Assembly (NCBI GenBank): GCA_964016885.1 | Contig: CAXHJY010000762.1 | Span: 1-64,000 of the forward strand | Direction: 5' to 3' | Length of the DNA: 64,000 nt | DNA from: Eledone cirrhosa | Lineage: Eukaryota | Part shown: positions 1 through 64,000 of the stretch, piece by piece | How the letters are laid out: each line of letters begins with the position of its first letter | Numbering within the stretch: the first letter of the stretch is position 1 | Position numbers and translations under genes: made by a program | Notes under the pieces: generated by a model | What the model was told of the DNA's origin: nothing | The model's database searches: none | What the model saw: only the letters and a program-made list of their open reading frames with translations

Positions 1-129
1 AGCTATTGAGAAATAATCCCGAACATGTCTGATAATCCCAGGATATCTTACCTACACTCCCTTCATCTACCAAATCCGATTAGCCAGCGTTCTTTGATAT
101 AATCCTTGTAAAGTTATCATGGAAAAGTG

Positions 130-760
130 GTGCTGTGTGTATGTGTGTAAGGGTGTGTGTGTGTGTATGTGTAGGGGTGTGTGTGTATATGTGTGTAGGG
201 TTGTGTGTCTGTATATGTGTGTATGTGTAGGGGTGTGTGTGTGTATGTGTGTAGGGGTGCTGTGTGTGTGTGTGTAGGGTTGTGTGTGTATATGTGTGTA
301 GGGGTGCTGTGTATGTATACGTGTGTATGTGTATGTGCGTGTATTGGTCAAGAATTTGGTAGTGGCTGTTAGGGTGGTGGTGGTTCGGGTTTGGTTGAGG
401 GCGGAGGTAATTGTGATGCTAATAGGTGGCGGTGGTGTTGCTAGTATTTGTGGTTGTTGTGGTGGTCATAGTCATAGTGGTATAGTTGGTGGTGGTGGTG
501 GTGTTGATGGTGGTGGTGGTGATGATGGTGATGGTGTTGATAGTGGTGGTGGTGGTGATGGCGGTGGTGATGATGGTAGTGGTGATGGCGATGATGGTGA
601 TGGCGATGATGGTGATGGTGGTGATGATTATAGCGGTGATGGGGGTGATGATGGTGTTGGTGTTGCTGCTCGTGCTGTGTGGTAGGGTTTGGTCGCGTGG
701 TGGCGCTGCTGCTGGTGCTGGTGCTGTGAGTGGGGTAGGGTGTGGCGGGGTGGTAGACGA
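130..760. repeat. (GT)n-rich then (GGT/GAT)n simple repeats
   Basis: Direct reading; the poly-V/G/H ORFs are artefacts. Confidence 0.85.
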
Positions 761-1122
761 ATTTGGACGGCAGCATATCAGACAGAGTAATTGTGCAATA
801 AGTAATCAAAGAAAATGTTTGTTGGTGGCTGAGACAACTTCAAAGTCAGAGACAAGTAGTTGGAGAGTGGGGGTGAGGGTGAGGTGTGAGGGAGGGGGAC
901 GAGACCGGTGAGGTCGGGGAGGAGGGTGCGAGAGAAAGACCAAAAAGATGCCGATCACACTATTTAAGATCAAAGAAAGAAATTTGAATAATAGAAGAAT
1001 TTCAAATGACTGGACACAAGACAAGAAAGACAACAACAACGAGAAAAAGAAAGAAAAAAAGTGAGCAAGAACGATAACAATAAAAACAACAATAGCAAAT
1101 AAATAAATAAATGACAAATAAT

Positions 1123-1211
<89 letters not shown>

Positions 1212-1288
1212 TATATATATATATATATAGGTATATATATATATATAGGTATATATATATAGGCATTTATATACATATATACATATAC

Positions 1289-1364
<76 letters not shown>

Positions 1365-1771
1365 GTATATATATATATATATATACATATGTATATATAT
1401 ATATATATATACATATGTATATATATACATATGTATATATATATATGTATATATATACATATATCTATATGTATATATGTATATAAATGCTTATATACCT
1501 ATATATATATACACAAACACACACAAATATACATGTATCTACATTGTGTGCTACAGACACACACATATATATATATAGTTTGTGTGTATGTGTGTGTAGT
1601 TCTGTGTGTGTATGTGTGTGTAGTTCTATGTGTCTGTGTGTGTAAAGGAAATAAAGAACTATAACATATGGTCTGACAGACACTTTAGTACGAGTTAACA
1701 GGGAAGAAGATATAAAGAAATCGCTTTATATACATACATATATATATATATATATATGTCTATATATATAA

Positions 1772-1805
<34 letters not shown>

Positions 1806-1862
1806 GTCTATAGACATATATATATATATGTCTATATATATATATATATGTCTATATATATA

Positions 1863-2261
1863 TAAGTATGCATGTATACGTACATACATATATGTATACA
1901 GACGTACAGTAGCATGCACATATATATATATATACATATATATATACATATGCATACAGGTACACATACATATATGCACGTATCAGTTTAGCGGCGCTAA
2001 CGTCGCTTTGTTCGTTTGTAAACAAACTGAACAGCCTGAACAAAAAGGTGACGTGGTTGCCTTAACACCGTATGGCATAAATTCAGGCTGTTCAGTTTGT
2101 TTACAAACGAACAAAGCGACGTTAGCGCCGCTAAACTGATACGTGCATATATGTATGTGTACCTGTATGCATATGTATATATATATGTATATATATATAT
2201 ATATGTGCATGCTACTGTACGTCTGTATACATATATGTATGTACGTATACATGCATACTTA
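1863..2261. repeat. Fold-back inverted duplication at the 5' end of the array
   Basis: 1863-2040 is the reverse complement of 2082-2261, with a 41-nt spacer (2041-2081). The junction uses the tgaa/ttca 4-bp complementarity present in the unit. Confidence 0.95.
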
Positions 2262-5200
2262 CATTTAAGTAAGTGCCATACTAAGAGTGAGAAATGAAAT
2301 TTCGTTTTCATTTTGTTTCAATTTATCGTTTTCGGTATGCCTGACCGATTTAACTCACTCAATATGCAAATTAGGCTGCTCAGCCGTTAATTTCATAAGG
2401 AAAGTATATACTTTCGAACGTTCAACTATCTGGCAGATAGGTAAACGGTGCTGATGATAGCTAACAAGCTTGAAACTAGTACATCGTTCCTGTGTCAGTG
2501 TTGAACAAAAAGGTGACGTGGTTGCCTTAACACCGTATGGCATAAATTCAGGCTGTTCAGTTTGTTTACAAACGAACAAAGCGACGTTAGCGCCGCTAAA
2601 CTGATACGTGCATATATGTATGTGTACCTGTATGCATATGTATATATATATATATATATATGTGCATGCTACTGTACGTCTGTATACATATATGTATGTA
2701 CGTATACATGCATACTTACATTTAAGTAAGTGCCATACTAAGAGTGAGAAATGAAATTTCGTTTTCATTTTGTTTCAATTTATCGTTTTCGGTATGCCTG
2801 ACCGATTTAACTCACTCAATATGCAAATTAGGCTGCTCAGCCGTTAATTTTCATAAGGAAAGTATATACTTTCGAACGTTCAACTATCTGGCAGATAGGT
2901 AAACGGTGCTGATGATAGCTAACAAGCTTGAAACTAGTACATCGTTCCTGTGTCAGTGTTGAACAAAAAGGTGACGTGGTTGCCTTAACACCGTATGGCA
3001 TAAATTCAGGCTGTTCAGTTTGTTTACAAACGAACAAAGCGACGTTAGCGCCGCTAAACTGATACGTGCATATATGTATGTGTACCTGTATGCATATGTA
3101 TATATATATGTATATATATATATATATGTGCATGCTACTGTACGTCTGTATACATATATGTATGTACGTATACATGCATACTTACATTTAAGTAAGTGCC
3201 ATACTAAGAGTGAGAAATGAAATTTCGTTTTCATTTTGTTTCAATTTATCGTTTTCGGTATGCCTGACCGATTTAACTCACTCAATATGCAAATTAGGCT
3301 GCTCAGCCGTTAATTTTCATAAGGAAAGTATATACTTTCGAACGTTCAACTATCTGGCAGATAGGTAAACGGTGCTGATGATAGCTAACAAGCTTGAAAC
3401 TAGTACATCGTTCCGGTGTCAGTGTTGAACAAAAAGGTGACGTGGTTGCCTTAACACCGTATGGCATAAATTCAGGCTGTTCAGTTTGTTTACAAACGAA
3501 CAAAGCGACGTTAGCGCCGCTAAACTGATACGTGCATATATGTATGTGTACCTGTATGCATATGTATATATATATGTATATATATATATATATGTGCATG
3601 CTACTGTACGTCTGTATACATATATGTATGTACGTATACATGCATACTTACATTTAAGTAAGTGCCATACTAAGAGTGAGAAATGAAATTTCGTTTTCAT
3701 TTTGTTTCAATTTATCGTTTTCGGTATGCCTGACCGATTTAACTCACTCAATATGCAAATTAGGCTGCTCAGCCGTTAATTTTCATAAGGAAAGTATATA
3801 CTTTCGAACGTTCAACTATCTGGCAGATAGGTAAACGGTGCTGATGATAGCTAACAAGCTTGAAACTAGTACATCGTTCCTGTGTCAGTGTTGAACAAAA
3901 AGGTGACGTGGTTGCCTTAACACCGTATGGCATAAATTCAGGCTGTTCAGTTTGTTTACAAACGAACAAAGCGACGTTAGCGCCGCTAAACTGATACGTG
4001 CATATATGTATGTGTACCTGTATGCATATGTATATATATATGTATATATATATATATATGTGCATGCTACTGTACGTCTGTATACATATATGTATGTACG
4101 TATACATGCATACTTACATTTAAGTAAGTGCCATACTAAGAGTGAGAAATGAAATTTCGTTTTCATTTTGTTTCAATTTATCGCTTTCGGTATGCCTGAC
4201 CGATTTAACTCACTCAATATGCAAATTAGGCTGCTCAGCCGTTAATTTTCATAAGGAAAGTATATACTTTCGAACGTTCAACTATCTGGCAGATAGGTAA
4301 ACGGTGCTGATGATAGCTAACAAGCTTGAAACTAGTACATCGTTCCTGTGTCAGTGTTGAACAAAAAGGTGACGTGGTTGCCTTAACACCGTATGGCATA
4401 AATTCAGGCTGTTCAGTTTGTTTACAAACGAACAAAGCGACGTTAGCGCCGCTAAACTGATACGTGCATATATGTATGTGTACCTGTATGCATATGTATA
4501 TATATATGTATATATATATATATATGTGCATGCTACTGTACGTCTGTATACATATATGTATGTACGTATACATGCATACTTACATTTAAGTAAGTGCCAT
4601 ACTAAGAGTGAGAAATGAAATTTCGTTTTCATTTTGTTTCAATTTATCGTTTTCGGTATGCCTGACCGATTTAACTCACTCAATATGCAAATTAGGCTGC
4701 TCAGCCGTTAATTTTCATAAGGAAAGTATATACTTTCGAACGTTCAACTATCTGGCAGATAGGTAAACGGTGCTGATGATAGCTAACAAGCTTGAAACTA
4801 GTACATCGTTCCTGTGTCAGTGTTGAACAAAAAGGTGACGTGGTTGCCTTAACACCGTATGGCATAAATTCAGGCTGTTCAGTTTGTTTACAAACGAACA
4901 AAGCGACGTTAGCGCCGCTAAACTGATACGTGCATATATGTATGTGTACCTGTATGCATATGTATATATATATGTATATATATATATATATGTGCATGCT
5001 ACTGTACGTCTGTATACATATATGTATGTACGTATACATGCATACTTACATTTAAGTAAGTGCCATACTAAGAGTGAGAAATGAAATTTCGTTTTCATTT
5101 TGTTTCAATTTATCGTTTTCGGTATGCCTGACCGATTTAACTCACTCAATATGCAAATTAGGCTGCTCAGCCGTTAATTTTCATAAGGAAAGTATATACT

Positions 5201-7444
5201 TTCGAACGTTCAACTATCTGGCAGATAGGTAAACGGTGCTGATGATAGCTAACAAGCTTGAAACTAGTACATCGTTCCTGTGTCAGTGTTGAACAAAAAG
5301 GTGACGTGGTTGCCTTAACACCGTATGGCATAAATTCAGGCTGTTCAGTTTGTTTACAAACGAACAAAGCGACGTTAGCGCCGCTAAACTGATACGTGCA
5401 TATATGTATGTGTACCTGTATGCATATGTATATATATATGTATATATATATATATATGTGCATGCTACTGTACGTCTGTATACATATATGTATGTACGTA
5501 TACATGCATACTTACATTTAAGTAAGTGCCATACTAAGAGTGAGAAATGAAATTTCGTTTTCATTTTGTTTCAATTTATCGTTTTCGGTATGCCTGACCG
5601 ATTTAACTCACTCAATATGCAAATTAGGCTGCTCAGCCGTTAATTTTCATAAGGAAAGTATATACTTTCGAACGTTCAACTATCTGGCAGATAGGTAAAC
5701 GGTGCTGATGATAGCTAACAAGCTTGAAACTAGTACATCGTTCCTGTGTCAGTGTTGAACAAAAAGGTGACGTGGTTGCCTTAACACCGTATGGCATAAA
5801 TTCAGGCTGTTCAGTTTGTTTACAAACGAACAAAGCGACGTTAGCGCCGCTAAACTGATACGTGCATATATGTATGTGTACCTGTATGCATATGTATATA
5901 TATATGTATATATATATATATATGTGCATGCTACTGTACGTCTGTATACATATATGTATGTACGTATACATGCATACTTACATTTAAGTAAGTGCCATAC
6001 TAAGAGTGAGAAATGAAATTTCGTTTTCATTTTGTTTCAATTTATCGTTTTCGGTATGCCTGACCGATTTAACTCACTCAATATGCAAATTAGGCTGCTC
6101 AGCCGTTAATTTTCATAAGGAAAGTATATACTTTCGAACGTTCAACTATCTGGCAGATAGGTAAACGGTGCTGATGATAGCTAACAAGCTTGAAACTAGT
6201 ACATCGTTCCTGTGTCAGTGTTGAACAAAAAGGTGACGTGGTTGCCTTAACACCGTATGGCATAAATTCAGGCTGTTCAGTTTGTTTACAAACGAACAAA
6301 GCGACGTTAGCGCCGCTAAACTGATACGTGCATATATGTATGTGTACCTGTATGCATATGTATATATATATGTATATATATATATATATGTGCATGCTAC
6401 TGTACGTCTGTATACATATATGTATGTACGTATACATGCATACTTACATTTAAGTAAGTGCCATACTAAGAGTGAGAAATGAAATTTCGTTTTCATTTTG
6501 TTTCAATTTATCGTTTTCGGTATGCCTGACCGATTTAACTCACTCAATATGCAAATTAGGCTGCTCAGCCGTTAATTTTCATAAGGAAAGTATATACTTT
6601 CGAACGTTCAACTATCTGGCAGATAGGTAAACGGTGCTGATGATAGCTAACAAGCTTGAAACTAGTACATCGTTCCTGTGTCAGTGTTGAACAAAAAGGT
6701 GACGTGGTTGCCTTAACACCGTATGGCATAAATTCAGGCTGTTCAGTTTGTTTACAAACGAACAAAGCGACGTTAGCGCCGCTAAACTGATACGTGCATA
6801 TATGTATGTGTACCTGTATGCATATGTATATATATATGTATATATATATATATATGTGCATGCTACTGTACGTCTGTATACATATATGTATGTACGTATA
6901 CATGCATACTTACATTTAAGTAAGTGCCATACTAAGAGTGACAAATGAAATTTCGTTTTCATTTTGTTTCAATTTATCGTTTTCGGTATGCCTGACCGAT
7001 TTAACTCACTCAATATGCAAATTAGGCTGCTCAGCCGTTAATTTTCATAAGGAAAGTATATACTTTCGAACGTTCAACTATCTGGCAGATAGGTAAACGG
7101 TGCTGATGATAGCTAACAAGCTTGAAACTAGTACATCGTTCCTGTGTCAGTGTTGAACAAAAAGGTGACGTGGTTGCCTTAACACCGTATGGCATAAATT
7201 CAGGCTGTTCAGTTTGTTTACAAACGAACAAAGCGACGTTAGCGCCGCTAAACTGATACGTGCATATATGTATGTGTACCTGTATGCATATGTATATATA
7301 TATGTATATATATATATATATGTGCATGCTACTGTACGTCTGTATACATATATGTATGTACGTATACATGCATACTTACATTTAAGTAAGTGCCATACTA
7401 AGAGTGAGAAATGAAATTTCGTTTTCATTTTGTTTCAATTTATC
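2037..7444 (+). repeat. Tandem array of ~11.6 copies of a 466-bp unit, each full unit carrying a hammerhead ribozyme (retrozyme-like / Penelope pLTR-like array)
   Basis: CTGATGA core recurs at 2451, 2909, 3375, 3841, 4307, 4773, 5239, 5705, 6171, 6637 and 7103 (period 466; first interval 458 owing to a shorter internal TA tract). I noticed only three substitutions (3415, 4184, 6942). Confidence 0.97.
2439..2491 (+). ncRNA. Minimal type I hammerhead ribozyme (first of 11 copies)
   Basis: agg-ta-AACGGTG (stem I) CTGATGA t AGCT-aaca-AGCT (stem II) t GAAA CTAG TA^ CATCGTT-cct (stem I'). Intact CUGAUGA/GAAA core, GUA cleavage triplet (cut after 2481), palindromic ACTAGT stem III typical of dimer-forming minimal HHRs. 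Confidence 0.9.
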
Positions 7445-12375
<4,931 letters not shown>

Positions 12376-13378
12376 CTGTATTCTATATATACACACACAC
12401 ACACACACACAGACATATATATATATTATATTGGGAGAGAGGGAGAGAGAGAGAGCGTGTGTCTGTGTAAGACAAAAGCAAAAAAATAATGAGAAGTGAG
12501 GGAGGGTAGAGAGAAGACTGCTGGTCATTATTTCCTAGAATGGTCAATTTAAGCCGTTGTTTGGTGACATTTTTCTGTTAAATATATAGCACTGTTGTTT
12601 ACAGTCTGCTATTGAAAGCTCACTAAACATAATTAGTGAAGCGTGGAAGTTAAATGAATGAAAAACATATTATTTGTTTGGGAAATGTGAGTTCAAATTC
12701 ACTGTTTCGAATAAAACTAGGTTGTTTTAAAAATTATAAATATTTTAAAGTTATATATTTCATGTAGCTGTCGAGAGTATATATGGGATTGTCTAGTCCC
12801 GTGTCAACACTGGCTTAAAAGTCAAGGGCTCGTCTCAATTTCCGTTTAACTTTTCCATTCAGTGTGTCCAATGCCATGGAATACCTGGGGCGATACACCT
12901 ATTGTGATATCGCTGATGTGTACACATGTCATATCACAGATGTGTGCAATGATATGGCATGTTTCCGCCCCACCTCGTAACCACCGTAAAGGCCCTGTCA
13001 TCAGGGTCAATTGGTATTCACCTGGTCGGTGACTGTTTCTCTGTTGGTGTTTTACCCGAAGCTCTGCCCCCAGATCTTAATACAACACAAATGCCGTTGC
13101 ACATCCACGCTAGATTCTTTCGGCCTATAACCACTGTCATACCACCTCGGTGGTTGTCGTATTCCACACCAAGTCGATCTCAAAGATATTTTAAGCAGGG
13201 CTTGACGATGCTGGCTTCCCATCGCAGCTAGTTAGTATAAGACAGAAGGGTCGGTAAAGGGCCAGATAGCATTAGCAACTTCCTTTTTTGTGGAGGCAAG
13301 CCCCTCATCCTTGACGTGACATGCAGTCACAATTTTTCTAGCAGTAAGTCAGCGACAGGTCCAAGTTTCTTCATCACC

Positions 13379-13426
<48 letters not shown>

Positions 13427-13428
<2 letters not shown>

Positions 13429-13700
13429 AGAACGAAGAATCAGTGATGCATCGGAACACAATTTATTACGTATTACAATTGTTTATCCGGCGAACAGCTC
13501 GAGATACGATCTATCTGAGGATCGAACCTGACTCTGGAGAAAGAGGATTTGCTTCGAAATCACTAGACGTATCTGAGGAACTTGCGAATCCAGAATCAGG
13601 TTCGATCCACAAACAGATCACACCTCAAGCTGTTCGCCAGAGAAACAATTGTAATACGTACTAAATTGTGTTTCGATGCATCACTGATTCTTCGTTTTCC
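13427..13700. mobile_element. Fold-back / MITE-like element with ~110-bp imperfect inverted arms, next to (TA)n
   Basis: ggagaacgaagaatcagtgatgcatcgg... at 13427 versus ...cgatgcatcactgattcttcgttttcc ending at 13700; ~50-nt central loop. Confidence 0.75.
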
Positions 13701-13780
13701 ATATTATTATACTCTGCTCCGAAGGAGAATAGAGTGCTCAACCGGCATACCGCCTATGGACGTATCCAAGCAACCTTACT

Positions 13781-13855
<75 letters not shown>

Positions 13856-15339
13856 TGTAATAAACAACATAAGGCAATTATTCCATTTACCAGTGGTTTC
13901 TTAAAAGCAAAAAATTTTGTTTTCAATCCTCAGAAAGAAAAAAATCCTACATAGAGCACTCTTTTTTCCTGGACTTTTCCGACGGAATTACTTCATTCAT
14001 ATATATATATATATATATATATATAATGTATTAAACTGTAAGAAATGAGATGGTTAGAGCTGCGAACCTGTACATAACGAGTCTCTATCGTTATATTGCA
14101 TTAGATTTCGGTGGCTCACGGACTTCCCATTAAAATTAGTTGCCGTTCAAAATTCAAATTTAGACGGTATCAGGTTTTATATCTCACCATACCAATTGAA
14201 ATGGTTTAAAGTAGGAATACAACAACAATAACAACAACAATAATGTTTTTCCTTTGATTGCTGCAGGTCACGTGAACATCGCTGTTGGATTAACAACAGT
14301 AAAATCAGTCACAGCAACAACATCACTAGTAACAACAACAACAACAACAGCAGCAATAACACAATCCACTTCGTCCTTTATTCCAATAGTAATAGTACTA
14401 GTAGTAGTCGTAGTAACAGTAGTAGTAGTAGTAGTAGTAGTATTACAGTAGTATTATAAAATAAAAGGAAGATAGGATCATAAACAAAGTGATACAAGCT
14501 CTCGTTTCTTACTAAATGTAACGTGACATTATACCTATGAACAGGTTTATCTTTTAATAAACACTGCAGGGAGTCTGAAAATTGATCCATAAAAACACTG
14601 GCACACATAGCTTTCATGTCCTTTAGATTCACTATAGATTCCAAGAATTTTCTTTTACATTTTATGCTTTAACGTCGAGTAAAATTTATTTCAATAAAAC
14701 CTGTAATAGTCCCTTTGAACTGTCTGTTGTCCAGCTTTGCCTGCAATTAGTTTCCCACTGAGAGGATTGTTGCGTTTCTTTCGGATTTGATTACTAGATT
14801 GTTTTCTAAAATGTCGTCCACTGATCGTTCAATTGTAATTGTTTTTCTATTTTCTGTATTCATGCATGTTTCTACATGTGTTTTTCTATTTATCGTCTTG
14901 TTCTTAAATGTATCTGTATTTGGTTGCGTTGGTGGTTATCTGAGTGGTTGTTGTTATGCATGTGTATATGTATGTATGTATGCATGTATGTATGTATATG
15001 TATGTATTAATGGATGGATGCTCTCTCCAGGTTTTGTCCATCTAATTTCTCTAATAGGGAAACAGCCGGTCTCCAACATAGTGAAACGGATATTTCATTG
15101 TAATTTAGGCTACATCAAATAGATAGTTGCAAATGTATATACACACATGTATATACATACATTATACACACACACACAAATATATATAGTCTACTTTTTT
15201 ATAATTTATATATTTGCAAATATCTTGGCATATGTATGTGAAAACACACATGTATTGTTGTACGACCGCATGTATGTATGTGTGTGTGTAGGCGGGTGTG
15301 TGTGTTTGTGAATGCATATATGTATATCGCAATAAACGT

Positions 15340-15408
15340 ACATATATATATATATTATATATATAAATATATATAAATATATATAAATATATAATATATA
15401 TATATAAA

Positions 15409-15449
<41 letters not shown>

Positions 15450-15510
15450 AATATATATATAAATATATATATATAAATATATATATAAAATATATATAAA
15501 TATATATATA

Positions 15511-15541
<31 letters not shown>

Positions 15542-15627
15542 TTATATATATAAATATATATATATATATATTTTATATATATAAATATATATATATATAT
15601 TTATATATATAAATATATATATATATT

Positions 15628-15687
<60 letters not shown>

Positions 15688-15965
15688 AATATATATATAT
15701 TTATATATATAAATATATATATATATATAAATATTATATATATATTTATATATATAAATATATATATATTTATATATATAAATATATATATATTTATATA
15801 TATAAATTATATATATTTATATATATAAATATATATATATTTATATATTATAAATAATATATATATATATATAAATATATATATATATATTTATATATAT
15901 AAATATATATATATATAATATATATAATATATATATTTATATATATAAATATATATATATATATT

Positions 15966-16007
<42 letters not shown>

Positions 16008-16023
16008 TATCTATATATATATT

Positions 16024-16055
<32 letters not shown>

Positions 16056-16073
16056 AATATATATATATATATT

Positions 16074-16105
<32 letters not shown>

Positions 16106-16121
16106 AATATATATTTATATT

Positions 16122-16155
<34 letters not shown>

Positions 16156-16209
16156 AATATATATTTATATATATATATATATATATATATAAATATATAT
16201 ATATATATT

Positions 16210-16240
<31 letters not shown>

Positions 16241-16252
16241 ATATATATATAA

Positions 16253-16283
<31 letters not shown>

Positions 16284-16359
16284 ATATTTATATATATATA
16301 TATATATATATAAATATATATATATATATTTATATAATATAAATATATATATATATATT

Positions 16360-16390
<31 letters not shown>

Positions 16391-16419
16391 ATATATATAT
16401 AAATATATATATATATATT

Positions 16420-16450
<31 letters not shown>

Positions 16451-16534
16451 ATATATATATAAATATATATATATTTATATATATATATATATTTATATAT
16501 ATATTATATATATATAAATATATATATATATATT

Positions 16535-16565
<31 letters not shown>

Positions 16566-16593
16566 ATATATATATAAATATATATATATCATT

Positions 16594-16624
<31 letters not shown>

Positions 16625-16854
16625 ATATATATATAAATTATATATATATATATATATATATAAATATATATATATATATTTATATATATAAATATATATA
16701 TATATATTTATATATATATATATATTTATATATATAAAATATATATATATATATTTATATATAAATATATATATATATATTTATATATATAAATATATAT
16801 ATATATATTTATATATATATATATATTTATATATATAAATATATATATATATAT

Positions 16855-16885
<31 letters not shown>

Positions 16886-16890
16886 ATATT

Positions 16891-16952
<62 letters not shown>

Positions 16953-16955
16953 ATA
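15340..16955. repeat. (TA)n microsatellite with TAAA/TTTA interruptions
   Basis: Direct reading. Confidence 0.95.
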
Positions 16956-17391
16956 TGCTCGTGTGTTCACATGTACGTACGTGTATATTCAATAGGTTAA
17001 ACTTTTAGAAAGGTTTTCACATTCTTACAATACCACTAATGATGTTGTAGGCTGTTATATATTTAGAATCTTGAATTCTATTTTCTGAGATTGGTTCTGA
17101 AATAATTTCTTTCTGTTTTGTAATCACAAGAACAAAGTCAGGTCTTGTAATATTTCCCGGACCATCATGTCTTTTGTTCGGATATTTTGCATTTATCAAC
17201 GTTCTGTTTGCAAAATTTGGAGGGTACGTCACGGCTGGTTTAGCTGGAGTCATTGCTGTGTCACCTGTTATTTTATTTATCTGTTCTAATATTTTCGGTT
17301 TCAAGACCCTTCTTTGTTGCCTTCAATTTACTCCGAAATCTACTGTCCATTTTGCATTGTCATAACCTTTAAATAACTTATTTCTACTTTT

Positions 17392-17558
17392 GGCACAAGG
17401 CCAGCAATTATCCCTGTACATTACTGGTGCTTTAATTTATCGATCCCGTGAGGATGAAAGGCAAAGTTAACCTCGACGGGATTTGAACTCAGACCATAAA
17501 GGGCCGTAACTCTTTGCTGCGAAGCATGGCGTCCGACCCTCTACCGATACTGCCAATT
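17392..17558 (-). mobile_element. tRNA-derived SINE (octopod-type family A)
   Basis: Minus strand has A-box-like tggcagtatcggt and B-box gagttcaaatcc; body gaggttaactttgcctttcatcc is shared with other copies in the window. Confidence 0.85.
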
Positions 17559-18356
17559 CTCCAAGCAAACTACAACGCCCTCTTATGTTCAATATTATGT
17601 AACTTACGGAGAGGTTTCTGGAGTTTGTAATTTTATGTTATTTTTGCGTGGTGGGGCTGGAGATATTGAGAAGGACTAAACACAACCATTCTTTCCATGT
17701 TGTCACAACTCTGAGCTGTACAAGTCTCGTTGATCAGAAGTTACGCAACACACTTCCAAATTCTTTTATTACCAGATGTCCGTTCATCTGTAATAATATT
17801 GTTGATATTACAGTGGCCCTAGAGAAATAGATTTGGACAGTCTGTACACAGTTTATACATTAGATACTGGCCAGTAACTGGTCGATATATATATATATAT
17901 TTGGCATGTAAATGTCTTTGTTCTTGTGTATTAACTTTGTTTCCAAACAACGCTAGCCAACTAAGTCTATTGATTTCCCCACTGAGAGCATATTGTTATA
18001 TCTTCTTGACAGAAATGTCGCAACAGAGAAAGTTAGCTTTTCTACCACTAGACAGCTATCAACTCTCTTCACCAGGCTTTCCTATGCCGCAGATTTTTAA
18101 TCTCAATCCCACGTGTATCTCTATTATCTCTATGGTTACTGTAGGGTTGGGTGCATTACAAGGGCAAGTTATACACAATATATATGTGTGTATATATGTG
18201 TGTATGCTTGTATGCTCTTCTGGTTTTATAGTTTTATAAACGTTTACCAATAGAGAGAGAAAGAGAGAGAGAGAGTGTGTGTGTGTCGCTTTCTAACATA
18301 GACACAAGACTCTTTCATTGGAATTTAGACAACATCAACTAGGCAGATATGTATGC

Positions 18357-18396
<40 letters not shown>

Positions 18397-18398
<2 letters not shown>

Positions 18399-18589
18399 CG
18401 AAGGAAGTGTGGTAAGGAACCAGATGGACCATAACGCACCAGAGTACTCAATACTTATTGTAGTAGAGTGGTTAATAGGAAAATGTTTAACCCCGACGGC
18501 AGAGCTCAAGCCGTTTCGACGGCTATTTCTGAACACTGAAATAGCCGTCGAAACGGCTTGAGCTCTGTCGTCGGGGTTAAACATTTTCC

Positions 18590-18592
<3 letters not shown>
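18397..18592 (-). mobile_element. Non-autonomous element with a fold-back palindrome built on the 3' half of a hammerhead ribozyme (family C, copy 1)
   Basis: Palindrome 18475-18592 (loop tgaacact); arm reads gccgtc GAAA CGGC ttgagctct GCCG TC ggggtt; homologous to 23693-23875; flanked by (TA)n. Confidence 0.75.
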
Positions 18593-18620
<28 letters not shown>

Positions 18621-19139
18621 CTGCCTAGTTGATGTTGTCTAAAATATATATATATAATTAGAAATATAAGTTTTCGCCGTATTTTTGACTACAGAAATTT
18701 TAGCCTGATAATGGGGTTTAGAACCCTCTAAGAAATGGAAAAAGATGAGTATTGACATTCATGTACATCAATAAAGCTTTTATTTCTAATTTCAAACTCG
18801 CTCACTGTTTCAAAAACATGCTTACACACATACACGCACATCTTTATATATATACATATATATATATATATCAATTCGTTGGATTTTCTGATTGGACTTT
18901 CACCTAGAAACTGGATACCAACCCGGAGTACACCTGAACTTTCACCAGGAAATCTTTCGTATCTTTGAAATTTTCTTTGCTTCTTGCATTTAAATATTCC
19001 ACGACTCTCTACCGCTTTTCCTCTACTACATTCTTCTCAGCCGTCTATTTTTCACTCCCACCTTAGTACCTTCAATCTAAAGACATTTTTTCCTATTCCA
19101 TCCCGCCCGTCCCCTCAATCTATTTTATTTCTCATTCTT

Positions 19140-19175
19140 TCTTCTAATGAAGGACTAGCGTCCGAAACGTTAAGA
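19140..19175 (+). ncRNA. Degenerate minimal hammerhead ribozyme (G5A core change)
   Basis: tctt CTAATGA a GGAC-tagc-GTCC GAAA CGT T aaga: stem II ggac/gtcc, palindromic aacgtt stem III, stem I tctt/aaga; core reads CUAAUGA rather than CUGAUGA. Confidence 0.55.
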
Positions 19176-19624
19176 CCCTCTTCCTGCTATACCAAGTGTT
19201 AACATAATATATACCTTCTATATACTGTATCGATAGTATTGTTATTTCTGTTTACCTTTTACATACACATATGTGTATATATATACATATATATATATAT
19301 ATGTGTATATATATACACATATGTGTATATATATACATATATATATATATATGTGTATATATATACACATATGTGTATATATATACATATATATATATAT
19401 ATGTGTATATATATACACATATGTGTATATATATACATATATATATATATGTGGGTGTGAGTCCTTCAGAGGTTTAAATATTTTGTTCACAAGCACAACT
19501 TTATGGGGGTGAATATGCACAGTATTACACATACATACATGTATTTGTATTTCAATGTGTATATATACACGTACACATAATCACACACAACACCTACACA
19601 TATACAAAAATGCATATGAGCAAT

Positions 19625-19737
<113 letters not shown>

Positions 19738-19772
19738 CACACAATACATACATACATACATACATACATACA

Positions 19773-19825
<53 letters not shown>

Positions 19826-19999
19826 GACACTTCCCGTGGTGTTCTGCAGCAGATAAGTATGTATGTATAAATATCTCAATCAGTGAATTATGTGACAGGT
19901 CTTCATGTGTATATTTCTTACCGACATTTCCACGTAAGAATGTTGGTAAAAAAAAAGAACGGTTTTACACACACACACACACACACACATACACACACA

Positions 20000-20031
<32 letters not shown>

Positions 20032-20703
20032 GAGAGACAGGGAATAACATGCACGTATCAGTTTACGGAGTAGAACGTATATATATATATATATACACGC
20101 ATCCTTTCGAAATTAACATCTCATTCTTTCTGAAAAAAAAAATTCGCCCCTCCCTCCCATCCCCACGTATTGGAGTATGGTAGGTAGAGAGAGGGAAAGT
20201 GAGAGAAGGAACAGATATATATATATATATATATATATAAGGAAACAGTGCTATATATATATATATATAATGGTGTATATAGCAGTGCGTGAGAGGATTG
20301 CTGTGTGTAATGGCCCAGTGTGAAATAAATTTGAAGTTGTTGCCCCAGCAAGATGCAGCAGTATTCAATATCCCGTCGGTGGTCTAAGATAACATCTCCT
20401 GTCTCTCTCCATTAGGTGCAATGGAAAAAATATAATGCAGGGCAAAGTGTATGTAGCTGTATACTGCCTATGTTTGGTGTGTGTATTTCTGTGTTTGTGT
20501 GTGTCTTTGTAGGAATATGACTGTGTGTGATTATATGTGAATGTGGGTGTTTGTATGTGTGTGTGAGTTTATGTGTGTGTTGTGATGTGAGGTCAAAGGT
20601 GTTTGCGTGTCGGAATGGTGGATCTTCGCTGGTTAACATTTAAGGAATTTAGTGTTAGCTGGTTGTATATGTATGCATATAGCTGCATACAGCTACACAC
20701 CCC

Positions 20704-20734
<31 letters not shown>

Positions 20735-20831
20735 TATGTATATATACACTCTCTCACACACACACACACATATATATATATATACATACACTTTCTCTCA
20801 CGCACACACACACACATACACACATATATAT

Positions 20832-20862
<31 letters not shown>

Positions 20863-21181
20863 CATAAATATATATATATATATACATACTCTCTCACTCA
20901 CACACGCACACACACACACACACACCCATATATATATATATATATATATTGGTATATAACTAGAGTGACAAACGTATCTGTGAAATGTTAGACGGTGCCG
21001 GCAATAGGAAAGCTGCAATGGTGTTGAAGTCTGTATATCAATTAGTAGAGCCACCAGTGAGATAAACAGATAAATAGTAAGACGACTAGATAGATCGATA
21101 TTGGTTAGTACAAACTAGGAATCTAAAGGAAACATATATATATTTATATACAAGCACCCCACTATATATATATGTTTCATT

Positions 21182-21251
<70 letters not shown>

Positions 21252-21605
21252 ATGTGTGTGTGTGTGTATAAATTAAACAGAAAAACACAACAGACGACGA
21301 AGAACAATGAAGATATATATTAGTTTCATGCTTAATACAGTAGGGAAAGTCTTTCTGGAGACATTCAAGAAAGTGAGCTCGTGCCCTATAATGTATCACA
21401 GCATTTCATAATTGTTTTAATTTCTATCCCCTAAAGTCCAGATATATTTTGATAGTGACGTCGGTGGGGATGTCTTGGTTGTTGTTTGAATGTTTTTCTG
21501 TGATTCTGGAATCTATTTCTGGGAATTTCTGGTACTGTTATCTAGAAGTAGAACCTTATTTCCATAACAAATGCTAAGAAAATCATATAATATTGAAAGA
21601 GGAGA

Positions 21606-21696
<91 letters not shown>

Positions 21697-21759
21697 ACAT
21701 CCATCCAACCAATTCTCTCTCTCTCTCTCTCTGTATATATATATATATATATATATATA

Positions 21760-21980
21760 AATGAAATAACAGGAGGCTGGACTGGTGTAAATCCTTGAAA
21801 GGTTTATTATACTATGATCATTTCAATGACCGGGTTCCATATGAATCCGGTGATATCATCAGGTAGTGGAATATAACAAAGGAATATGTAAAAAGCCATG
21901 GGTCCGAAAAACCATGGGTCCGGGAAACCAGAGACAGAGAGGGCAGCTGACCAACTAGCTTCACAGCCAGCCGCCCTCAA
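21760..21980 (-). mobile_element. HHR-bearing non-autonomous element (family B, copy 1); ribozyme at 21809-21866
   Basis: Reverse complement reads tac CTGATGA tatcaccgg...ccggtcatt GAAA TGATCA TA gtat; near-identical to 27737-27835; flanked by (TA)n on both sides. Confidence 0.8.
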
Positions 21981-21981
21981 A

Positions 21982-22025
<44 letters not shown>

Positions 22026-22353
22026 CCACTAGAGAGTCGGAAGGGATAGCCTGCGAGTTTAAATCCCATTTACAGCTTTTGGGCGAAGGTCGTAGGTTCG
22101 AGAATATACAATGTATCTTCACAACCACGGGTTCTCATAAAATCACTAGTATGAGTAAAGTACTGACTGCTACCGAATCAAATTCGATAGCGAGGAATGG
22201 CTGTATACTCGTGTCTGTGTGTGTGTGTATATGTTTGTATGCGCGCGTGTATATATATTTATTTATATATTTATAACTTTCGATATAAATATAAAAAAAA
22301 TCTCTCTCTCTCTATACATATATATATGAATATATCTATCTATCTACATATAT

Positions 22354-22427
<74 letters not shown>

Positions 22428-22442
22428 TTATATATACGCGCG

Positions 22443-22485
<43 letters not shown>

Positions 22486-22490
22486 GCGCG

Positions 22491-22537
<47 letters not shown>

Positions 22538-22678
22538 GCGCGCACATATATATATATATATATAAATATATATATTTATACACAATACAAGCCATATATA
22601 ATACAAACGTTTATGTTTGATATATTGTAATCAATCGACTGTAATCTTCATAGTATCAATTTTGTTATTATATACATA

Positions 22679-22733
<55 letters not shown>

Positions 22734-23386
22734 CCATATATATATTATATGGAATCTGTTAGTATAAAAAAATATCGCCATCGATATAATGTCTGACGCT
22801 GTCGCACTTGAAAATTAATCCCAATACATCCGACATTACTGAGAGGTTGTAAAAACATGAATGGCAAATAAATACTTGAAACCTTTGAACATAGAAAATA
22901 CCTGTTGAGATGAAGTCGAATGGACCAGATGAACCGAATAATATGGAACCAGCCCTCATCGAAAGCACACATCACATACATTGACACACACAAACATATA
23001 TACACATACACACATATATATACATATATATATATAAATACATACGCGCTACACAATATCTTCATACACGTACAAGCTGGCAGTCACCCATGCGTGCGCT
23101 ATATAGCGTCACACATACATACATGTATACACACATACATACATGTATATACACATACTTCTATACATAGATACACACATACTTTTATATATACATACAC
23201 ACATACATAGTTACATAGATACCTACCATATATATATATACACACACACACACATATACATATACACCTACATAATATATACATACACCTATAAAACTAG
23301 TGACGATATTTTAACCCATCTCTCAAAATATCAATATATATTTGTATAATTATGTCTATTTATGAGTTTATACACACTCACACAAG

Positions 23387-23423
<37 letters not shown>

Positions 23424-23553
23424 ATGCGCGATATATTAGGGGTGGTGGAACTGGGGCTGGGGTGTTTCAGGTCGCATAGCACCCCCAATAATTATATATT
23501 TTCTCCCCAAACCACAAAGAAAGCATATTTGTATATGCTCTACAATTTATGTG

Positions 23554-23613
23554 CGGCCGTTTCGACAGCGGATCTAGCTGTCGAAACGGCCGGAGCTCAG
23601 CCGTCGGGCCTGA

Positions 23614-23620
<7 letters not shown>
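23554..23620 (+). mobile_element. Short fold-back on a hammerhead 3' half (family C-related variant)
   Basis: cggccgtttcgacagc-ggatcta-gctgtcgaaacggccg hairpin; the arm continues GAAA CGGC cggagctca GCCG TC gggcc, then (TA)n. Confidence 0.65.
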
Positions 23621-23654
<34 letters not shown>

Positions 23655-23692
23655 TTCATATATATATATCTTTCATATATATATATATACAT

Positions 23693-23875
23693 AAGAGACA
23701 AAGGAAATGTGGTAAGGAACCAGATGGACCATAACGCACCAGAGTACTCAATACTTAGAGTAGTAGAGTGGGAAATAGGAAAAAGTATGACCCCGACAGC
23801 AGAGCTCAAGCCGTTTCGACGGCTATTTCCGTTGAAACGGCTTGAGCTCTGCCGTCGGGGTCATACTTTTCCTAT
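23693..23875 (-). mobile_element. Family C copy 2 with fold-back palindrome 23775-23875
   Basis: Same body as 18397-18592 (ggtaaggaaccagatggaccataacgcacc...); palindrome centred on gacgg-ctattt-ccgtt. Confidence 0.75.
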
Positions 23876-24971
23876 ATATAAGAGAGACGATGGTAGAGAG
23901 TGATTATGTATCATGGCAGAGTGGTTGATAGAAAGATAGATATATATAGAGATGTGGAGTGAGAGAATCACTATTAAATATATAGATAGTAGGAGGAAGA
24001 GACGCGGTGAGAGGATAAGAGAAGTCAAATTAAAGTAAATAGACTTGGAAGGAAGGGGAGAATGTAAGGAAGAGAGAGTGGGTGGCGGGCGTAGAAGGAG
24101 GGGGCACTGAAAGGAGGGTGTATATAGATAGGTAAAGAGAAGGTCGAAAGAGGAAAGGGCATTGGAATATTGAGAGGTAGGGAGAAAGAGAGAGTGTGTG
24201 TGTGTGTGTGAGCGAGAGAGAGAGTGTGGGTGAGAGAGAGAGAGAGAGAGAGTGTGGGTGAGAGAGAGAGAGAGAGAGAGTGTGGGTGAGAGAGAGAGAG
24301 TATGGGTGAGAGAGAGAGATGTGTGGGTGAGAGAGAGAGAGAGAGTGTCTGCAGAAATGGTATTGGTAGAGAATAATATGTGTGAGTCAGTGAAATAGAT
24401 AGATAGATAGATAATTAGATAGATAGATAGATTAGTAGATTCATGGACAGAGAGACAAACAGGAGATACATATATACACAGGCACGTAAATATATACATA
24501 CATACCTATATATATATATACAAATACACATACATACCTATATACTTACCTATATGCCATTATATATACATATACACATACAAACCTATACACACACACA
24601 CACATATATATATATACATAGATAGATATAGAGAGATGGAATGGTCACACGGAGGGGGGGTGGTGGTATGGAGGAGAAACGAAGACCGTTTAAAGCACAA
24701 ATAACTTCACAACAAACAACAAAACAACAGACAAATATAGAAATAAAAACAAAACAGTAAACAAACAAAGAAAAAAAGAAAGAACGTAGGAATGAAATAA
24801 AAAAAGAAAGAAAGAAAGAAGGGAAAGAAAGAAAGAAGGGAAAGAAAGAAAGAAAGAAAGAAAGAAAGGAAGGAAGGGTTTAGGGAAATTAGATAGAGAT
24901 TGTGTGGAAGATCAAAGTAAATATAAAGTGAAAAAATACCTTTTAATCAATTAAGTGAAACAAATAATAAC

Positions 24972-25017
<46 letters not shown>

Positions 25018-25253
25018 GTGTGTGTGTATGTATTTGTACATACGTACTGGAACTATAAAAATAACAGAACACGACACTAACAACTAAACAGACCATGAGT
25101 ATATATCAATGTAATATATATATATATATATATATCAGTCTGTCTGTGTGTGGCTGTCTGTTTCTCAAAGAGAGAGTGTGTGGGAGAGAGAGTGTGGGAG
25201 ATAGATGGAGAACTCTCTCTATATATGGAAATCTATCTATCTATCAATTATAC

Positions 25254-25327
<74 letters not shown>

Positions 25328-26064
25328 TATATATATATATATATATAATATATATATATATACACACACACACTCTCTCTTTCTCACTGTATTTCTTCTC
25401 TTAGCAACAACTTTTCATTCTTCCCATTTTCCCTCACTTTCTAAATATATGTGAAAAGTTTTCTTGTTTAGAGAAAAATGCATTAACAGAGAGAGAGAGA
25501 GAAGTATAAAAGATAGATAGATAGTTTAAAGAGAGAGTTTAAAAGATAGATAGGTTAAAGAGAAAGTTTAAAAGATAGATAGATAGTTTAAAGAGAGAGT
25601 TTAAACGATAGATAGATAGTTTAAAGAGAGAGTTTAAACGATAGATAGATAGATTAAAGAGAGTGATAGATTAAAGCGTAATTCACCCAACAATACAATG
25701 ACGTCACAATAACAAATTTACAGAGATCTTTTCTGAACTGAATTATATCTCCTTCCAATCTTATCTTCCAGCAGTGTTCCTTACATCTCAGTTTGTTTAA
25801 TACTTTATCTCTCACCCCTCAGAAACTGTTGTTAATCTTCACCGAGAAAGTTAATCTAAACATTATTTCAACAATTTATGAAGGTACGTAAATGGTTAAA
25901 TATTTTTACTGGCAGAGTATCAGCGAGGCAGGTTTTTACTAGTATTTATAATGTATATGTCCAAGTCTTGATCCAAGATTTAGTTTACCATTGACTGACA
26001 CCCGCAAAAGGGATGGAACTTGAATTTACTCAGTGACTATGTCTCAACGTTTTTGCATTGTTTC

Positions 26065-26295
26065 TTACATCTCATTTCTGGGTTTCTTTTCGAGGTAGGC
26101 CTTCACTGTTCTTCTTTCTTGGAAATGCCCAAATACGAGGCCAATCATCTTCTGTAGTCGTACGGCGATAATATCTCCTAGATTCTCACCCAGATCCTTT
26201 TCTATGTACTTTTCATTCGTGATATGGTCAGACCTAGATCTCCTTAGTAAGATTCCAAGGCAAGTTATATGGAATATATTAGCAGTTCTGTACAT
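26065..26295 (-). pseudogene. Possible decayed CR1/Jockey-type LINE reverse transcriptase C-terminal fragment
   Basis: Translation EKDLG...KMIGLVFGHFQERR resembles the CR1-type EKDLGV...KMLGLIxRxF motif; heavily degenerate. Confidence 0.4.
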
Positions 26296-26716
26296 TCTGC
26301 TGGTATTTGTTTATCATGACTGGCAAGTTTAAGTTGTTGTTGGCTGAGGAGTTGGATTATACAGACACCGGGCCCTGAAATACATGTTGAGACGCTGTTC
26401 AGTTATACTAAGGTATCATCAGTCACCAGAGATCAGTTCTCTGTCTTGATTGGTTGTGGTTCTTCCTTTCCAATCGTCTCAGTCATACTGCCCCCCCCCC
26501 CTCCCCCGGCAGGGTTAAAACTATTTTGTTACACACTCCAAATTCATTTCGTATATGCCAGCATGTGTGTGTGTGTGTATGCATATATATTTATATATGT
26601 TTGTAGTATGTATGTAGGTGTGTGTACATGTATGTAAGTATGTATTTAAGAATGTATGTATATAAGTTTATATATTGCATGCGAAAAAGAGACAGATGGT
26701 GATTGAGAGAGTAGGT

Positions 26717-26757
<41 letters not shown>

Positions 26758-27596
26758 TCGGGCTGAGAGGATATTAAATATGTTGTGTGAAAGCCTGGAA
26801 AACTGACTGCGATTAAAAGGTAAAACATTTACAAATATTACTAAAACGAAAAACAAATATCAGAAATCCCGCCCCAAACCACACATACCATAAATGGATA
26901 ATGTAGGTATTGTGTATGAATCTCTCTCTATATATCTATGTGACAATGAATGGCACTGCATATGTGTGTGTGTGTATATATATATGTATATATACACCTC
27001 TCTCTATATATATTTAAATATAAGCATATATACACGTAAAAATACACAAACAATTTATCTATCTATATATGTAGGTATATAGTACATACATACGTACGCA
27101 CATACACAAGTACACACACATGAATGAACTCATTCTGTGAGTGAGACATACAGAAAATGGAAACAAGACGAAAAAAAAAAAGAAATGTTAACAGTGATAT
27201 ATAATAAGTGTTTGATAAAAGTCGCTGATGCTTTAGCTCTGTATTCCAAATCAATTTAGTTGATGTATTAAGGGATTTGAAAGACTGGAGTGTGCTCAGC
27301 TGGGCGTTGAAATTAGGTCTAACGCAGGGGTTAGTATAGAATAGTTTTATCGTCTCTGAAATAGAATTGCTCCTCCTTTATATGTGCATGTATGATAGTT
27401 ATGGAGAGTGTTGGAGGTAGGGAATGGACATAGAATGGGTTGAATAATAGGTAAAAAGCACTGTCGAGTCACAGAAGTATATCAGTTGAGGAATATACAT
27501 GTACAGACACATATATATAATCTATCTCTCAGTCTTTGTATATACAATATATTTATATGACATGTGTGTATGCATACTTAAATATATATATATATA

Positions 27597-27989
27597 TTTA
27601 GGTTTGAAGGTTCACCACTGGATAGAGCTGGAGGGCGACCGGCTAAAGTGGAAGATGCTAGATGGTCGGTCGTCCTCGGGTCTATGATTTTCAGCCCTAT
27701 GGATTTTATCTGTTACATTCATTTATTATATTTCGAATACCTGATGATATCACCGGATTCATACGGAACCCGGTCATTGAAATGATCATAGTATAATAAA
27801 CCTTTCAAGGATTTACACCAGTCCAGCCTCCTGTTATTTTATTATAATATTTAACTCCGTACTCGCACCACCAACTACACAAACGAAGACGGTTGAGCTG
27901 CTTTACGTTGAGTACTCTCCATATTATTACATCAAGATTGACCATACGGAATGACCAGCTCTATCCAGTGGTGAACCTTCAAACCTAAA
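27597..27989 (+). mobile_element. HHR-bearing element (family B, copy 2) with 35-bp terminal inverted repeat, in (TA)n
   Basis: 27597-27631 is the reverse complement of 27955-27989; internal hairpin 27631-27677 and HHR 27737-27794. Confidence 0.85.
27737..27794 (+). ncRNA. Type I hammerhead ribozyme (family B)
   Basis: ATAC CTGATGA tatcACCGG-attcatacggaac-CCGGTcatt GAAA TGATCA TA^ GTAT; stem I atac/gtat, palindromic atgatcat stem III, AUA triplet (cut after 27790). Confidence 0.8.
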
Positions 27990-28387
27990 TATATATATAT
28001 ATATATATATATTATGTATGTGTGTGTTTATATATATGTAGGTATATATGTTTGTGTATGTTTGTATTGATTCATAAGTTACTAGTTAGATAAACTCTAC
28101 ATAGTTAGTGAGATATATACATCAATGGAGAGAGAGAGTAAATGTACAGTACGGCCAAACAGGTGTAAAATACATGTTTATCATCAGAAATAAGGTTTAA
28201 AGGAAGCAGTTGGCTACCCGCTGGAGTGAGACCCCTCCCTGAGTTCCACTGAGTATTTCAAGGTGTCTTCATTGTTATAAGGTTCTGCTCACTGAGACCA
28301 TGAGACAACATACCCCTGGTGTTGTACACGTCTGACAGAGATCTCCCACATCGTCCTGTCATATATCATTATTGTAAAGATAGTAGT

Positions 28388-28544
28388 GGATTGGCAGTAT
28401 CGGTGGAGGGTCGGACGCCATGCTTTGCAGTACAGAGTTACGACCCTTTGCGTTCTGAGTACAAATACCGCCGAGGTTAACTTTGCCTTTCATCCTTACG
28501 GGGTCGATAAAATAAAGTACCAGTAATATACTGGCCTTGTACCA
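28388..28544 (+). mobile_element. tRNA-derived SINE family A
   Basis: ttggcagtatcggtggagggtcggacgcc...gaggttaactttgcctttcatcc...gggtcgataaaataaagtaccagta. Confidence 0.85.
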
Positions 28545-29799
28545 AAAGTAAAAACAATTATTGTAAAGATAGCGACAGTACTTAGTCAAAATGATATCAA
28601 CCGAACTACCGCCTTTTTGATCCTAATTCTATATATTTAAACGAAGATAGACTCCTGTCCATCTTCGTTTATCTTTTCTCCCCGAGCCATGTTTTTTAAG
28701 GGTGAAACCTAAAATTTGAGGGTAGTAATAATTGTAGTAACAATAATAGTAACTGTATTACTACTAGTAGTAATAGTAGTAGATGTAATAGTTAGTAGTA
28801 CTAGTAGCTGAAGTAGTTATTTTTTATACTATTTTCACTGTAGAATCTATTCAAACACTATTAATATAGCCCCATTTATTACACATTTTCTTTCAATAGA
28901 GATGGTTTCTGCTTTAATTTATAATGCTGGCATGTGAAATAGATTTACTTGCAGTCTATTATATTGTCTAGACTTTTGTTAGTTCATTATATTAGAATAA
29001 AGTGAAATTTCTCTTAGAAATTTCAAAAGTACACACACAAGATATGTTTCTATATAAATGTATCACGTTGTAAACATGGACACCATTTGTATATTTGTAC
29101 CTGCCTATAAGATATTAATATATATGCATTAGTGTATTTGTAAACTATTTACAGCATAATTGTTTATATATAAGTTGAAAAAAAATGAAAACGAAAATTC
29201 ATGTTTATATATATTTATATTACATACATTTATACATATTTATATTTTATATGTTTAGATATGTATTATATATATATATATCTTTACACACAAACATAAA
29301 CATGCTTACACACACATATGTATGCGTTTCATGCGTTTTCCCCCCTGTGTGTGTAGTGTAACTTATATAAATATATACACCCACACACCCACACACACAT
29401 ATATGTCTACCTGTATTTATACATGTATTTTACTCTCTATATACTTATGTGTATTTGTTTTCGGATTTTATTTACATTATTGACATAGATGACTGCTTTC
29501 ACTGCAAATTGATACACCCCCTCCTCCTCCCTTCCTGCTCCTCTATCTCCTGTCTTCTCTTCCCTCCTTCTTCCTCCCCCCCCTATCTCCTGTCTCCCCC
29601 TCTATCTCCTCTCTTCCATTGTCATCTATTATTCATTAAAAACAAGTCTCATCTTTTAGAGATTATAAACTGATGGTTATCAGCTAAATGTTCCCGAGAG
29701 AGAGAGAGAGAGAGAGAGACTTCCACTGACTTGCTCCAAAGCGGGAGCTGTTGTGTTCCTCCATAAAATATTGTAACTCAACCTGTGTTAGTAATGTGT

Positions 29800-29856
29800 G
29801 TATATATATATATATAGTGTATATATAATATAATATATATATCTATGTAGTATATA

Positions 29857-29892
<36 letters not shown>

Positions 29893-29898
29893 TATATG

Positions 29899-29949
<51 letters not shown>

Positions 29950-29960
29950 TAGTGTATATG

Positions 29961-30001
<41 letters not shown>

Positions 30002-30068
30002 TAGATAGTGTATATGTAATATATATATATATAGTGTATATGTAATATATATATATATAGTGTATATG

Positions 30069-30103
<35 letters not shown>

Positions 30104-30202
30104 TATATGTAATTATATATATATATATATATATAGTGTATATGTAATATATATATATATATATATATATAGTGTATATGTAATATATATATAGTGTATA
30201 TG

Positions 30203-30244
<42 letters not shown>

Positions 30245-30494
30245 TATATATAATATATATATATATATAGTGTATATATAATATATATATATATAGTGTA
30301 TATATAATATATATATATATAGTGTATATATAATATATATATATAGTGTATATATAATATATATATATATAGTGTATATGTAATATATATATATATATAG
30401 TATATATATATATATAGTGTATATATATATATACTATATATATATATATATATAGTGTATATATATATATAGTGTATATATATATATATATATA

Positions 30495-30530
<36 letters not shown>

Positions 30531-30585
30531 TATATATATATATAGTATATATATATATATAGTATATGTATATATATATATATAG

Positions 30586-30615
<30 letters not shown>
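29800..30615. repeat. (TA)n-based minisatellite (TAGTGTATATGTAA variants)
   Basis: Direct reading. Confidence 0.9.
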
Positions 30616-30616
<1 letters not shown>

Positions 30617-30619
<3 letters not shown>

Positions 30620-31226
30620 TCAGGTCACCACTTGGTGCTATTGGTAACATGTATCCCAGTACAACCTGTCTCATGGTCGGGTCGTTGGCGACTAAACTGG
30701 CAACCCCACCAAGGTTTCTTGGTGAGGAGGGTGACTTTGGACATCCTGCAGGACTAAAAACAAAACCTGTCAAAGGGCAAAGGAGCTCTTAAGAGTCAAT
30801 GGCCATCCAAAATCACCGGGAGAGATGACCCCTTAGCCTTTGTCAAGGCAGAATTCTAGGAGAAGGAAAACTCTGATATAACACCTGCAACCCTGATGGT
30901 ATCCAATGATGTTGACTTGTTCTTCTTTTTGGTAAATATCATCTTGGTTAAGAGAGTGGGACTGGCTTTGTGCAGTGCCTTTGCTCACTATAAAAGCTTC
31001 ATGGCACAGGCATTGCTTTGTATCTGGAGATCTCTCTGCACTTGTCGTCACATGGTACCAAAGGTAAAGCACTATGTGTCAATAATTGTCACAAGTGTAG
31101 TGTTTGTACCAGAGTTTTCAAGTCGCTGGCTGGACTAAAAAGTCACACTCGTTCAGCGCATCGGTAGGGGTTCTCCTACATGGATATAAAGTAGTGGCCG
31201 TACTCGAAAACGAGTTGGCAGCCACC
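30617..31226 (+). mobile_element. Non-autonomous RTE-clade LINE derivative, ~610 bp (copy 1)
   Basis: RTE-like 5' motif ggagaaggaaaactctgat; 3' C2H2 remnant KCSVCTRVFKSLAGLKSHTRSAHR* (31093-31167); 3' hairpin ctcg-aaaa-cgag then (TA)n; four copies in the window. Confidence 0.8.
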
Positions 31227-32250
<1,024 letters not shown>

Positions 32251-32253
32251 TAT

Positions 32254-32709
32254 GTCAGGTCACCAGTTGGTGCTACTGGTAACATGTATCCCAGTACAAC
32301 CTGTCTCATGGTCAGGTCGTCGGCGACTAAACTGGCAAACCCACCAAGGTTTCTTGGTGAGGAGGGTGACTTTGTACATCCTGCAGGACTAAAAACAAAA
32401 CCTGTCAAAGGGTAAAGGAGCTCTTAAGAGTCAATGGCCATCCAAAATCACCGGGAGAGATGGACTGGCTTTGCTCACTATAAAAGCTTCACGGCACAGG
32501 CATTGCTTTATATCTGGAGATCTCTCTGCACTTGTCGTCACATGGTACCATGGGCCCAGCACTATGTGGCAATAATTCTCACAAGTTTGTACCAGAGTTT
32601 TCAAGTCGCTGGCGGGACTAAAAAGTCACACTCGTTCAGCGCATCGGTAGGGGTTCTCCTACATGGATATAAAGTAGTGGCCGTACTCGAAAACGAGTTG
32701 GCAGCCACC
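32254..32709 (+). mobile_element. RTE-derived element copy 2 (internal deletions)
   Basis: Collinear with 30617-31226 but lacks the segment between gggagagatg and gactggctttg. Confidence 0.85.
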
Positions 32710-32719
32710 ATATATAGTG

Positions 32720-32754
<35 letters not shown>

Positions 32755-32896
32755 CATTATATATATTATATATACATTATATATATATATATACATTATA
32801 TATATATATATACACACTATATATATATATATATACACACTATATATATATATACACACACTATATATATATACACACTATATATATATATATACA

Positions 32897-32936
<40 letters not shown>

Positions 32937-32942
<6 letters not shown>

Positions 32943-32992
32943 ATAAATAAAATAGGGAAGGCAAACAAAGGTATATATATATATACATACAC

Positions 32993-33025
<33 letters not shown>

Positions 33026-33134
33026 CATTATATATATATATATACACACACTATATATATATATATACACACACTATATATATATACACACTATATATAT
33101 ATACACACTATATATATATATATATATATACACC

Positions 33135-33210
<76 letters not shown>

Positions 33211-33445
33211 TATATATAATATATATATATATATATGGTGTATATATATATATATAGTGTGTATATATATATAGTGTGTATATATATATATAGTGTGTAT
33301 GTATATATATATATAGTGTGTATATATATATATATATAGTGTGTATATATATATATATAATGTATATATAATATATATATATATATATAGTGTATGTATA
33401 TATATATACACCTTTGTTTGCCTTCCCTATTTTATTTATTATTTT
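32937..33445. repeat. ~500-bp inverted duplication centred in (TA)n
   Basis: aaataataaataaaatagggaaggcaaacaaaggt (32938-32972) recurs reverse-complemented at 33410-33445; the CAC/GTG-punctuated TA tract between them is mirrored. Confidence 0.85.
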
Positions 33446-33605
33446 ATTTTATTAAAAAAAACAACTTTTATATTTATCTCCACTTATGACTATATATCTC
33501 GTTTCTTTTTGTTTCTCAAATGTGAGACATACAAGATACTTCCCCTAGTCTTTCATAGCTTACTAGCTCTATACGGACATTTACATTTATTATATATATA
33601 CATAC

Positions 33606-33660
<55 letters not shown>

Positions 33661-34484
33661 CGCGTGTGATTTTACATACCCATAAACACAGAAATAATTG
33701 CCTAGGTATGCGTATATGTATATGTGAGTGGTAGATAGTGGGGGGGGGGGGGGGCGGAGAAGGAAAGAGAAGAAACAGCGATAATGTGACAAAGACTGAC
33801 AAAATATAACGAAGGTGGAAATAGATTAAAAAAGAGAAAGTTAGACATATTGAGAAATTGATAAATTTCCTGATACAAATATTTACTGAGTTTTCTCTCT
33901 TCTCTCTTTTTTTGCAAGTATTTAGATTCGATCTCAGTCACGAGGGTAACTTCATTCTTTCTTGATACCATCAATTTGGTCATTGGTTCTGCCATAACTC
34001 AATCATGTTTCATACCCACCTCCCAACGCCCAACAAAATATAGATATATATATTTGATATTTTTCTAATTTGTTATTTTCATATTTCGATATTTGTCCAT
34101 TACAATAGAATCGCAGTTATATATATATATATACAATATATATAAATATATACACACAATATATATATAAATATATACACACACAATATATATATATATA
34201 TACAATATATATAAATATATACACACAATATATATATATATATACAATATATACACACAATATATATATAAATATATACACACAATATATATATAAATAT
34301 ACAATATATATAAATATATACACACAATATATATATATATACAATACATATAAATATATACACAATATATATATATAAATATATACACACAATATATATA
34401 TATATATATATATACAATATATATAAATATACACACACAATATATATATATATATATACATACAATATATATAAATATATACAC

Positions 34485-34553
<69 letters not shown>

Positions 34554-34567
34554 CACTTATGTATATA

Positions 34568-34646
34568 CAGAGTGTCACAAAAAATGTATACACACTTTGA
34601 TTACCTGTACAGGCATGTGTGTATACATTTTTTCGGGGACATCCTG
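34568..34646. mobile_element. Miniature Tc1/mariner-like TIR pair (mini-MITE)
   Basis: TA|cagagtgtcacaaaaaatgtatacacac ... gtgtgtatacattttttcggggacatcctg; CAG-starting inverted termini after TA. Confidence 0.55.
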
Positions 34647-37054
34647 AATTTTTTGTTATGCCGAGTATTTTATTTGTTCTTGTTTCGAACGAATTTTATT
34701 TTCACGTTGACTACAGACAGACTGAACATCAACATAATTTTGTCGTCACACAGGACAATTTCCCTGTGAATAAAGGTCCAGTGAATCGAATAAATCGATC
34801 CATTATATAGCTGATAATTATCATATCGAACCAGACAGGATGGAAAGAAAAAAATCAATACTTGTGGGATTGGATATAGAAAGAAATGAGTGAATTACTG
34901 ATTTGATGTAAAGAATATCTGCCAAATAATTATTTTCCTCTTCATCGATACTGTTGCTATTAAAGGTAATGGTGTCGTGTGTTATAAAGTGATTTAGTTT
35001 TTATCATTTACCTACATAATCATAGCACTTGTGGCCTTTTCTGCTAGATTTACACCTTTGACAATTGAGTGAACGTAATTTGGTCAGATTGTAGAACTCA
35101 CTAAACACCTCCGAATATCTACACCCATCAAACCTTAGATTTTGTAGCTCAGAGGTTGATAATATAATTACCGAATCTTTACGGGGGTCGATAAAACTAA
35201 AATTGTCCCAACTGTTAAAATATTTGATATTCTGCACTGCCATATAAGTTTGAATAGCTCCTGGGTAGATTCCTTATGAGAAATTTTCAATCTACTTCTG
35301 AAAATCACGTCTTATTCTCTGACCATCCCAGAATAAATGACTTTAACTGTTTTAGTTTCTGGCAGAATCTTATTGCCAAAGTCAAAAGGATACAGCAAGA
35401 AAAAAAAAATCAATTTGGAAAAGAATTAAAATAAGCACTAAAGGAACTACCAGTGAAATACACTCTCCACGTTCTGAAAAGAATACCAAAGAGAGAAAAT
35501 ATAAACAAAATATAATATTTGTAGTCCTTATGGGGTAGAATATTCAAATGTGAAAATGAAAAGCAAATAAATTCTTGTTAATTTGTATTGAAAACTCTCA
35601 AGTGAATATCTCAATGTTTTACAAGGATTTTTCCTTTTCTAAGGCAAATCCCAAAGGGCGTTCTAATACAAATTTTATTGGAACAAAGAAACATATTGCA
35701 AGTAAAGGGATGTGAAGTTAATGTGGCACAAAACTTTCTTTTGTTATTGGTGTTTAATATAAATGGCATCACGGGAGAAGCATTTAAGATGGAGAAAAAA
35801 AATTAAGGGGAAAAAATGTTTCGTTGGTGCACACAAATTTTAATTTTAAAAATATACTCGGAGACTTTAAACATGTTTTGTTTTAAAATTTAAACTCTCT
35901 ACCGATATCACACATGTTTTTTGTCAATAAATATGTTTATAAATTAAATAAAAAAGGAGGAAAATTCCTAAGACGGATACAACAATATTTATAAGATAAC
36001 TGTTATATGTATTACATTAGAGTAGCATCTATGAGGTTTACAGATGTCAGTGAATGTTTCTTCTACCTTATTATCTTCTACATTATTATATGTTTCAGTT
36101 TTGGCAGAACGGCCAAGCTGGGGCAACTTTCTGTCGGTCAGATGAAATATTCTTGTATATTTTCTTATTCTATTTCGTTATTCGGCAGATTTTGATGTAG
36201 TTGCTGTCAATAATAATACAAAATAACGTTTGTTCTTGGTGTTTAAGTTCAATGTTGGTGGGTTAGGGTTAGGTTGAGGTTAATGTTGGTGGGTCAGATC
36301 TATAACTAAACACTTTGTAGTAGTTTGGGTTGAGTGTACTGGAGGACCGTGGCATGAAGAATAAACTACCATACTGGATTCCAAGAGTCCCCACTGGTTC
36401 TTTGCTGGGTTTAACGGAGTCGGTTTCGAGAATGGGTTCCCAGGGTGATGTTAACTGTCCCCCTACGTTCTATCGATCCTGGAAACTGAAAAACATCACA
36501 GCTGCGACCTTTCTATCAATCATTAAGCCATAAAAATTTACAATAAAAAATAAACAAGAGATTTGATATTTAATTCTTCGATATCAAATATTATATGTGG
36601 ATATTGCTTTAATACGTGTAACGGAATAATAGAAATATATTTTTCTTGGTTCTCATAAATCAAGGTATTTTTTCTTTTCAAAAGAAATAAAGAGTATACA
36701 ATGTCAGAAATAAAAACAACATAAACACCCCCCCCCCCTCCAAATGTCTTGAGACGATGAAAATAATGAAATGATAAAAAAATAGAATATAAGAAAAGGA
36801 AATAAGAGGAAATAAAAGAAATTGTTGCGTGTCTGTGATTATGAATGTGTGATTTTAGAATTACGAGGTAAACTTGTAAAAGTAATGTTATGGGTGAAAT
36901 AAAAAAAACAACGAAACGAAAGAGAACAAAAAGGTTGTTTAAGCAATATGGAATTGTGGGGGAAATTCATGATTTATTTTGTTTTTAATGTTATTTAATT
37001 CGTGGGGAAAATATCGTTTTGTAAATTGTATTTAGTAAGATATTTGGTTTTCAT

Positions 37055-37162
<108 letters not shown>

Positions 37163-37207
37163 ATGTATATCTCTATATATATATAAATATACAGACACAA
37201 ACACATG

Positions 37208-37273
<66 letters not shown>

Positions 37274-37289
37274 TATATGTGTGTGTATA

Positions 37290-37345
<56 letters not shown>

Positions 37346-37413
37346 TGTGTGTATATGCATATATATATCTATCTATCTACATATATATATAAATATATAT
37401 GTGTGTATATATG

Positions 37414-37449
<36 letters not shown>

Positions 37450-37465
37450 TACAGACACTCACATG

Positions 37466-37497
<32 letters not shown>

Positions 37498-37713
37498 TAT
37501 ATATGTCTGTGTATGTATATACATGTATATTTATATATATATATACACACATATATATATGTCTGTGTTTGTGTGTATATATATATATATATAAATATAC
37601 AGACACTCACATGTATATATATATATATATATACACATATATATATATGTCTGTGTATGTATATACATGTATATTTATATATATATATATACACATATAT
37701 ATATGTCTGTGTT

Positions 37714-37759
<46 letters not shown>

Positions 37760-38030
37760 TATATATATATACCTGTGTGTGTGTATGTATATATATATTT
37801 ATATATATATATATTTTGTTTTTTAAAACATTTCCTTAGTTTTGTTGTATAATTTAGTGGAGCGTTATTTTTTAAATAGGTTTTTGCTTTTAACACTGTT
37901 TACTGACCGACGAATGAGATTAAATGAAAAGATGTCAAAATAGTTTATAAATATTTGCGAAATTTGTTCTTTGGCGATTCCATGATTCCATACCAAGATA
38001 CATACGTATGCAAACACTAGTTCATGGATA

Positions 38031-38076
<46 letters not shown>

Positions 38077-38211
38077 GTGTGTGTGTGTGTGTATTTATGT
38101 GGGTATATATATATGTGTATGTGTGTTTGGTAATATATAAATGTACACACACATATTTGTGTATATATATATTTGTATAAATATATAAATATATATATAT
38201 TTATATTTGAG

Positions 38212-38285
<74 letters not shown>

Positions 38286-38925
38286 TCTCTCTATATATAT
38301 AATATATGTGTATATATATATATATATATAATGTGGATCATATACAGTCATCATTTACATGATATAAATTGTGTATATCGGGTTAGCTAATATAATAAAT
38401 ATAGTCAATTTTAATTTTTTGTTTATAATCTTTTTATTTGGGGGGGGGGGGGGTGACGTGAGAGATACATATTTATATATATTGATATATATTTATATAT
38501 AACACACTCTCCTTTAAATAGTCCTGTTCTGGTCGAGGCACCAAAACTTCCCACAATTATATCTAAATCTAAATTGATATCTACAATGCGTTGTCACATA
38601 CTTTTGTATGATTGTAAAGTGAAATGGCAGGAGTTTGACATTGTATGAGTCTATTAGTTGAGGAAAATATAATAGAAAACAAAACAATTACAATAAAATC
38701 TTAAAGTTGTCCTGACAAAAGATTTTTTACATCATCATCATCGTCATCATCAGCAATAGCGTCATCAACGTCATCATCGGTAGTTGCATCATCATCATCT
38801 TCGTATGAAAGTGGTAGGAGATACCGACAATCCTACTCCATCTCTTTCCATTCCCACCGTACACACTCACACACACACATACAAACACTCACACACACAC
38901 ATACAAACACACACACACACACACA

Positions 38926-38971
<46 letters not shown>

Positions 38972-39095
38972 AGAGAGAGAGAGAGAGAGAGAAACAAATA
39001 GATAGATGAATACTGAGATATTTGTACATACACACACATTCATGCATATCTATGTATATATATACAGTCACACACACACATATATATATACACAT

Positions 39096-39137
<42 letters not shown>

Positions 39138-39231
39138 ACATATCTCTATATATATACACAGTCACACACACACACATATATATATATATATACACATACA
39201 CACACACATATATATATATATATATACACAT

Positions 39232-39262
<31 letters not shown>

Positions 39263-39554
39263 GGGAGATAATGAGGGAGAGATAGTGACTAGTACATTGG
39301 CGAAGAATTGACCAGATGGACATGGCCGAATTGGTAAGTCTGCTCCATTTCCGCTGTAGCAGCCATGTTTTCCATAGAGTCACTCAGCAAGAAATTAAGG
39401 CTCATTATTCTACCAAATTCACTTTTCAATTGGTCTGTAGAATTGGTTCCATATTCCCAACTGTTTGTTCTCATGTAAGCAAGTACTAGCTTATAATAGT
39501 ATTATACAGCCAACCAATTACGCACAGGCATATGAATTTATTTATGTATGTATG

Positions 39555-39585
<31 letters not shown>

Positions 39586-39693
39586 TCATATATACATGCA
39601 TACATACATAAACATACATACACACACACACACATATATATGTATATATATTTATATGCGTGTGTAAATATATTTTCGCGCACACACACCTAT

Positions 39694-39780
<87 letters not shown>

Positions 39781-40186
39781 CGCGTACACATACAGACACA
39801 TATATATACATATATAAATATATATACATATATAAATATATATACATATATACATGAGTGCGATTGCTGTGTAAACTATTATCATACGATACTGTCTGCA
39901 TGCACGAGGACAAATATCTAGGAATAAGTTGATTGAGCTAGCTAAAGCTATCTATTATTCCAAGTAGTATAGCGAGGTAAACGTTGTTTGAGATAGAAAT
40001 ATTTATAGTGATTGTTTAAGTTTCATCAGAAATATGTTTGACGAACTGGCGTCCTCATATCCGGAAATAGATGTCTACATTAATACGATGATTGAGATGT
40101 GGGGGGAAATGAGATCTCACAAAAGAAATGAAAGATTGAATGACAAGACAGTTTACAGAGAATGAAATAATGAGAGAGAGAGAGGG

Positions 40187-40217
<31 letters not shown>

Positions 40218-42239
40218 GAGAGACTCCAAAGTGTAAAATGATAATCGATTTATGATATATGCATACATACATACATGTATATACATATAACGTGTGTGTG
40301 TGTGTGTGAATGTATATGTATATATATATATGTGAATGCATATATGTATGTATACATATATATATTCTCTCACAGACACATACACACACAGGTATAAACG
40401 CATATTTACACACATACACACGCACCACGCCCATCCACCCACACACCTATATATATATATACACACACATATATATGTGTATATATACACCACTAGAATG
40501 AATATGTCGCTTTTCGAGGAGAAATATGTCTGTATTTAGCCTCCATTTGAAATAGTAAAAGGATGCAATTCTTATTGTATGGCAGTGTAGCAGAAACACA
40601 TATGGCACAACAATTGGTTGGAATAAAAATAATCTCGGTTAAGAGTATATGATTGTCTCTTCTAAGCAGTATTTTGATATCTGTCTGTAGGATGTATATT
40701 GTATTTATGTAAAATAGATGAATTACCGGGCTGATTCGGGCTGAGAAAAATCCTTCGTTTGTCTTAACAATTGAAACCAGAAATGGTCGATTCGACAGAA
40801 TATCAAACCCTCAAGCCAATGAATCAATGGTTCGTATACTGTTACCGACATTTCGAAATGTATATGTCAAATACAATTATTTTTCAAGTTGTCCAGACTT
40901 GTTCAATTGCCAATAAGAACAATATATTCTATATAGTCCAATATTGTATATAATAAATAATAGCTAAATACAGACTATCATATTTAAGGTGTCCAGTTAA
41001 AGATATAGAATTGCGATGATCGTTCTAGCGTCGGACAAATTCTTCTGCTTTTGTTTCTGTTCGTTCCATGCTGAGTTCAAACTTCTCGAAGATTAACGTT
41101 ACATGAACCAACTCTATATTGGAAGTTAAGTCTTTTAAGTAGCAGTAACATTATAAAATATAAGTTATGGTCTGATTTGCTAAGTTCAATTCATCAAATA
41201 ACGATTGCATTCCACAGCAGTGAGTTTCGAGACGCTTAACTTACCAAGTATAAACTACATATATATGAATTATTCCGTAGTATTGCTAATGACCAGCCAT
41301 GTGTGTTTAACATCGACTTGGCTGGCTGGTTGGGACATGTCACACGACTCCCAAGTGTGAGATATCTTAATCAGGTCCTGTATATTTGGACACCCGAGAT
41401 GGAGTGGCGGCAGACAATCGACAGAGACATGAAATGAGTAAATAAACAAGATATACGGGTGGATAAACAGGTAAATATACGGGTGGAGAAACAGGTAGAT
41501 ATACGGGTGGCCTCTGCAACAAAGCGATTTAAACACTTGGATAAAATTAGACACCGTCCCGTATATATTATATATTTTCCCGTTATTCTCGCTATTAATA
41601 CTTCTTGGAAATATCTGAGACAAGTCTCATTGTACACTGTACCATCTGTTGTACGTCCAGTCTTTGGAAATGTGAGATCTGTTCTGTATTGAGATGATAT
41701 TAATCTCTGTGGCACCACGACGTCTAGTCATACCCACAAGATATATTAAATATAAAACTCTAAACCCAACAGTGTCTCAGTGTGGCCGCTAACTACCTTT
41801 TTGATTTATATTACTATCATATATGCTACATACAGACAGACAGAAACAAAACATTGAGCGATGGGTTAACGAGATCAAATTGTCTTAGCAATTCCCACAA
41901 CCAGTAATGTGATATAGAACTCTGAGTCTATTACATTAAGTCTTGTTCCCTGCCATAGCAGACATCTTGAGATTCTTCTCTCTATATATTGGACACAATA
42001 ATGTAGCAAATAATATGATGATTATTCATAACCTAAAATATTTTAGCATATAATATCTGCAATTGGTACTTCTCATGTCTTCCTAAAGAATAGATTAGAA
42101 ATTGTTGTTCCATATTCTTTGTTCGTTTCTAGATTAAACATCCATTAGTAAAAGAAACGACTGCCACTTACACATAAACATGTACACACATACATGTACA
42201 CACATACAAATATATGTGTGTGCAATATATATGAGTATA

Positions 42240-42278
<39 letters not shown>

Positions 42279-43386
42279 GCATATATGTATACATATATAC
42301 ATATATGTATATATATATCGGCATATTATCACACTTGTAAATCTTGGAATGTGTATAGTGTATAGTAGCATGATTGCTTGCTTACATGAAATCGATCAAT
42401 TACAGAACACTACTCCTCCCCAGTCTCGTCCACTCCTCTCCCGCCCAGTCGAGTCCAGTAAAAACTAAGACTAGTGACAATCAAATTCTGCCAAGAGGAT
42501 GTTTTCAATGGCAAATGGATTTCTGTAAATGCATCAACGTCGAACGAGCCACCTTTATACATTAAGAGGAAACGAAGACAAGCATTGTTCAACAAGTTGT
42601 CGGCCTAAGTAGAGAACAATTAGACGTAAAATATGTCTGGTCGATTATTAAAGCCACTCTGGGAATATTCTTTTTCTTTGCTGCTTGTTTACATCTCCTC
42701 CATTATCTATTGAAAAAAAAAAGAACAACAACAACAACATCAACAGCAATAACAACAAACTAAACATATATAAATATATGCAGAACATAACGAATAAAAA
42801 TGACGGAATAAAATATACATGTGTATGTATAAATGATAAATAAATAAAAGGCTGGAAGTAATGCATAATTACTTTTAGTATCGGTTTTCAAATGATGCTT
42901 TAGTCCATCCCGGATCTGTAAAGCAAATTATATCTTCTAAGATGGATAAGAAGCATCAGTTTTGAATAGGCCAATGATAGCAGATTCGGAGTTTTGGTCC
43001 GAATCAAACTAAATATACTTACTACAGCGTTTCATTGGTTAATTTCGTACAGCCTCGGCTGCCATTTTTATTTTTATTTCTTTCCCTCACTGCTGATTAA
43101 AACGAAACAAACAAGCTAGTAGGTTGTATACATACACACATATACGAACATACACAACATACACCCCCCACACACATATATATATAATACATATATATAT
43201 AAATTCACATGCATACTCGCCTCTACCCACGTATATATATATATATATATACACGCACACACACTCTCACACTCAGACACACATATATATAAATGCACAC
43301 ACAGCCACACGCCCCTCCCCATACACACACACATAAAAAATACAGATATATATATATTTATAAATTCACTCATGCACACTTGCCCC

Positions 43387-43445
<59 letters not shown>

Positions 43446-43699
43446 TCACATACACACACACACGAAACAAAAAACCCATTGAGTGTATCCGATTGATTGG
43501 GATAGTATTTTCCAAACAATATTACTTGATTAGAGCCGACCACGAGGAAAGATGGGAGAAAAGGTTTCTTTCTAAATTGTTAGAAGATAAATGAGTCTGA
43601 TAAGAAAGCAGGACAACGAAATTGACTTAAATCAATCATTTCGTCCATTTGCATATTTCTACATCTGCTTATTATTTCTCATTAGATGGCGGTTCTTCC

Positions 43700-43788
<89 letters not shown>

Positions 43789-44019
43789 CATACATACATA
43801 CATATATGTATATATACATACATACATATATGTATACATACATACATACATACATATATGTATATATACATACATACATATATGTATACATACATACATA
43901 CATACATATATGTATACATACATTCATACATATATGCATACATATATATATATATACATATATATATATACATATATATATATGTACGTATGTGAGTGTG
44001 GGTGCGTATCTCTCTCTCG

Positions 44020-44052
<33 letters not shown>

Positions 44053-44399
44053 CAGCGTAGATGAGTCAACATGAAATGTTTAACATCGTAGGAGGCCTCT
44101 ACTGGTCCGTGATCTTTTCCTAGTTCATTACATCTTTTCAGAAATCCTGCTACCCTTCAATTATTTTAGATCAGTCTGCAAAGCTTCAGAATATTAAACT
44201 TTAACGTTAGATTTGTTGTTGTTGTTGTTGCTGCTGCTGTTCTTGTTGTTGTTCTTTGTAAGACCATAATTTAGAGGACGGTGGTTTATTTCAAGTACTT
44301 CCACCTTAAACTATGTGCTTTACCCTCAACAGTATGTGCTTTGTATGTGTGTACAAAATACTATATGATTCTCAAACGATATATGGGTTCCTATCTCTC

Positions 44400-44415
44400 T
44401 CAGTATATATGTATG

Positions 44416-44507
<92 letters not shown>

Positions 44508-44509
44508 TG

Positions 44510-44559
<50 letters not shown>

Positions 44560-44561
44560 TG

Positions 44562-44600
<39 letters not shown>

Positions 44601-44647
44601 TCATATATATGTATATATATACTCATATATATGTATATATATACTCA

Positions 44648-44693
<46 letters not shown>

Positions 44694-44720
44694 TGTATAT
44701 ATATATATATATATACTCAC

Positions 44721-44752
<32 letters not shown>

Positions 44753-44859
44753 ACTCACATATATGTATATATATATATGTATATATATATATACCCACAT
44801 ATATGTATATATATATATGTATATAAGTATATATATATATATATATACTCACATATATG

Positions 44860-44891
<32 letters not shown>

Positions 44892-45099
44892 CCCACATAT
44901 ATGTATATATATATGTATATATGTATATATATATATATATATACCCACATATATGTATATATATATGTATATATGTATATATATATATATATATACTCAC
45001 ATATATGTATATATATATATGTATATATATATATATACCCACATATATGTATATATATGTATATATGTATATATATATATATATATACCCACATATATG

Positions 45100-45141
<42 letters not shown>

Positions 45142-45335
45142 CTCACATATATGTATACATATATTTATATGTATATATATATATATATATACTCACATAT
45201 ATGTATATATATATATATGTATATATATATATAGTCACATATATGTATATATATATATATACTCACATATATGTATATAAATATATATATATATACTCAC
45301 ATATGTATATATATATATATATATATATACTCACA

Positions 45336-45390
<55 letters not shown>

Positions 45391-45409
45391 TCACATATAT
45401 ATACTCACA

Positions 45410-45456
<47 letters not shown>

Positions 45457-45461
45457 TCACA

Positions 45462-45495
<34 letters not shown>

Positions 45496-45501
45496 CTCAC
45501 A

Positions 45502-45533
<32 letters not shown>

Positions 45534-45597
45534 CTCACATATATGTGTATATATATATATATATATATACTCACATATATATATATATATATATACT

Positions 45598-45654
<57 letters not shown>

Positions 45655-45655
45655 T

Positions 45656-45694
<39 letters not shown>

Positions 45695-45771
45695 TCACAT
45701 ATATGTATATATGTATATATATATATATACTAACATATATGTATATATGTATATATATATATATACTAACA

Positions 45772-45808
<37 letters not shown>

Positions 45809-46240
45809 TAACATATATGTATATATATATATTTATATATATATATACTAACATACATGTATATATATATATTTATATATATATATACTAACATATATGT
45901 ATATATATATATTTATATATATATATACTAACATATATGTATATATATATATTTTTATATATATATATACTAACATATATGTATATATATATATATTTAT
46001 ATATATATATACTAACATATATGTATATATATATATATTTATCTATATATATACTCACATATATGTATATATATATATACGCATATGTATATATATAGAT
46101 ACTCACATATATATACGCACATATATGTGTATATATATATATACATATATATATATTTATATATATATATATATACGCACATATATGTGTATATATATAT
46201 ATATACATATATATGCACATATACGTATACATATATGTGC
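44400..46240. repeat. (TA)n-based minisatellite (CTCACATATATG / CTAACATATATG units)
   Basis: Direct reading. Confidence 0.9.
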
Positions 46241-46543
46241 GTATATAAGAAGCAAAATATAAAATAACGACAATGAACATACTTTGAAGGATTATTATTT
46301 ATTTATTAAACTTTATTTTCCCTATTTCTGAATTTCACACGAATGCCTACCACTGTTTATTTTTTGTATTATTATTATTATCTCCCTTTTATTCTTCTTG
46401 AAATTCAGTGAAAACTAAAGTTCTTATTGCTTTCACTTTCATCTCCCCAACCCCATATTTTATTTCATTATATATATATATATATATATACACAAATAAA
46501 AGCTGCAATTCTTATTGTCACTCTCTCTCTATACACACACATA

Positions 46544-46588
<45 letters not shown>

Positions 46589-46621
46589 TTCGCCTTTTCT
46601 CCCGCCAAAATGCGATTCTCG

Positions 46622-49030
<2,409 letters not shown>

Positions 49031-49272
49031 TGTTTGTACTTGGCAGTTTGTAGATTTTTGCGGCGTTTTCTTTATCATCTCCATAACTTCGTTCACATTT
49101 TTTCTCTTCCATCTTGGCATCTTCCAATATTTTTGTTATTTCAACAAAAAACCTCCATACAACTTCATCCTACAAAAATACTTAACTTTCACTCAATTTT
49201 ATTTTTAAAACTATTTGTTTTATGTTTCTATTATTGAAGTTAGAAATAATAATAATAATAGTTTTTGCTTTT

Positions 49273-49438
49273 GGCACAAGGCCAGCAATTATCACAGTGT
49301 ATTACTGGTACTTTATTTTATCGACCTAGTAATGATGAAAGGCAAAGTTAACCTCGGCGGGATTTGGACTCAGACCGTAAAGGGGCGTAACTCTATGCTG
49401 CAAAGCATGGTGTCCGACTCCCTACCGATACTGCCAAT
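49273..49438 (-). mobile_element. tRNA-derived SINE family A
   Basis: Matches the other copies; head ...ctaccgatactgccaat. Confidence 0.85.
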
Positions 49439-49456
49439 AATACTAATACTTATATA

Positions 49457-49578
49457 GGCACAAGGCCAGTAATATGGGGGGGGGAGGGGAAAGTCGATTA
49501 AATCAACCCTAGTTTATTACTGGTACTTTATTTTATCGACCCCATAAGGATGAGAGGCAAAAGTTAACCTCGGCGGGA
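49457..49578 (-). mobile_element. 5'-truncated SINE family A
   Basis: ggcacaaggccag...gtcgatt...tactggtactttattttatcgacccc...aaagttaacctcggcggga. Confidence 0.8.
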
Positions 49579-49579
49579 G

Positions 49580-49730
49580 CAGAATCAGACATGTTGAAGT
49601 GGTACCGATTGTGGCTGGTGCTCTGGGAGTAAATAAAAGGTTAGATGTATGGCTTGGGAAGCTGAGAATTACTACCAGGATGGGATTGATACAGAAAACA
49701 GCCGGGAACTGCAACGATTCTAAGGCTGGC
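49580..49730 (+). mobile_element. C-terminal fragment of an RLE-type (R4/Dong-like) non-LTR retrotransposon ORF
   Basis: VEVVPIVAGALGVNKRLDVWLGKLRITTRMGLIQKTA, then a frameshift to GTATILRL; matches the recalled R4/Dong C-terminal pattern VIPIVIGALG...LQKxALLGTAxILR. Confidence 0.7.
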
Positions 49731-50252
49731 CTTGCCCGTAAAACCTGTTTAGTGTTTTATATGTTTAGGCATTCTAAACATGTCAGTCGTATCGGAATCA
49801 TCATTAACATCATCACCACCACCATCATCATAATTATCGCCTCCATCATCATCACCATCATCATCATCGACATCAACGCCACCATCACCATCATCAACAC
49901 CATCATCGCAAACGCCATCATCACCATCATCGCAAATCTCAATTTTTTTTTATTTTCAAATAGTCCATTCCTTCTCTCACCCTTCCTCCCCTCCCCCCTC
50001 CCATCACCACCCTAGTCCCCCTGCCCCACCATCATCACCCTAGTCCCCTTTCCCACCATCATCACCTTAGTCCCTCTCCTCCACATTCACCCTAGTGTTC
50101 CTCCCCGACCCTCACACAAGTTTGCTGCTTCGATTGGGCTTGAAGAACCTAGAAGAAATGAAATATTGCATCTTGCTTCACTCCATCACCGTTAGAGAGA
50201 GAGAGGGAGAGAGCGAGATGGAGAGAGAGAGAGGGAGGGAGAGAGCGAGATG

Positions 50253-50288
<36 letters not shown>

Positions 50289-50406
50289 GAGAGAGCGAGA
50301 GGGAGAGAGAGAGTTGTTAGGTTTCTATTGATTAAACTTATCGCTAACATTATACTGGCTCGTACAATCTATATTTCAGGCGTGGTGTGTATACGGGTGT
50401 GGATGT

Positions 50407-50444
<38 letters not shown>

Positions 50445-50719
50445 AATAGACAGATGTGTATGTGAGAGAGAGAAATAGACAGATATATGTGTGAGAGAGA
50501 GAGAGAGAAAGAAGGATCCTATGTGAATGAAAGTGTGTTTTTGTGAAAGAGAGACGGACAGAGCACGAGAGAGAGAGAGAGAGACCAAAGACAGAAAAAA
50601 GAATGGGAAAAAGAAAAAGGGGTAGAGAGAGGGAGAGAGAGAGAGAGAGAGAGTGAGAGAGTATGGATGAGATGGAGAAATGTAATGGCTTAGAAACCAA
50701 CAAGAAATGTTGTGCATAA

Positions 50720-51080
50720 CCACAAACACCACCACCACCACTACCACTACCACCACCACTACCAACACCACCACTACCAACACCACTACCAACACCACCA
50801 CTACCAACACCACTACCACCACTACCACCACCATCACCACTACCAACACTACCACTACTACCACCACCACCACCACTACCAACACTACCACTATTACCAC
50901 CACTATCACCACCACTACCAACACTACCACCACCACCACTACTACCAGCACCACTACCAACACTACCACTACTACCACCACTACCACCACAACCACCACC
51001 ACCACCACCACCACCACCACTACCACCACTACCACCACCACTACCAACACTACCACCACCACCACCACCACCACCACCCA
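50720..51080. repeat. (ACC/ACT)n trinucleotide repeat
   Basis: Direct reading. Confidence 0.9.
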
Positions 51081-51137
51081 GCCTCCATTTTGGAAAACTT
51101 GGTTTTAAATTTCAGCCAAGTCAATATTAGTGGTGTA

Positions 51138-51560
51138 GAGAGTGGATTGGTGGGAGAGTGGGAGAGTGGATTGGTGGGAGAGTGGATTGGTGGGAGAGTG
51201 GGAGAGTGGATTGGTGGGAGGGTGGATTGGTGGGAGAGTGGGAGAGTGGATTGGTGGGAGAGTGGATTGGTGGGAGAGTGGGAGAGTGGATTGGTGGGAG
51301 GGTGGATTGGTGGGAGAGTGGGAGAGTGGATTGGTGGGAGAGTGGGAGGGTGGATTGGTGGGAGGGTGGGAGAGTGGGAGAGTGGATTGGTGGGAGAGTG
51401 GGAGAGTGGATTGGTGGGAGAGTGGGAGAGTGGATTGGTGGGAGGGTGGATTGGTGGGAGGGTGGGAGAGTGGGAGAGTGGATTGGTGGGACTGTGGGAG
51501 AGTGGATTGGTGGGAGAGTGGGAGGGTGGATTGGTGGGAGGGTGGGAGAGTGGGAGAGTT
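51138..51560 (+). repeat. G-rich minisatellite of 8-bp modules GGGAGAGT / GGATTGGT
   Basis: Direct reading; many GGG runs on one strand. Confidence 0.9.
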
Positions 51561-52363
51561 AGGTGGAGTTAATATTGCAGTGGATTGGTGAGGAAGATTG
51601 TATATGAAATGGCAGCTGACTGTAGTAACAGCAGACATGACAGTAACAACCATTTCATCGTCATCTATATAATCATCACCATGATGATCATTAGCATCAT
51701 ATTCCCCATCACCATCATCTTCATCATCACAATCATCATTACCATCATCATCACCATCATCATCGTCATCACCATCACAATCATCATCATCACCAGCAGT
51801 AACAACAGCACTATTAACAGCTGGAACAACAACAAAGACAATAGCAGCACTAATAACAACAACCACAGCAACAACAACAACCACAGCAACAACCACCAGA
51901 GCAACAACAACCGCAGCACCAATACAACCACCACAGCAACAACAACCACCACAGCAACAACAACCACCACAGCAACAACCACAACAACATCAATAATGAC
52001 GGTACTAAATGCAGCATTATATATGCAACAATCCATATTATGTTACCGAAATACGAACATGTCCTTCAATATTTATCATGAGATTATGTCTAAATAAAGA
52101 CAGCTAAATATATAGAGGTGTGATGGTTGACAACATGGCTGAGTGGACGGGGGAGAACTTGAGCACAACCCAACCACTTACCCATGAGCCCCACAGATGG
52201 GGGCAGTTATAGTACAGTGTTCGGTATTGTATTGTTCCAACGTCCCCGAAATTTTCACACTCTTTACCTACTCCATCAAGTGGAAAATTAATATATTTCT
52301 TCGTTGTACTGTGTTGCTTGTTTTGCTATTTCTGCTTACTTTACACACACACACACACACACG

Positions 52364-52457
<94 letters not shown>

Positions 52458-52887
52458 GTGGTTCCAGTGGCATGTCATTAGAAGCCAATAACAAAGAACT
52501 TAACCCAGGCCTTAAAAACTTCGAGAATTAATATATATTTAATGAACACTTTCAATACAAACTCCAGTATATTTCGTTGATTTGTGCAGATAAACATGAA
52601 AGAAAGTTAAGAAATAATGTAATGCCGAGTACAGATTTATTCTATTATTATATGATGTTTATTAGTTGAGACAAGACACATCGATTGCTTTTTATCTACA
52701 GTCAAATCATATCGCCAAATGGACGGTCTACGAAGTGCGAAGTTTTCTTCACCAGACAAGATATTTTACATCACCTTTTAGTCCTCTATCAGCACTTAAC
52801 ATTGAACAGATGTGGAAAACTGTACAACTTATAACCTATGAATTGTCTACTGTAAATTGTAGTGGAGTAGTTGAAGATGAGGTTTCA

Positions 52888-53077
52888 TGGCAGTGTCGGT
52901 AGAGCGCCGGACAACGTTCTTTGCAGCATGTTACAACCCTTTACGTTCTAAGTTCAAATCTCGCTGAGGTTAGCGTAGCTTTTGATCTTTACTGGGTCGA
53001 TAAAATTTAAATACCAGTAAGACACTGGGGTCAATTTAATTGACTTTCCTCTCCCACAAAATTGCTGGCCTTGCATC
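52888..53077 (+). mobile_element. Diverged SINE family A
   Basis: tggcagtgtcggtagagcgccggac...aagttcaaatctcgctgaggtt...gggtcgataaaa. Confidence 0.75.
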
Positions 53078-53139
53078 TAAATCAGAAACCATTAGCCTCT
53101 ACTTACACACATACATACATACATACATACATACATACA

Positions 53140-53170
<31 letters not shown>

Positions 53171-53578
53171 CCATAGCAATACGTGAATGTCTTTTGTATG
53201 GTTGAGTAAATTTGTTGGAATTTGATATAGTGGAGAAGAAAGAAGTGAATTGGAGTAGTGTTGAGATGTTTTTCCCCTCGACTGTCGTGTAAACATTAAA
53301 TGTATACACTTCATGGGGGCTTTAACAAACGGTACTTCTATTACACCTACGTTGCTATGGACACAGATATAGAGGCAGCAAGCAGTGTGTCAGTCGGAGG
53401 CACATCTCACACTACTAAATAAACATATCCTTGCACAAACTGACACGCTACATACCAACACTAAATTATAATTACCCACTGATAAAAACACACCGTTGTT
53501 GATTTACGAAAATATCGTATATATATATAAATACATATATATATTGTTGCAGATAAGCACACGCCCATATACCTATAT

Positions 53579-53618
<40 letters not shown>

Positions 53619-53638
53619 ATATATATATATATATATAT

Positions 53639-54186
53639 GGTGGCTGCCAACTCGTTTTCGAGTACGGCCACTACTTTATATCCATGTAGGAGAACCCCTA
53701 CCAATGCGCTGAACGAGTGCGACTTTTTAGTCCAGCCAGCGACTTGAAAACTCTGGTACAAACACTACACCTGTGACAATTATTGACACATAGTGCTGGG
53801 CCCATGGTACCATGTGACGACAAGTGCAGAGAGATCTCCAGATATAAAGCAATGCCTGTGCTGTGAAGCTTTTATAGTGAGCAAAGGCACTGCACAAAGC
53901 CAGTCCCACTCTCTTAACCAAGATGATATTTACCAAAAAGAAGAACAATTCAACATCATTGGATACCATCAGGGTTGCAGGTGTTATATCAGAGTTTTCC
54001 TTCTCCTAGAATTCTGCCTTGACAAAGGCTAAGGGGTCATCTCTCCCGGTGATTTTGGATGGCTATTGACTCTTAAGAGCCCCTTTGCCTTTTGACAGGT
54101 TTTGTTTTTAGTCCTGCAGGATGTCCAAAGCCACCCTCCTCACCAAGAAACCTTGGTGGGGTTGCCAGTTTAGTCGCCAACGACCC
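53639..54186 (-). mobile_element. RTE-derived element copy 3 (slightly 5'-truncated)
   Basis: Reverse complement of ~30679-31226; in (TA)n. Confidence 0.85.
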
Positions 54187-54205
54187 TGAATATATATATA
54201 TATAT

Positions 54206-54290
54206 AGGGTCGGCTGAAAAGTTCATAGGCTGACTGAGATGCTATTGTCAAATGAGGTTTATTTTTTATAAACATGGTCCCTAGAAAGAA
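54206..54290. mobile_element. Possible mariner-type TIR remnant
   Basis: ta-gggtcggctgaaaagttcataggctgac resembles mariner termini (recall); no partner TIR seen. Confidence 0.35.
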
Positions 54291-54469
54291 ACAAAGCTGT
54301 CTTAGGGGCGCCGTATTGAAATATGAGGTTTCTTAGACATTTTAAGTCTGTATGGCGGAGCCACCCCTCTCCAGGTGTGCACAAAGCAGATTTTGTCGAG
54401 AGAAAGATAGAAAGTGAGACAAAGGAAATGAGAAAGAATCGGCCCCAGTATTAGACTGTCCCTGCTTTT

Positions 54470-54540
54470 TTTTTTATCAACCTCGAAAAGATGAAAGCCA
54501 AAGTTGACCTCGACGGGATTTGAACTCAGGGAGCCGGAAC
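54470..54540 (-). mobile_element. SINE family A fragment
   Basis: tttatcaacctcgaaaagatgaaagccaaagttgacctcgacgggatttgaactcag. Confidence 0.7.
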
Positions 54541-54581
54541 GAATATTGCAAAACATCCCATCTGATGTTCTAATGACTCCG

Positions 54582-54640
<59 letters not shown>

Positions 54641-55151
54641 CATGAACATATCGATTACATTCAAGCCCCGAATATTGTATATATTTTGATTACAATATTC
54701 TATACTAAAGACTACCATAAAAATACTATTGACTTATAAATAAAAACAAAAATATGTTACTATGAAGCAGTGTTAGATAAAGTTATGCTCCTTAGACTGT
54801 GTTCCAGTTTAGAATCCCAGTTTTCTCTCGACCAGGCGAAAACTATGATTTTTGCAAATGGTTTCCCGTATTCCAGTATAAACAATAAAGCTAAGCGTCC
54901 ATAAGTGGAAAATACTGATTATGAAAATGAAATAGAAAAATAGAGACATTAGCGTTTGACTTCAATCGCTTTCTATATTCCGTGTCAGAAAATAATAAAG
55001 TTTATCTCTTTTGCCACATGTATATAACTGAATATACATTGGCGGCAGTCGAGAAAAACTATCTTCTTTCTCTCGTCAAGCAATCGTAGCATTTAGCCAC
55101 TGTATCTATCTATATCTTTATATATATATATAAACACACACATTCATTCAT

Positions 55152-55201
<50 letters not shown>

Positions 55202-56024
55202 TGTATGCGTGTAGATATATGTATGTATAAATAAATATATATATATTAAATATATATATATATAAAATATATATATATATATATATGTGTGTGTATGTGT
55301 ACACAAATATATCTATATGTATGGGTATGTGTATGCATATGTGTAACATAAATATCTATCACAGACGCCATGACAGTAGGGTCAATTGTTTACTTCGAGA
55401 AATCATAGATATCTTACTGATTCCAGAACCGGGCGGAAAATCCATCATGAACGTGAAATAGCACTATATATATATATATATATATATGTATACACATACG
55501 CACACATATGTATATACCCTCATTTATATGTATATATATACATATATAACACGATGAATGGGTGCATGTCATGAGGTCTCAAATGAGAATAAGTTTTCAA
55601 CATTGAAGATATGGAGTTTTACGACTGTCGTAATATATTGTAAATTTTTAATGGTAGCCACTATAATTCTGACATGTTGAATGACGATGTTTCTCATTTT
55701 ATATTTATGCCATAATGACTAAGGCTACTATAACTATTACTTATACTAGCGCCTAGTTTCTATAATCCTTTCTTCTATGACTATTGTACGTGGATTGTAA
55801 AATATTTTGTCCATACGTAGTAAGTTGTACTGTGTATTAGTTGTCGGCGTGTTTGGTTTAATGATATAAATTATATGGCCATACATAGTAATGATGATGA
55901 TGATGATGATGGCAATAACAGTATCAACGACAACACGAAGAAACATGTCTTCATTTGCCACAAGGATACAACAGCAATAATAATTTTGATGATGATGACA
56001 ATAGTAATAATTGCTTCTTATATA

Positions 56025-56218
56025 GGCACAAGGCCGGCAATTCTTTGGGAGGGGAAAGTCTATTAAATCGACTCCAGTGCGTGACTGGTACTTTATTTTA
56101 TCGACCTCGTAAGAACGAAAGGCAAAGTTAACCTGGCGGGATTTGAACTCAGAACGCAAAGGGCCATAACTCCTACGCTGTAAAGCAGGGTGTTCGTCCC
56201 TCTACCGATACTGCCAAT
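56025..56218 (-). mobile_element. tRNA-derived SINE family A (near full length)
   Basis: Head-to-tail match with the other copies. Confidence 0.85.
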
Positions 56219-56396
56219 AGGTCGAACCAAGCATTGTTAGAGTAAATGCGTAGAGGGCAACTGTTAGGAAGCCCACTCTTTGGACAGGACCTGTTATTTA
56301 GAGGGAGGGCCAGCCTTTACACTCACACTGTCATACAGAATCTTACGGAAAATTATGTTAAAGACACACAAATCTAGGAAATGTTGAAGGCTTTTC

Positions 56397-56645
56397 GGCC
56401 TAGTGGTAAGGGTGTTAGATTTACTATTCCTGGACTGGGTTGTGCGTTGTGTTCTTGAACAAAACCTCTTTATTTTACATAGCTCTAATATACTCAACTG
56501 AAAATGAGTACCAGTAATAGCTGGGGGTTTAAACCTACGATGGACTGGTATCCTGTCCAGGAGGGAGTCTTGTACTCTCAGTTGCTTCACGCCATGGAAA
56601 TCAGGACAAGTACTGGCCTGATCAGCCTCTGTGCTCGAGACAGAT
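56397..56645 (+). mobile_element. Second tRNA-derived SINE family (Meta/V-domain-like core)
   Basis: A-box ggcctagtggtaagg; gcgttgtgttcttgaacaa...ctgaaaatgagtacc...cgatggactggtatcctgtccagg resembles conserved SINE cores (recall). Confidence 0.55.
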
Positions 56646-56802
56646 GTTAAACTTCAGATTTTAGGACAACTGGAAGACTCATAATTGAAACCGACGAAGA
56701 TCCATCCGATGATCATATGTTCTGTGAGTGTTCCAGTCTCTTGTATGACTGTATGGTTATTATTTACGTGATGTTATTTACCCCAACTCCCCGTGTTTCT
56801 CT

Positions 56803-57187
56803 ATTAATCATTGTTGTTGTTGTTTTTACTTTCGATGTTTGATGTTCATCGACTTGTACTACCACCACCACTACTACCGCCACCACCACCACTACTACCA
56901 CCGCCACCACCACCACTACTACCACCACCACCACCGCTACTACCACCACCATCACCACTACTACCACCACCACTACTACCACCGCTACCACCACCACTAC
57001 TACCACCACCACCACCACCACCACTACTACTACCACCACTACTACCACCGCCACCACCACCACTACTACTACCACAACCACCTCCATCACCACTACTACT
57101 ACCACCGCCACCACCACCACTACTACCACCACCACCACCACCACCACTACTACCACCACCACCACCACCACCACCACCACCACCACC

Positions 57188-57219
<32 letters not shown>

Positions 57220-57276
57220 AATTAATCATTATTGTTGTTTTTTACTTTCGATGTTTGATGTTCATCGACTTGTACT
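56803..57276. repeat. (ACC/ACT)n tract flanked by a ~56-bp direct repeat
   Basis: attaatcatt...tttactttcgatgtttgatgttcatcgacttgtact at 56803-56860 and 57221-57276. Confidence 0.9.
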
Positions 57277-57855
57277 GTTTCATTTATTTTCAAGCGAAAG
57301 GAAAGAGAAAATGGCGACATCTATTTTAACGATAAGAAGCCTGACGAGGGGGGGGGGGGCATTGTAGTAGAATTTCAAATATGTTATTGTCAGAATTGTG
57401 AGACAGGGAAACCCCGAAGACTCGGTCTTCCGCAATATGACAGCTATGGTAATACCAGCTATAGGGACAACAGCAACAGTAGTAGTAGTGTGGTGGTAGT
57501 AGTAGTGGTAGTAGCTGTGGTGGTGGTGGTAGTAGTAGCTGTGGTGGTGGTGGTAGTAGTAGCTGTGGTGGTGGTGGTTGTAGTAGCTGTGGTGGTGGTG
57601 GTTGTAGTAGCTGTGGTGGTTGTAGTAGTGGTAGTAGCTGTGGTGGTAGTAGTAGTAGTAGCAGCTGTGGTGGTATTAGTAGTAGTAGTAGTAGTAACTG
57701 TGGTGGTGGTGGTAGTGGTAGCTGTGGTGGTAGTAGTAGTAGTAGCTGTGGTGGTATTAGTGGTATTAGTAGTAGTAGCAGTAACTGTGGTGGTGGTGGT
57801 AGTAGTGGTGGTAATAACTGTGGTAGTAGCAACACAGATAATTATTTCTACATTT

Positions 57856-58029
57856 GGCACAAGGCCAGCAATTACCCAATGTATTACTGGTACTTTATTT
57901 TATCGACCCCGTAAGGATGAAAGGCAAAGTCAACCTCGGCGGGATTTGAACTCAGATCGTAAAGGGACGTAACTATGCTGGAAAGCATGGCGTCCGACCC
58001 TCTACTGATACTGCCAATCCACCACCGCC
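57856..58029 (-). mobile_element. tRNA-derived SINE family A
   Basis: Matches the other copies; followed by a partial copy at 58066-58180. Confidence 0.85.
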
Positions 58030-58179
58030 AAACACATAATGATAGGAATAAAGGTTTCTGGTTTAGGGACAAGACCAGCAATGTTGGGGACGGGGAAAGT
58101 CAAATCAACCGACCCCAGTACTGGACTGGTACTTTATTTTATTGACCTTGGAAAGGTGAAAGGCCACGGCATCATTTGG

Positions 58180-59010
58180 ACTACTACTACCACCAACACT
58201 ACTACCACCACCACTACCACTACTACTACCACTACCACTACTACTACCACCAACACTACTACCACCACTACCACTACTACCACCACACCACCAACACTAC
58301 TACTACTACTACTACTGTCACACAGTCCCCTTTATCATTATCAATATTAGTTTCATCACCATCATCACCATCACCATCATCATCACCACCATCACCACCA
58401 TCACCATCATCACCACCATCACAACCACCATCACCACCATCACCACCATCACCATCATCACCACCATCACCATCATCACAACCACCACCATCACCATCAC
58501 CACCACCATGACCACTATCACCATCATCACAACCACCAGTACCACCATCACTATTAGCACCACCATCACCACCACCACCATCACCACCACCACCACCACC
58601 ACCATCACCACCATCACCACCACCATCACCACCACCATCACCATCACCACTACCACCACCACCACCACCACCACCACCACCACCACCATCACCACTACCA
58701 CCACCACCACCACCACCACCACCACCACCACCATCACCACCACCATCACCACCACCACCATCATCACCACCACCATCACCACCACCATCACCACCACCAT
58801 CACCACCACCACCACCATCACCACCACCATCACCACCACCACCATCACTACCACCATCACCACCACCACCATCACCACCACCACCATCACCACCACCACC
58901 ATCACCACCACCATCACCACCACCATCACCACCACCATCACCACCACCACCATCACCACCACCACCACCACCACCACCACCATCACCACCACCACCACCA
59001 CCATCACCAT
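58180..59010. repeat. (ACT/ACC/ATC)n trinucleotide repeats
   Basis: Direct reading. Confidence 0.9.
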
Positions 59011-59416
59011 CAGCAGCAGCAACAATAACAAATATAAACGTTTCTACATTTGTAATATGGAAAAAAAAAAAAAAAAAAAAAATTAGCAAAGTTAATAACG
59101 CCGCAATCGTTGAATTAATGACAGAAGTATTAGGATGGGGAGGAGTGGGGGAGGAGGTAATGGAGGGTGGGTGGGGGTGTTAGCTGTAACCATGGAAACG
59201 GTAATAATGAAAAAGAGTAACAGTAGTATCAACAACAGCAACAACAACATCAACAATAGTAATAACGAGAAATATAAAAAGTAGTAATACTGAAATAAAA
59301 ATATATAACAACATCATCAACAACAGCAAAATAGAAACATCGAGGAAGCAGCTACAGGAATATATATATGTGTATATATATATATGCATATATATACATA
59401 TACATATGTATATATA

Positions 59417-59940
59417 TATCAGAGTTTTCCTTCTCCTAGAATTCTGCCTTGACAAAGGCTAAGGGGTCATCTCTCCCGGTGATTTTGGATGGCCATTGAC
59501 TCTTAAGAGCTCCTTTGCCCTTTGACAGGTTTTGTTTTTAGTCCTGCAGGATGTCCAAAGTCACCCTCCTCACCAAGAAACCTTGGTAGGGTTGCCAGTT
59601 TAGTCGCCAACGACCCGATGGTATCCAATGATGTTCTTCTTTTTGGTAAATATCATCTTGGTTAAGAGACTGGGACTGGCTTTGTGCAGTGCCTTTGCTC
59701 ACTATAAAAGCTTCACGGCACAGGCATTGCTTTATATCTGGAGATCTCTCTGCACTTGTGGTCACATGGTACCATGGGCCCAGCACTATGTGTCAATAAT
59801 TGTCACAAGTGTAGTGTTTGTACCAGAGTTTTCAAGTCGTTGGCTTGACTAAAAATCGCACTCGTTCAGCGCATCGGTAGGGGTTCTCCTACATGGATAT
59901 AAAGTAGTGGCCGTACTCGAAAACGAGTTTGGCAGCCACC
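59417..59940 (+). mobile_element. RTE-derived element copy 4 with inverted 5' portion
   Basis: 59417-59618 is the reverse complement of the consensus 5' part; 59617-59940 is the forward 3' part ending ggcagccacc(TA)n. Confidence 0.85.
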
Positions 59941-59973
<33 letters not shown>

Positions 59974-60100
59974 ATATATGCATACATACATGTATACAAA
60001 TACACACACACATATATATACACCACTAACAGCAAGAACATTATTAAAAAATAACACATACACACACATGTATATATATACATATATTATGTATTAGTTT

Positions 60101-60143
<43 letters not shown>

Positions 60144-60379
60144 CATACAATTAACATCAACAACAACAATAATAATAATAATAACAACAATGATAATAAT
60201 AATAACAATAATAACAACAATAAAAATAATAACAATAATAACAACAACAATAATAAAAGCCAGTAATGTTGTAAATACACATTTAACAAGACCGGACAAA
60301 GAAAAATAAAAGAATTAACAACAAAAAGAAAAATAGATTAAATGTAAAACAAGAGATGTGTAAAGAAATTGAATCTAGA

Positions 60380-63160
<2,781 letters not shown>

Positions 63161-63374
63161 GTGTGTAACTAACTAGATAAATAGTTCCACTGTGATTATT
63201 AACAAATATCACGAGAAAGAGAAGGGGAGGTAACTATCGACAGACTGACAGATTGATAATAAAGTGATCGTGTCCACCATTACAGTCAACAACAACAACA
63301 ACTAGAACAACGAAAATAGCAACTCGTAGATTATACATATTTAGACAAGAGGGGAAGGGGAAGATGTAGTACAT

Positions 63375-64000
63375 CATTATCATCACCACCAGCATCACCC
63401 TCATTATCATCACCACCACTCCCAGCATCACCATCACCACCACTACCACCACCACCACCACCACCACCGCTACCAGCACCCCCATCACGACCACCACCAT
63501 CACCACCACTATCACCATCACCACTACCAGCATCACCATCACCACCACCACCACCATCACCATCACCACCACCACCATCACCACCACTATCACCATCACC
63601 TCTACCAGCATCACCATCACCACCACCATCACCATCCCCATCACGACCACCACCATCACCACCACTATCACCATCACCACTACCAGCATCACCATCACCA
63701 CCACCATCACCATCACCATCACCACCATCACCACCACTATCACCATCACCTCTACCAGCATCACCATCACCACCACCATCACCATCCCCATCACGACCAC
63801 CACCATCACCACCACTATCACCATCACCACTACCAGCATCACCATCACCACCACCATCACCATCACCATCACCACCATCACCACCACTATCACCATCACC
63901 TCTACCAGCATCACCATCACCACCACCATCACCATCCCCATCACGACCACCACCATCACCACCACTATCACCATCACCACTACCAGCATCACCACCACCA
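63375..64000. repeat. (CAC/CAT)n with 150-bp higher-order period, running off the window end
   Basis: tctaccagca marker at 63601, 63751 and 63901. Confidence 0.85.

What the first reader, a model, noticed from the sequence alone, without database searches (positions are those of the whole stretch)
2037..7444. Array is almost invariant and its ends are out of register with the cleavage site, suggesting rolling-circle reverse transcription in one event
Seen: only three substitutions (3415, 4184, 6942) and one 8-bp TA indel across ~5.4 kb. The array starts at tgaacaaaaagg, just downstream of the HHR, and ends at ...caatttatc running into (TA)n; neither end is the ribozyme cut site. Inference: a reverse transcriptase primed internally on a circular monomer and went round about 11.6 times in a single recent insertion, rather than the array growing gradually by unequal crossover.
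Basis: partly seen in the sequence, partly recalled or inferred. Interest (0 to 1): 0.75.

Follow-up and report, generated by a model that had tools for sequence, protein, structure and literature searches.

The report
Two-armed ribozyme retroelement, Penelope-style insertion
This is a young copy of a non-coding jumping repeat with a ribozyme motif, sitting in a TA microsatellite as two back-to-back arms; because such insertions end at the same two fixed points, one per arm, a Penelope-type retrotransposon enzyme likely wrote it in one event from both sides of a DNA break, probably by going round an RNA circle.

Summary
The near-invariant 11.6 x 466-bp array is real, but it is only one arm of the insertion. 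A missed 178-bp inverted arm (1863-2040) joins it head-to-head through a 4-nt microhomology, and the pair splits one TA microsatellite. The unit carries a minimal type I hammerhead motif and no ORF: a non-LTR retrozyme.

They fall at two fixed sites about 60-65 nt apart (A and B), one per arm: 35 of 35 callable insertions of this family, 22 of 22 of a sister family and 12 of 12 of an autonomous Penelope-like element (PLE) in the same genome. One inter-family chimera is A+A. This matches the PLE 'tail' and the two reverse-transcription start sites known in vitro.

Arrays carry one haplotype on both arms, within-arm divergence is about equal to between-arm, and this array is fixed for a variant found in 35 of 219 other units. 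One-event insertion is well supported; a circular template is likely (about 0.6) but unproven. One PLE-retrozyme fusion was found. The circle model is already proposed in print, and this scan noted the two-arm pattern before in other families.

The parts
1727..1862 (.). Left half of the (TA)n target microsatellite, with TGTC interruptions
   Evidence: same interrupted motif as the right flank
1863..2040 (-). Inverted arm, unit positions m66-m245; its outer end is site A; about 0.39 unit
   Evidence: identical to the unit apart from a 2-bp TA indel
2037..2040 (.). Head-to-head junction, 4-nt microhomology shared by both arms (m66 and m21)
2037..7444 (+). Long arm: 11.6 head-to-tail units of 466 bp, m21 to m311; its outer end is site B; non-coding, 36% GC
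   Evidence: longest stop-free stretch 114 codons
2446..2486 (+). First of 11 minimal type I hammerhead motifs: CUGAUGA and GAAA core, U.U at the base of helix II, one-pair helix III with a palindromic tetraloop; predicted cut after 2481
   Evidence: architecture as in passages of PMC7229834 and PMC4209133; cleavage not tested
3184..3190 (+). Site A within a unit (m245-251), in the loop of a predicted short hairpin; inferred reverse-transcription start site
3191..3243 (+). Sequence between A and B (the PLE-type 'tail'), with a predicted long hairpin; present at only one outer end of an insertion
3244..3250 (+). Site B within a unit (m305-311); the 6-mer TATCGT at this site is shared with the sister family and the autonomous PLE
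7445..12391 (.). Right half of the (TA)n target microsatellite

Best explanation
This is a non-LTR retrozyme insertion of two head-to-head arms with outer ends at two fixed sites, likely written in one event by a Penelope-like RT/GIY-YIG protein that primed from both ends of a cut TA microsatellite, probably on a circular monomer RNA. Steps: (1) the unit is non-coding, highly self-paired and has a minimal hammerhead (motif and predicted fold shown; cleavage untested); (2) multimeric transcripts would be cut by dimeric hammerheads and ligated into monomer circles (inferred from related retrozymes); (3) the PLE endonuclease would cut both strands of (TA)n (target shown; cutting inferred from PMC11167929); (4) one DNA end would prime at site A and the other at site B (end positions and pairing shown; priming inferred); (5) each RT would run on with strand displacement, here 11.6 turns from B and 0.39 turn from A (lengths shown; rolling inferred); (6) the two cDNA ends are joined head-to-head through a few bases of microhomology or filler (shown) and host repair would fill the second strands (inferred). 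My odds: single PLE-driven event about 0.9; circular monomer template about 0.65 given that.
For: A+B pairing in 69 of 70 callable head-to-head insertions over three families (P about 6e-20 if the ends were chosen independently at 1:1); two missing ends were predicted as A and confirmed on fetching. The autonomous PLE (1,240-aa ORF; RVT_1 E 9e-5, below cut-off; GIY-YIG E 7e-5, above cut-off) has the same two ends 60 nt apart, the same target and the same arms. Young arrays are fixed for their own haplotype on both arms. Within-arm is about equal to between-arm divergence from 0.1% to 11%. All 11 window units carry m424A, found in 35 of 219 units elsewhere (P 2e-9 if independent); unit 5 of the C1 array is identical to the window's modal unit while its neighbours carry G. 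In 3 of 21 sister-family pairs neither arm is contained in the other, and inner junction offsets are not clustered (5 of 30 within 50 nt, 6.5 expected). At C4:221.456 Mb, 1.8 young units are fused in the same orientation to a 5'-truncated PLE RT gene ending at its B site. Circular fold -153 kcal/mol, z -9.7; non-TA part z -4.3.
Against: No circle, cleavage or strand-specific expression was shown. L201 is A+A (a sister-family arm plus a chimeric arm). The unit shows no BLAST similarity to this PLE's terminal repeat, so the mobilising family is not identified. The fusion is 1 of 30 PLE loci examined and has a 24-nt filler; a later deletion between two neighbouring insertions could make it. Inner ends show a mild excess near the cut site (15 of 102, p 0.09), which linear RNAs with cut 5' ends would also give. 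L209 repeats a four-variant unit at positions 3 and 5, C4a has a 3-unit period and L230 a 5-unit duplication, so not every array is one monomer copied. The genome search scores only the best candidates, so a homogeneous source array could have been missed. The antisense non-TA part also folds below its shuffles (z -3.7).
Confidence: 0.6

Rival explanations
1. Same PLE two-ended priming in one event, but the template was a linear read-through multimer from a homogeneous tandem array, not a circle.
For: Minimal hammerheads cleave poorly (PMC4209133 passages); for the anole PLE, uncut RNA was the main substrate in vitro (PMC11167929). Long arrays that could be transcribed exist. Mild excess of inner ends near the cut site. 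The repeated variant unit in L209.
Against: It needs, for each young array, a longer source fixed for the same private haplotype; none was seen for the window's m424A among the loci held. Unit-specific variants are not mirrored between the arms in C1a, C6a or L217.
Confidence: 0.25
2. A short two-arm insertion (about 1.6 units in the long arm) was expanded afterwards by rapid unequal crossover or slippage.
For: This happens at some loci: higher-order repeats at C2:122.6 Mb, an array of at least 48 kb on C3, a 5-unit duplication in L230, shared variants in L106.
Against: All five window differences are singletons. Young loci have both inverted arms multi-unit with one haplotype (11.3+3.4, 8.1+5.5, 2.4+10.9 units). 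Old arms are as divergent within as between.
Confidence: 0.06
3. One primed cDNA folded back and copied itself to make the inverted arm (the self-priming idea of PMC3846280), and the endonuclease trimmed the second end at the other site.
For: A few junctions are nearly palindromic (L119, L124). In the window the two inner ends lie only 45 nt apart. 18 of 21 sister-family pairs are nested, though nesting is automatic when one arm is a unit longer.
Against: 3 of 21 sister-family pairs and 4 of 11 PLE pairs (read) are not nested, so one arm cannot be a copy of the other. Offsets are not clustered. Either arm type can be the longer one.
Confidence: 0.06
4. The homogeneity or copy number is an assembly artefact on an unplaced 81.5-kb contig.
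For: The contig is unplaced; no raw reads could be laid; the singletons could be consensus errors.
Against: Five of 12 units carry private differences. Chromosome-scale contigs hold equally homogeneous arrays of other haplotypes and lengths with the same end rule.
Confidence: 0.03

Closest known systems
Metazoan non-LTR retrozymes (PMC7229834; review PMC7761336; bioRxiv 10.64898/2026.07.22.740005)
   Same: Non-coding low-GC tandem units with a type I hammerhead in each unit, dimers to multimers, in a genome rich in PLEs. One-pair helix III with a palindromic tetraloop and U.U at the base of helix II are both described for axolotl motifs. A circular template copied into tandem cDNA is proposed there.
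   Different: The unit (466 bp) is slightly above the 150-450 bp of the 2020 paper but inside the 51-972 bp of the 2026 preprint. In the parts I read, those papers do not describe inverted second arms, fixed A/B ends or a PLE-retrozyme fusion. Circles and cleavage are shown there and not here.
Endonuclease-positive Penelope-like elements with C-terminal GIY-YIG (PMC8557442, PMC3846280, PMC11167929)
   Same: Inverted 5'-truncated copy head-to-head with the main copy, a tail at only one end, (TA)n or AT-rich targets, microhomology at 5' junctions, a hammerhead in the repeat, two internal RT start sites flanking the tail.
   Different: No ORF; arms are multimers of one short unit; the tail is 60-65 nt rather than 30-40; no detectable similarity to the terminal repeat of the one autonomous family examined; the one-A-one-B pairing is counted here and is nearly absolute.
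LINE-1 twin priming (search listing only, PMC2837659; details recalled)
   Same: Both target ends prime, giving an inverted 5' part joined by microhomology.
   Different: There the second primer lands at variable internal positions of a linear poly(A) RNA; here both start sites are fixed, internal and about 60 nt apart, and both arms can exceed one unit.

Membership tests
Non-LTR retrozyme | Short tandem units, each with a type I hammerhead motif | tested here: met
   11 intact cores at 466-bp spacing; helices predicted; weak Rfam HH9 alignment, E 0.021, below gathering; sister family has compensating helix I and II letters
Non-LTR retrozyme | No protein coding, GC below 45-50%, no LTR | tested here: met
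   Longest stop-free stretch 114 codons, GC 0.36; flanks are microsatellite. PBS and PPT were not searched separately
Non-LTR retrozyme | Dispersed multi-copy family with variable unit number | tested here: met
   More than 50 other loci with under 1 to over 10 units per arm; a lower bound
Non-LTR retrozyme | Self-cleavage of the transcript | not testable with these tools
   Needs in vitro transcription of a dimer
Non-LTR retrozyme | Accumulates as circular RNA | not testable with these tools
   Only assembled contigs of unrecorded library type were available
PLE-mobilised element | Inverted 5'-truncated copy head-to-head with the main copy | tested here: met
   Window 1863-2040; 35 callable two-arm loci of this family, 11 more with an uncallable end
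PLE-mobilised element | Tail present at one end only (two fixed 3' ends) | tested here: met
   69 of 70 pairs over three families
PLE-mobilised element | (TA)n target | tested here: met
   All 66 ends printed run into TA repeats; target-site duplication cannot be read in the repeat
PLE-mobilised element | Sequence related to the terminal repeat of an autonomous partner | tested here: inconclusive
   No BLAST similarity to the one family examined beyond a 6-mer at site B; other PLE families exist and were not examined; one fusion locus
Autonomous PLE | Single ORF with RT and GIY-YIG | tested here: not met
   The array has no ORF; the ORF lies in a separate family elsewhere in the genome

The most novel reading that the evidence does not exclude
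Double rolling-circle TPRT: an asymmetric PLE dimer docks on one circular retrozyme RNA with its two RT sites at A and B, each primed by one end of the cut microsatellite. The two enzymes chase each other round the circle, displacing each other's cDNA, and the two products are joined head-to-head. This would explain the one-tail rule, the inverted arm and the tandem multimers of all PLE-type insertions with one mechanism.
Probability: 0.35. Interest if true: 0.75.

Novelty: new member of a known kind. Interest (0 to 1): 0.52.

Why it matters
How PLEs make their tandem and inverted insertions with a one-sided tail is stated to be unresolved (PMC8557442), and PLE mobilisation of retrozymes through RNA circles is a proposal resting mostly on co-occurrence (PMC4209133, PMC7229834, 2026 preprint). 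This genome gives countable footprints: a near-absolute one-A-one-B rule shared by two retrozyme families and an autonomous PLE with intact ORFs, single-haplotype multi-unit arms, and a candidate fusion. It also supplies a defined 466-nt template with mapped start sites for a direct in vitro test.

Tried and rejected
Rfam at gathering threshold: no match in the window. Empty allele: the left flank 640-1120 has no second high-identity copy in the assembly, so no empty site could be compared. Expression: no RNA holder listed; this is no evidence either way. Of four runs laid on 2235-2610, two gave no contigs; one of unrecorded type gave 5,072 contigs with summed depth of 0.4-2.3 million over most bins and about 99% G at m424; contigs cannot show level, strand or circularity, so it is not counted as expression. 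The junction and flank were not examined in outside runs. Permuted outer ends: rejected. Ends at the ribozyme cut site: rejected for outer ends; inner ends show no significant excess (9 of 60, 6 of 42, together 15 of 102, p 0.09). Fold-back clustering of junctions: not seen. Partner by sequence: no similarity to the examined PLE's terminal repeat. The full-length PLE ORF gave no Pfam hit; its domains hit when cut out. PMC9977147 held nothing relevant. No structure or complex prediction was run, as no binding claim rests on one.
Full report
Observation. Tandem Repeats Finder gives 2037-7444, period 466, 11.6 copies, 99% matches. Unit-by-unit alignment confirms the three substitutions (3415, 4184, 6942) and the 8-bp TA deletion in unit 2, and adds a 1-bp deletion in unit 1; all five are singletons. 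Each full unit holds a hammerhead core, with predicted cuts after 2481 to 7133. I number the unit from the first base after the cut (m1). The array runs from m21 to m311. Both outer ends run into the same TGTC-interrupted (TA)n microsatellite.

The unit. It has no ORF and 36% GC. As a circle it folds to -153 kcal/mol against -105 +/- 5 for 60 shuffles; the non-TA part has z -4.3 sense and -3.7 antisense. The ribozyme motif has the conserved core, U.U at the base of helix II and a one-pair helix III closed by a palindromic tetraloop. Passages of PMC7229834 and PMC4209133 describe such motifs as working in dimers and being quiet in monomer circles. Rfam gives nothing at gathering and a weak HH9 alignment. 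Cleavage was not tested.

Other loci. The window is contig C789 of a 3.0-Gb assembly. Three searches (40 candidates scored each) gave more than 50 other loci, fetched with 10-kb context. Outer 3' ends fall at two sites: A (m245-251, in a predicted hairpin loop) and B (m305-311). I curated 33 head-to-head insertions with both ends callable. The script labelled 32 as mixed and L119 as B/B; the printed sequence and one search show that its right end is A, so 33 of 33 are one A plus one B (one older L117 pair is inferred across a nested insertion). Two more turned up later: L198, and a C2 locus whose A end was predicted before fetching. Left out: 11 two-arm or complex loci with an uncallable end (L037, L038, L044, L047, L048, first L053, L054, L058, first L067, L068, L124), 15 single-arm loci, and four duplicates with shared flanks (L123; L102, L108, L130; for three of them). 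Inner junctions spread over the whole unit, mostly with 0-7 nt of microhomology or short filler.

Independent sets. A sister family (467-bp unit, 67-76% identical) was found at L117. Of 36 regions fetched, 20 gave 21 callable pairs, all A+B; with L117 that is 22 of 22. Fifteen regions were single-armed or uncallable. L201 is the exception: a sister-family A arm and a chimeric arm that ends at this family's A. An abundant autonomous element (34,602 first-look candidates, 150 scored at 95-100% identity) has a 1,240-aa ORF with RT and C-terminal GIY-YIG, DKS and CX4CxxC motifs read from the sequence that suggest Neptune-type by the criteria in PMC8557442 passages (clade not tested by a tree), and a hammerhead-like motif in its repeat. 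It has two 3' ends 60 nt apart. I fetched 14 regions chosen for opposed hits or long ORFs; 12 showed both ends, all A'+B', one confirmed after prediction. Total 69 of 70.

One event or gradual growth. Young arrays are fixed for a private haplotype on both inverted arms: C1a 11.3+3.4 units, C6a 8.1+5.5, L034 2.4+10.9, L215 4.1+2.1. On alignable non-TA positions, within-arm against between-arm divergence is 0.0014/0.0007, 0.0016/0.0017, 0.0007/0.0003, 0.072/0.056, 0.067/0.052 and 0.112/0.109 for the six best-sampled of 12 other two-arm loci, and variants are mostly singletons. Arms were therefore born multi-unit. Against a universal rule: C4a has a 3-unit period, L230 a 5-unit duplication, L106 15 shared variants, L209 a repeated four-variant unit, and C2 and C3 hold large secondary arrays.

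Circle or line. All 11 window units have A at m424; elsewhere 35 of 219 units do, usually one per array. The array therefore descends from one A-bearing unit, and unit 5 of C1a is such a unit, identical to the window's modal unit. A monomer cut out by its ribozymes and copied round and round explains this directly. A linear transcript needs a longer array fixed for A, which I did not see, but the search is a lower bound. m424 is a recurrent change in a quasi-palindrome, so C1a need not be the source. Inner ends show only a weak excess near the cut. I put the circle at about 0.65 given a single event.

Both arms from RNA. In 3 of 21 sister-family pairs and 4 of 11 PLE pairs (read) neither arm is contained in the other, and junction offsets are not clustered, so the short arm is not generally a fold-back copy. 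PMC11167929 (abstract, main text and start of methods read) shows an anole PLE protein cutting and extending both strands of AT-rich DNA, starting at two internal sites that flank the tail, and predicted to be a dimer. The A+B rule is what two-ended priming with one site per end would leave. Whether both primers sit on the same RNA molecule is inferred from shared haplotypes; L201 shows that two RNAs, or two steps, can be involved.

Partner. At C4:221.456 Mb, 1.8 units at 97.7-100% identity are fused in the same orientation, through 24 nt of filler, to a 5'-truncated copy of the PLE that ends at B'. This is 1 of 30 PLE loci examined. A template jump by the PLE RT is the simple reading; a deletion between neighbours is not excluded. 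The unit is not similar to this PLE's repeat except for a 6-mer at B, and related PLE families at 68-89% protein identity exist.

What is known. Circular templates copied into more-than-unit cDNA by PLE RT are proposed in PMC4209133 and PMC7229834 (passages) and assumed in the 2026 preprint (parts 1-3 of 5 read). Inverted copies and a tail at one end are standard PLE features (PMC8557442 and PMC3846280 passages). PMC7761336 was seen in passages. Six literature searches (two returned nothing) showed no paper counting the A+B pairing, or reporting inverted arms or fusions for retrozymes. Subscription papers and the supplements of these papers (including Fig. S9 of PMC7229834, Fig. S2 of PMC11167929 and the closed preprint tables) were not seen and could bear on this. 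After I had stated my reading, earlier scan notes showed the same two-arm pattern in other families of this and other genomes; none matched this unit by sequence.

Verdict. Real; a new member of a known kind; single event well supported; circle likely; the permuted-ends prediction is replaced by a two-site rule. Interest 0.52.

Noticed in passing
L201 (G000:C3:124.40 Mb) and G000:C6 about 30,459,400: Two same-orientation junctions between the sister family and this family, one in the shared hairpin before site B and one just before the ribozyme helix III; likely template switches between retrozyme RNAs. L201 is the only A+A insertion.
   Followed up: partly
L117:4722-5185 and L118:3958-5361: Two loci on different chromosomes with unrelated flanks share the same inner junction (m424/m143) but differ by two units in the A arm.
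   Followed up: partly
m424 of the unit (window 2439 and every 466 bp): G-to-A at this position recurs in about 16% of units on different haplotypes. It perfects a hairpin stem, and several arms begin exactly here; quasi-palindrome repair and RT pausing are possible causes.
   Followed up: partly
L120:4768-6491: An insertion with four arms in alternating orientation that still has one A and one B outer end.
   Followed up: no
G000:C3:12.27-12.32 Mb; C2:122.63-122.69 Mb; C5:39.86-39.88 Mb: Large arrays grown from such insertions: at least 48 kb, about 53 kb with higher-order repeats, and at least 31 units of the sister family; satellites arising from retrozymes.
   Followed up: partly
L239/L240 (C7:34.37 Mb), C1a, L117: The unit's own internal TA tract serves as target for later PLE or retrozyme insertions, giving nested elements.
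   Followed up: no
window 2700-3100 in public runs: 20 runs from 15 studies under many organism labels hold part of the unit; wide distribution or cross-sample contamination, unresolved.
   Followed up: partly
window 13423-13704, 18475-18592, 23775-23875: Small palindromic elements, the first flanked by (TA)n; possibly head-to-head stubs of other PLE families.
   Followed up: no

What the first reader, a model, noticed from the sequence alone, without database searches (positions are those of the whole stretch)
1863..2261. 5' fold-back cap on the ribozyme array (Penelope-type inverted terminus)
Seen: ~178 bp immediately 5' of the array is a near-perfect inverted copy of the adjacent unit sequence, with a 41-nt loop closed by tgaa/ttca. 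Established: Penelope-like elements often carry an inverted partial pLTR at their 5' end. Inference: nascent cDNA snapped back and self-primed second-strand synthesis, pointing to a PLE reverse transcriptase as the mobilising enzyme.
Basis: partly seen in the sequence, partly recalled or inferred. Interest (0 to 1): 0.72.

Follow-up and report, generated by a model that had tools for sequence, protein, structure and literature searches.

The report
Two-armed Penelope-type ribozyme insertion
The inverted piece is real, and it is the short arm of a two-armed insertion of an abundant repeat that carries a predicted self-cutting RNA motif; its fixed ends suggest that a Penelope-type enzyme likely copied one RNA twice, once from each strand of a cut TA repeat, rather than folding one copy back on itself.

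Summary
Observation confirmed: 1863-2040 is the reverse complement of 2082-2261 (one 2-nt indel, 41-nt spacer, TGAA overlap). The array is a 466-bp hammerhead retrozyme (10,261 exact ribozyme matches in the genome) lying in a (TA)n tract. The inversion is a family-wide trait. Outer ends fall at two fixed sites about 62 nt apart (A, B). Of 63 head-to-head joints, 47 pair one A with one B end, none AA or BB, 16 unresolved; the window is A+B. Autonomous RT+GIY-YIG Penelope-like families in the genome show the same rule, so the Penelope link holds. The short snap-back does not generalise: the junction is unique, arm lengths are independent, 9 of 47 arm pairs cannot be copies of each other as they stand, and shared variants line up from the outer ends in 3 loci. 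Best model: two cDNAs primed on both target strands and joined head-to-head by microhomology (0.66). Full fold-back plus later central deletion stays open (0.22). The partner enzyme was not identified and reads gave no test. Inverted arms with a one-sided tail are known for Penelope elements; this scan has reported two-armed retrozymes elsewhere in this genome.

The parts
1727..1862 (.). Left (TA)n target tract with TATGTC interruptions
1863..2040 (-). Short arm (unit positions 66-245, position 1 = first base after the ribozyme cut); its outer end at 1863 is family end site A
2037..2040 (.). 4-nt microhomology TGAA shared by both arms at the head-to-head joint; the joint is unique in the genome
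2041..2081 (+). 41-nt apparent loop: ordinary unit sequence (positions 25-65) at the start of the long arm
2037..7444 (+). Long arm: 11.6 tandem 466-bp retrozyme units, starting at unit position 21 and ending at family end site B
2445..2487 (+). First of 11 minimal type I hammerhead motifs (stem I, CTGATGA, stem II, GAAA, palindromic ACTAGT, predicted cut after GTA at 2481); further cores at 2909, 3375, 3841, 4307, 4773, 5239, 5705, 6171, 6637, 7103
   Evidence: cleavage is predicted, not assayed
7379..7444 (+). Tail: the 66 nt by which the long arm's outer end (site B) runs past the short arm's outer end (site A)
7445..12391 (.). Right (TA)n target tract with TATGTC interruptions

Best explanation
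The 178-bp inversion is the short arm of a two-armed insertion of a non-coding hammerhead repeat into a TA microsatellite, and it was likely made as a second cDNA by a Penelope-type (Neptune-like) RT/GIY-YIG enzyme rather than by the first cDNA folding back. Shown: both outer ends sit at two fixed sites of the unit (A about 245-251, B about 302-311) and run straight into (TA)n; resolved joints always pair A with B; both arms come from the same template; the joint carries a short overlap. Inferred: the endonuclease cuts both strands of the self-complementary (TA)n; two RT subunits on one multimeric or circular RNA start at A and at B, one from each DNA end; the two cDNAs stop independently (180 and about 5,400 nt here); their 3' ends anneal through TGAA/TTCA and are filled in.
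For: A+B rule: 47 of 63 joints A+B, 0 AA, 0 BB, 16 unresolved (24 of 33 plus L118 in the position-ordered set, 12 of 18 in the best-hit set, 10 of 12 in a later set fetched after the rule was noted). Single arms end at either site (15 B, 7 A of 22). Both ends show the same few-base scatter at TA-like bases. Arm lengths are uncorrelated (Spearman -0.12, n=36; A longer in 14 of 36). In 9 of 47 loci neither arm contains the other (8, L202). Arms share a template: within-locus distance below the between-locus median in 29 of 31. Shared variants follow the outer-end register in L045, L197 and, shifted by one unit, L118. Overlap of 2 nt or more in 13 of 20 direct joints against 17% at random. Four autonomous families with RT, CX4CxxC linker and C-terminal GIY-YIG have two ends 40-70 nt apart before (TA)n, and 7 of 7 scored head-to-head pairs have one short and one long end. 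In vitro a Penelope-like protein cuts and extends both strands, starts at two internal RNA sites that bound the tail, and is predicted to be a dimer (PMC11167929).
Against: The outer-end register and the unequal arms are also expected if a complete fold-back copy later lost its centre unevenly. Two autonomous copies have 1.6-1.9-kb arms with central loops of only 8 and 26 nt (L166, L156), which independent stops do not predict. Short apparent loops are borderline enriched (p 0.05-0.08). L049 holds a true 15-nt fold-back. Variants in L089, L200 and L041 are not shared in the outer-end register. The in vitro paper saw no difference in start site between the two strands and used a Poseidon-clade protein. 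The window's own units are too alike over 66-245 to show which one the short arm matches. The partner enzyme is not identified.
Confidence: 0.66

Rival explanations
1. One cDNA is primed at site B, folds back at its 3' end and is copied all the way to site A of the last unit, where it is cut or switched onto the other target end; the long palindrome then loses its centre unevenly, leaving arms of any length.
For: Explains the A+B rule, the shared template and the outer-end register. L156 and L166 are near-perfect palindromes with 26- and 8-nt loops. Self-priming and endonuclease resolution are the published proposals (PMC3846280; PMC8557442).
Against: Needs multi-kb one-sided deletions in the youngest loci (window 180 vs 5,417 nt; L039 5,184 vs 1,520; L205 3,216 vs 122). 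The A arm is the longer one in 14 of 36 loci. Site A is an RT start site in the in vitro system.
Confidence: 0.22
2. One reading: the cDNA end folds back over a 41-nt loop, copies the adjacent 178 nt and is then joined to the target.
For: Geometrically possible in the window and in roughly 10 of 47 loci with loops up to about 60 nt. TGAA/TTCA would serve as primer. A 15-nt fold-back is seen in L049.
Against: Does not explain why the copy stops at A when the long arm ends at B and at B when it ends at A. Impossible as it stands in 9 of 47 loci. In L197 the joint is symmetric but the A arm matches the second B unit, not the adjacent one. The joint occurs once in the genome.
Confidence: 0.08
3. 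Read or assembly fold-back chimera, or two independent insertions side by side.
For: The window is an unplaced contig and no read bridging the joint was seen (no test).
Against: The flanks are not mirrored, the arms differ by an indel, dozens of loci with different joints and ages show the same rule, and both arms share locus-specific variants.
Confidence: 0.03

Closest known systems
EN+ Penelope-like elements with inverted pLTR and tail (PMC3846280, PMC8557442; passages read)
   Same: Inverted 5'-truncated copy next to the 5' end, tail at one end only, microhomology at the joint, (TA)n targets, hammerhead near the 3' end.
   Different: No ORF; both arms can be many tandem units; the tail is about 62 nt rather than 30-40; the strict A+B pairing is counted here and read as two priming events, whereas those papers propose self-priming or endonuclease resolution.
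Metazoan non-LTR retrozymes (PMC7229834, passages; preprint 10.64898/2026.07.22.740005, parts 1-3 of 5)
   Same: Tandem units of a few hundred bases, low GC, one type I hammerhead per unit, thousands of copies, autonomous PLEs in the same genome.
   Different: 'Inverted' does not occur in PMC7229834 and the preprint parts read describe no two-armed insertions or fixed ends. No circular RNA is shown here, and the unit was not matched to a PLE pLTR.
Poseidon element of the green anole in vitro (PMC11167929, parts 1-2 of 4 read)
   Same: Two internal RT start sites that bound the tail; AT-rich target; both strands cut and extended.
   Different: That paper does not address inverted arms or pairing of the two sites; the partner here is probably Neptune-like.
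L1 twin priming (recalled, not read here)
   Same: Two cDNAs primed from the two target strands and joined by microhomology give a 5' inversion.
   Different: In L1 the second primer lands at a variable internal site upstream of the first cDNA; here both starts are fixed, about 62 nt apart, and the arms duplicate each other.

Membership tests
Metazoan non-LTR retrozyme | Tandem repeat of 150-1000-bp units, each with a type I hammerhead | tested here: met
   11.6 x 466 bp, 11 cores; stems I and II pair, and a distant relative keeps both by changes on both sides
Metazoan non-LTR retrozyme | Non-coding, dispersed in many copies | tested here: met
   10,261 exact 40-nt ribozyme matches, reversed control 0; arms end in (TA)n and no joined PLE ORF was found
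Metazoan non-LTR retrozyme | Self-cleavage and circular RNA in vivo | not testable with these tools
   No RNA holder was listed; needs an assay
EN+ Penelope-like insertion signature | Head-to-head inverted 5'-truncated copy | tested here: met
   63 joints in 97 fetched stretches including the window
EN+ Penelope-like insertion signature | Tail at one end only | tested here: met
   47 of 47 resolved joints are A+B
EN+ Penelope-like insertion signature | Simple AT-rich or (TA)n target | tested here: met
   (TA)n follows the outer ends, apart from one end of L087; a target duplication cannot be read in (TA)n
Autonomous PLE | ORF with RT and GIY-YIG domains in the element | tested here: not met
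   The array is units only; RT+GIY-YIG ORFs lie in other elements
Non-autonomous derivative of a given PLE | Unit homologous to the pLTR of an autonomous family | tested here: inconclusive
   0 of 70 GIY-YIG loci examined, out of 10,597 first-look candidates
Neptune clade (candidate partners F1-F4) | [quoted passage not shown] | tested here: met
   4 of 5 ORFs checked carry CX4CxxC; L161 does not; no tree was built

The most novel reading that the evidence does not exclude
Penelope-like elements insert by asymmetric two-ended reverse transcription: one enzyme dimer holds one RNA, one subunit always starts at the tail-less site and the other at the tailed site, one from each end of the cut target. 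The inverted pLTR, the one-sided tail and this 'cap' are all products of that single reaction, and this retrozyme family, with about 10,000 ribozyme copies and unit-level marks, records it.
Probability: 0.55. Interest if true: 0.72.

Novelty: new variant of a known kind. Interest (0 to 1): 0.52.

Why it matters
How Penelope-like elements make their inverted ends and one-sided tail is named as open in the papers read (PMC8557442, PMC3846280, PMC11167929). The strict A+B pairing links the two in vitro start sites to the two ends of one insertion and gives a sharp test between self-priming and two-ended priming. It is also direct genomic evidence that a hammerhead retrozyme is moved by Penelope-type machinery, which earlier work inferred from co-occurrence and sequence similarity. 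The structure itself is not new for Penelope elements.

Tried and rejected
Rfam scan: no hit. Reads: 24 runs listed, no RNA holder listed; of 4 runs laid, 3 gave no records and one gave 475 short contigs, none bridging the joint, so there is no read test. Partner search: 70 GIY-YIG loci, none with the unit as terminal repeat; unit hits there were separate insertions. Mixed head-to-head joints (retrozyme arm plus another family's arm: L072, L096 with a short end; L115, L074 with a long end; L094 unknown) first looked decisive but can arise by deletion into a neighbouring element, so they are not used. Mirror test of private variants was uninformative in most loci. The monomer's fold z-score of -8.5 owes much to the internal TA palindrome and is not used. 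Look-up of earlier findings by sequence gave nothing. No complex prediction was run.

Full report
Observation. Window 1863-2040 is the reverse complement of 2082-2261, with no substitution and one 2-nt indel in the unit's internal TA tract; 41 nt lie between, and TGAA at 2037-2040 belongs to both arms. The array 2037-7444 has 11.6 units of 466 bp at 99% matches and sits between (TA)n tracts with the same interruptions. The longest comparable exact inverted repeat in window 13,000-63,800 was 33 nt. Rfam gave nothing. Each unit carries a minimal type I hammerhead layout: stem I, CTGATGA, a 4-bp stem II, GAAA and the palindrome ACTAGT, as described for Penelope-type motifs (PMC4209133, passages). 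A distant relative keeps both stems with changed letters (counts there are inflated by overlapping loci). Unit positions below count from the predicted cut.

The family. The 40-nt ribozyme core has 10,261 exact matches in the 3.0-Gb genome, reversed control 0. I examined three sets: best BLAST hits plus the window (27 stretches; overlapping or duplicated loci dropped), all 51 stretches holding the first 100 listed ribozyme matches on contig C1, and 19 further loci of the young subfamily fetched after the rule had been noted. The outer ends cluster at A (242-255) and B (298-311) and run into (TA)n. Head-to-head joints: 24 A+B of 33 in the ordered set (L118 became A+B on extension), 12 of 18 in the first set, 10 of 12 in the last set (read by eye; two older neighbouring copies not counted). 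In all, 47 of 63 are A+B, none AA or BB, 16 have an end elsewhere. Single arms end at B or A (15 and 7 in the ordered set, 4 and 3 in the last). The window is A (left) plus B (right). So the 'cap' is one arm of a common two-armed structure, and its outer end is a family 3' end, not a random stop.

Penelope link. A GIY-YIG search gave 10,597 first-look candidates, 150 scored. Five ORFs checked hit RVT_1, four of them also GIY-YIG; four carry a CX4CxxC linker, the Neptune mark named in PMC8557442 (passages). Four such families have two alternative 3' ends 40-70 nt apart followed by (TA)n, and 7 of 7 head-to-head pairs with both ends printed have one short and one long end. Two short non-coding families do the same (7 of 7 and 2 of 2). 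None of 70 GIY-YIG loci has the 466-bp unit as terminal repeat, so the partner is not named. The inverted copy and one-sided tail are published Penelope features (PMC3846280, PMC8557442; passages).

Snap-back or two primings. For two primings: arm lengths are independent (Spearman -0.12, n=36); in 9 of 47 loci neither arm contains the other; yet both arms share a template (29 of 31, five loci skipped for too few shared sites). In L197 the A arm shares two private changes with the second B unit, not the adjacent one. In L045 three marks line up from the outer ends. In L118 the A arm's marks match B units 12-13 or 9-10 of 15. Joints overlap by 2 nt or more in 13 of 20 cases against 17% at random, four more have 2-5-nt inserts (24 of 36 loci scored). 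Start offsets do not differ from shuffled pairings (27 loci, p 0.05-0.28), and the window's joint occurs once. A purified Penelope-like protein cuts and extends both strands, starts at two sites bounding the tail and is predicted to be a dimer (PMC11167929, parts 1-2 of 4). Against: two autonomous copies are near-perfect palindromes with 8- and 26-nt loops; short loops are borderline enriched; L049 has a real 15-nt fold-back; L089, L200 and L041 do not share variants in the outer register. A complete fold-back followed by uneven central deletion predicts the same register and cannot be excluded from sequence. For the window itself the units are too alike to tell which one the short arm matches.

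Mechanism. Shown: fixed ends, A+B pairing, shared template, microhomology, TA target, autonomous elements with the same rule. Inferred: cutting of both (TA)n strands, two RT starts on one multimeric or circular RNA, independent stops, annealing of the cDNA ends, fill-in. Untested: ribozyme activity, expression, circles, the partner. The likeness to L1 twin priming is recalled, not read.

Novelty. Non-LTR retrozymes and their proposed dependence on PLEs are in print (PMC7229834, passages; preprint 10.64898/2026.07.22.740005, parts 1-3 of 5). I found no paper that counts the A+B pairing or explains inverted ends by two primings in the searches; the library lacks most subscription papers and supplements were not read. 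Earlier notes of this scan describe two-armed retrozymes on other DNA of this genome; they agree with a reading I had recorded before and are not independent support.

Verdict. Real feature, Penelope-type signature on a retrozyme; the snap-back reading is probably wrong; interest 0.52.

Noticed in passing
L192, L193, L028 (G000:C3:12,278,000-12,297,800): An array of more than 40 units whose ribozyme carries two A-to-G changes, one turning the predicted cut triplet GTA into GTG; the longest array seen may have an inactive ribozyme.
   Followed up: partly
L072, L096, L115, L074, L094: Head-to-head joints between a retrozyme arm and an arm of a different TA-targeting family; two-RNA events or deletions into a neighbour.
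   Followed up: partly
L051, L073, L086, L117, L154, L169, L177; L070, L082: Two short non-coding families form small palindromes with one short and one long 3' end in (TA)n.
   Followed up: partly
L167:3100-3330, L160, L156, L151: A further family with a minimal hammerhead forms small inverted pairs next to autonomous element ends.
   Followed up: no
L182:12-501, L208:1743-1883: Distant relative of the unit (74-78% over short stretches) with both ribozyme stems kept by changes on both sides.
   Followed up: partly
L118/L191, L041: Unit variants recur with a period of three units inside long arms, suggesting block duplication or a multimeric template.
   Followed up: partly
unit position 424 in L039, L041, L045, L204, L208: A/G differs between units of one locus in many loci; possibly RNA editing of the template, not tested.
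   Followed up: no
L156:1789-5537, L166:3360-6625: Autonomous elements as 3.3-3.7-kb near-perfect palindromes with 26- and 8-nt loops inside the ORF.
   Followed up: partly
window 7445-12391: A 4.9-kb (TA)n tract directly behind the array.
   Followed up: no

What the first reader, a model, noticed from the sequence alone, without database searches (positions are those of the whole stretch)
21939..21978. Covarying 13-bp hairpin marks the 5' end of both family-B HHR elements
Seen: 27631-27677 (+) is gagggcgaccggc...gtcggtcgtcctc, while 21939-21978 (-) is gagggcggctggc...gtcagctgccctc. There are two compensatory pair swaps (A-U to G-C, C-G to U-A) and two G-C/G-U consistent changes, with different loops, on the same strand as the HHR. 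Homology of both copies begins at this hairpin. Inference: a selected RNA structure (RT recognition, processing or a second functional module) accompanies the ribozyme.
Basis: partly seen in the sequence, partly recalled or inferred. Interest (0 to 1): 0.7.

Follow-up and report, generated by a model that had tools for sequence, protein, structure and literature searches.

The report
Hairpin at Penelope RNA start site
The hairpin is real and lies inside the end repeat of an abundant non-coding jumping gene of the Penelope type, and many inserted copies begin just before it, likely because the element's capped RNA starts there and the copying enzyme runs off its end.

Summary
Both hairpins are in the sequence as described, fold far better than shuffles, and show both double changes; one of the two G-C/G-U changes is only a minority state in its subfamily. 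They are not the start of the element. Both belong to a roughly 2.2-kb non-coding Penelope-like family (4,065 exact hits of a 33-mer) with a minimal type I hammerhead, two fixed 3' ends, (TA)n targets and two-armed inversions; many copies extend 0.1-1.9 kb upstream. The hairpin base is nonetheless a strong 5'-end hot spot: 19 of 61 unselected copies that reach it stop there (about 2 expected). Ends fall off just upstream of a conserved C-A dinucleotide 4-5 nt before the stem, and AT-flanked ends at that A carry an untemplated G more often than ends 2-3 nt further in (9/54 versus 4/78, p about 0.03). Best reading: a capped transcription start, with copies running off the RNA 5' end. Pairing is kept across eight subfamilies, but through few independent changes, so covariation is suggestive only. 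Earlier scan notes describe this genome's Penelope-type 3' tail hairpins; none shown to me describes this 5' hairpin or start.

The parts
21939..21978 (-). 5' stem-loop of copy A (15-bp stem, 10-nt loop; subfamily with a 7-nt loop deletion)
21979..21983 (-). 5-nt leader; A at 21983 is the inferred transcription start and is exactly where copy A begins after (TA)n
   Evidence: junction tallies; start site itself inferred
21809..21866 (-). Minimal type I hammerhead of copy A (core from 21862, palindromic helix III, predicted cut after 21813; one helix I mismatch in this copy)
   Evidence: architecture as in PMC4209133
21757..21983 (-). Whole copy A: inferred start site to first 3' end (END1), about 226 nt, (TA)n on both sides
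27631..27677 (+). 5' stem-loop of copy B (15-bp stem, 17-nt loop); the copy begins 4 nt short of the inferred start
27737..27794 (+). Minimal type I hammerhead of copy B (helix I 27737-27740 with 27791-27794, core from 27741, predicted cut after 27790)
27845..27989 (+). Tail between the two fixed 3' ends (END1 near 27845, END2 near 27989), followed by (TA)n
   Evidence: 52 of 100 copies end at END1, 46 reach END2, 2 other
27597..27631 (-). Inverted, 5'-truncated second arm of insertion B (last 35 nt before END2), joined to the hairpin base through a 1-nt overlap
   Evidence: direct reading; same layout in L017, L029

Best explanation
The hairpin sits in the end repeat (pseudo-LTR) of a non-coding Penelope-like element and is likely the first structure of its RNA: a capped transcript likely starts at the A of a conserved C-A dinucleotide 4-5 nt before the stem, and a Penelope-type reverse transcriptase supplied in trans likely starts at one of two internal sites past the hammerhead and runs off the RNA 5' end, which would give the many 225- or 360-nt copies that begin at the hairpin base. 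Shown: family structure, two 3' ends, the 5'-end hot spot, the conserved CACT(Y), the modest excess of untemplated G, and pairing kept across subfamilies. Inferred: transcription start and cap, internal priming (by analogy with Poseidon_Ac), a Hydra-clade partner, and a role of the stem in stabilising or insulating the RNA 5' end.
For: Hot spot: 19 of 61 at-risk copies end at -7..+1, about 2 expected, Poisson p 6e-14 (100 copies taken in genome order from one contig). Genome-wide in subfamily B: 28 distinct (TA)n junctions at the base versus 3 at an equal window in the loop. AT-flanked ends across subfamilies: 12 at the C, 54 at the A, 78 at -2/-3 (+69, 65+70). Extra G: 9 of 54 at the A versus 4 of 78 at -2/-3, one-sided Fisher p 0.03; 29 of the 30 G-before-A loci examined (of 79) are true junctions. 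CACT(Y) is kept in long copies of all groups while the 30 nt upstream diverge. The inferred start lies 111-118 nt before hammerhead helix I; in D. virilis Penelope the start lies 46 nt before a 75-nt intron (PMC2377424) whose end maps to helix I (PMC4209133), about 121 nt. Untemplated G at full-length L1/SVA 5' ends is attributed to the cap (PMC3287187). Internal RT initiation at two sites: PMC11167929.
Against: No RNA data were available. The G excess is modest and most ends at the A lack a G. The edge is not sharp: 12 ends lie at the C or beyond, and the commonest ends are 2-3 nt inside the inferred start. The hairpin is also the most stable 55-nt fold of the whole unit in both subfamilies scanned, which alone could cause drop-off. 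42 of 61 copies run on past the site, so longer read-through RNAs must also be templates. Only 1 of 9 upstream repeats of tandem copies starts at the site. 13 of the 19 hot-spot copies are arms of two-armed insertions and some share an insertion, so they are not fully independent; the bin was placed after seeing the data. No autonomous partner with this end repeat was found.
Confidence: 0.55

Rival explanations
1. Structure-induced drop-off. The RNA extends upstream, but once RT has copied both arms the RNA stem and a cDNA stem re-form behind it, strip the hybrid and release the cDNA a few bases past the hairpin base.
For: Strongest local fold in the unit (-29.7 versus next -19.7; -25.0 versus -19.8). 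Ends are spread over -5..+1 with a mode at -2. Most copies read through.
Against: Does not predict an untemplated G at one position nor the conserved C-A. Wobble pairs make the cDNA stem weak (-7 to -14 kcal/mol with DNA parameters). No accumulation at the 3' foot of the stem, where a template block would stop RT (4 of 78 and 2 of 74 in the bins around +47).
Confidence: 0.25
2. Processed, uncapped 5' end. Longer RNAs (for example hammerhead-cut monomers) are trimmed by a 5'-3' exonuclease that stalls a few nucleotides before the stem, and RT runs off that end.
For: Ends cluster 0-5 nt 5' of the most stable stem; sense-strand wobbles point to an RNA-level fold.
Against: G excess at the A; the conserved dinucleotide is not needed; a simple stem rarely blocks Xrn1 and a hammerhead leaves a 5'-OH that it does not load on (own knowledge).
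Confidence: 0.1
3. The stem is not selected as RNA. It is an inverted repeat kept by template switching between its arms, or conserved as DNA promoter sequence, and the hot spot comes from annealing of two cDNAs through the arms.
For: Several two-armed insertions join through the arms and share or flip one loop (L124, L176, L161). Double changes are few and the pair count is at chance level (179/500). Penelope's internal promoter lies in the first 47 transcribed nt (PMC2377424), the span this hairpin occupies.
Against: The hot spot also holds for arms joined directly to (TA)n (28 versus 3). Arm conversion would erase wobbles, yet group-majority states include 16 G-U/U-G against 1 A-C. Shared departures keep pairing in 22 of 26 cases, private ones in 23 of 43.
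Confidence: 0.1

Closest known systems
Penelope of Drosophila virilis (PMC2377424, passages; PMC4209133, parts 1-2 of 4)
   Same: Partial tandem end repeats, inverted 5'-truncated arms, start site inside the end repeat about 120 nt before a hammerhead with palindromic helix III, no TATA box at the usual place.
   Different: No ORF here; no conserved intron or RGACGTGY element seen; a 15-bp stem occupies the first 50 nt; targets (TA)n.
Poseidon_Ac of Anolis (PMC11167929, parts 1-2 of 4)
   Same: Two fixed 3' ends downstream of the hammerhead that define a tail; AT-rich targets; copies span an uncut hammerhead.
   Different: Tail is about 145 nt rather than 30-40; non-coding; in the parts read the paper does not treat 5' ends.
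Hydra clade of C-terminal EN+ Penelope-like elements (PMC8557442, passages and section 11)
   Same: (TA)n targeting and hammerhead; endonuclease fragments beside family copies carry the CxCX5C linker, and one is joined head-to-head to a family copy (L063).
   Different: The family itself codes no RT or endonuclease; partnership is inferred from one chimeric junction and shared target.
Animal non-LTR retrozymes (bioRxiv 10.64898/2026.07.22.740005, part 1 of 5)
   Same: Non-coding, type I hammerhead, proposed non-autonomous derivatives of Penelope-like elements.
   Different: The unit is about 2.2 kb and was seen as truncated monomers, partial tandems and inversions, not as short multi-copy arrays.
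Cap-derived untemplated G at full-length L1 and SVA insertions (PMC3287187, passages)
   Same: Extra G at the 5' junction at a defined start.
   Different: Here in a Penelope-like element, in about 17% of AT-flanked ends at that base, and in short run-off copies rather than full-length ones.

Membership tests
Non-autonomous Penelope-like element | Partial tandem copies forming pseudo-LTRs | tested here: met
   Hairpin-hammerhead block recurs 2.2 kb apart in L098 (1019, 3228), L113, L114, L117
Non-autonomous Penelope-like element | Frequent 5' truncation and inverted 5'-truncated partner | tested here: met
   63 of 100 copies abut an inverted partner
Non-autonomous Penelope-like element | Optional 3' tail between two fixed ends | tested here: met
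   52 end at END1, 46 reach END2, 2 other, of 100; tail longer than the usual 30-40 bp
Non-autonomous Penelope-like element | No coding capacity | tested here: met
   Longest stop-free frame 121 aa in L113, 116 and 92 aa in L130 and L137; three copies examined
Non-autonomous Penelope-like element | Identified autonomous partner sharing the end repeat or tail | tested here: inconclusive
   Hydra-type endonuclease fragments nearby (Pfam GIY-YIG E 0.0018, below cut-off, in 1 of 2); none carries this end repeat
Minimal type I hammerhead of PLEs | CUGANGA and GAAA cores, long helix II with 5' unpaired base, 4-5 bp helix I, palindromic helix III | tested here: met
   Direct reading against PMC4209133; Rfam gathering search gave no hit
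Minimal type I hammerhead of PLEs | Self-cleavage | not testable with these tools
   Needs in vitro assay
Non-LTR retrozyme | At least two consecutive short tandem units each with a hammerhead | tested here: inconclusive
   Two-hammerhead partial tandems exist but the unit is 2.2 kb, above the 1000-bp period used in the preprint's search; no longer arrays looked for
Conserved RNA structure (covariation standard) | Significant covariation after correcting for phylogeny | tested here: inconclusive
   3 double-changed pairs, 179/500 shuffles as high; score and cells 0/500 but uncorrected for kinship; R-scape not available
Capped Pol II start (YR initiator) | Capped 5' ends at the A of a pyrimidine-purine step | tested here: inconclusive
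   Indirect only: end distribution and G excess p 0.03; direct mapping not possible
MITE / DNA transposon | Fixed terminal inverted repeats | tested here: not met
   The 35-bp inverted repeat around copy B is a variable-length inverted arm

The most novel reading that the evidence does not exclude
Penelope-type reverse transcriptases routinely make a strong-stop-like cDNA: they prime internally just past the first hammerhead of a capped RNA and run off the cap, and a selected 5'-terminal stem-loop defines and protects that RNA end. The genome then holds hundreds of short copies that map the start site to the base and can each act as a new promoter-bearing end repeat.
Probability: 0.3. Interest if true: 0.65.

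Novelty: new variant of a known kind. Interest (0 to 1): 0.45.

Why it matters
How Penelope-like elements form their 5' ends and regenerate their end repeats is open (PMC2377424: no obvious mechanism). A base-resolved 5'-end hot spot with a cap-like G in a family with thousands of copies gives a start site that can be tested directly, and a template for asking whether the RT runs off a cap or falls off behind a stem. It also shows that genomic junctions alone may map start sites in non-model animals. The family itself is an ordinary kind of element.

Tried and rejected
Rfam scan of the window: no hit. DNA search with the hammerhead core alone returned nothing because common words are skipped; an exact pattern was used instead. 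Sequencing-run search: no RNA holder listed, so no reads were laid; this says nothing on expression. Phylogeny-aware counting of stem changes along branches was not done; observed states were tallied instead, which leaves the number of independent events approximate. MITE reading rejected (variable arm length). Naiad partner rejected: the nearby endonucleases are C-terminal with a CxCX5C linker. Intron like that of D. virilis considered: a TTTTCAG acceptor exists in some groups but not in A, C or E, and no conserved donor; DPE-like motif not conserved in the loop. Idea that short run-off copies supply the upstream repeat of full-length tandems: only 1 of 9 starts at the site. Literature: no paper held 4 of 'Penelope-like, cap, extra G, strong-stop, truncation'; one unrelated review held 4 of 'Penelope-like elements, hairpin, transcription start site, 5 truncated, hammerhead'. 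The library lacks most subscription papers, and Repbase/Dfam and the supplements of PMC8557442 (Hydra sequences) were not consulted, so the family may already be annotated.

Full report
Observation. The two sequences are as quoted: 21939-21978 on the minus strand and 27631-27677 on the plus strand. Each folds as a 15-bp stem on the hammerhead strand (-27.3 and -33.7 kcal/mol, z -4.1 and -5.4, 0 of 200 shuffles as stable) and much less well on the other strand. Pairs 8 and 10 differ on both sides, pair 5 on one side. Pair 7 G-U in copy A is a minority state, 5 of 30 subfamily-A copies. About 110 nt downstream both carry a minimal type I hammerhead with long helix II, 4-bp helix I and palindromic helix III, the form described for Penelope-like elements (PMC4209133, parts 1-2 of 4 read). 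Rfam gives no hit.

The element. The window lies in a 3.0-Gb genome (octopus-type according to earlier scan notes, not tested here). A 33-mer of the hammerhead has 4,065 exact matches and its reversed control none. Copies extend upstream of the hairpin by up to 1.9 kb, and the upstream body is homologous between the two window subfamilies. The sequence after the hammerhead runs on into that body, so the unit is about 2.2 kb and recurs in partial tandem (L098, L113, L114, L117). Three long copies examined have no long open frame. Of 100 copies taken in genome order from one contig, 52 end at a first 3' site, 46 reach a second one about 145 nt further, 2 do neither, mostly in (TA)n; 63 abut an inverted partner. 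These are the hallmarks of Penelope-like insertions (PMC8557442 passages), and two fixed 3' ends match internal RT initiation in Poseidon_Ac (PMC11167929, parts 1-2 of 4). Endonuclease fragments near some copies have the CxCX5C linker of the Hydra clade; one is joined head-to-head to a family copy (L063). A Hydra-type partner is inferred, not shown. So the hairpin is not the start of the element.

The hot spot. For the 100 copies I mapped each 5' end against long reference copies. Of 61 copies that reach the hairpin base, 19 end at -7..+1; the baseline rate predicts about 2 (p 6e-14, still below 1e-11 after a 30-bin correction). The bin was set after seeing the data, and 13 of the 19 are arms of two-armed insertions, so they are not fully independent. 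An independent genome-wide count avoids this: in subfamily B, 28 distinct (TA)n junctions lie at the base against 3 in an equal window in the loop (binomial p 2e-6), while 142 exact matches extend past -8.

Why there. Long copies of every group keep CACT(Y) just before the stem while the 30 nt upstream diverge. AT-flanked junctions over all subfamilies number 12 at the C, 54 at the A and 78 at -2/-3; six of the 45 form two local triplets that are probably duplications. An extra G, found neither in the target nor in the element, precedes 9 of 54 ends at the A and 4 of 78 at -2/-3 (p 0.03; 0.02 after collapsing the triplets). Of 79 G-before-A matches, the first 30 were inspected: 29 are true junctions, though in several two-armed cases the G can come from the partner arm. 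Such a G is attributed to copying of the cap in L1 and SVA (PMC3287187 passages). Window copy A begins exactly at this A (21983); copy B begins 4 nt later. The A lies 111-118 nt before hammerhead helix I, close to the roughly 121 nt implied for D. virilis Penelope (PMC2377424 passages; PMC4209133). I therefore read the site as a capped start from which RT, primed at the first or second 3' site, runs off. Against this: no direct RNA evidence, a soft edge, a mode 2-3 nt inside the start, read-through in 42 of 61 copies, only 1 of 9 upstream tandem repeats starting there, and the fact that the stem is the most stable fold of the unit, which supports simple drop-off as the main rival.

Covariation. 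From 69 hairpin-bearing copies I kept 52 for a tree built without the stem columns (17 dropped: loop-flipped or junction copies, one of each inverted pair, two with indels) and hand-picked 35 for alignment A2. On A2, 94.7% of cells pair (slid controls 23-60%); three pairs change on both sides (8:40, 10:38, 14:34); cell count and score beat all 500 shuffles, but the number of double-changed pairs does not (179/500), and kinship is not corrected. RNAalifold recovers 10 pairs with a covariation term of only -0.92. In eight groups, departures shared by two or more copies keep pairing in 22 of 26 cases, private ones in 23 of 43 (p 0.008, counts not independent); majority states hold 16 wobbles against 1 A-C, at five positions. 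Breaks exist: terminal pair 1 in group H, a bulge at pair 12 in G and H, mismatches at pairs 13-14 in F and G. The loop varies most (12 of 17 columns). This fits a selected sense-strand RNA stem but falls short of a rigorous covariation call. Some two-armed insertions join through the arms (L124, L161, L176), so template switching can also act on it.

Comparison and verdict. The element is a member of a known kind, a non-autonomous Penelope-like element with a minimal hammerhead, related in concept to animal retrozymes (bioRxiv 10.64898/2026.07.22.740005, part 1 of 5 read). A start site in the end repeat is known. I found no paper on a cap-like G, run-off copies or a 5' stem in these elements (open-access library only; supplements and repeat databases not seen). 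Earlier scan notes on this genome describe 3' tail hairpins and two-armed insertions; a look-up by this sequence found nothing. One note says the two arms use different 3' ends; in window copy B both use the second end. Verdict: real feature, first reading partly right, new variant of a known kind, interest 0.45.

Noticed in passing
window 2037-7444 (+): 11.6 copies of a 466-bp unit at 99% identity, each with a hammerhead core and palindromic helix III: a retrozyme-like array.
   Followed up: partly
L063:5200-6620 (-): 5'-truncated Hydra-type element (endonuclease frame, own 3' repeat with a divergent hammerhead-like core) joined head-to-head to a family copy through a short overlap, suggesting two different RNAs copied in one insertion.
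   Followed up: partly
L124, L161, L176: Two-armed insertions joined inside the hairpin, sharing or flipping a single loop; the arms appear to serve as annealing sites between two cDNAs.
   Followed up: partly
L130 and L137, about 1200 to 300 nt upstream of the hairpin: Subfamily H body contains an internal duplication of roughly 480 nt and differs in make-up from subfamily B.
   Followed up: no
window 21892-21925 (-): Subfamily A carries a 16-nt tandem duplication between hairpin and hammerhead and a 7-nt loop deletion.
   Followed up: no
window 12950-13010 (-): A hammerhead-like core match within a non-repetitive stretch flanked by (TA)n; not evaluated, may be chance.
   Followed up: no
window 27855-27920 (+) and just after the second 3' end in long copies: Short paired motifs follow each of the two 3' ends, like the tail hairpins of earlier scan notes; MFE folding did not give one common fold.
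   Followed up: partly

What the first reader, a model, noticed from the sequence alone, without database searches (positions are those of the whole stretch)
27597..27989. Second hammerhead family: single-HHR element bracketed by a perfect 35-bp inverted terminus
Seen: an intact HHR (27737-27794; U-U at the base of stem II as in the array HHR; palindromic ATGATCAT stem III) inside a ~390-bp element whose last 35 bp reappear inverted at its 5' end, embedded in (TA)n. It looks like a MITE but carries a ribozyme. The second copy at 21760-21980 has no such termini, so the inverted end may be a retro-insertion by-product rather than a transposase TIR (inference).
Basis: partly seen in the sequence, partly recalled or inferred. 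Interest (0 to 1): 0.75.

Follow-up and report, generated by a model that had tools for sequence, protein, structure and literature searches.

The report
Penelope-type ribozyme stub mimicking a MITE
This is a short stub of a roughly 2-kb non-coding jumping element, present thousands of times in this animal genome, that carries a predicted self-cutting RNA motif and is likely copied by Penelope-type enzymes; its mirrored ends belong to this one copy and are not fixed transposon ends, so it is a new member of a known kind.

Summary
In detail: a type I hammerhead motif (27737-27794) and an exact 35-bp inverted end, in (TA)n. It is not a MITE. Of the 40 best genomic matches only this copy has the 35-bp 5' arm. 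The 393 bp are the pseudo-LTR (27631-27853) plus a 136-nt tail of a ~2.06-kb non-coding repeat unit; a hammerhead 25-mer occurs 4,796 times. Inverted arms are common (48 of 86 tail-bearing copies) but run from 26 to 1,575 bp, always tail-out. In 30 of 35 two-armed insertions one arm ends at the pLTR end and the other at the tail end, the known Penelope-like (PLE) layout; none is tail+tail, so this copy's TIR-like symmetry is a rare variant. 5' ends pile up at a covarying hairpin that starts the pLTR (12 of 31), not at the hammerhead cut (1 of 35), which points to an uncut RNA template. No ORF, no autonomous partner and no RNA data were found; cleavage is untested. The scan has noted the same layout for other PLE families elsewhere in this genome. 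Verdict: new non-autonomous member of a known kind.

The parts
27582..27596 (.). left (TA)n target run
   Evidence: sequence
27597..27631 (-). short inverted arm: last 34-35 nt of the tail, tail-out; shares 1 nt (G27631) with the long arm; specific to this copy
27631..27853 (+). pseudo-LTR (unit positions ~1694-1916); starts at the family's 5'-end hot spot, ends at the short 3' end (27848-27853)
27631..27677 (+). 15-bp 5' hairpin, z -6.2, compensatory changes between subfamilies
27737..27794 (+). type I hammerhead motif, long stem II with U10.1-U11.1, palindromic stem III; predicted cut 27790/27791; activity untested
27854..27989 (+). 136-nt optional tail (unit 1917-2052); in full-length copies it runs on into the ~1.7-kb non-coding body
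27990..28011 (.). right (TA)n target run
   Evidence: sequence
21760..21982 (-). solo pLTR of subfamily B (hairpin start to short end, hammerhead 21809-21866), no tail, no inverted arm, (TA)n on both sides

Best explanation
The stretch is the pseudo-LTR plus tail of a ~2-kb non-coding repeat family with Penelope-like (PLE) architecture, inserted in (TA)n with a second, 35-bp copy of its 3' end in inverted orientation, and it was likely made by a borrowed PLE reverse transcriptase/endonuclease priming from both sides of a break. Shown: unit structure, two fixed 3' ends, variable 5' ends, variable tail-out inverted arms, partial tandems, (TA)n flanks, no ORF. Inferred: an RNA starting at the hairpin (~27627-27631) is bound by the protein of an autonomous PLE; the GIY-YIG domain cuts both strands of (TA)n; each 3'-OH primes reverse transcription at an internal site (normally one at the pLTR end, one at the tail end); the two truncated cDNAs are joined head to head through 0-4 nt of microhomology. 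Here the long arm ran from the tail end to the RNA's 5' end and the other arm, unusually also begun at the tail end, stopped after 34-35 nt, which gives a TIR look-alike. The hammerhead is predicted to be weak as a monomer, to need a dimer or protein, and not to be cut in the template used for insertion.
For: 39 of 40 best matches begin at query 32-41, without the arm. Copies extend upstream into a shared 2,052-nt unit whose tail rejoins its start; 30 of 30 loci fetched for that junction show it and none opens into an ORF. 48 of 86 tail-bearing arms have an adjacent inverted arm, 26-1,575 bp, median 122 (n=45 not cut by the fetched edge); 40 of 48 end at the short end. Hammerhead-anchored sample: 35 of 63 insertions two-armed and tail-out, 30 short+tail, 2 short+short, 3 with one end cut, 0 tail+tail; 20 of 20 neighbouring hammerhead pairs within 2.5 kb are tail-out. 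78 of 86 tail ends are followed by (TAAA)n(TA)n. 5' ends: 12 of 31 in unit 1600-1800 fall in 1688-1695 (binomial p 1e-9), 1 of 35 at the cut (p 0.76). Hammerhead 94.8% identical between subfamilies against 66.9% for the body. An unrelated intact PLE in the same genome shows the same inverted 5' pLTR and two ends. Published layout matches: PMC8557442, PMC3846280; both-strand cutting, two internal start sites and uncut template in vitro: PMC11167929.
Against: No autonomous partner sharing the pLTR or tail was found (62 PLE-protein loci screened; 63 hammerhead loci), so PLE mobilisation rests on architecture. Tail+tail symmetry was seen in 0 of 35 and 0 of 48 other two-armed insertions, so this copy's short arm may have another origin. 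The tail is 136 nt, not the 30-40 bp described. Ends are BLAST-defined; one of the 12 hot-spot ends (L192) is an internal deletion, not a true end. No target-site duplication or empty site can be read in (TA)n. Within subfamily A the core is no better conserved than its neighbours (2.6% versus 2.2% mismatch; 75 of 87 cores intact), and the hammerhead stems show only one one-sided change.
Confidence: 0.85

Rival explanations
1. Same family, but this copy's 35-bp arm did not come from a second priming event: it arose by fold-back or template switch of the first cDNA, or by repair after insertion that duplicated the 3' end in reverse.
For: Tail+tail is absent from 35 and 48 other two-armed insertions; the arm is 100% identical to the copy's own 3' end and joins with a 1-nt overlap. 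Self-priming has been proposed for PLE inversions (PMC3846280).
Against: The last 35 nt are identical in most subfamily A copies, so identity does not show self-copying; short arms of 26-60 bp and 0-4 nt overlaps are normal for the family; a few short+short pairs show that the one-of-each rule leaks.
Confidence: 0.3
2. A giant non-LTR retrozyme: the hammerhead cuts tandem transcripts into 2.06-kb monomers that circularise and are copied by rolling-circle reverse transcription.
For: The unit closes on itself (tail to body start) in two subfamilies 67-70% alike; the hammerhead is the most conserved part; a circle would also leave no 5' ends at the cut; circles are shown for coral, mussel and axolotl retrozymes (PMC7229834).
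Against: 5' ends pile up at a fixed point at the pLTR start, which a circle lacks; copies are dispersed and truncated rather than long arrays; described animal monomers are 51-972 bp (bioRxiv 10.64898/2026.07.22.740005); the monomer hammerhead fold is far from the minimum-energy fold (-2.4 versus -16.5 kcal/mol). It is a variant of the best reading, not exclusive of it.
Confidence: 0.15
3. A MITE (non-autonomous DNA transposon) with 35-bp TIRs that targets TA and happens to carry a hammerhead.
For: Perfect 35-bp inverted ends, ~390 bp, no ORF, TA flanks.
Against: No second copy with these ends among 40 best matches; variable 5' ends and arm lengths; contigs of public runs continue past 27631 into family upstream sequence (loose ends).
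Confidence: 0.02

Closest known systems
Endonuclease-bearing Penelope-like elements (Penelope/Poseidon, Neptune, Nematis, Hydra): partial tandems, inverted 5'-truncated pLTR, one-sided tail, hammerhead in pLTR, (TA)n targets (PMC8557442, PMC3846280; passages read)
   Same: pLTR with hammerhead, optional tail at one end, tail-out inverted arm of variable length, partial tandem, (TA)n insertion.
   Different: No RT/GIY-YIG ORF (a ~1.7-kb non-coding body instead); tail 136 nt rather than 30-40 bp; this copy has the tail end on both arms.
Poseidon_Ac in vitro (Frangieh et al. 2024, PMC11167929; parts 1-2 of 4 read)
   Same: Two fixed reverse-transcription start points that define the tail, AT-rich targets, no ends at the hammerhead cut.
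   Different: Here inferred from genomic ends only; start sites 136 nt apart; element is non-coding.
PLE hammerhead variants (Cervera and de la Pena 2014, PMC4209133; parts 1-2 of 4 read)
   Same: Type I, short helix I, long helix II, small palindromic helix III suited to dimers.
   Different: U10.1-U11.1 instead of the conserved G10.1-C11.1; that mismatch is itself described in natural hammerheads (PMC3088659, passage).
Non-autonomous PLE derivatives: MRC1 of Chlamydomonas (PMC8557442, passage) and animal non-LTR retrozymes (PMC7229834, passages; bioRxiv 10.64898/2026.07.22.740005, parts 1-3 of 5)
   Same: Non-coding, pLTR-forming or hammerhead-bearing repeats thought to use PLE proteins.

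Membership tests
Non-autonomous EN+ Penelope-like element | Partial tandem forming a pLTR, 5' truncation | tested here: met
   truncated 3' part + full unit; variable 5' ends
Non-autonomous EN+ Penelope-like element | Inverted 5'-truncated copy giving tail-out inverted repeats of variable length | tested here: met
   48 of 86, 26-1,575 bp; 35 of 63
Non-autonomous EN+ Penelope-like element | Optional 3' tail, usually at one end only | tested here: met
   30 of 35 short+tail; tail is 136 nt, longer than the 30-40 bp described; the window copy is an exception
Non-autonomous EN+ Penelope-like element | Hammerhead motif in the pLTR | tested here: met
   by core and stems, no Rfam model hit
Non-autonomous EN+ Penelope-like element | Microsatellite (TA)n targeting | tested here: met
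   78 of 86 tail ends; no genome-wide chance control, (TA)n is abundant here
Non-autonomous EN+ Penelope-like element | Sequence shared with an autonomous RT + GIY-YIG partner | tested here: inconclusive
   none in 62 PLE-protein loci, 30 junction loci, 63 hammerhead loci; only a small part of >10,000 GIY-YIG candidates was seen
Autonomous PLE | ORF with PLE RT and GIY-YIG | tested here: not met
   longest open frame in the unit 104 aa, low complexity; tblastn of an intact PLE protein against the unit best E 0.64
MITE | Fixed TIRs and uniform length among copies | tested here: not met
   1 of 40 has the 35-bp arm; arm lengths vary
MITE | Target-site duplication of fixed length | tested here: inconclusive
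   unreadable in (TA)n; no empty paralogous site
Non-LTR retrozyme | Short (about 0.2-1 kb) tandem monomers each with a type I hammerhead | tested here: not met
   unit 2.06 kb, dispersed, no +/+ or -/- hammerhead neighbours within 2.5 kb among the first 100 matches; partial tandems exist
Non-LTR retrozyme | Self-cleavage and circular RNA | not testable with these tools
   bench assay needed
Active hammerhead ribozyme | Core C3 U4 G5 A6 G8 A9 G12 A13 A14 A15.1 U16.1 H17 | tested here: met
   window copy complete; 75 of 87 sampled copies complete
Active hammerhead ribozyme | Cleavage after H17 | not testable with these tools
   monomer fold predicted unfavourable, palindrome duplex -7.2 kcal/mol

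The most novel reading that the evidence does not exclude
A 2-kb, fully non-coding PLE parasite, larger than described animal retrozymes and old enough to have split into subfamilies 67% alike, whose thousands of insertions record the PLE reaction: an uncut RNA that starts at a covarying hairpin is copied from both sides of a (TA)n break, with one arm obligately started at the pLTR end and the other 136 nt downstream at the tail end. That would make it a compact, ORF-free substrate to define the cis-signals of PLE two-ended priming and to show that the conserved hammerhead acts outside the insertion step.
Probability: 0.4. Interest if true: 0.55.

Novelty: new member of a known kind. Interest (0 to 1): 0.3.

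Why it matters
How PLEs make inverted ends and one-sided tails, and what their hammerheads do, is still open (PMC8557442, PMC11167929). This family gives countable genomic evidence (one short end plus one tail end in 30 of 35 two-armed insertions; 5' ends at the pLTR start, not at the ribozyme cut) and a short non-coding template for the existing in vitro assay. Practically, it shows that PLE stubs in (TA)n can pass as MITEs in TIR-based annotation. The specific feature flagged, the perfect 35-bp end, is a one-copy accident, and the architecture is described.

Tried and rejected
Rfam: whole window swamped by miRNA false hits on (TA)n, only the best 150 of 732 rows shown; no hammerhead model on the element alone. 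RNA evidence: no RNA holder listed; three contig sets of one sample were laid, no listed piece spans the junction at 27631 or the left flank, so the junction is neither confirmed nor questioned. Empty or paralogous site: left flank is single-copy. Coding relic: a ~120-codon quasi-open frame across tail and body start in subfamily B is broken by stops and shifts in A and its variants; rejected. Partner search: the young 1,217-aa PLE has an unrelated pLTR; top GIY-YIG loci show no pLTR or tail match; a Neptune-like piece upstream of L188 is a separate insertion. Pile-up of 5' ends at the hammerhead cut: not seen (1 of 35; 3 of 52 with both arms). Twin-hairpin lead from earlier scan notes: loose bulged stems can be drawn a few bases past both ends, but folds vary between copies and no covariation was established (one search stopped on a script error after printing one set); inconclusive. 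Relation to the 466-bp array: no meaningful similarity beyond the shared U-U. Literature searches listed no description of this family; Repbase/Dfam were not available and supplements were not read (Craig et al. file S1 could hold the partner).

Full report
Observation. The window reads (TA)n, then 27597-27989, then (TA)n. A script shows that 27597-27631 is the exact reverse complement of 27955-27989, 35 of 35 bases, with 15 more matching bases outside that are only (TA)n. The hammerhead core starts at 27741; stem I is AUAC/GUAU, stem II begins with U-U and continues AU/AU, a C-C mismatch, ACCGG/CCGGU and a short distal stem; stem III and loop are the palindrome AUGAUCAU; the predicted cut is after A27790. 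Rfam gives no hammerhead match on the element at E<=10. The second copy at 21760-21982 (minus) is 87.5% identical over 168 bp and has no inverted end. The array at 2037-7444 has 11 hammerheads with the same U-U and no other real similarity.

The inverted end is not a family feature. The window lies in a 3.0-Gb genome. Of the 40 best-scoring matches to the 393 bp (3,211 candidates), only the window itself covers query 1-35 at its 5' end; the other 39 start at query 32-41. In the 30 loci fetched, the 3' end is fixed and followed by (TAAA)n(TA)n, while the 5' side is either more shared sequence, (TA)n, or an inverted piece of another length. Contigs of public runs also continue past 27631 into the family's upstream sequence.

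The real element. Longer stretches define a 2,052-nt unit (reference: locus L033). In unit coordinates (window = unit + 25,937) the pLTR is ~1690-1916, the predicted cut 1853/1854, the tail 1917-2052, and the tail joins unit position 1 through a short TAAA linker. All 30 loci fetched for this junction show it and none opens into a long ORF. The unit's longest open frame is 104 low-complexity residues. The 21760 copy belongs to subfamily B, which has the same two 3' ends, the same tail-to-body junction and ~70% identity along the unit. An exact 24-mer of the subfamily A tail end occurs 262 times; an exact 25-mer of the hammerhead occurs 4,796 times; both controls 0.

Unbiased samples. Tail-anchored: matches 1-92 of the 262, in genome order, gave 90 loci; I dropped 4 (two duplicates of one insertion or tandem, two whose 5' end lay outside the fetched DNA). 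Of 86 arms, 48 have an adjacent inverted arm; lengths are 26-1,575 bp, median 122 (45 not cut by the edge); 40 of 48 end at unit 1905-1917, 8 are cut or end elsewhere, none ends at the tail end. 78 of 86 tail ends are followed by (TAAA)n(TA)n, 4 run into the body, 4 other. Hammerhead-anchored: matches 1-81 of 4,796, one skipped and second arms merged, gave 63 insertions; 35 are two-armed and tail-out: 30 short+tail, 2 short+short, 3 with one end cut, 0 tail+tail; 28 are single (arms under 24 bp would be missed). Among the first 100 listed matches, all 20 neighbours within 2.5 kb are minus-then-plus, 21-1,470 bp apart. So inversion is the rule, its length is free, and the window's tail+tail symmetry is the exception that creates the TIR look.

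Where copies start. 12 of the 31 5' ends in unit 1600-1800 fall in 1688-1695 (binomial p 1e-9; one of them, L192, is an internal deletion), against 1 of 35 at the cut (p 0.76); with inner ends of inverted arms 15 of 49 and 3 of 52. Both window copies start at this point, and several full-length copies begin there too (L051, L211, L212, L219). It is the 5' foot of a 15-bp hairpin (z -6.2 in A, -3.7 in B) with 94.6% of cells paired and 4 pairs changed on both sides across 9 subfamily representatives (the structure came from one of the sequences, and relatedness is not controlled). A stalled enzyme would stop on the 3' side of a hairpin, so I read the point as the RNA's 5' end (inference; the CACTT there resembles the initiator-like TCACT noted in PMC3846280).

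The hammerhead. Between one A and one B copy it is 94.8% identical, against 66.9% for the body and 86% for the tail; all 22 of 1,295 58-nt windows that reach this value start at 1799-1845. Within the sample 75 of 87 cores are complete and the core decays like its neighbours (2.6% versus 2.2%), as expected for dead copies. The active monomer fold scores -2.4 kcal/mol against -16.5 for a competing fold; the palindrome can pair between two molecules (-7.2) (nearest-neighbour energies ignore the core's non-canonical pairs). U10.1-U11.1 is a described natural variant (PMC3088659, passage). PLE hammerheads with small palindromic helix III and low activity are described (PMC4209133, parts 1-2 of 4).

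Mechanism and comparison. Craig et al. describe partial tandems, an adjacent inverted 5'-truncated copy, a tail often at one end only, (TA)n bias and non-autonomous pLTR-forming elements such as MRC1 (PMC8557442, passages); Arkhipova et al. describe inverted pLTRs, solo-pLTR trans-mobilisation and a self-priming alternative (PMC3846280, passages); the curation guide repeats this (PMC8969392, passages). Frangieh et al. show cutting and extension of both strands, two internal start sites that bound the tail, and uncut RNA as main substrate (PMC11167929, parts 1-2 of 4). The family fits all of these except that it has no ORF and a longer tail. Animal retrozymes (PMC7229834, passages; bioRxiv 10.64898/2026.07.22.740005, parts 1-3 of 5) are shorter tandem units regarded as PLE derivatives. 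The two-ended priming model is inferred; the protein is unknown. A very young autonomous PLE with an intact 1,217-aa frame is abundant in this genome and has its own inverted pLTRs and tail, but shares no sequence with this family; the top GIY-YIG loci do not either.

Novelty. Five literature searches listed no description of this family; repeat databases and supplements were not seen. Earlier scan notes hold no look-alike sequence and nothing nearby, but report the same layout, end rule and fixed inner start for other PLE families of this genome; my counts were made before I read them, the second sample after. Verdict: a new non-autonomous member of a known kind; the flagged 35-bp terminus is a single-copy by-product. 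Interest 0.3.

Noticed in passing
L253:1327-4977 and 5464-9114 (G000:C3:182889000-182898900); L254: Very young autonomous PLE, 1,217-aa open frame with RT, CX4CxxC linker and C-terminal GIY-YIG (Neptune-like by domain order, not placed on a tree), a long Asn-rich insert before the RT, 4.13-kb tandems, its own minimal hammerhead and ~40-nt tail; 118 of 118 scored matches at 99-100% identity, many with intact frames.
   Followed up: partly
window 2037-7444: 466-bp tandem array, 11.6 copies, 99% identical, 11 type I hammerheads with U-U at the base of stem II and palindromic ACUAGU stem III; retrozyme-like and unrelated in sequence to the element studied.
   Followed up: partly
window 60153-60322: Diverged (69-78%) match to the hammerhead/pLTR region of the young autonomous PLE.
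   Followed up: no
L109/L110 (G000:C1:79763764 and 79765170): A two-armed insertion (short arm plus 29-bp tail piece) duplicated in tandem 1.4 kb apart with the same junction.
   Followed up: no
L081, L085, L095, L097 (G000:C4:320.05-320.56 Mb): Four subfamily B copies share their 3' flank: segmental duplications, not independent insertions.
   Followed up: no
L197-L221: Older subfamilies (81-88% to A) carry internal duplications of body segments (unit 729-1449, 310-660), so unit length differs between subfamilies while pLTR and tail stay fixed.
   Followed up: no
window 27722-27732 with 27790-27800: A helix that competes with hammerhead stem I is kept in subfamily B through a G-U change; it could hold the ribozyme off in monomers.
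   Followed up: partly
loci L001-L314: At least five other hammerhead families turned up in the (TA)n flanks of the fetched loci.
   Followed up: no
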